Source: Chiloscyllium plagiosum (taxonomy: Eukaryota). Taken from it: DNA of 24,187 bases. Below the pieces are notes generated by a model. The model was not told the DNA's origin and searched no databases. It saw nothing but the letters and a program-made list of their open reading frames with translations. A program made the position numbers and the translations under genes. Location: positions 634,264 through 658,450 of the forward strand of contig NC_057759.1 in NCBI RefSeq assembly GCF_004010195.1, read 5' to 3'. Of the stretch, positions 1-24,187 are shown one piece after another. Every line of letters starts with the position of its first letter. Position 1 is the stretch's first letter.

Positions 1-165
1 TCCTGTACCATTTGTATCCTGGAACATTAAGCTGTCAATCCTGCCCATGCCTGAGCCATGTTTCTGTAATTGCCATGATATCCCTGTCCCATCTTCCTAA
101 CCATGCCGAGTTCATCTGCCGACCCTGTTCGGCCCCTTGCATTGAAATAAATGCGGTTTAATTTA
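1..165 (-). pseudogene. N-terminus of CR1 ORF2 apurinic-type endonuclease
   Basis: Minus strand KLNRIYFNARG..ADEL, followed by frameshifted ITETW-like sequence. Confidence 0.75.
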
Positions 166-282
166 ATAGTCCTACCTTGTCCCTGCGTGCTCTGACTGTT
201 GACTCGCTTCTGTTCTCAACTGTATTAGTTTCAGATTGATCTCTTTCCTCACTATCTCCCTGGGTCCCACCACCCCATCTTA

Positions 283-1127
283 CTAGTTTAAATCCTCCCG
301 AGCAGCTCTAGCAAATTTCCCTGCCAGTATATTAGTCCCCTTCCAATTTAGGCACTATCCGTCCTTCTTGTACAGGTCACGTCTACCCCAAAAGAGATTT
401 AAATGATCCAAAAATGTGAATCCTTCTCCCATAAACCAGCTCCTCAGCCATGCATTCATCCGCTCTAACCTCCTATTCCTCCCCTCACTCACTCTGAGCA
501 CCGGGAGTAATCCAGATATTACTAGTCTCGAGGACCTCCTTTCTAAATTGCTACCTAACTCTCTATAATCTCCCTTCTGAATCTCAACCTTTTCCCTTCC
601 TGTGTCATTAGTTGCAATGTGGACAATGACCTCTTGCTGACCCTTCTTCCCAGTGAAATTAATCTGCACCCTTTCTGAGACATTCTTGATCTTGGCACCA
701 GGGAAGCAACACACCATTATGCTTTATCGCTGCTGGCCACAGAAACGTCTGTCTGTACCTCGGACGAAAGAATCGCCTAACACAATTGATCTCTTGGAAC
801 CCAACGTACCCCTCATTGCATTAGAGCCAGTCTCAATACCAGGAACTTGGCTGTGCGTGGTAGTTTCGCTTGAGAATCCATCAACCTCTTAACCCATCTA
901 TGTGAATGTATCTGAGGCTTTCCCTCATTCCTATAACTGCCATCCATCACATAGTGTTGCTGTTGCAAATTCCTCATTGCTTCTCACTGTCTCTCTAACC
1001 GATCCATTCGATCTGATGAGATTCGCAGCCTGTAGAATTTATGACAGATATAATCCGCAATAATGCTTAAACTCTCTTTAAAGTCCCTCATCTGACAAGA
1101 AGTACTTATCACTTTATTGAAGGCCAT
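283..1127 (-). pseudogene. CR1 ORF1 relic (Zn finger/leucine zipper + SGNH esterase)
   Basis: ATG at 1127, then ..VISTSCQM.., ICHK..SDRMDRLERQ*, and CCFPGAKIKNV..VIVHIATND..VISGLLP..NAWLRSW..EGFTFLDH..DLYKKDG. Ends REDLN* at 283. Contains stops and frameshifts. Confidence 0.85.
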
Positions 1128-1476
1128 CTTTGCTGCTTCACAATCTACGGACGCAGAAAATTACACCGTCTTGTTCCTCTGCAAACACTGCCTCAGGTTA
1201 AAATAATAGTTATGGCCTATATTTTAAGTTTAATCAAGGGACATATCTCCAAAAATACATATAATCAAGAAAGGACCCACTCTACCCCTTACTGCAGTTT
1301 CTCTTTGGGCCACACTGAAAAACAACGTTTGACTTATCTGATTCTCTACTGTGAACTTCGCCCAACAGTCCCTCCAAGTTCAGTTGTGAAGTTCACTGCT
1401 TGTTAATTTTCCCAGGTGCACTCTGCTGCCCAGCGATACATGGATTCAAACAACAAAGGCAGTAACTGTGCAGGTT

Positions 1477-1498
1477 CTCTCTCTCTTTCTCTCTCTCT
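1477..1498. repeat. (CT)n microsatellite, imperfect
   Basis: ctctctctctttctctctctct. Confidence 0.8.
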
Positions 1499-1709
1499 TG
1501 CATGACCTCACCATGTGCTCTTCTCCCTTTTAATACTGCTGTTAGTTTGACTTTTTTTCCAAAGTTTCAAAACAATGCAACGGCACATAAAACAGTAATT
1601 ACTGTTCCTGGAAGTCGAAGAAATTACCTCTACCACCTAAAATACCTTAAAAAAAAGGAGCAGCAGTTACAGCCAGAAATGTTTCCCGTCCTCCATCTTG
1701 GATTACCTA

Positions 1710-1820
1710 TATGAATAGGAAGGTTTTGGAGCGATAAGAGCCAGGTATTGGCAGGTGGGACTAGATTGAGTTGAATTATCTGATCGGCATTCTGGGCTGT
1801 ACATCTCTATGACTGTATGT
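1710..1820 (+). mobile_element. CR1/HER1 3'UTR fragment
   Basis: atgaataggaagg..gggactag..tcggcat..ctgtacatctctatgactgtatg resembles the other CR1 3' tails in the window, with an internal deletion. Confidence 0.7.
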
Positions 1821-1880
1821 GATATGGCATAACGGAACGGCCTCTGGAAATCTAGTCGACGCATATATTGTTGTTTCAAA

Positions 1881-2100
1881 TACTAATTCCCACTTTTTCT
1901 TTTATGCAGGCGTCCTACACAGTCAGTTAAGACGATTGTAAAAGGTTGCTGAAATGCAGGAATAGATATCAAATTTGTGGGTTTGAATATTGCCTGTGGT
2001 TTTCCAATTAATTAATGTGCTTGACATATCTGCGAAAATTCAATTAAACCTTGTGCATTCCAGACCAATAAAAATGCGTTTTTATTTTAGCCTGAGTTTT
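1881..2100 (+). other. Candidate terminal exon of an unidentified host transcript
   Basis: Branch-point TACTAAT 1881-1887, pyrimidine tract, CAG ending 1909, stops in all frames within 45 nt, ATTAAA 2043, AATAAA 2067-2072, then T-rich sequence. Not recognisably repetitive. Confidence 0.35.
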
Positions 2101-2279
2101 TATCACTACAAAATGAACGTTTCCTCGTAGCTCATGCGCCACTTGCAATACCTCCTTCCTGTAATCCACTGGCAATACGACTTTGATGAACTTCTGTTCA
2201 TTTCTCATCTGCCAGAATATGTGTTGGTTTCGATTTTCTCAGTAAGACTTCATTTTTAAGATAGTAACATTTTGGGATG

Positions 2280-3340
2280 CTTTGAGATTCTATTATCATG
2301 TATGCGTTTTGATGCAATTGCTTTATATTTTCATCTTTCTGCTGTAACTCAGTTAATTTATCTGTGCTAAAGATGTCTGTTTAGTCATGCTAAAGATGCT
2401 TGTTTGGTCATCTGTCTGCTCCTGGTTTGTGTCAATCATCTGATCAAACAAGATCTCTACTAATTCCACATTCTGCTCTGTACTCTTTTGATCTCTCCTG
2501 TTTCAACTAGTGACTTTGCAACCTCGTGACCACCCAGTTAATAAAACTTCCAGGATATGTGTCCTTCAATAGTTCAGTTGCCTAAATTCAGCACTCCTAC
2601 TTTGAATTAACCATATCATTAGAAAGGGCAAATTATATTGTCGGAGCTGAGAGTTTGAGATCTAATAAGATCTCTCTACTCTTCACTGTTCAAATCTTCT
2701 CAAAACTCGCTTCACTGGACACTCAAAACTTCTTTTATGTAACTAAACGCTTCTCTCACCGTGAATTTCTTTTACTATTAAGTTTTCAGGTAATGGTCCT
2801 TCAGAGGTGCATATCTCCTTATCTTTCAACATCATGGATTGAGAGGATCTTGTATCTCTTAATATTGCAGACTCGCTTCCTGCTGCCCCTGGCCTATGCG
2901 ACTAAACTTTACCTTCGGAGTTGTATGGTTTAAGCAGATCTGACACTTCCTTCTCAACTAACCCCCGACCAGCTTGTACATTTTGGCACAGATTTCTAGC
3001 CTGAACTGTGCTGTCTGTTACTGCTCCAATAAAATTCAGTGGCTTGTTCTGTTTTCTGAAATCTGGTTTCCCAGTCCTTTTCCTAACCCACCAACACTTT
3101 GATTTCATGTGGCCTACTTTCTGCAGTGAAAACATCAGAACTTTTAAATTCTCATTCTGCTTGAAGGGTTTCCTTTTTTTACCCTGTGGTAAGTTATCCT
3201 CATTGCCTTCACCAAGATCTGCTTTCCTGTTTCCAGCTTGGCCTAAAACAGTTTTTGCAACTCGGACAGTCACTTGTACCAGCCCCAGAAAACTTCTGAT
3301 GTCTGAAAGAGTTATAGGTATCCCAAACACAGTTTAAACC
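2280..3340 (-). mobile_element. Decayed Gypsy-type LTR retrotransposon internal fragment (gag zinc knuckle + aspartic protease)
   Basis: CFHC/KVGHMKSKCW (CX2CX4HX4C, split by a 1-nt frameshift) at ~3091-3134. ILRDTRSSQS at ~2836-2865 (DTG mutated to DTR). Downstream YPG..VVTR motif at ~2520-2560. Confidence 0.8.
2365..2410. repeat. 23-bp tandem duplication
   Basis: tgctaaagatgtctgtttagtca / tgctaaagatgcttgtttggtca (20/23). Confidence 0.8.
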
Positions 3341-3364
3341 AACCGAATTCAAAACACAGAGCAA

Positions 3365-6300
3365 AAAACACGAACAACTGCCAACAGGGTGGTTGTCATA
3401 GGAAATTTCAATTTTCGCAACAATGACTGGAATTCACCTACTGTTCGACGAGTGAAACATAACTTGTAAGGAGCATCCAAGGAGGCTTTTCTAAAGGAAC
3501 ATGTAAATAGCCCAGTTTGGGGAGGGGCCATACAGGGTCTGGTGTTGGGAATTGAGCAGTTCCACGTGTTTGAAGTCTCAGGAGGGGATTACGTTGGGAA
3601 TAGTTATCACAATTCCATAAAGTTTAGCATACTCATGGACAAAGACAAGAATGGTCCGAAAGGAAGAGTGCTAAATTGGGAGATGGCCAAAATTCGGCAG
3701 GAGCTGTAAAATATAGATTGGGAGAAGCTGTTTGAAGGGAAATCCACATGCAATATATGAGACGCTTTGAAACAGAGGTTGATTAGAGTTCATGAGAGAT
3801 ATGTTCCTGTGAAAATAAGGGATAGAAATGGCAAGATTAGGGAACTATGGATGACAGGTGAATTTGTGAGACTACCTAAGAAGGAAAAGGATCATCCTTA
3901 AGATTGAGTTAACTGAAGTCAGACAAAGCCTTTGAAGAATATTGAGAATGTAAATACAATCTGAAACGAGGAATTAGGAGGGCTAAAAGAGATATATCCT
4001 TAGTGAACATGGTTAAGGAAAATCTCAAATCCTTTTATACATATATAAGGAGCAAGAGGGGAACTAGGGAAAGGGTTGGCCCACTCAAGGACAGAGCACG
4101 AAGTCATGCACGGAGTCAGAGAAAAGGATCGAGACTCTTAATGAGTACTTTGCATCAGTATTCACCGAGGAGAGGGGCATAGCGGATGTTGAGGTTAGGG
4201 ATAGATCTTTATTTACTCAATGTCAGGCCTGCAAAAGGAGGGAGGAAGTGTTCTGTATTCCAAAAGACATTACGGTGGACACGTTCCCAGGTGCAGATGG
4301 GATTTTTCCCAGTATGCTGAAGGAAGCGAGAGAGGAAACAGTTTGGACTTTAACAGATATCTTTGTAGCATCCCTGATGATGGAAGAGGTCTCAGAGGAC
4401 GGGAGAATCCCTAACGTAGTCCCTTTGTTTAACAAGGGTAGCAAGGAAAATCCAGGTAATTACAGAACTGTAAGCCTGACGTCAGTCGTCGAGAAGCTAC
4501 TGGAGAAGATACTAAGGTATAGGATATATAACCATTTGAAATAAACTGGGCTTATCAGTGATCGGCTGCATGGTTTTGCGCAAGGAAGGTCACGTCTTAC
4601 AAAGTTATAGAGTTCTTTGAAGAGGTGACAAAGTTGATTGATGAGGGAAGGGATGCAGACGTCGTATACATGGACTATAGTAAGGCGTTTGATAAAGGTC
4701 TCCATGGTAGGCTAATGAAAAAGCTGAAGTCTCATAGTGTCCAGGGTGTTCTGACGAGATAGATAGATAATTGATTGGGTAAGATCAATCTCCAAGATTG
4801 ATAAATTGATTGAGTAGCAGTGGAAGGGAGCTTCTCAAAATGGAGACCTCTGACCAGTGGTGTACCACAGGTATCCGTGCTGGGACCACTCATATTTGGG
4901 ATATATATATATATAAATGATTTGGAGGAAGGTGTAGATTGTCTCACTAGCAAGTTTACAGATGACACTCAGGTTGGTGGAGTAGAAGATAGTGAATGGG
5001 ACTGTCAGGGAGTATAGCAGAAGAAAGGTAGATTGGAGACTTGAGCAGAGAAATGGCAGATGGAGTTCAATACAAACAGATTCAAGGTAATGCATTTTGG
5101 AAGATGCAACTCAAGAGAGAACTATACAGTAATTGGAAACGCCCGGGGGGAAATTGATGTGCAGAGAGATCTGGGTGTATAGGTCCTTTATTCCCTGAAG
5201 GTGGCAATGCAGGTCAGTAGAGTGTTCAAGAAGGCATGTGGAATGCTTTCCTTCATTGGACGGGGTAATGAGTGCAGGAGTTGGCAGGTCGTATTACAGT
5301 TAAGACCGTGTTGCTGGAAAAGCACAACAGGTCAGGCATTATCCGAGGAGCATGAGAATCGACGTTTTGGGCCGGAGCTCATGATTAGAAATGAAGCTTG
5401 CAGCCTCGGGGTGGAGAGAAAATTGGGAGGGACGTGGGGCTGGGGAGAAGGTAACTAAGAGTGCAATAGGTGGATGGAGGTGGAAGTAAAGGTGATAGGT
5501 ATGAGCGGAGGGTGGAGTGGACAGGTGGGAAGGAAGATTGATAGGTTGGACATGTCGTGAGGACAGAGCTGAGCTTGAAAGTTGGAACTGGGGTAAGGTA
5601 GGGGGAGGGGAAATGAGGAAACTGTTGAAGTTCATATTGATGCCCTGGGGTTGAAGGTTACCGAAGAAGATCTTCCACATCGAGAACCTTCAAACATAGG
5701 ACAATAATGTGGACTTCACCAGTTTCCTGGTTTCCTCTACGGCCACGTTACCCCAGTTCCAAACTTAAGCTCAGACCCGTCCTCATGACCTGTCCCACCT
5801 GTCAATATTCCTTCCCAACTATCTGCTTCATCCTCCTCTCCGGCCTATCACCTTCACTCCCACCTCCATCCACCTATTGCACTCTTAGCTACCTTCTCCC
5901 TAACCGCACACCCTCCACCCGAGAGGCTCCGAGCCTCATTGCTATTGAAGTGCTTCAGCCATAAATGTCGATTCTCCTGCTCCTCGGATGCTGCCTGACT
6001 TGTTGCGCTTTTCTAGCAATACACTCTCAACTCTTACCTTCGCATCTGTAGACCTCACTTTCTCCTTGGTCATATTACAGTTGTTCATGACTTTGGTTCG
6101 GCCACATTTGGAATACTGCATACAGTTTGGTAGCCACAATACCAAAAGGATGTAGATGCTTTGGAAATAATGCAAAGGAGTTTCACCAGGCTGTTGCCTG
6201 CTATGAGGTGTTCGTTGTGAGGAGAGATTGAGTAGATTAGGATTGTGTCCATTGGAAAGAAGGAGACTGGGGGAGGGAACCTGATTGAGGCCTACAAAAT

Positions 6301-6643
6301 CATGAGAGTTGTAGACAGGGTGGACAGCAAAAAACCTTTTCCAGAGTACAAAACCCAATTACTAGGGGTCACGAGTTCGAAGTGAGAGGGTAAAAAATTT
6401 CAGGGAGTATAAGGGGAAAGTTCTTCAAGTAGAGGGAGTTGTGTGCCTGGAATGCGTTGACAGGGGAGCAAGTAGGGGTGGTAATTTAAGATGTATATAG
6501 ACAGATGAATGAATGGGCAGGGAGCAATGAGATATAGACCCTTAGAAAATAGGTGGCGGGTTTAGATAGAGGATCTTAATCGGCACAGTCATGGAGGGCT
6601 GAAGGGCCTGTTCCTGTGCTGTAAGGTTCTTTGTTCTTTGTTC
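3365..6643 (+). mobile_element. 5'-truncated CR1 LINE (ORF2 endonuclease C-half + RT + 3'UTR), interrupted by a PLE insertion at 5302-6067
   Basis: VVVIGNFNF..DW at ~3385; PGADGIFPSMLKE; NYRTVSLTSVV; HGFAQGRS; DYSKAFDK; SGVPQVSVLGPL; KFTDDT; resumes RPHLEYC at ~6099; tail gaagggcctgttcctgtgctgtaaggttctttgttctttgttc. Many stops and frameshifts. Confidence 0.93.
5302..6067. mobile_element. Two Penelope-like 3' ends in inverted orientation, flanked by a 15-bp TSD
   Basis: TSD ggtcgtattacagtt (5287-5301) / ggtcatattacagtt (6068-6082). Minus arm ~5308-5675 encodes IFFGNLQPQGINMNF (C-terminal end of the PLE GIY-YIG region). Plus arm ~5682-6065 is its diverged reverse complement. Confidence 0.85.
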
Positions 6644-6799
6644 ACACGCTGTCTTCGAGTCCAACAACCCTGACCACAAACCTGAACTATAGACAAATCC
6701 CACAAAGACTCCTCAACCTGTTTTGGACCAGTCCAGGTGCCCTCGAAACATTTGAAAAAAGTAGCCCAGACCCTAACTTTCTGAATTATTGTATGCAGG

Positions 6800-6980
6800 T
6801 ATACAGTTCATGGAATGCCCTGACAGTAGCAGTGGTGGACTCTCCCTCTTTATGGGCATTTAAACGGGCATTGGATAGGCATATGGAGGATAGTGGGCTA
6901 GTGTAGGTTAGGTGGGCTTGGATCGGCGCAACATCGAGGGCCAAAGGGCCTGTACTGCGCTGTATTTTTCTATGTTCTTC
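6800..6980 (+). mobile_element. Short CR1 3'-end insertion
   Basis: WNALTVAVVDSPSLWAFKRALDRHM (ORF2 C-terminus) plus tail gggcctgtactgcgctgtatttttctatgttct. Confidence 0.9.
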
Positions 6981-7396
6981 TCTGTTCAAGTACATATTCC
7001 AGGAGAGACGTAGCTTGTCGAACCACGAAGTTTTAAACAAAAAAGAATTTTCTTACAAGATTACCAAAGGAAGCGCAAACAAAAGGGAACCAAATACTGA
7101 ATAACTTAAACTATCCAAAAACTAATCCGACTATCCCAACTTAATGATGCTGTTCGAGATACCTCCAACTATCCCCGTAAACACCTCTTGGTGCAAAAGG
7201 TAAAATAGAACACGAGGTCTTACAAAACAGAAGTCAGAGCGAGCGTTTCAGTATAGACTTGCTTTTCTTAGGCCCAGCAACTTCACAATTCCACTGCAAA
7301 CAATCAAACCAAACCAGAGAAAATCTGAGCTAGGAGATTTGTACAAGTGTTTGATTGTATAATTTTTTTTCACTTGAAAACCTTTTTTCGAGGCAA

Positions 7397-7445
7397 TATT
7401 TGTTAATTGGGCAACATCTGACTAATGTTGCCCAATTAACAAATA
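7397..7445. repeat. Perfect 21-bp inverted repeat with 7-nt spacer
   Basis: tatttgttaattgggcaacat-ctgacta-atgttgcccaattaacaaata. Confidence 0.95.
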
Positions 7446-7556
7446 AACTAACTCCAAACCCATTCCAAGGCCAGGCTTTTCGGGGTTTGTGTCCTTTATG
7501 ACCTCTTGAAAAAAAAAAGGACAACATAACCTTGTTAAAGGATCAGATTTGTCGCA

Positions 7557-7842
7557 GCATCCACTGCACTCTGATTCACAAACTTTTGTTAAAACTAAGT
7601 TTACCTCACACCTGTATTAAATCTGCTTCGCCTTATCCTGAACCAGTGATGTCTTGTTCTACATTGCTCAACATTAAGAAATATCCACTCCATATCTACA
7701 TTGTGAACTATGTCTGGCAACTTACCGACCTCAATGTGATTTCATATAATTTTTTTAAACTCCACAGATTATAGGTGTGAACTGCTCAATCTCATTTCAT
7801 GAGACAAACTCCTCGTCTCTGGAATCAATCTGGTGAACATCT
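7557..7842 (-). mobile_element. Old, highly decayed CR1 3' fragment
   Basis: Patchy similarity to 8040-8340 of the adjacent CR1 (ccactgcactctg.., ggaatcaatctggtgaa). Confidence 0.5.
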
Positions 7843-8452
7843 TATAAGTCCATAAGACCATAAGACATAGGAGTGGAAGTAAAGCCATTTGGCCCATCCA
7901 GTCCAGTCCGCCATTTAATCATGGCGGATGGGCATTTCAACTCCACTTACCTGCATTCTCCCCATAGCCCTTAATTCCTTGTGATATCAAGAATTTATCA
8001 ATCTCTGCCTTGAAGAGATTTAGCGCCCCAGCCTCCACTGCATTCCATGACAATGAATTCCACAAGCCCACCACTCTCTGGCTGAAGACATTTCTCCACA
8101 TTTCTGTTCTGAATTGACCCCCTCTAATTCTAAGGCTGTGCCCACGGGTCCTAGTCTCCTCGCTTAACGAAAGCAATTTCTTAGCGTCTACCCTTTCCAA
8201 ACCATGTATTATCTTGTAAGTTTCTATTAGATTCCCCCTTAACCTTCTAAACTCCAATGTGTACAATCTCAGGATCGTCAGCAGTTCCTCCTATGTTAGT
8301 CCTGCCATTCCAGGGATCATCCGTGTGAATCTCCGCTGGACACGCTCCGGTGCCAGTATGTCCCTGCTGAGGTGTGGGGCCCAAAACTGGACACAGTAAT
8401 CCAAATGGGGCCGAACCAGAGCTTTATAAAGTCTCAGTAGCACATTGGTACT

Positions 8453-9556
8453 TTAATATTCCACTTCTCTGGAGATAAATGACAACATTGCATTTGCTAT
8501 CTTAATCACGGATTCAACCTGCATGTTTAACTTTAGAGAATCCTCGACTAGCACTCCCAAATCCTTTTGTACTTTGGCTTTATGAATTTTCTCACCGGTT
8601 AGAAAGTAGTCCATGTTTGTATTCTTTTTTCCAAAGTGCAAGACCTCGCATTTTCTCACATTGAACTTCATCAGCCATTTCCTGGACCACTCTCCCAAAC
8701 TATCTCGATCCTTCTGCAGCCTCCCCACTTCCTCAGTCCTACTTGGGTGTCCACCTAACTTCGTATCATTGGCAAACGTCGTTAGAATGTCCCCAGTCCC
8801 TTCATCAAGATCATTAATATGTAACGTGAACAGCTGCGGCCCCAACACTGAACCCTGTGGGACACCGCTTGTCACCGGCTGCCATTCCAAAAAAGAACCT
8901 TTTATCCCAACTCTCTGCCTTCTCTCCGACAGCCAATACTCAATCCATGCCAGTAGCTCACCTCGAACACCATCGGCCCTCACTTTACTCAGCAGCCTCC
9001 CGTGTGGCACCTTATCAAAGGCCTTTTGGAAGTCTAGATAGACCACATCCACTGGGTTTCCCTGGTCTAACCTACTTGTCACCACTTCAAAGAATTCTAA
9101 CAGGTTTTTCAGGCACGACCACCCCTTACTAAATCCATGTTGAATTGTTCTAATCCGACCCTGCTGTTGCAAGAATTTAAAAACCTCATCCTTAACGATG
9201 GATTCTAGAATTTTATGAACAACCGAGGTTAGGCTAATTGGCCTATGACTTTCCATCTTTTGTCTTGATCCTTTCTTGAACAAGTGGGTTACAACAGCAA
9301 TCTTCCAATCATCCTGGACTTTCCCTGACTCCAGTGACTTTTGAAAGATCTCAACCAACACCTCTGCTATTTCCTCAGCCACCTCCCTTAGAACTCTAGG
9401 ATGTAACCCATCGGGGCCAGGAGATTGGTCAATTTTAAGATCTTTTAGCTTTTCTAGCACTATCTCTTTTGTAATGGCAACCATGCTCAACTCAGCCCCC
9501 TGACTCCATGACTTTTGAAAGATCTCAACCAACACCTCTGCTATTTCCTCAGCCAC
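8453..9556 (-). pseudogene. CR1 ORF2 reverse transcriptase domain, open for 367 aa but with a mutated catalytic motif
   Basis: SPGPDGLHPRVL, RPISLTS, QHGF, YLDFQKAFDKV, SGVPQGSVLGPQLF. The FADD motif reads FANDTK. Confidence 0.95.
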
Positions 9557-9671
9557 CTCCCTTAGAACTCTAGGATGTAACCCATCGGGGCCAGGAGATT
9601 GGTCAATTTTAGCTTTTCTAGCACTATCTCTTTTGTAATGGCAACCATGCTCAACTCAGCCCCCTGACTCC
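9335..9671. repeat. ~174-bp tandem duplication inside CR1 ORF2
   Basis: Copy 1 9335-9507, copy 2 9509-9671 (lacks 10 bp, aagatctttt). Microhomology ccctgactcc at the junctions. Confidence 0.95.
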
Positions 9672-10152
9672 CTTTAATTGTTGGGATATTACTCATGTCT
9701 TCCACTGTGAAGACTGATGCAAAGTACTCCAGCCATTTCCTTATCTCCCATCACTAGTCTTCCAGCATCAGTTTTATGTGGCCCAATGTCTACTTTTGGC
9801 TGTCGTTTGTTTCTTATGTATTGAAAGAAACTTTTACTATCATTTCTAATATTACTGGCTAGCCTACCTTCATATTTGATCCTCTCCTTCCTTATTTCTC
9901 TCTTTGTTATCCTCTGTTTTTTTTTTGTAGCCTTCCCAATCTTCTGATTTCCCAGTGCTCTTGGCCACTTTATAGAATCTCTCTTTTTCTTGAATACATT
10001 TCTTGACTTCCTATGTCAGCCATCGATGTCTAATCCCTCCCCGGATAATCTTTCTTTTCTTGGGGATGAACCTCTGTACTGTGTCCTCAATTATACCCAC
10101 AAACTCCTGCCCTTTTTGCCCTACTGTCTTCCCTGCTAGGCTCTGCTTCCAG

Positions 10153-10342
10153 GAGAAAGTGAGGTCTGCAGATGCTGGAGATCAGAGCTGGAAATGTGTT
10201 GCTGGAAAAGCGCAGCAGGTCAGGCAGCATCCAGGGAACAGGAGAATCGACGTTTCCTGAAGAAGGGCTTATGCCCGAAACGTCGATTCTCCTGTTCCCT
10301 GGATGCTGCCTGACTTGCTGCGCTTTTCCAGCAACACATTTC
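10153..10342. mobile_element. 190-bp fold-back Penelope-like terminal-repeat insertion with perfect 15-bp TSD
   Basis: TSD aggctctgcttccag at 10138-10152 and 10343-10357. Inverted arms 10191-10256 and 10277-10342 (66 bp, 1 mismatch). Confidence 0.92.
10254..10288 (+). ncRNA. Minimal type I hammerhead ribozyme motif (PLE-associated)
   Basis: CTGAAGA (10257-10263), A, stem II GGGC-TTAT-GCCC, GAAA (10277-10280), CGTC with palindromic ACGT and a GUC cleavage triplet. Helix I is weak. Confidence 0.7.
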
Positions 10343-10418
10343 AGGCTCTGCTTCCAGTCGATTTTCGTCAGTTCCTCTCTCATGCCCTCATAGTTGCCTT
10401 TGTTTAACTGTAACACCA

Positions 10419-11400
10419 TTACGTCCGATTTTGCCTTCTCTCTCTTTCAAACTGCGGACTGAACTCTATCATATTATGATCGCTGCTTCCTAAGTGTTCC
10501 CTTACTTTAAGATCTTTTATAAAGTCTGTTTCATTACATAGCACTAGGTCCATAATAGCCTGCTCCCATGTGGGCTCCATGACAAGCTGTTCCAAAAAGC
10601 CATCCTGTAAGCATTCCAAGAATTCCCTTTCTTTGGATCCACTGGCAACATTATTTACCCAGTCCACCTGCATATTGAAGTATCCCATGATCACCGTGAC
10701 TTTGCCTTTTCTATTTCCCGGTACATGTTGTTGCGCCTCTGGTCCTGACCACTGTTAGGAGGTCTGTACATAACTCCCATTATGATTTTTTTTCCTTTGT
10801 GGTTCCTCAATTCCACCCACACAGACTCCACATCATCCGATCCTATGTCATTCAGTGCCATAGATTTAATTTTGTTCTTAACTAACAAGGCAACCCCGCC
10901 CCCTCTGCGCACCTCCCTGTCTTTTCGATAAGTTGTAGATTAGGTTAGATTGCTTACAGTGTGGAAACACACCCTTCGGTCCAACAAGTCCACACTGACC
11001 CGCCGAAGCGCAACCCACCCAGACCCATTCCCCTACATTTACCCCTTCATCTAACACTACGGGCAATTTAGCACGGCCAATTCACCTAACCTGCACATTC
11101 TTAGATTGTGGGAGGAAACCGGAGCATCCGGAGGAAACCACGCAGACACGGGGAGAATGTGCAAACTCCACACAGAGTCGCCTGAGGCGGCAATTGAACC
11201 CGGATCTCTAGCACTGTGAGGCACTGTGCCACCATGCCACCCACTATGTTTAACTCCCAGTCCCGAACCCCCTGTAACCATGTCTCTGTGATGCCTACCA
11301 CATCATAATCATTCACGATGATCTGTGCCATTAGTTCATCTACTTTGTTACGAATCTACGAACATTCAGGTAAAGTGCCTTAATGCTAACATTCTTACCA
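10419..11400 (-). pseudogene. CR1 ORF2 endonuclease domain (fragmented, SINE-interrupted)
   Basis: LYLNVR, YDVVGITETWL, GGGVALLVK, GVMYRPPNS, MGYFN..DW, DLVLCN, LGSSDHNMIEF. Confidence 0.92.
10936..11242 (-). mobile_element. tRNA-derived HE1/V-SINE-type SINE
   Basis: Minus strand: gggtggcatggtggcacagtg head (A-box region shortened), B-box-like ggttcaattgc, V-domain gagtttgcacattctccccgtgtctgcgtgg..ggtttcctccca, CR1-like 3' tail gaccgaaggg..ctgtaagcaatctaacctaatcta. Confidence 0.92.
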
Positions 11401-11804
11401 TTGGAGATATTGGAAGTCATAAGACGTCCTAAGTTATCCTTCCTTTTTGTTGCATTCCTAATCTGCCTCAAGCTTAAATCCACCTGCATACATGCTATTC
11501 TCCTGCTTATCTTTTCATTTAACTCCATACTCCCTGTCGCTTTCACTTTCCCTTCCCCCCAATTCAGAAGTTTAAAGTCCTACTGACCACCCTATTTATC
11601 CTCTTCGCTAGAACATTGGTACCAAATCACTTCAGGCGGAGACATTCCCAACGGTACAGATCCCCCCTCCCCCAGGTTCCAAAACTGATGTCAATGCCCC
11701 ATGAAATGGAATCCCTCTTTCCTACACCAACCCCTTAGCCACGTGTTTACTTTCCTAATTTTCTTATCCCTATGCCAATTGGCACGTGGCTCGGGCAGTA
11801 ATCC

Positions 11805-12352
11805 CAGGACACCAACTCGTGGAATGTTTCAGAGAACATCTTTGAGACACACACACCAAACACACCCACCACCTTGTGGCCCATTATGTCAACTCACCAT
11901 CTCACTTTGCCAAGCATACGCAAGTCTTGGACATTCTCCAACGCCAAATCTAAACCACTCGATGCATGGAAGAAGAACACCTCATCTTCCGCGTACGGAC
12001 CTTCACCCACACGACAACAATTTCGACTTCGGCAATTTCCTCATCTCCATTCCTCCCATCTCATTCCAGATCCAAACATCAAACCACGGCCGTTGTGAAC
12101 TGTCCTATTTGTCCATCTTCCTTCCCACCTATCCGTTCCATGCCTGCCACATGAGCTATCACTATCACCCCTCCACCTTCATCTAACTTTCGACTTCCCA
12201 CCTACTTCCCCACCACACCCACCCTTCTACCTAGTTTCCAGCTCTCTTCCAGATCCACGTTCCTGCTGAAAGGCTTATTTCCAAGAAGTCGACTCTTCTG
12301 CTCATTGGATACAGCCTGACCTGTTATACTTTTCCAACCCAGCACTTCTCGA
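11805..12352 (+). mobile_element. Penelope-like element 3' fragment (GIY-YIG endonuclease C-half + terminal repeat)
   Basis: ECFREHL*..LVAHYVNSPSH..QVL..MEEEHLIFR, followed by a decayed terminal repeat (ctgctgaaaggc..gtcgactctt..gcctgacctg..ttttcc) homologous to 10257-10342. Confidence 0.85.
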
Positions 12353-12575
12353 TACTATTTTAAAGAACACAGGCAAATAATCCAAAGACTACTTATCCTT
12401 GGTAAAACCATACTAACGCTGATGCTTAACTTTTCAAATATCCTGTTGTTACTTTCTTGATAATGGATTCTAACAAACTGAATTAAATCCCAACAATTTA
12501 CACACTGCTTTTTATTCTCTAGAGCCGATGATTATTCTCAGGCCTTCCTTTCTTTATAACCTTTCCATTCTATAT

Positions 12576-13280
12576 TGTTATGGAGATGTGGGCGTACTGT
12601 ACCTTTAAGAAAATTAAAAGCTAGCAAAGCAACCTGATAGCACTAAGTGTTCTGAACAAAGTATAATGTAACATTTTGGTCCAGCATGTAGTGTAGTTAG
12701 TTGCCTGGAGATAAAAAAAAAAGAACTGGCCAATTAGATCAAATCATACCTCGAAAAATACAAACTCCAACTAAGTTTGAATTTAGTATATTGACAATAT
12801 TTAAAGCCAATGTCACAATCCGATGCTTTGTGGGTATAAGACCAGGAAATATTGAAAAGATGAGGGAGAGCTGTCAATCCACAACACATGCAGACTGCCC
12901 AGAGAATAGATCTCTTAAATGTACTCTGATCTATCAGTGACCTGTAAACAGAAATATCTAAGAAGGAAAGAAGACAGGGGAAAGCATAAACAGAAGATTC
13001 GACAGCTGGCAGGCTTTTGAAATTTGAATTTTGGTAAATCTTTATCAGGAGTTTTATCGAACTAGATTTGAACAGGGGCAAGGTAAAAGATCGATCAGAG
13101 GAAGGAGATGCAAATAGCTGTTAGTTACATTTTCTCTGTTGTACTTTAAGAAACAAAGTTGTTAATTTTCACTTCAAATAGTTCTTGGCCTTTCGAATTA
13201 TCACAGATTACCGTACGGGATAAATCTTCTCTGTGTTTCTGGTTTAATTTAAGCAGGACGGTTTACCCCGTGTGGTGACA
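12576..13280 (+). mobile_element. Probable solo LTR
   Basis: 705-bp non-coding block starting TGTTA and ending TGACA. TATA-like gtataag ~12835 and degenerate polyA-signal-like aaacaaag ~13151. No matching TSD seen. Confidence 0.5.
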
Positions 13281-14600
13281 CTTTTAGTATTGTGCAATGG
13301 ACACAACGTTGTAAATGAACAATTCCAGCTTCTACTTAAGCGTCTTTCGTGGCTGATTGGACTCATTCTATCCTTTACGATTAGGTGAATATTCTCCTGG
13401 CATTCCATTATTATACTCTTGCTGATCAGCATGTCCTGCTCCTTTTCCTGAGCAATCTGGTCGAATTCCAAAAGTCCTCGCTTGTTGCGCTATGAGAGAT
13501 TTGAATGCTTATGCAATCATCCTGCTACAATATCACATTTCAAATGCAGAAGGCTCTCCTCGTGTTTCTCCATAACAGGCATAAGATAGTGAACAATCTC
13601 CTCCTGTATACTGAAATGGAATTGAGGGAGTGATTGATTTTCTCACAAGCCCATATAACAGACCCGTGGCTGTATCATGTGACCCTTTCCTGTAAAACGG
13701 AACTCTCAAGCAGTTTTGTGTGTGGCAATGACGCTCCTATATCGAAGTTATGGTGTGCTTGTTTTATTTTTTTCCCAACAGGATTTGTAAAAGACAGAGA
13801 TTCTGGCCTGTCTGAAGTAGAGACTTTGATTATGAAGGCGACAATCGTGAAAAGAACTTCTGGATTGTTATGAAAACACTTGTGATACGAAAGTAGAGGG
13901 ACCAGTTCTACCAGATCAGGGATTCTTCTAGTTTGCTTTGTTTTAGCTGGGGTTCCTGAGAAGCTGCTGGGGGAAAAAAACGTGTTTCCACGTTTCAGCC
14001 AATGATCCCTAGCTGACGATCTCTGCTTTCTCCCTCCTCTGTAAGAACATTTGGTATTTCAACTTATCTTTTTTGAATAAGAGTGCGTTTAAGGGATGTT
14101 GTAGGAAATGTTAATTCTGTTGTAGCAATCAGTTGAGGGAATAATCTTGCAGTTGCTTCGAATGCCCTTTAGTGGGGAGACGAAATCTGTACACACTTCT
14201 CCAGATGTGATCTCAGTAAGATCCTCTCCACATGCAGCAACACTTTATCAGCCTGCTGTAGGCTTTCCACCCAATGTCTCAGCTGTCTGGAGGAATGCAC
14301 AGCATTCTTGGAAGATCCTTGTCCTTCTCTACTGCACCTGCATAACGAGTCATCTGATGAAAATATCGCAATGACGCTTGAAATTATCCAATAGGATGTG
14401 GCGAGATCATCTCAATATAGGCTTCACCAAATATCTCACCTGAATCTACCATTAATCCCCGCAGAGCCCACGTTATTCGGATTTTACTGAAGGTGGTCAG
14501 GGTAGCTGAGGAACAGCAAGGAGAAGCAAACATTGATGGGAATTATGTATCAAAGTCAAACCAACAATACAAACATTTGGCATGTTGTGAAACAGGAATG

Positions 14601-14811
14601 ATATGGAGGTGCCGGTGTTGGACTAGGGAAGAAAAAGTTAAAAATCACACAACAACAGGTTATTGTCTAACACGATTATTTGGAAGCAATAGCTTTCGGA
14701 GCGTTGCTCCTTCATCACATAGCTGTGGAGCAAGATCATAAGACAGAACATGTATCTAAAATATTACTGTGTCTTTCAACTGAAACGATATATTGTTTTG
14801 TGATTTTTTAA
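14601..14811 (-). mobile_element. Terminal-repeat fragment of a second Penelope-like family with a mutated hammerhead motif
   Basis: Minus strand 14690-14718: gTGATGA-A-GGAGC-aac-GCTCC-GAAA-GCTA (first core C changed to G; AGCT palindrome). Flanks are unrelated to the 10257 family. Confidence 0.7.
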
Positions 14812-14879
14812 AATAAACCAGGAAATTAGATAGACTAGTATGCACTGCTACACTAATGGACGAATTTAATTTGCATATT

Positions 14880-16428
14880 AACTGTGTGAATCAAAGTCAA
14901 TGCTAATGCTGGGAAAAATGTATTTCATGAGCATGTATGAGATGCTTTGTTTAAGCAGGATGTTGAGCGCCGAGCGAGAGATTATAAAATTTTAGGTTTG
15001 GTGTTGTGTGATCCGAATAGCTCGTTCAAAATACTGCTGTAAAGGAGTTTTTGGGACTAGTGATAATGATATTTTTATTTTTTTCTATTATACGTGAGGA
15101 CAAAATGGTTTGTATTATATTCTTGAAATAACGCTAATAAACCTGAGTCATGCATGGATTTAAGATATGAGATGCATTTTGGCTTCTTTGAATTGAAAAA
15201 TCCACGAAATAGATGTAATAGAAGACAACAATGTCTTTACTTATAGAAACAACCTAATTTGTAGAATAAACATACATTGCTCCAAGATGCAAACAGTAAA
15301 AGGGAAAGTTAGTTTAAAGATGGTTACCTAACGTTTAAAATTACATTAGATGAAAGGAAGTAGCTCAGATAAAATGCATATGCCGTGGTAAGCCATGGAT
15401 TTAGAGAAATGTAGGACCAGCAAAGAGGGACCAATAAATCAATAAGGAAAGTAAAAAGATAACAGGAATGCAAACTAACAGGAAACATAAAGATTGCCAA
15501 AAAATTTCCATCAATATTTGAAAGGGGAAAAAAAAGTGCAGTTCTAATATGGAACAGTGAATTTGCGGATAAATTAATTTATCGCAGAGAACAGAAATTA
15601 TAGCGAAATTTAACAGTTACGTTATGTCAATCTTCAGAAAGTAACATCCGGAAAATCTCCCAGAAATTATAAGCGACCATGGGAAATGGGTAACTAAAGA
15701 GTAAAACCAACTATATCAGTGACGTGGTAATATTTGGAAACTTGGTTGGATTGAGCATTAATATGTCTAACAGAGAAGATGTACTTCAGAGTAAATGTTT
15801 TGAGGAAGCAGCAATAAACATCTTAATTGTATTGGGCATCACTGTGTTATTTTCCAATACATTCTACAAAAGCAGGAAGCTAATCTGTAGAACTTGAAGT
15901 ATTCTGACGTTTAAAGAAGGAAAGACGAGGTAGAGTGGTGAGCTAAAGATCAGTTAACTTGTCATTCTGTGTAGGGAATCTATTGGAATCTATGACAGAG
16001 GATGTGATATTGGATATTGAGAAACTAACAGCAACGTTCTAAGAACTGTTATTGCATTCATGAAGAAAAATTTCATTATTGACAAACTTTTTGACATTTT
16101 CGAAGATGCACTTTTTGGATAGAGGTAATGGAGAAGTATGGATACCCAGGAGGACCTTTTTAAGAACTCCCAATGAAATAGCAAACATGATTAAAGCGAA
16201 TGGCATTGGGAAGGACATATGCAAATAGAAAGGTAAAAGTTAGGTCTACTTTCGTTTCAAGGGAATTGGAATATAGAAAAACAGACGTCCTGCAGCAGTT
16301 GAATAACGTTTTGGAGAGGCCGTGTTTGGAGTATTCTGCATAATTTTAGAGTCGCAATCTACGACAGAATGTACTGACCACCATTTGTCAGGTTAATCCC
16401 TCGGATGCTAATATTGTCTGATGAGGAA
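14880..16428 (+). mobile_element. Very old CR1 ORF2 relic with internal deletions
   Basis: Scattered motifs: ILGLVLCD ~14990, SVGNLLESM ~15970, LTNF ~16080, LERPCLEYSA ~16312, LSDEE ~16412. Confidence 0.7.
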
Positions 16429-16429
16429 A

Positions 16430-16570
16430 CTCGGCCCTTCATCAGGAAGGGGTTTTTTCCCGAAAGGTCGATTTTCCTGCTCCCCTGATGCTGCCTGACC
16501 TGCTGTGCTTTTTCAGCACCACTCTAACTTTAACTCTAATCTCCATCATCTGCAGCACCCATTTCTGCCC
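16430..16570 (+). mobile_element. Short Penelope-like terminal repeat with a small inverted 5' piece
   Basis: cggcccttcatcagg (antisense core) fused to gaaggggttttttcccgaaaggtcgattttcctgctcc..gatgctgcctgacctgctgtgc..ctgcag. Confidence 0.85.
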
Positions 16571-16659
16571 TGTGTCCTCTAAAGTTTCAAATAATGGGAG
16601 GTGTTCCCAGGCAAACTTGAAAATTTCACTCAAATTTGACTGACAAACACAGGGACACG

Positions 16660-18390
16660 GGGATGTGTAAACAGGCAGGCAAAGGAAGAATTCGAAGATA
16701 TTCTACACATAAATCAAGTGGAAAAGTATAAGCACAGAACAATTAGGGTCCATTAGAAAACAAGGGGGTAATCTATATGTGAAGCTGGAGAACATTGACA
16801 GATTATCATGGGCACTTCACATCTATTTTACTTCAGCGAAGGAGCATGTAGGCTCATAATTTTATAAGATGGACTGTGAAGCACTTAAGTGGATTGATAT
16901 ATAAAGTGCGAGCTGTGATTGATAATTTTGCATAGTATAGGACTGGATGAAATACTCGGTACAAATGAGTTGTATCTCAGGCTACGTTTCGAGACAGGGA
17001 GAAAAGACACTGACCCAAAATGTTTTCTGTCAACTCTGTCCACGGGGAATTACTGAGACTGGAGAACAGTGAATGTGGTTCTCCCTTTACAGGAAGGGTG
17101 GTGGAGGTAGACGAGGAAACTATAGACCAGTAATTAGCAGATCAGAGTTAGGCAAATTACCAGATAAAATGGGAAAGAACATTATCAATCTCCATTTAGA
17201 GAATCAAGGTTTTATCAGGGATAGTCAGCATGATTATCAGAGGGAAATCATGACAAATTATAATTTTGAGCATGTCGGTTATATGGTCTCTTAAAAAACG
17301 GCTTTGACAAAACCCTATGTGCAAAACAGATAAAGGAAGTAAATTTACATGGTATCAAGGAAACCTTACATCCAATGTTGCCTTCGAGGCAGGAGACAGA
17401 AGCCATTGATAGTTTGTGTGACTGGAGACCAGTGTCCCCTGGTCTACCACAGGGATCAGTGCTGAGTACCTTATTATTTGTACTACTCATAAGTGATGTA
17501 GTTGTGAATGTGGATGGGGTTTGGAGCAGTGCATTATGTAAGTCTGCGTTTGACACAAAGATTGGCCAGGTGGTTGGCAGTGTTGAGGAAAGTCTTATGT
17601 TACAGGAAGATAAAAATGGAATGATCAAATGGGCAGATTAATGTTAGATGGAATGTCACACTGATAAATATGAGGTGATGGAATTTGAAAGAAGAAACCA
17701 GGTAATGGTGTACTCAATGAATGGTAGCACATTAGGGTGTTTCTCTACAGATCCCTGAATGTGACTGGACAGGTTAATGGGCTAGTTATGAAGGCATTGA
17801 GGACCGTAAGGATATCGTTTATTAAATCGAGCCAAGGAGTATAAGAGCTGCACAGGACGTTGTTTATGCCACAGGTGGAATACTGTGTACAGTTCTGGAC
17901 ACCATATTGCAGGAAGGATATGATTGTAGGAGTGGGTGCACAGGAGATTCTCTAGGATGTTATATGTGATGGAAAATATCAGCTACGAAGAGCGGCTGGA
18001 TAAGCTCAGATTGTTTCCTGTGCAGTAGAGTTGGCCGAGGAGCACGTGATTCAGAAGAATAAGAAAACAAGGGGCATGGACAGGGTGGATAGACAGCATC
18101 TGTCCATTTTAGTCAAAGGTCAAGAAAAAGGGAACACACTTTTAAACTGAAGGGGTTGAGGTTTAGAGAGAATGCGGTGGTTGTTTTTCTCCCAGAGCAT
18201 GTTGGGGTCTGTAATGTACTTCTTGAGAAGCGAAATGCCACGGATAACTTCACAATCATTAAAAAAAAATGGGCAGGAAGTGAAAGTGTAACATTCACAG
18301 CAATGGGCCTCATGTAGGATAATGGGACGATGGAAGATCGTGCTGTATTTCGGATGGTACAGACTCAATGCATTTGTGACGGTATGATTT
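16660..18390 (+). mobile_element. Old CR1 ORF2 + 3' end relic
   Basis: GNYRPVI, RDSQH, WRPVSPGLPQGSVLSTLLF, AFDTKIG, PQVEYCVQFWTP (~17870), SYEERLDKLRLF. Confidence 0.85.
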
Positions 18391-18399
18391 TGGAAGGTC

Positions 18400-19075
18400 A
18401 ATTAGTGAGCAGATTAAGGTAGGACTTTATGGGTTCCTGGAAAGTACATTAACAAGTTTTATGAAAGTGAACACCCATAACTATCAGGAAAGATCAGAGC
18501 AAACAAGTGCAGCTTGCTCGCTGTGTGAAACCAGAGAATGGAGAAAGGAGAACAGGGAAATGACAGAACTATGAAGCAATTTCTGTTTTCACAGATGAAA
18601 CTAAGACAAAAAAGGATCTTCCTGGCAATCCCAGAAAAGGTAAGTCTAGTGAGAACAAAAAAGAGCAGAATCAAATTACTAAATAAATGATTTTGGAGAA
18701 ATTATTTAGACTGGAAGTAATGAGCATAGAAAAACTACCAAGCCTGGTGTGCAAACTCAACCTTGGGTTTGTGACTAATATATGGACATGGTTTTAGAAT
18801 GGGAGAGCTGACAGAAAACAATGACTAGGAATGAAGTAATGTTTATTGGAGTGGAAGGCTCGTAGACTACTCCATGAATCGGTGCTTGCACCTCCACTCA
18901 TCCCAATTCATGTCAATCATTTGTTTTAGGGAATCAAATCAATATTTCTAAGTCTGGTGATGGCACTAAACGGTGTCAGATTATGAGTGTGTGAGGAAAA
19001 TGTAAAAACAGCTTCAATATGATTGAGATAAGTGGAGTGAATGGATAAATACTTGGCAGATGAAAAGCAATGGGG
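18400..19075 (+). mobile_element. Highly decayed CR1 RT fragment
   Basis: DRKQ, SVLAPPL..IHVNHL and ISKSGDGTK-like motifs at 18810-18970. The left part is uncertain. Confidence 0.55.
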
Positions 19076-19089
19076 GATGTTTTATATGG

Positions 19090-19756
19090 GTAATCATTCA
19101 AGTGTGGGGCATGGGCGTCGTTGGCTGACCAGAATTAGTCATCGATCCCTATTTGCCCTTGGGAAAGTGATGGTGAGCTGCCTTCCTGAATCGATGCAGT
19201 CCACTTGTTGGTTCGACTCACAATGCCAGTAGGGAGAGTATTCCAGGATTTTGACCCAATGACTGTGAAGGAACGGCGATATATTGGAATTCAGAGTGAC
19301 TTGGTGAGAAACTTGCAGGTGGTGGTGTACCTGTTGACTTGTCCTTCTAGATGGAAGTTTTTGTGGTTTGAATGGTACGATTTTCTGCAGTGCATCCTGT
19401 ACTTATTACACACTACTTCTACTAAGTGCTGATATTGGCGGGATTGAATGTTTGTAGATGTGATGTCAATTAAATGGGTTACTTTGTCTTGGATGTTGTC
19501 AAGCTTTTTGAGTGTTGATGAAGCTACAACCGTTCATTCAGATGGAGAGTATTCAATCACAAGCTTCACCTGTGTCTTGTAGACGTTGGAGAGAATTTGG
19601 GATGTCAGGAGGTGATTTATGCGCAGCATTGTCCCTTGTTTCTGACCTGCTGTTGTAGCCACGGCATTTATGTCGTGAGTCCAGTTGAGGTTCTGGTCAA
19701 TGGTCACCACAAGGATGTTTCCAGTCGGGGATTCAATTACGGTAAGTTTTTAATGG
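19090..19756 (-). mobile_element. 3' part of an L2/CR1-group LINE (different family from the HER1-like copies)
   Basis: Minus strand ends ..aggcagctcaccatcac..caagggc..gggat..ccaacgacgcccat..ttgaat. Sequence continues colinearly at ~22121. Confidence 0.75.
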
Positions 19757-22120
19757 AGAGGCGAGGAGACAGGGCAGAAGACGTGACGGCTGCCCGGAAG
19801 TTTTTAAGTTGGTGAGATCTAAACCTGAGACCCGACACCGTCGGGCCTCCCTCCCACTGACCTCCTCTAACCTTTCGAAGAGTCTGTAAACTCGGTAAGT
19901 TTCAGGTTTGTTGTTTTGTTTTTTTCTTTTTTCTCTTTTCTTCTCTTCCTTTGTTTAGTCCTGTGCGGGCTTTCAGACTAGCGGGGTATGGCTGATAAGG
20001 GGGTTGCGGGTTCCTCATGCAGAATGTGGCAGGTGAAAGAAACTACACATGTCTCTGCCGAGCACATGTGCAGGAAGTGCACCCAACTCCAGCTCCTCGA
20101 AACCCGAATTAGGGAACTGGAGCTGGAGCTGGATGAACTATGGATCATTCAGGAGGCTGAGGGAGAAATTGAGAGAATGTGTCGGGAGATGATGACTCCT
20201 AAGACACAGGATAAGGACAGCTGCGTACAGTCAGGTAGAAGAGAGGGAATCAACAGATAGGGCAGGTAACCAAGTGACCGTTCGCTTCAGCAATACGTTT
20301 ACCATTTTGGATACTGCTGGTGGGGTTGGTGTACCGGGGAAGCCATAATTGTCAGGTCTTTGGCACTGAGCCTGGTACTGTGGCTCAGAAGGGAAAAGTA
20401 GAAAATAGATAAGTGCTAGTGGTAGGGGACTCAATAGTTCGCTGGATTGACAGGAGATTTTGTGGTCAGGAACAGGACTTCCGGAAGGCATGTCGCTTCT
20501 CCGCTGCCATGGTCTGGGATGTCACCAATTGGGTATACAGAATACTGAAGGGAGAAGGTTACAGCCGGAAACCGTGAAACATTTTGGCACGAATGATATA
20601 GCCAGGAAAGAGTGTGAGGATCCGAAAAGTGACTCCAGAGATCTAGGTTGGAAGCTGAAGAGAAAGACGAGTAGAATAGTGATCTAGGATTTGCGACCAG
20701 TGCCACGAGATAGTGAGATGAGTAACAGTCAGCGAATTTAGCTGAACACGTGGCTGCGAGGCTGGTGCGGGAGGGAGGGCCTCAGATACCTATAACATTG
20801 CGATGCCCCCGGGGAAAGGTGGGATTTGTACATGAAAGACAGGTTGCATCTGAACTGTCGGGGCACAAATGTCATGGGTGGGAAATTTGCTCGCGTGGTT
20901 TGGTAGGGTTTAAATTAGTTTGGCAAGAGGGTGGGAATCAGAGCTACATATCTGAGAGGGGGAATTTGGAGATGGGGCAGTGACAGGATGTAGTGAATCT
21001 ATCGGGAACGTTCCTCACGTGATGAAACAGAGGGATCGGTTAAAGTGCGTCTACTTTAACACAAAGCATGTCAGAAATAAGTGTGATCAACTTAGAGCAT
21101 GGATCAGCACTTGAGGCTATGATGCTGTGACTTAACGGAGACGTGGGTTTCACAGGGCAGGAATGGTTGCTAGATGGTCCAAGGTTTAGAACGTTTAAAA
21201 ATAACAAGGAGGGTGGAAAAAGAGGGAGGGGTGTAGCATTGCTAATCAGAGAGTGCATTAGAGCTACGGAAATGAAGATTGTTGAGGAAGGTTTTTCTAC
21301 TGAGTCAGTATGGGTGGAAGTTAAGAACACCAAGGGAGCAGACACCTCATTAGGAGTTTTCTACCGATCCCCTAATATCAGTAGAGAGATTAAAGAAGTC
21401 ATAGGCCGGCAGATTTTGGAAAAATACAGATGCAGCAGGGTTGTTGTTGTGGGTGATTTTAACTTTTCCAATATCGACTGGAACCTCGTTAGTGCAGATG
21501 GATTGGATCCCCTGGTTTTAACAGGGGATTGAGTTTAAGAGCTGCGAGGTTTTGCGACAGCTCTATAAGTCCCTGGTGAGGCCCCACTTGGAATATTGTG
21601 TCCAGTTCTTTTCGGCCTACTGTAGGAAAGATACAGAGGCTTGGGAGACTGTGCGAAGAAGGTTTACGAGAATGCTGCCTGGCCTGGAGGGCTTGTCTTA
21701 CGAAGAGAGGTTGACAAAGCTCGGACTTTTCTCTCTGCAGAAGAAAAGGAATAGGGGTGACCTGGTCGAGTTATACAAGGTAATGAGAGGCTTGGATAGA
21801 GTAAATTGCCAGATACTTTTCCCAGGACAAGATTGACCTGCACCAGTGGTCATAGTTTTAAGATGTTAGAAGGGAGGTAAAGAAGGAATGTCAGAAGTAC
21901 GCAGAGAGTTATGAATGCATGAAATGCGTTACCAGCGGTGGTGATGGAAGCAGAGTTATTAGGGACATCTAAGTGATTGCTGGGCATACATCTGGACAGC
22001 AGTGAATTGTGGGGTGCGTAGGTTAGGTTATTTTACTTTACATTATGATTAATTCTCGACACAACACCGTGGACCAAAGGCACTATTTTCTGCTGTATAT
22101 TTCTATGTTCTCTGTTCTAT
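19757..22120 (+). mobile_element. CR1 LINE with both termini but a large internal deletion removing the RT core
   Basis: 5'UTR, ORF1 from ATG 19988, endonuclease to GDFNFSNIDW..GLD (~21507), then a direct jump to RGIEFK..LYKSLVRPHLEYCVQF and tail ttctatgttctctgttctat. Degenerate TSD gtaag..tttaatg at 19742 and 22121. Confidence 0.9.
19988..20918 (+). pseudogene. CR1 ORF1 relic (Zn finger, leucine zipper, SGNH esterase)
   Basis: SSCRMW..CRKCTQLQLLETRIRELELEL; VLVVGDSIVR (GDS at 20425-20433); HFGTNDI; DRLHLN (20838). Contains stops and frameshifts. Confidence 0.9.
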
Positions 22121-23525
22121 GTAAGACTGTTTAATGTTAAGGGCCGATGGTTAGAGTGTCTTTTATTCATGATGACTAATATCTGGGATTTGTGTGTCCT
22201 GCCTGTTACTTGCCCCTTGTCGGCTCAAGTTGGGATATTGTTCACATCTTGTTCCATTTGAGTTCAGGCTGCTTCAGTATTTGAGGAGTCGCAAATGATG
22301 CTGAACACTGTGCATCGTGGACGAACATCCTCACTTCTGATCTTATGACAGAGGCAAATCATTAATAACGCAGTTTAAGATTGTTTTACCGAGAACATTA
22401 CCCTGAAGGACTGCTGCAGAGGTGACATGGAGCTGAGGTACTGACCCTCCACAACCACAACAATCTTATTTTATGCGAGGTATGACGCTAACTAGCGGAA
22501 CGTTTGCCCCTTGATATAGATTGAGCCCAGTTTTGCCAGGTCTTCGTTATGCCATACTCAGACATATGTCAAGGGCTGTCACTTTTACCGTACCTCTGGA
22601 ATTCAACCCTTTTGTCCATATTTGAAACAAAGTTGTAATTACATCAGTTGCTAAGTTACCCTGGAAAAACCCAAACTGGGCCTCACTGAGCAGATTGTTG
22701 CTGATCACGTGCTGCTTGATAGCACTGTTGACGATCCTTCCAACATCCACTTACTGATGATGGAAAATAGATTGATTGGGCGGTAATTGGCTGAGATGCA
22801 TTTGTTCTTTTTCTTTGTGTACAGGACATAGCTGGGCAATTTTCGACATTGCCGGGTATATGCCAGTGTTGTAATTCTGCTGGAAGAGCTTGGCTAGGGG
22901 AGCAACAAGTTATCGAGCACACTTCCTCAGTGCTCTTGACGGAATGTTATCAGGGCCCAATGTGTTTGCAGTGTCCAGTGGCTCCAGTCATTTCTTGATA
23001 TCACTTAGAGTGAATCGAATTGGCTGGAGACTGGTGTCTGTGATGTTGGGGACAATTGGAGGAAACCGAGATGGATCATTCACTCGCTACTTTGAGTGTA
23101 GATTGTTGCAAATGTATCAGACTTATCTTTTGCAATGATATGCTGGCTCCTCCGTCATTGAGGATGGGGATGTTCGTGGAGCATCCTCCTCCAATGAGTT
23201 GTTTAATTGTCCACAACCATTCATGACTGGATGTAGAAGGACTGCAGATGTGACCCGTTGGTTGTGAGATCGCTTAGTGCTGTGCATCACTTGCCGCTTA
23301 TGCCATTTGGCACGCAAGTAGTCCTATTTGGTGGCTTCACCAGGATGTCTCCTCATTTTTAGGTATGCATGATGTTGCTCCTGGCATGCCCTCCTGAACT
23401 CCCCATTGAACCAAGGTTAATACCCTCGTTTGATGGTAATGTCTGAGGAGGTATATGCCAATCTATGAGGTTGAAATTTGTTCCGAAGTACAGTTCTGTT
23501 GTTGATAACCCACAACAGCTCATAG
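22121..23525 (-). mobile_element. Continuation (RT region) of the L2/CR1-group LINE split by the 19757-22120 insertion
   Basis: NNLLSEAQFGF..ALDI (ORF 22547..22750), PSG*CSR (decayed PQGSVLG) ~22400, GPDNIP ~22950. Confidence 0.8.
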
Positions 23526-23529
23526 ACTG

Positions 23530-24187
23530 AAAAGGGTCTGGACCTTTTTGTACATCAATCTCTATTGCAGAAGCTCGTAGTAGCTAGGAAGCTAAATGTT
23601 ATGTTGACAGTCATTTCAAGGGGATTTGAGTACAAGTTTAAGGTTGACTTTCTGCAGCTCTCCAGGGCCAAGGTGATGCCTCATGTCAAACATTCTTCAG
23701 TATCGTGTGGAGTTTTGGTCTCCTTGGCTAACAAAAGATAAACCTGACACTGAGGGAGTGCAATGAATGATGACCAAACTGATGTCTGAGATGACAGACT
23801 TGTTGAGTGAATCAGAGATTGTGTAGGGGTTTAGGAGAAAGAGTGGAGATCTCAACAAAACATATCGAACTCTAATAGGGTGGGACAGAATGGAAGCATG
23901 GATGATAACTCCCCTGACTAGGACGTCTGAAACAAGGGGTCACAGTATAAGGTATAGGCAGGCCAGTCTGCATTGATATGAGAATAAATGTCTGTACTCA
24001 GTCTCTGAGGAACCTGGGAAATTCTCTATCACATACGGCTGTGGAAGCCAAGGTACTGAATATACAGGGAGAGTTCGAGACAGTAAAGGGAGAGAGTAGG
24101 TGCATGGTGTGAAATAAAAGGTTAGCCATTATTACATTGATTTGGGCAGAAAACTAGATGGACCCCAGGGATTACTGAAGCTCCTAT
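23530..24187 (+). mobile_element. Old CR1 3' fragment (ORF2 C-terminus and 3'UTR)
   Basis: ISRGFEYK ~23612, GDLNKTY ~23845, TRGHSIR ~23932, NLGNSLS ~24010. Confidence 0.7.

Follow-up and report, generated by a model that had tools for sequence, protein, structure and literature searches.

A 220-base hairpin region of the Chiloscyllium plagiosum genome, at 10138–10357 of the analysed window (the whole stretch of 24,187 nt from contig NC_057759.1), is a real insertion in which two end pieces of a Penelope-like element (PLE) lie back to back. The reading we favour, with some reserve, is that it is a short head-to-head insertion into a LINE, produced in a single integration event, with reverse transcription primed from both nicked strands of the target, one at the outer and one at the inner start site of the element.

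The insertion and its target site

The insert comprises 190 nt between two plus-strand copies of the repeat AGGCTCTGCTTCCAG, the left at 10138–10152 and the right at 10343–10357. The copies are identical at 15 of 15 positions, and identity extends on neither side. Exact 15-mers repeating within 1 kb occur at just three offsets in the window (164, 174, and 205), and for a given pair of ends ±5 nt such a duplication would arise by chance with a probability of about 1e-7. The last two letters of the left copy (10151–10152) also belong to the element, so the target duplication measures 13 nt if these two letters are taken as an overlap, or 15 nt if they were a match used in priming.

The left hairpin arm (10191–10256, minus strand) is an inverted element copy reaching from hammerhead position G12 to the tail-less end, and the right arm (10277–10342, plus strand) is a sense copy ending at the tail-less inner terminus. 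They are complementary at 65 of 66 positions (sole mismatch G10218/T10315), share a minority letter at 10191/10342, and enclose a 20-nt plus-strand spacer (10257–10276) made of CTGAAGA, an extra A and helix II. The region has a predicted folding energy of -169.0 kcal/mol (z = -19, none of 200 shuffles being equally good). It is nevertheless asymmetric, as the 40-nt PLE tail (10151–10190, minus strand), whose outer end is a sharp family terminus, occurs in the left arm only and is unpartnered. Read in element sense, the left arm spans 106 nt from hammerhead G12 to the outer family end, and the right arm (89 nt) starts 3 nt ahead of the core and stops at an inner end that falls 40 nt short of the outer one. 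The unit totals 192 nt and holds no ORF. At the turn, the trinucleotide TTC (10254–10256) ends the inverted arm and opens the native pre-core sequence; in runs from related organisms the native family sequence departs from the window before 10254 and behind 10256, and TTC is therefore a microhomology common to both arms. A preliminary description of this DNA had reported the perfect duplication, the arms with one mismatch and hammerhead letters in a loop running into the right arm, and had placed the inversion breakpoint inside the ribozyme; the sequence comparison and a motif scan bear out each of these points.

The host is a piece of non-LTR retrotransposon ORF2 (8570–10930, minus strand, limits approximate) identified by tblastn at 9010–8570 (E 1e-30; RVT_1 at E 0.007, below cut-off), which we take to be CR1-like. 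The insert lies upstream of the host's RT domain (RT similarity at 9010–8570). Removal of the insert and one repeat copy leaves an open frame with the DW-x5-GK spacing of a paralogous LINE at 3640–3830, whereas removal of both copies keeps the frame and loses this spacing. Because a single copy restores frame and spacing, the repeat is a true target site duplication (TSD). The insertion is probably recent, judging by one mismatch in 66 positions and a perfect TSD as compared to 76% arm identity and a 14/15 TSD in an older copy of the window. The host LINE also holds a perfect tandem duplication at 9335–9671 (blocks of 103 nt and 65 nt, offsets 174 and 164, 100% identical), which looks like a very recent duplication or an assembly slip, and a minus-strand insert of about 300 nt at 10941–11240 that is presumably SINE-like. 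Elsewhere, at 7397–7445 in AT-rich surroundings, a loop of 7 nt separates the arms of a perfect 21-nt inverted repeat.

Family membership and scattered turning points

Arm sequence is carried by four further loci in the window at 74–87% identity. One of them, a decayed single-orientation copy (11813–12350, plus strand), runs from a GIY-YIG C-terminus through the 3' UTR and the core to the tail-less end and thus ties the arms to a PLE ORF. In a full protein scan the ORF end (11804–12007) gave three matches, including P0002, a GIY-YIG-like protein piece (E 2.6e-5); the other two, tandem-repeat proteins, were set aside. For the decayed ORF end, Pfam returned no family and a word-indexed protein search no match. 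P0002 has 34 relatives, whale shark, devil ray and skate proteins among them, and five that were scanned match GIY-YIG in three cases (one above cut-off) and RVT_1 in two. The whale-shark protein P0012 (GIY-YIG above cut-off, RVT_1 at E 9e-5) aligns back to 11828–12084 and to the element at 5302–6067 at each of its two inner ends (E 4e-7, 4e-7, and 0.03); the longer window copies show the P0012 C-terminus continuing into sequence 74–87% like the arms. Since relatives of P0002 match GIY-YIG and RVT_1 and P0012 aligns back to the window, the family is an endonuclease-bearing (EN+) PLE; no PLE RT domain lies within the window. The species names of the relatives point to a cartilaginous fish as the probable host of the family. 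The PLE origin suggested in the preliminary description is thereby upheld.

When the six arms of the window are aligned, three end at the inner site and three reach the outer, tailed end. The outer end at 10151 is the same in the older window copy and in all four public runs, from three related organisms, that were mapped on 10040–10460 at 85% likeness (best share of words 0.54); 122, 1213, 571, and 244 records have loose ends before 10151, with a flank agreement of 0.34–0.46. Loose ends at 10192–10196 are a mixture of true inner ends and subfamily differences. The family is very abundant: in three contig runs the summed depth of the arm is 118–669 times that of the LINE flank, a figure that describes family abundance and not copy number. 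Pattern scans picked out 8 loci in viral, 2 in prokaryotic genome and 20 in metagenome collections; the 12 best matches to the insert among these 30 loci are 21–25 nt long, a length expected by chance.

By sequence comparison, the focal copy is the short, young form of a layout found again 4 kb away. The older insertion (5287–6082, unstranded) is mirrored, with the tail-less arm on the left and the tailed arm on the right. Its TSD (5287–5301 and 6068–6082, 15 nt) is identical at 14 of 15 positions, its arms of about 370 nt are 76% identical, and its turn is a zero-loop 10-nt palindrome, GAAGATCTTC, at 5666–5675 within the ORF end. The empty site is continuous with the frame of its own host, another LINE. 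A further decayed, tailed family copy lies at 16410–16575, where no TSD was identified; upstream of it, a sense core fragment, an antisense core fragment and then a sense copy starting from helix II form a tangle that would fit two or more template switches at the ribozyme.

Across the mapped runs, 288 joints of all kinds are counted, and at least 21 distinct ones are listed. Joints leading from inverted to sense arm number at least 17 distinct among those listed, with spacers of about -4 to 103 nt; this count omits 10187–10254 (opposite strands), 10183–10151, 10287–10254, and 10294–10254. The mapping reference lacks the native sequence before 10254, which censors longer arms, and an exact copy of the focal junction does not register as a joint, to which the count is thus blind. 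In four of the 17 listed joints the inverted arm reaches no further than the tail, in whole or in part (turns at 10174, 10178, 10189, and 10190). Sense-arm starts cluster at 10252–10266 in 12 of the 17, a hotspot that is suggestive only, given that the reference is cut at 10254 and starts past 10277 can map to the other arm. The focal junction is crossed exactly or nearly by three of 24 listed records (organisms B and C, without LINE flanks; depths 18.8, 52.4, and 4.9), two RNA-run contigs of run X15 have a junction 7 nt away at a summed depth of 6,440, and some joints of run X2 reach 6–20 times the depth of a single-copy-like record near the focal junction. On these three grounds, some junctions are recurrent or modestly amplified.

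Miniature inverted-repeat transposable elements (MITEs) are short, TSD-flanked elements; their terminal repeats are symmetric, their interior is fixed, and a transposase serves as their partner. The focal insert resembles them only in its shortness, inverted arms and TSD: its left arm overhangs by 40 nt, and at least 17 distinct turns among the joints listed from related organisms stand in place of a single interior and length. Because the sharp end at 10151 is combined with many different turning points, a fixed mini-element family is unlikely. The preliminary description had offered a dedicated, MITE-looking family as one option and had named beforehand a tabulation of breakpoints as the test that could refute it; on balance, the turns in related organisms are scattered, and in the window the layout recurs between arms of about 370 nt that turn within the ORF end. 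This option is therefore not supported, although a small subfamily is conceivable. The insert is also like non-LTR retrozymes, which according to the available text of a recent preprint are short, non-coding, hammerhead-bearing and PLE-derived (bioRxiv 10.64898/2026.07.22.740005). However, those are arranged head to tail with a hammerhead in every unit, whereas here there is one core and the arms are inverted.

The hammerhead core and its predicted locking

The minimal type I hammerhead core (10257–10284, plus strand) consists of CTGAAGA (10257–10263), an extra A (10264), helix II GGGC(TTAT)GCCC (10265–10276) and GAAAC/GTC (10277–10284), with a predicted cut after 10284. A relaxed hammerhead scan of both strands yields three matches in the window, of which the focal one alone combines a 4-bp helix II with a GTC cut triplet behind it. 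Positions C3–A9, G12–A14, A15.1–U16.1 and H17, the extra base after position 9 and a palindromic 15.2–16.2 are all present. This agrees with the earlier reading and with the motif description of metazoan PLE hammerheads, as far as it is given in the accessible sections of Cervera and De la Pena (2014; PMC4209133): the core, the extra base between 9 and 10.1, the G10.1–C11.1 pair and a palindromic ACGT serving for helix III without a loop are common to both. The same source noted pairs of opposite-strand motifs 100–700 bp apart. In contrast to its motifs, the focal helix I has two pairs instead of 4–5, helix II has four instead of the 7–8 of the S. mansoni families, and the cut strand lies in a 66-bp stem. 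The hammerhead had been called intact, which holds for the conserved core and fails for helix I, where two Watson-Crick pairs are followed by U.U and the 5' strand past 3 nt is replaced by the inverted arm, rather than forming 4–5 pairs with an accessible cut strand. In native copies an upstream A gives helix I one more pair, and a common variant at 10287 (6–33% of the contig-run depth) would bring helix I to a full 4 bp.

The covariance-model search proposed in the preliminary description did not recover the motif: at E ≤ 1, Rfam gives seven matches in the window, no hammerhead among them and all under the gathering score. Rfam may miss it because published minimal hammerheads are without helix III. 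Over the hairpin, the weak matches include three miRNA-precursor models of the seven and one bacterial sRNA, which score far under gathering and were rejected. A different piece on the minus strand at 14590–14720 combines TGATGA-A, a longer helix II and GAAAGCT with other downstream sequence and a changed first core base; we assume that it belongs to a second hammerhead-bearing family.

A plus-strand transcript of the region is predicted to form a 66-bp hairpin that buries GAAAC/GUC and does not self-cleave. In the predicted fold, 10277–10291 pair with the left arm at probabilities of at least 0.99, as anticipated from the letters alone, and a fold forced to keep the core open reaches -149.1 as against -169.0 kcal/mol, a cost of about 20 kcal/mol in which tertiary and dimer contacts are uncounted. 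As the left arm is transcribed first, locking would be co-transcriptional. A minus-strand transcript, in the direction of the host LINE, contains neither a CUGA box nor a catalytic core. In 2% of the reads of one raw RNA run no pile-up of read ends is seen anywhere, though its fragmented poly(A) library is unsuited to this purpose.

Locking may be regarded as a sound prediction of little consequence, for three reasons: minimal type I motifs of this kind are reported not to cleave as monomers and to cleave at a low level as dimers (relevant passages of PMC4209133), the ribozyme of a lizard PLE required protein, and insertion by that element proceeded without ribozyme cleavage (both in the available text of PMC11167929). 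Moreover, it looks incidental, because four of the 17 listed turns leave the whole core and cut site unpaired and most others start within the core and cut into it. The locked ribozyme is thus unlikely to be a switch and probably just reflects the point at which copying ended.

Two signals at the level of the family come from the mapped runs. Places with A>G and T>C stand to those with G>A and C>T across 10040–10460 at 47:64 and 30:37 in RNA or probable RNA runs as opposed to 15:44 and 10:34 in DNA runs (Fisher p about 0.03 each, on differing individuals, saturated DNA counts and non-independent places), a hint of A-to-I editing. In run X21, family reads derive from both strands, with about 60–64% in one direction per arm and 88% of the LINE flank on one strand; if the flank sets the orientation, the majority direction is the element's sense.

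Origin of the head-to-head layout

Long interspersed L1 elements are known to invert by twin priming, in which two target nicks start two cDNAs that meet at a microhomology joint, leaving an inverted junction within a TSD and an inversion without duplication. Unlike such products, the focal insert contains 66 nt twice, has fixed start sites as its ends and carries no poly(A). Among PLEs, an inverted pLTR with a one-sided 31-bp tail and TSDs of 8–10 bp is described as the typical Penelope structure in rotifers (Arkhipova et al., 2013; PMC3846280), and inverted, 5'-truncated partner copies with a tail of 30–40 bp are reported more generally (Craig et al., 2021; PMC8557442). The focal copy shares with these EN+ insertions, as far as the quoted texts describe them, the head-to-head arms, the TSD, a short overlap at the junction, a hammerhead in the terminal repeat and a tail on one arm, here of 40 nt. 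It differs in its TSD of 13–15 nt as compared to 8–10 bp in rotifers, in having no ORF and in a turn that falls within the ribozyme core. As its layout has already been published, there is nothing out of the ordinary about the locus, which is an unusually short and tidy case of a described PLE insertion pattern.

A closer parallel for the two ends is Poseidon PAc of Anolis carolinensis, in which a hammerhead is likewise followed by two termini bounding the tail (Frangieh et al., 2024; PMC11167929, available text, also for the following). The distance from the tailed end to the start of helix II is 118 nt in the focal copy, and the main PAc start site lies 111–118 nt from the ORF start, at the start of stem II; both share an AC-rich stretch at the inner end. 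The purified protein, a dimer by prediction, cleaves and extends both target strands and starts at two internal RNA sites bounding the tail. PAc is another family, however, studied in vitro, and it prefers AT-rich ATT targets whereas the focal target resembles the tail. A term search of the available text of PMC11167929 found no description of inverted insertions or TSDs, and open-access full text in PubMed Central and bioRxiv returned no account of this shark PLE family or of PLE twin priming.

On the favoured reading of priming from both nicks, staggered target nicks 13–15 nt apart would supply two primers. The left nick would prime a 106-nt cDNA from the tail end with a 2-nt match (AG/CU), and the right nick an 89-nt cDNA at the inner site, 40 nt upstream of the outer one. 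The outer cDNA would continue 66 nt beyond the inner site, either by displacing its partner from an RNA that both copy or by copying a second RNA. Both cDNAs would halt at the structured hammerhead and join via TTC/GAA, gaps being filled in. Displacement would account for a spacer on the tail-less arm, as seen in the focal copy, and for the minority letter 10191/10342 common to both arms. Tail-only inverted arms, found in related organisms, would be the expected product of one RNA primed at both sites. The focal copy is likely a dead end. An abortive PLE integration product, which the preliminary description had considered as another option, now finds support. The right TSD copy is similar to the beginning of the absent tail, a score reached by 19 of 48,344 window 15-mers (0.04%), eight of which are themselves TSDs or family copies. 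This likeness would possibly fit the need of the endonuclease for the tail in target recognition, reported in work cited by PMC11167929, although the older TSD shows four letters of likeness at most, a score that 9.8% of 15-mers attain. Homology-guided priming at the right end was rejected as a general rule, in view of the two mismatched terminal letters of the focal TSD and an older TSD unlike the tail, and is kept as a possible target preference only.

Priming at two sites is read from end products, no intermediate having been observed; the joints behind it come from three related organisms (21 distinct listed of 288), three of 24 listed records cross near the focal junction, some junctions are multi-copy, and the lizard protein favors AT-rich targets (PMC11167929, available text), which the focal target is not. 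Nor is it the published model, since the accessible parts of PMC3846280 prefer self-priming on an antisense template and report palindromes at inverted junctions, and those of PMC8557442 attribute the tail to resolution by the endonuclease. Applied here, antisense RNA or cDNA would fold back through GAA/TTC round helix II, and the endonuclease would trim one of two tails. Near-identical arms, including the minority letter 10191/10342, would follow readily, as would the shortness of the spacer in each window copy (20 nt and the zero-loop palindrome at 5666–5675). Such folding back is nonetheless unlikely: short of an extra cut it cannot yield a spacer that shares its sense with the tail-less arm, the tail cannot come from a strand that starts at the inner site, and as DNA the antisense end folds helix II alone (-4.0 kcal/mol) with no snap-back pairs. 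It also fits poorly with the spacers of 41–103 nt in 13 of the 17 listed joints and with the tail-only inverted arms in four, and the available text of PMC11167929 accounts for the tail by two start sites. Its product would still be an ordinary PLE product. An identical sequence would result if a longer head-to-head insertion, like that at 5287–6082, had later lost its center by microhomology-mediated deletion of an unstable palindrome. The longer form exists in the window, the focal turn has 3 nt of microhomology, and Penelope copies with microhomology deletions are reported (PMC3846280, same sections); yet the older long palindrome still has its center, the young focal copy has had less time, and short forms with many turns are common in the family, which makes later deletion quite improbable.

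We consider it very doubtful that the insert is a non-autonomous fold-back mini-element whose junction is fixed and which the PLE protein copies again, while its locked ribozyme keeps the RNA uncut. Both cis ends are present in the focal copy, three listed records cross at or near its junction alongside the deep X15 contigs (summed depth 6,440), and non-autonomous PLE derivatives are known (PMC8557442 and bioRxiv 10.64898/2026.07.22.740005, in their available parts). Against this stand the at least 17 different turns among the joints listed, the tiny depth of records across the focal junction relative to a family summed depth of 1e6–2e7, the presence of the junction in none of the four other family loci of the window, start sites needed by the protein that would be buried in the hairpin, and the tandem rather than inverted arrangement of the retrozymes described in the preprint. 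Comparably remote is a self-limiting satellite in which the turn is encoded by the hammerhead itself, TTC ahead of the core matching the complement of G12–A13–A14, so that stalled copying would repeatedly give a locked hairpin that the PLE protein re-copies and that feeds double-stranded RNA to editing and silencing. End products alone cannot fully separate priming at two sites, hairpin resolution, later deletion and a re-copied mini-element. A fold-back artefact of assembly or library preparation is barely credible. Fold-back chimeras do arise in sequencing, and none of the listed records bridges flank and insert at the focal locus; on the other hand, the TSD is perfect within a LINE frame, the arms differ by one mismatch, the asymmetric tail ends exactly at the family terminus, and the layout recurs in the nearby decayed copy and in other organisms.

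How PLEs produce head-to-head copies is stated to be undefined in the available text of PMC8557442. The focal copy is useful as a clean specimen: being young and set in a LINE frame, it allows the TSD, the two termini and the junction to be placed to the base. Cartilaginous fishes carry the family in an abundance that would permit a census. Priming from two start sites makes a countable prediction, namely a spacer on the tail-less arm and tail-only inverted arms, that sets it apart from snap-back and later deletion. Head-to-head PLE copies may, in addition, be a large source of double-stranded RNA.
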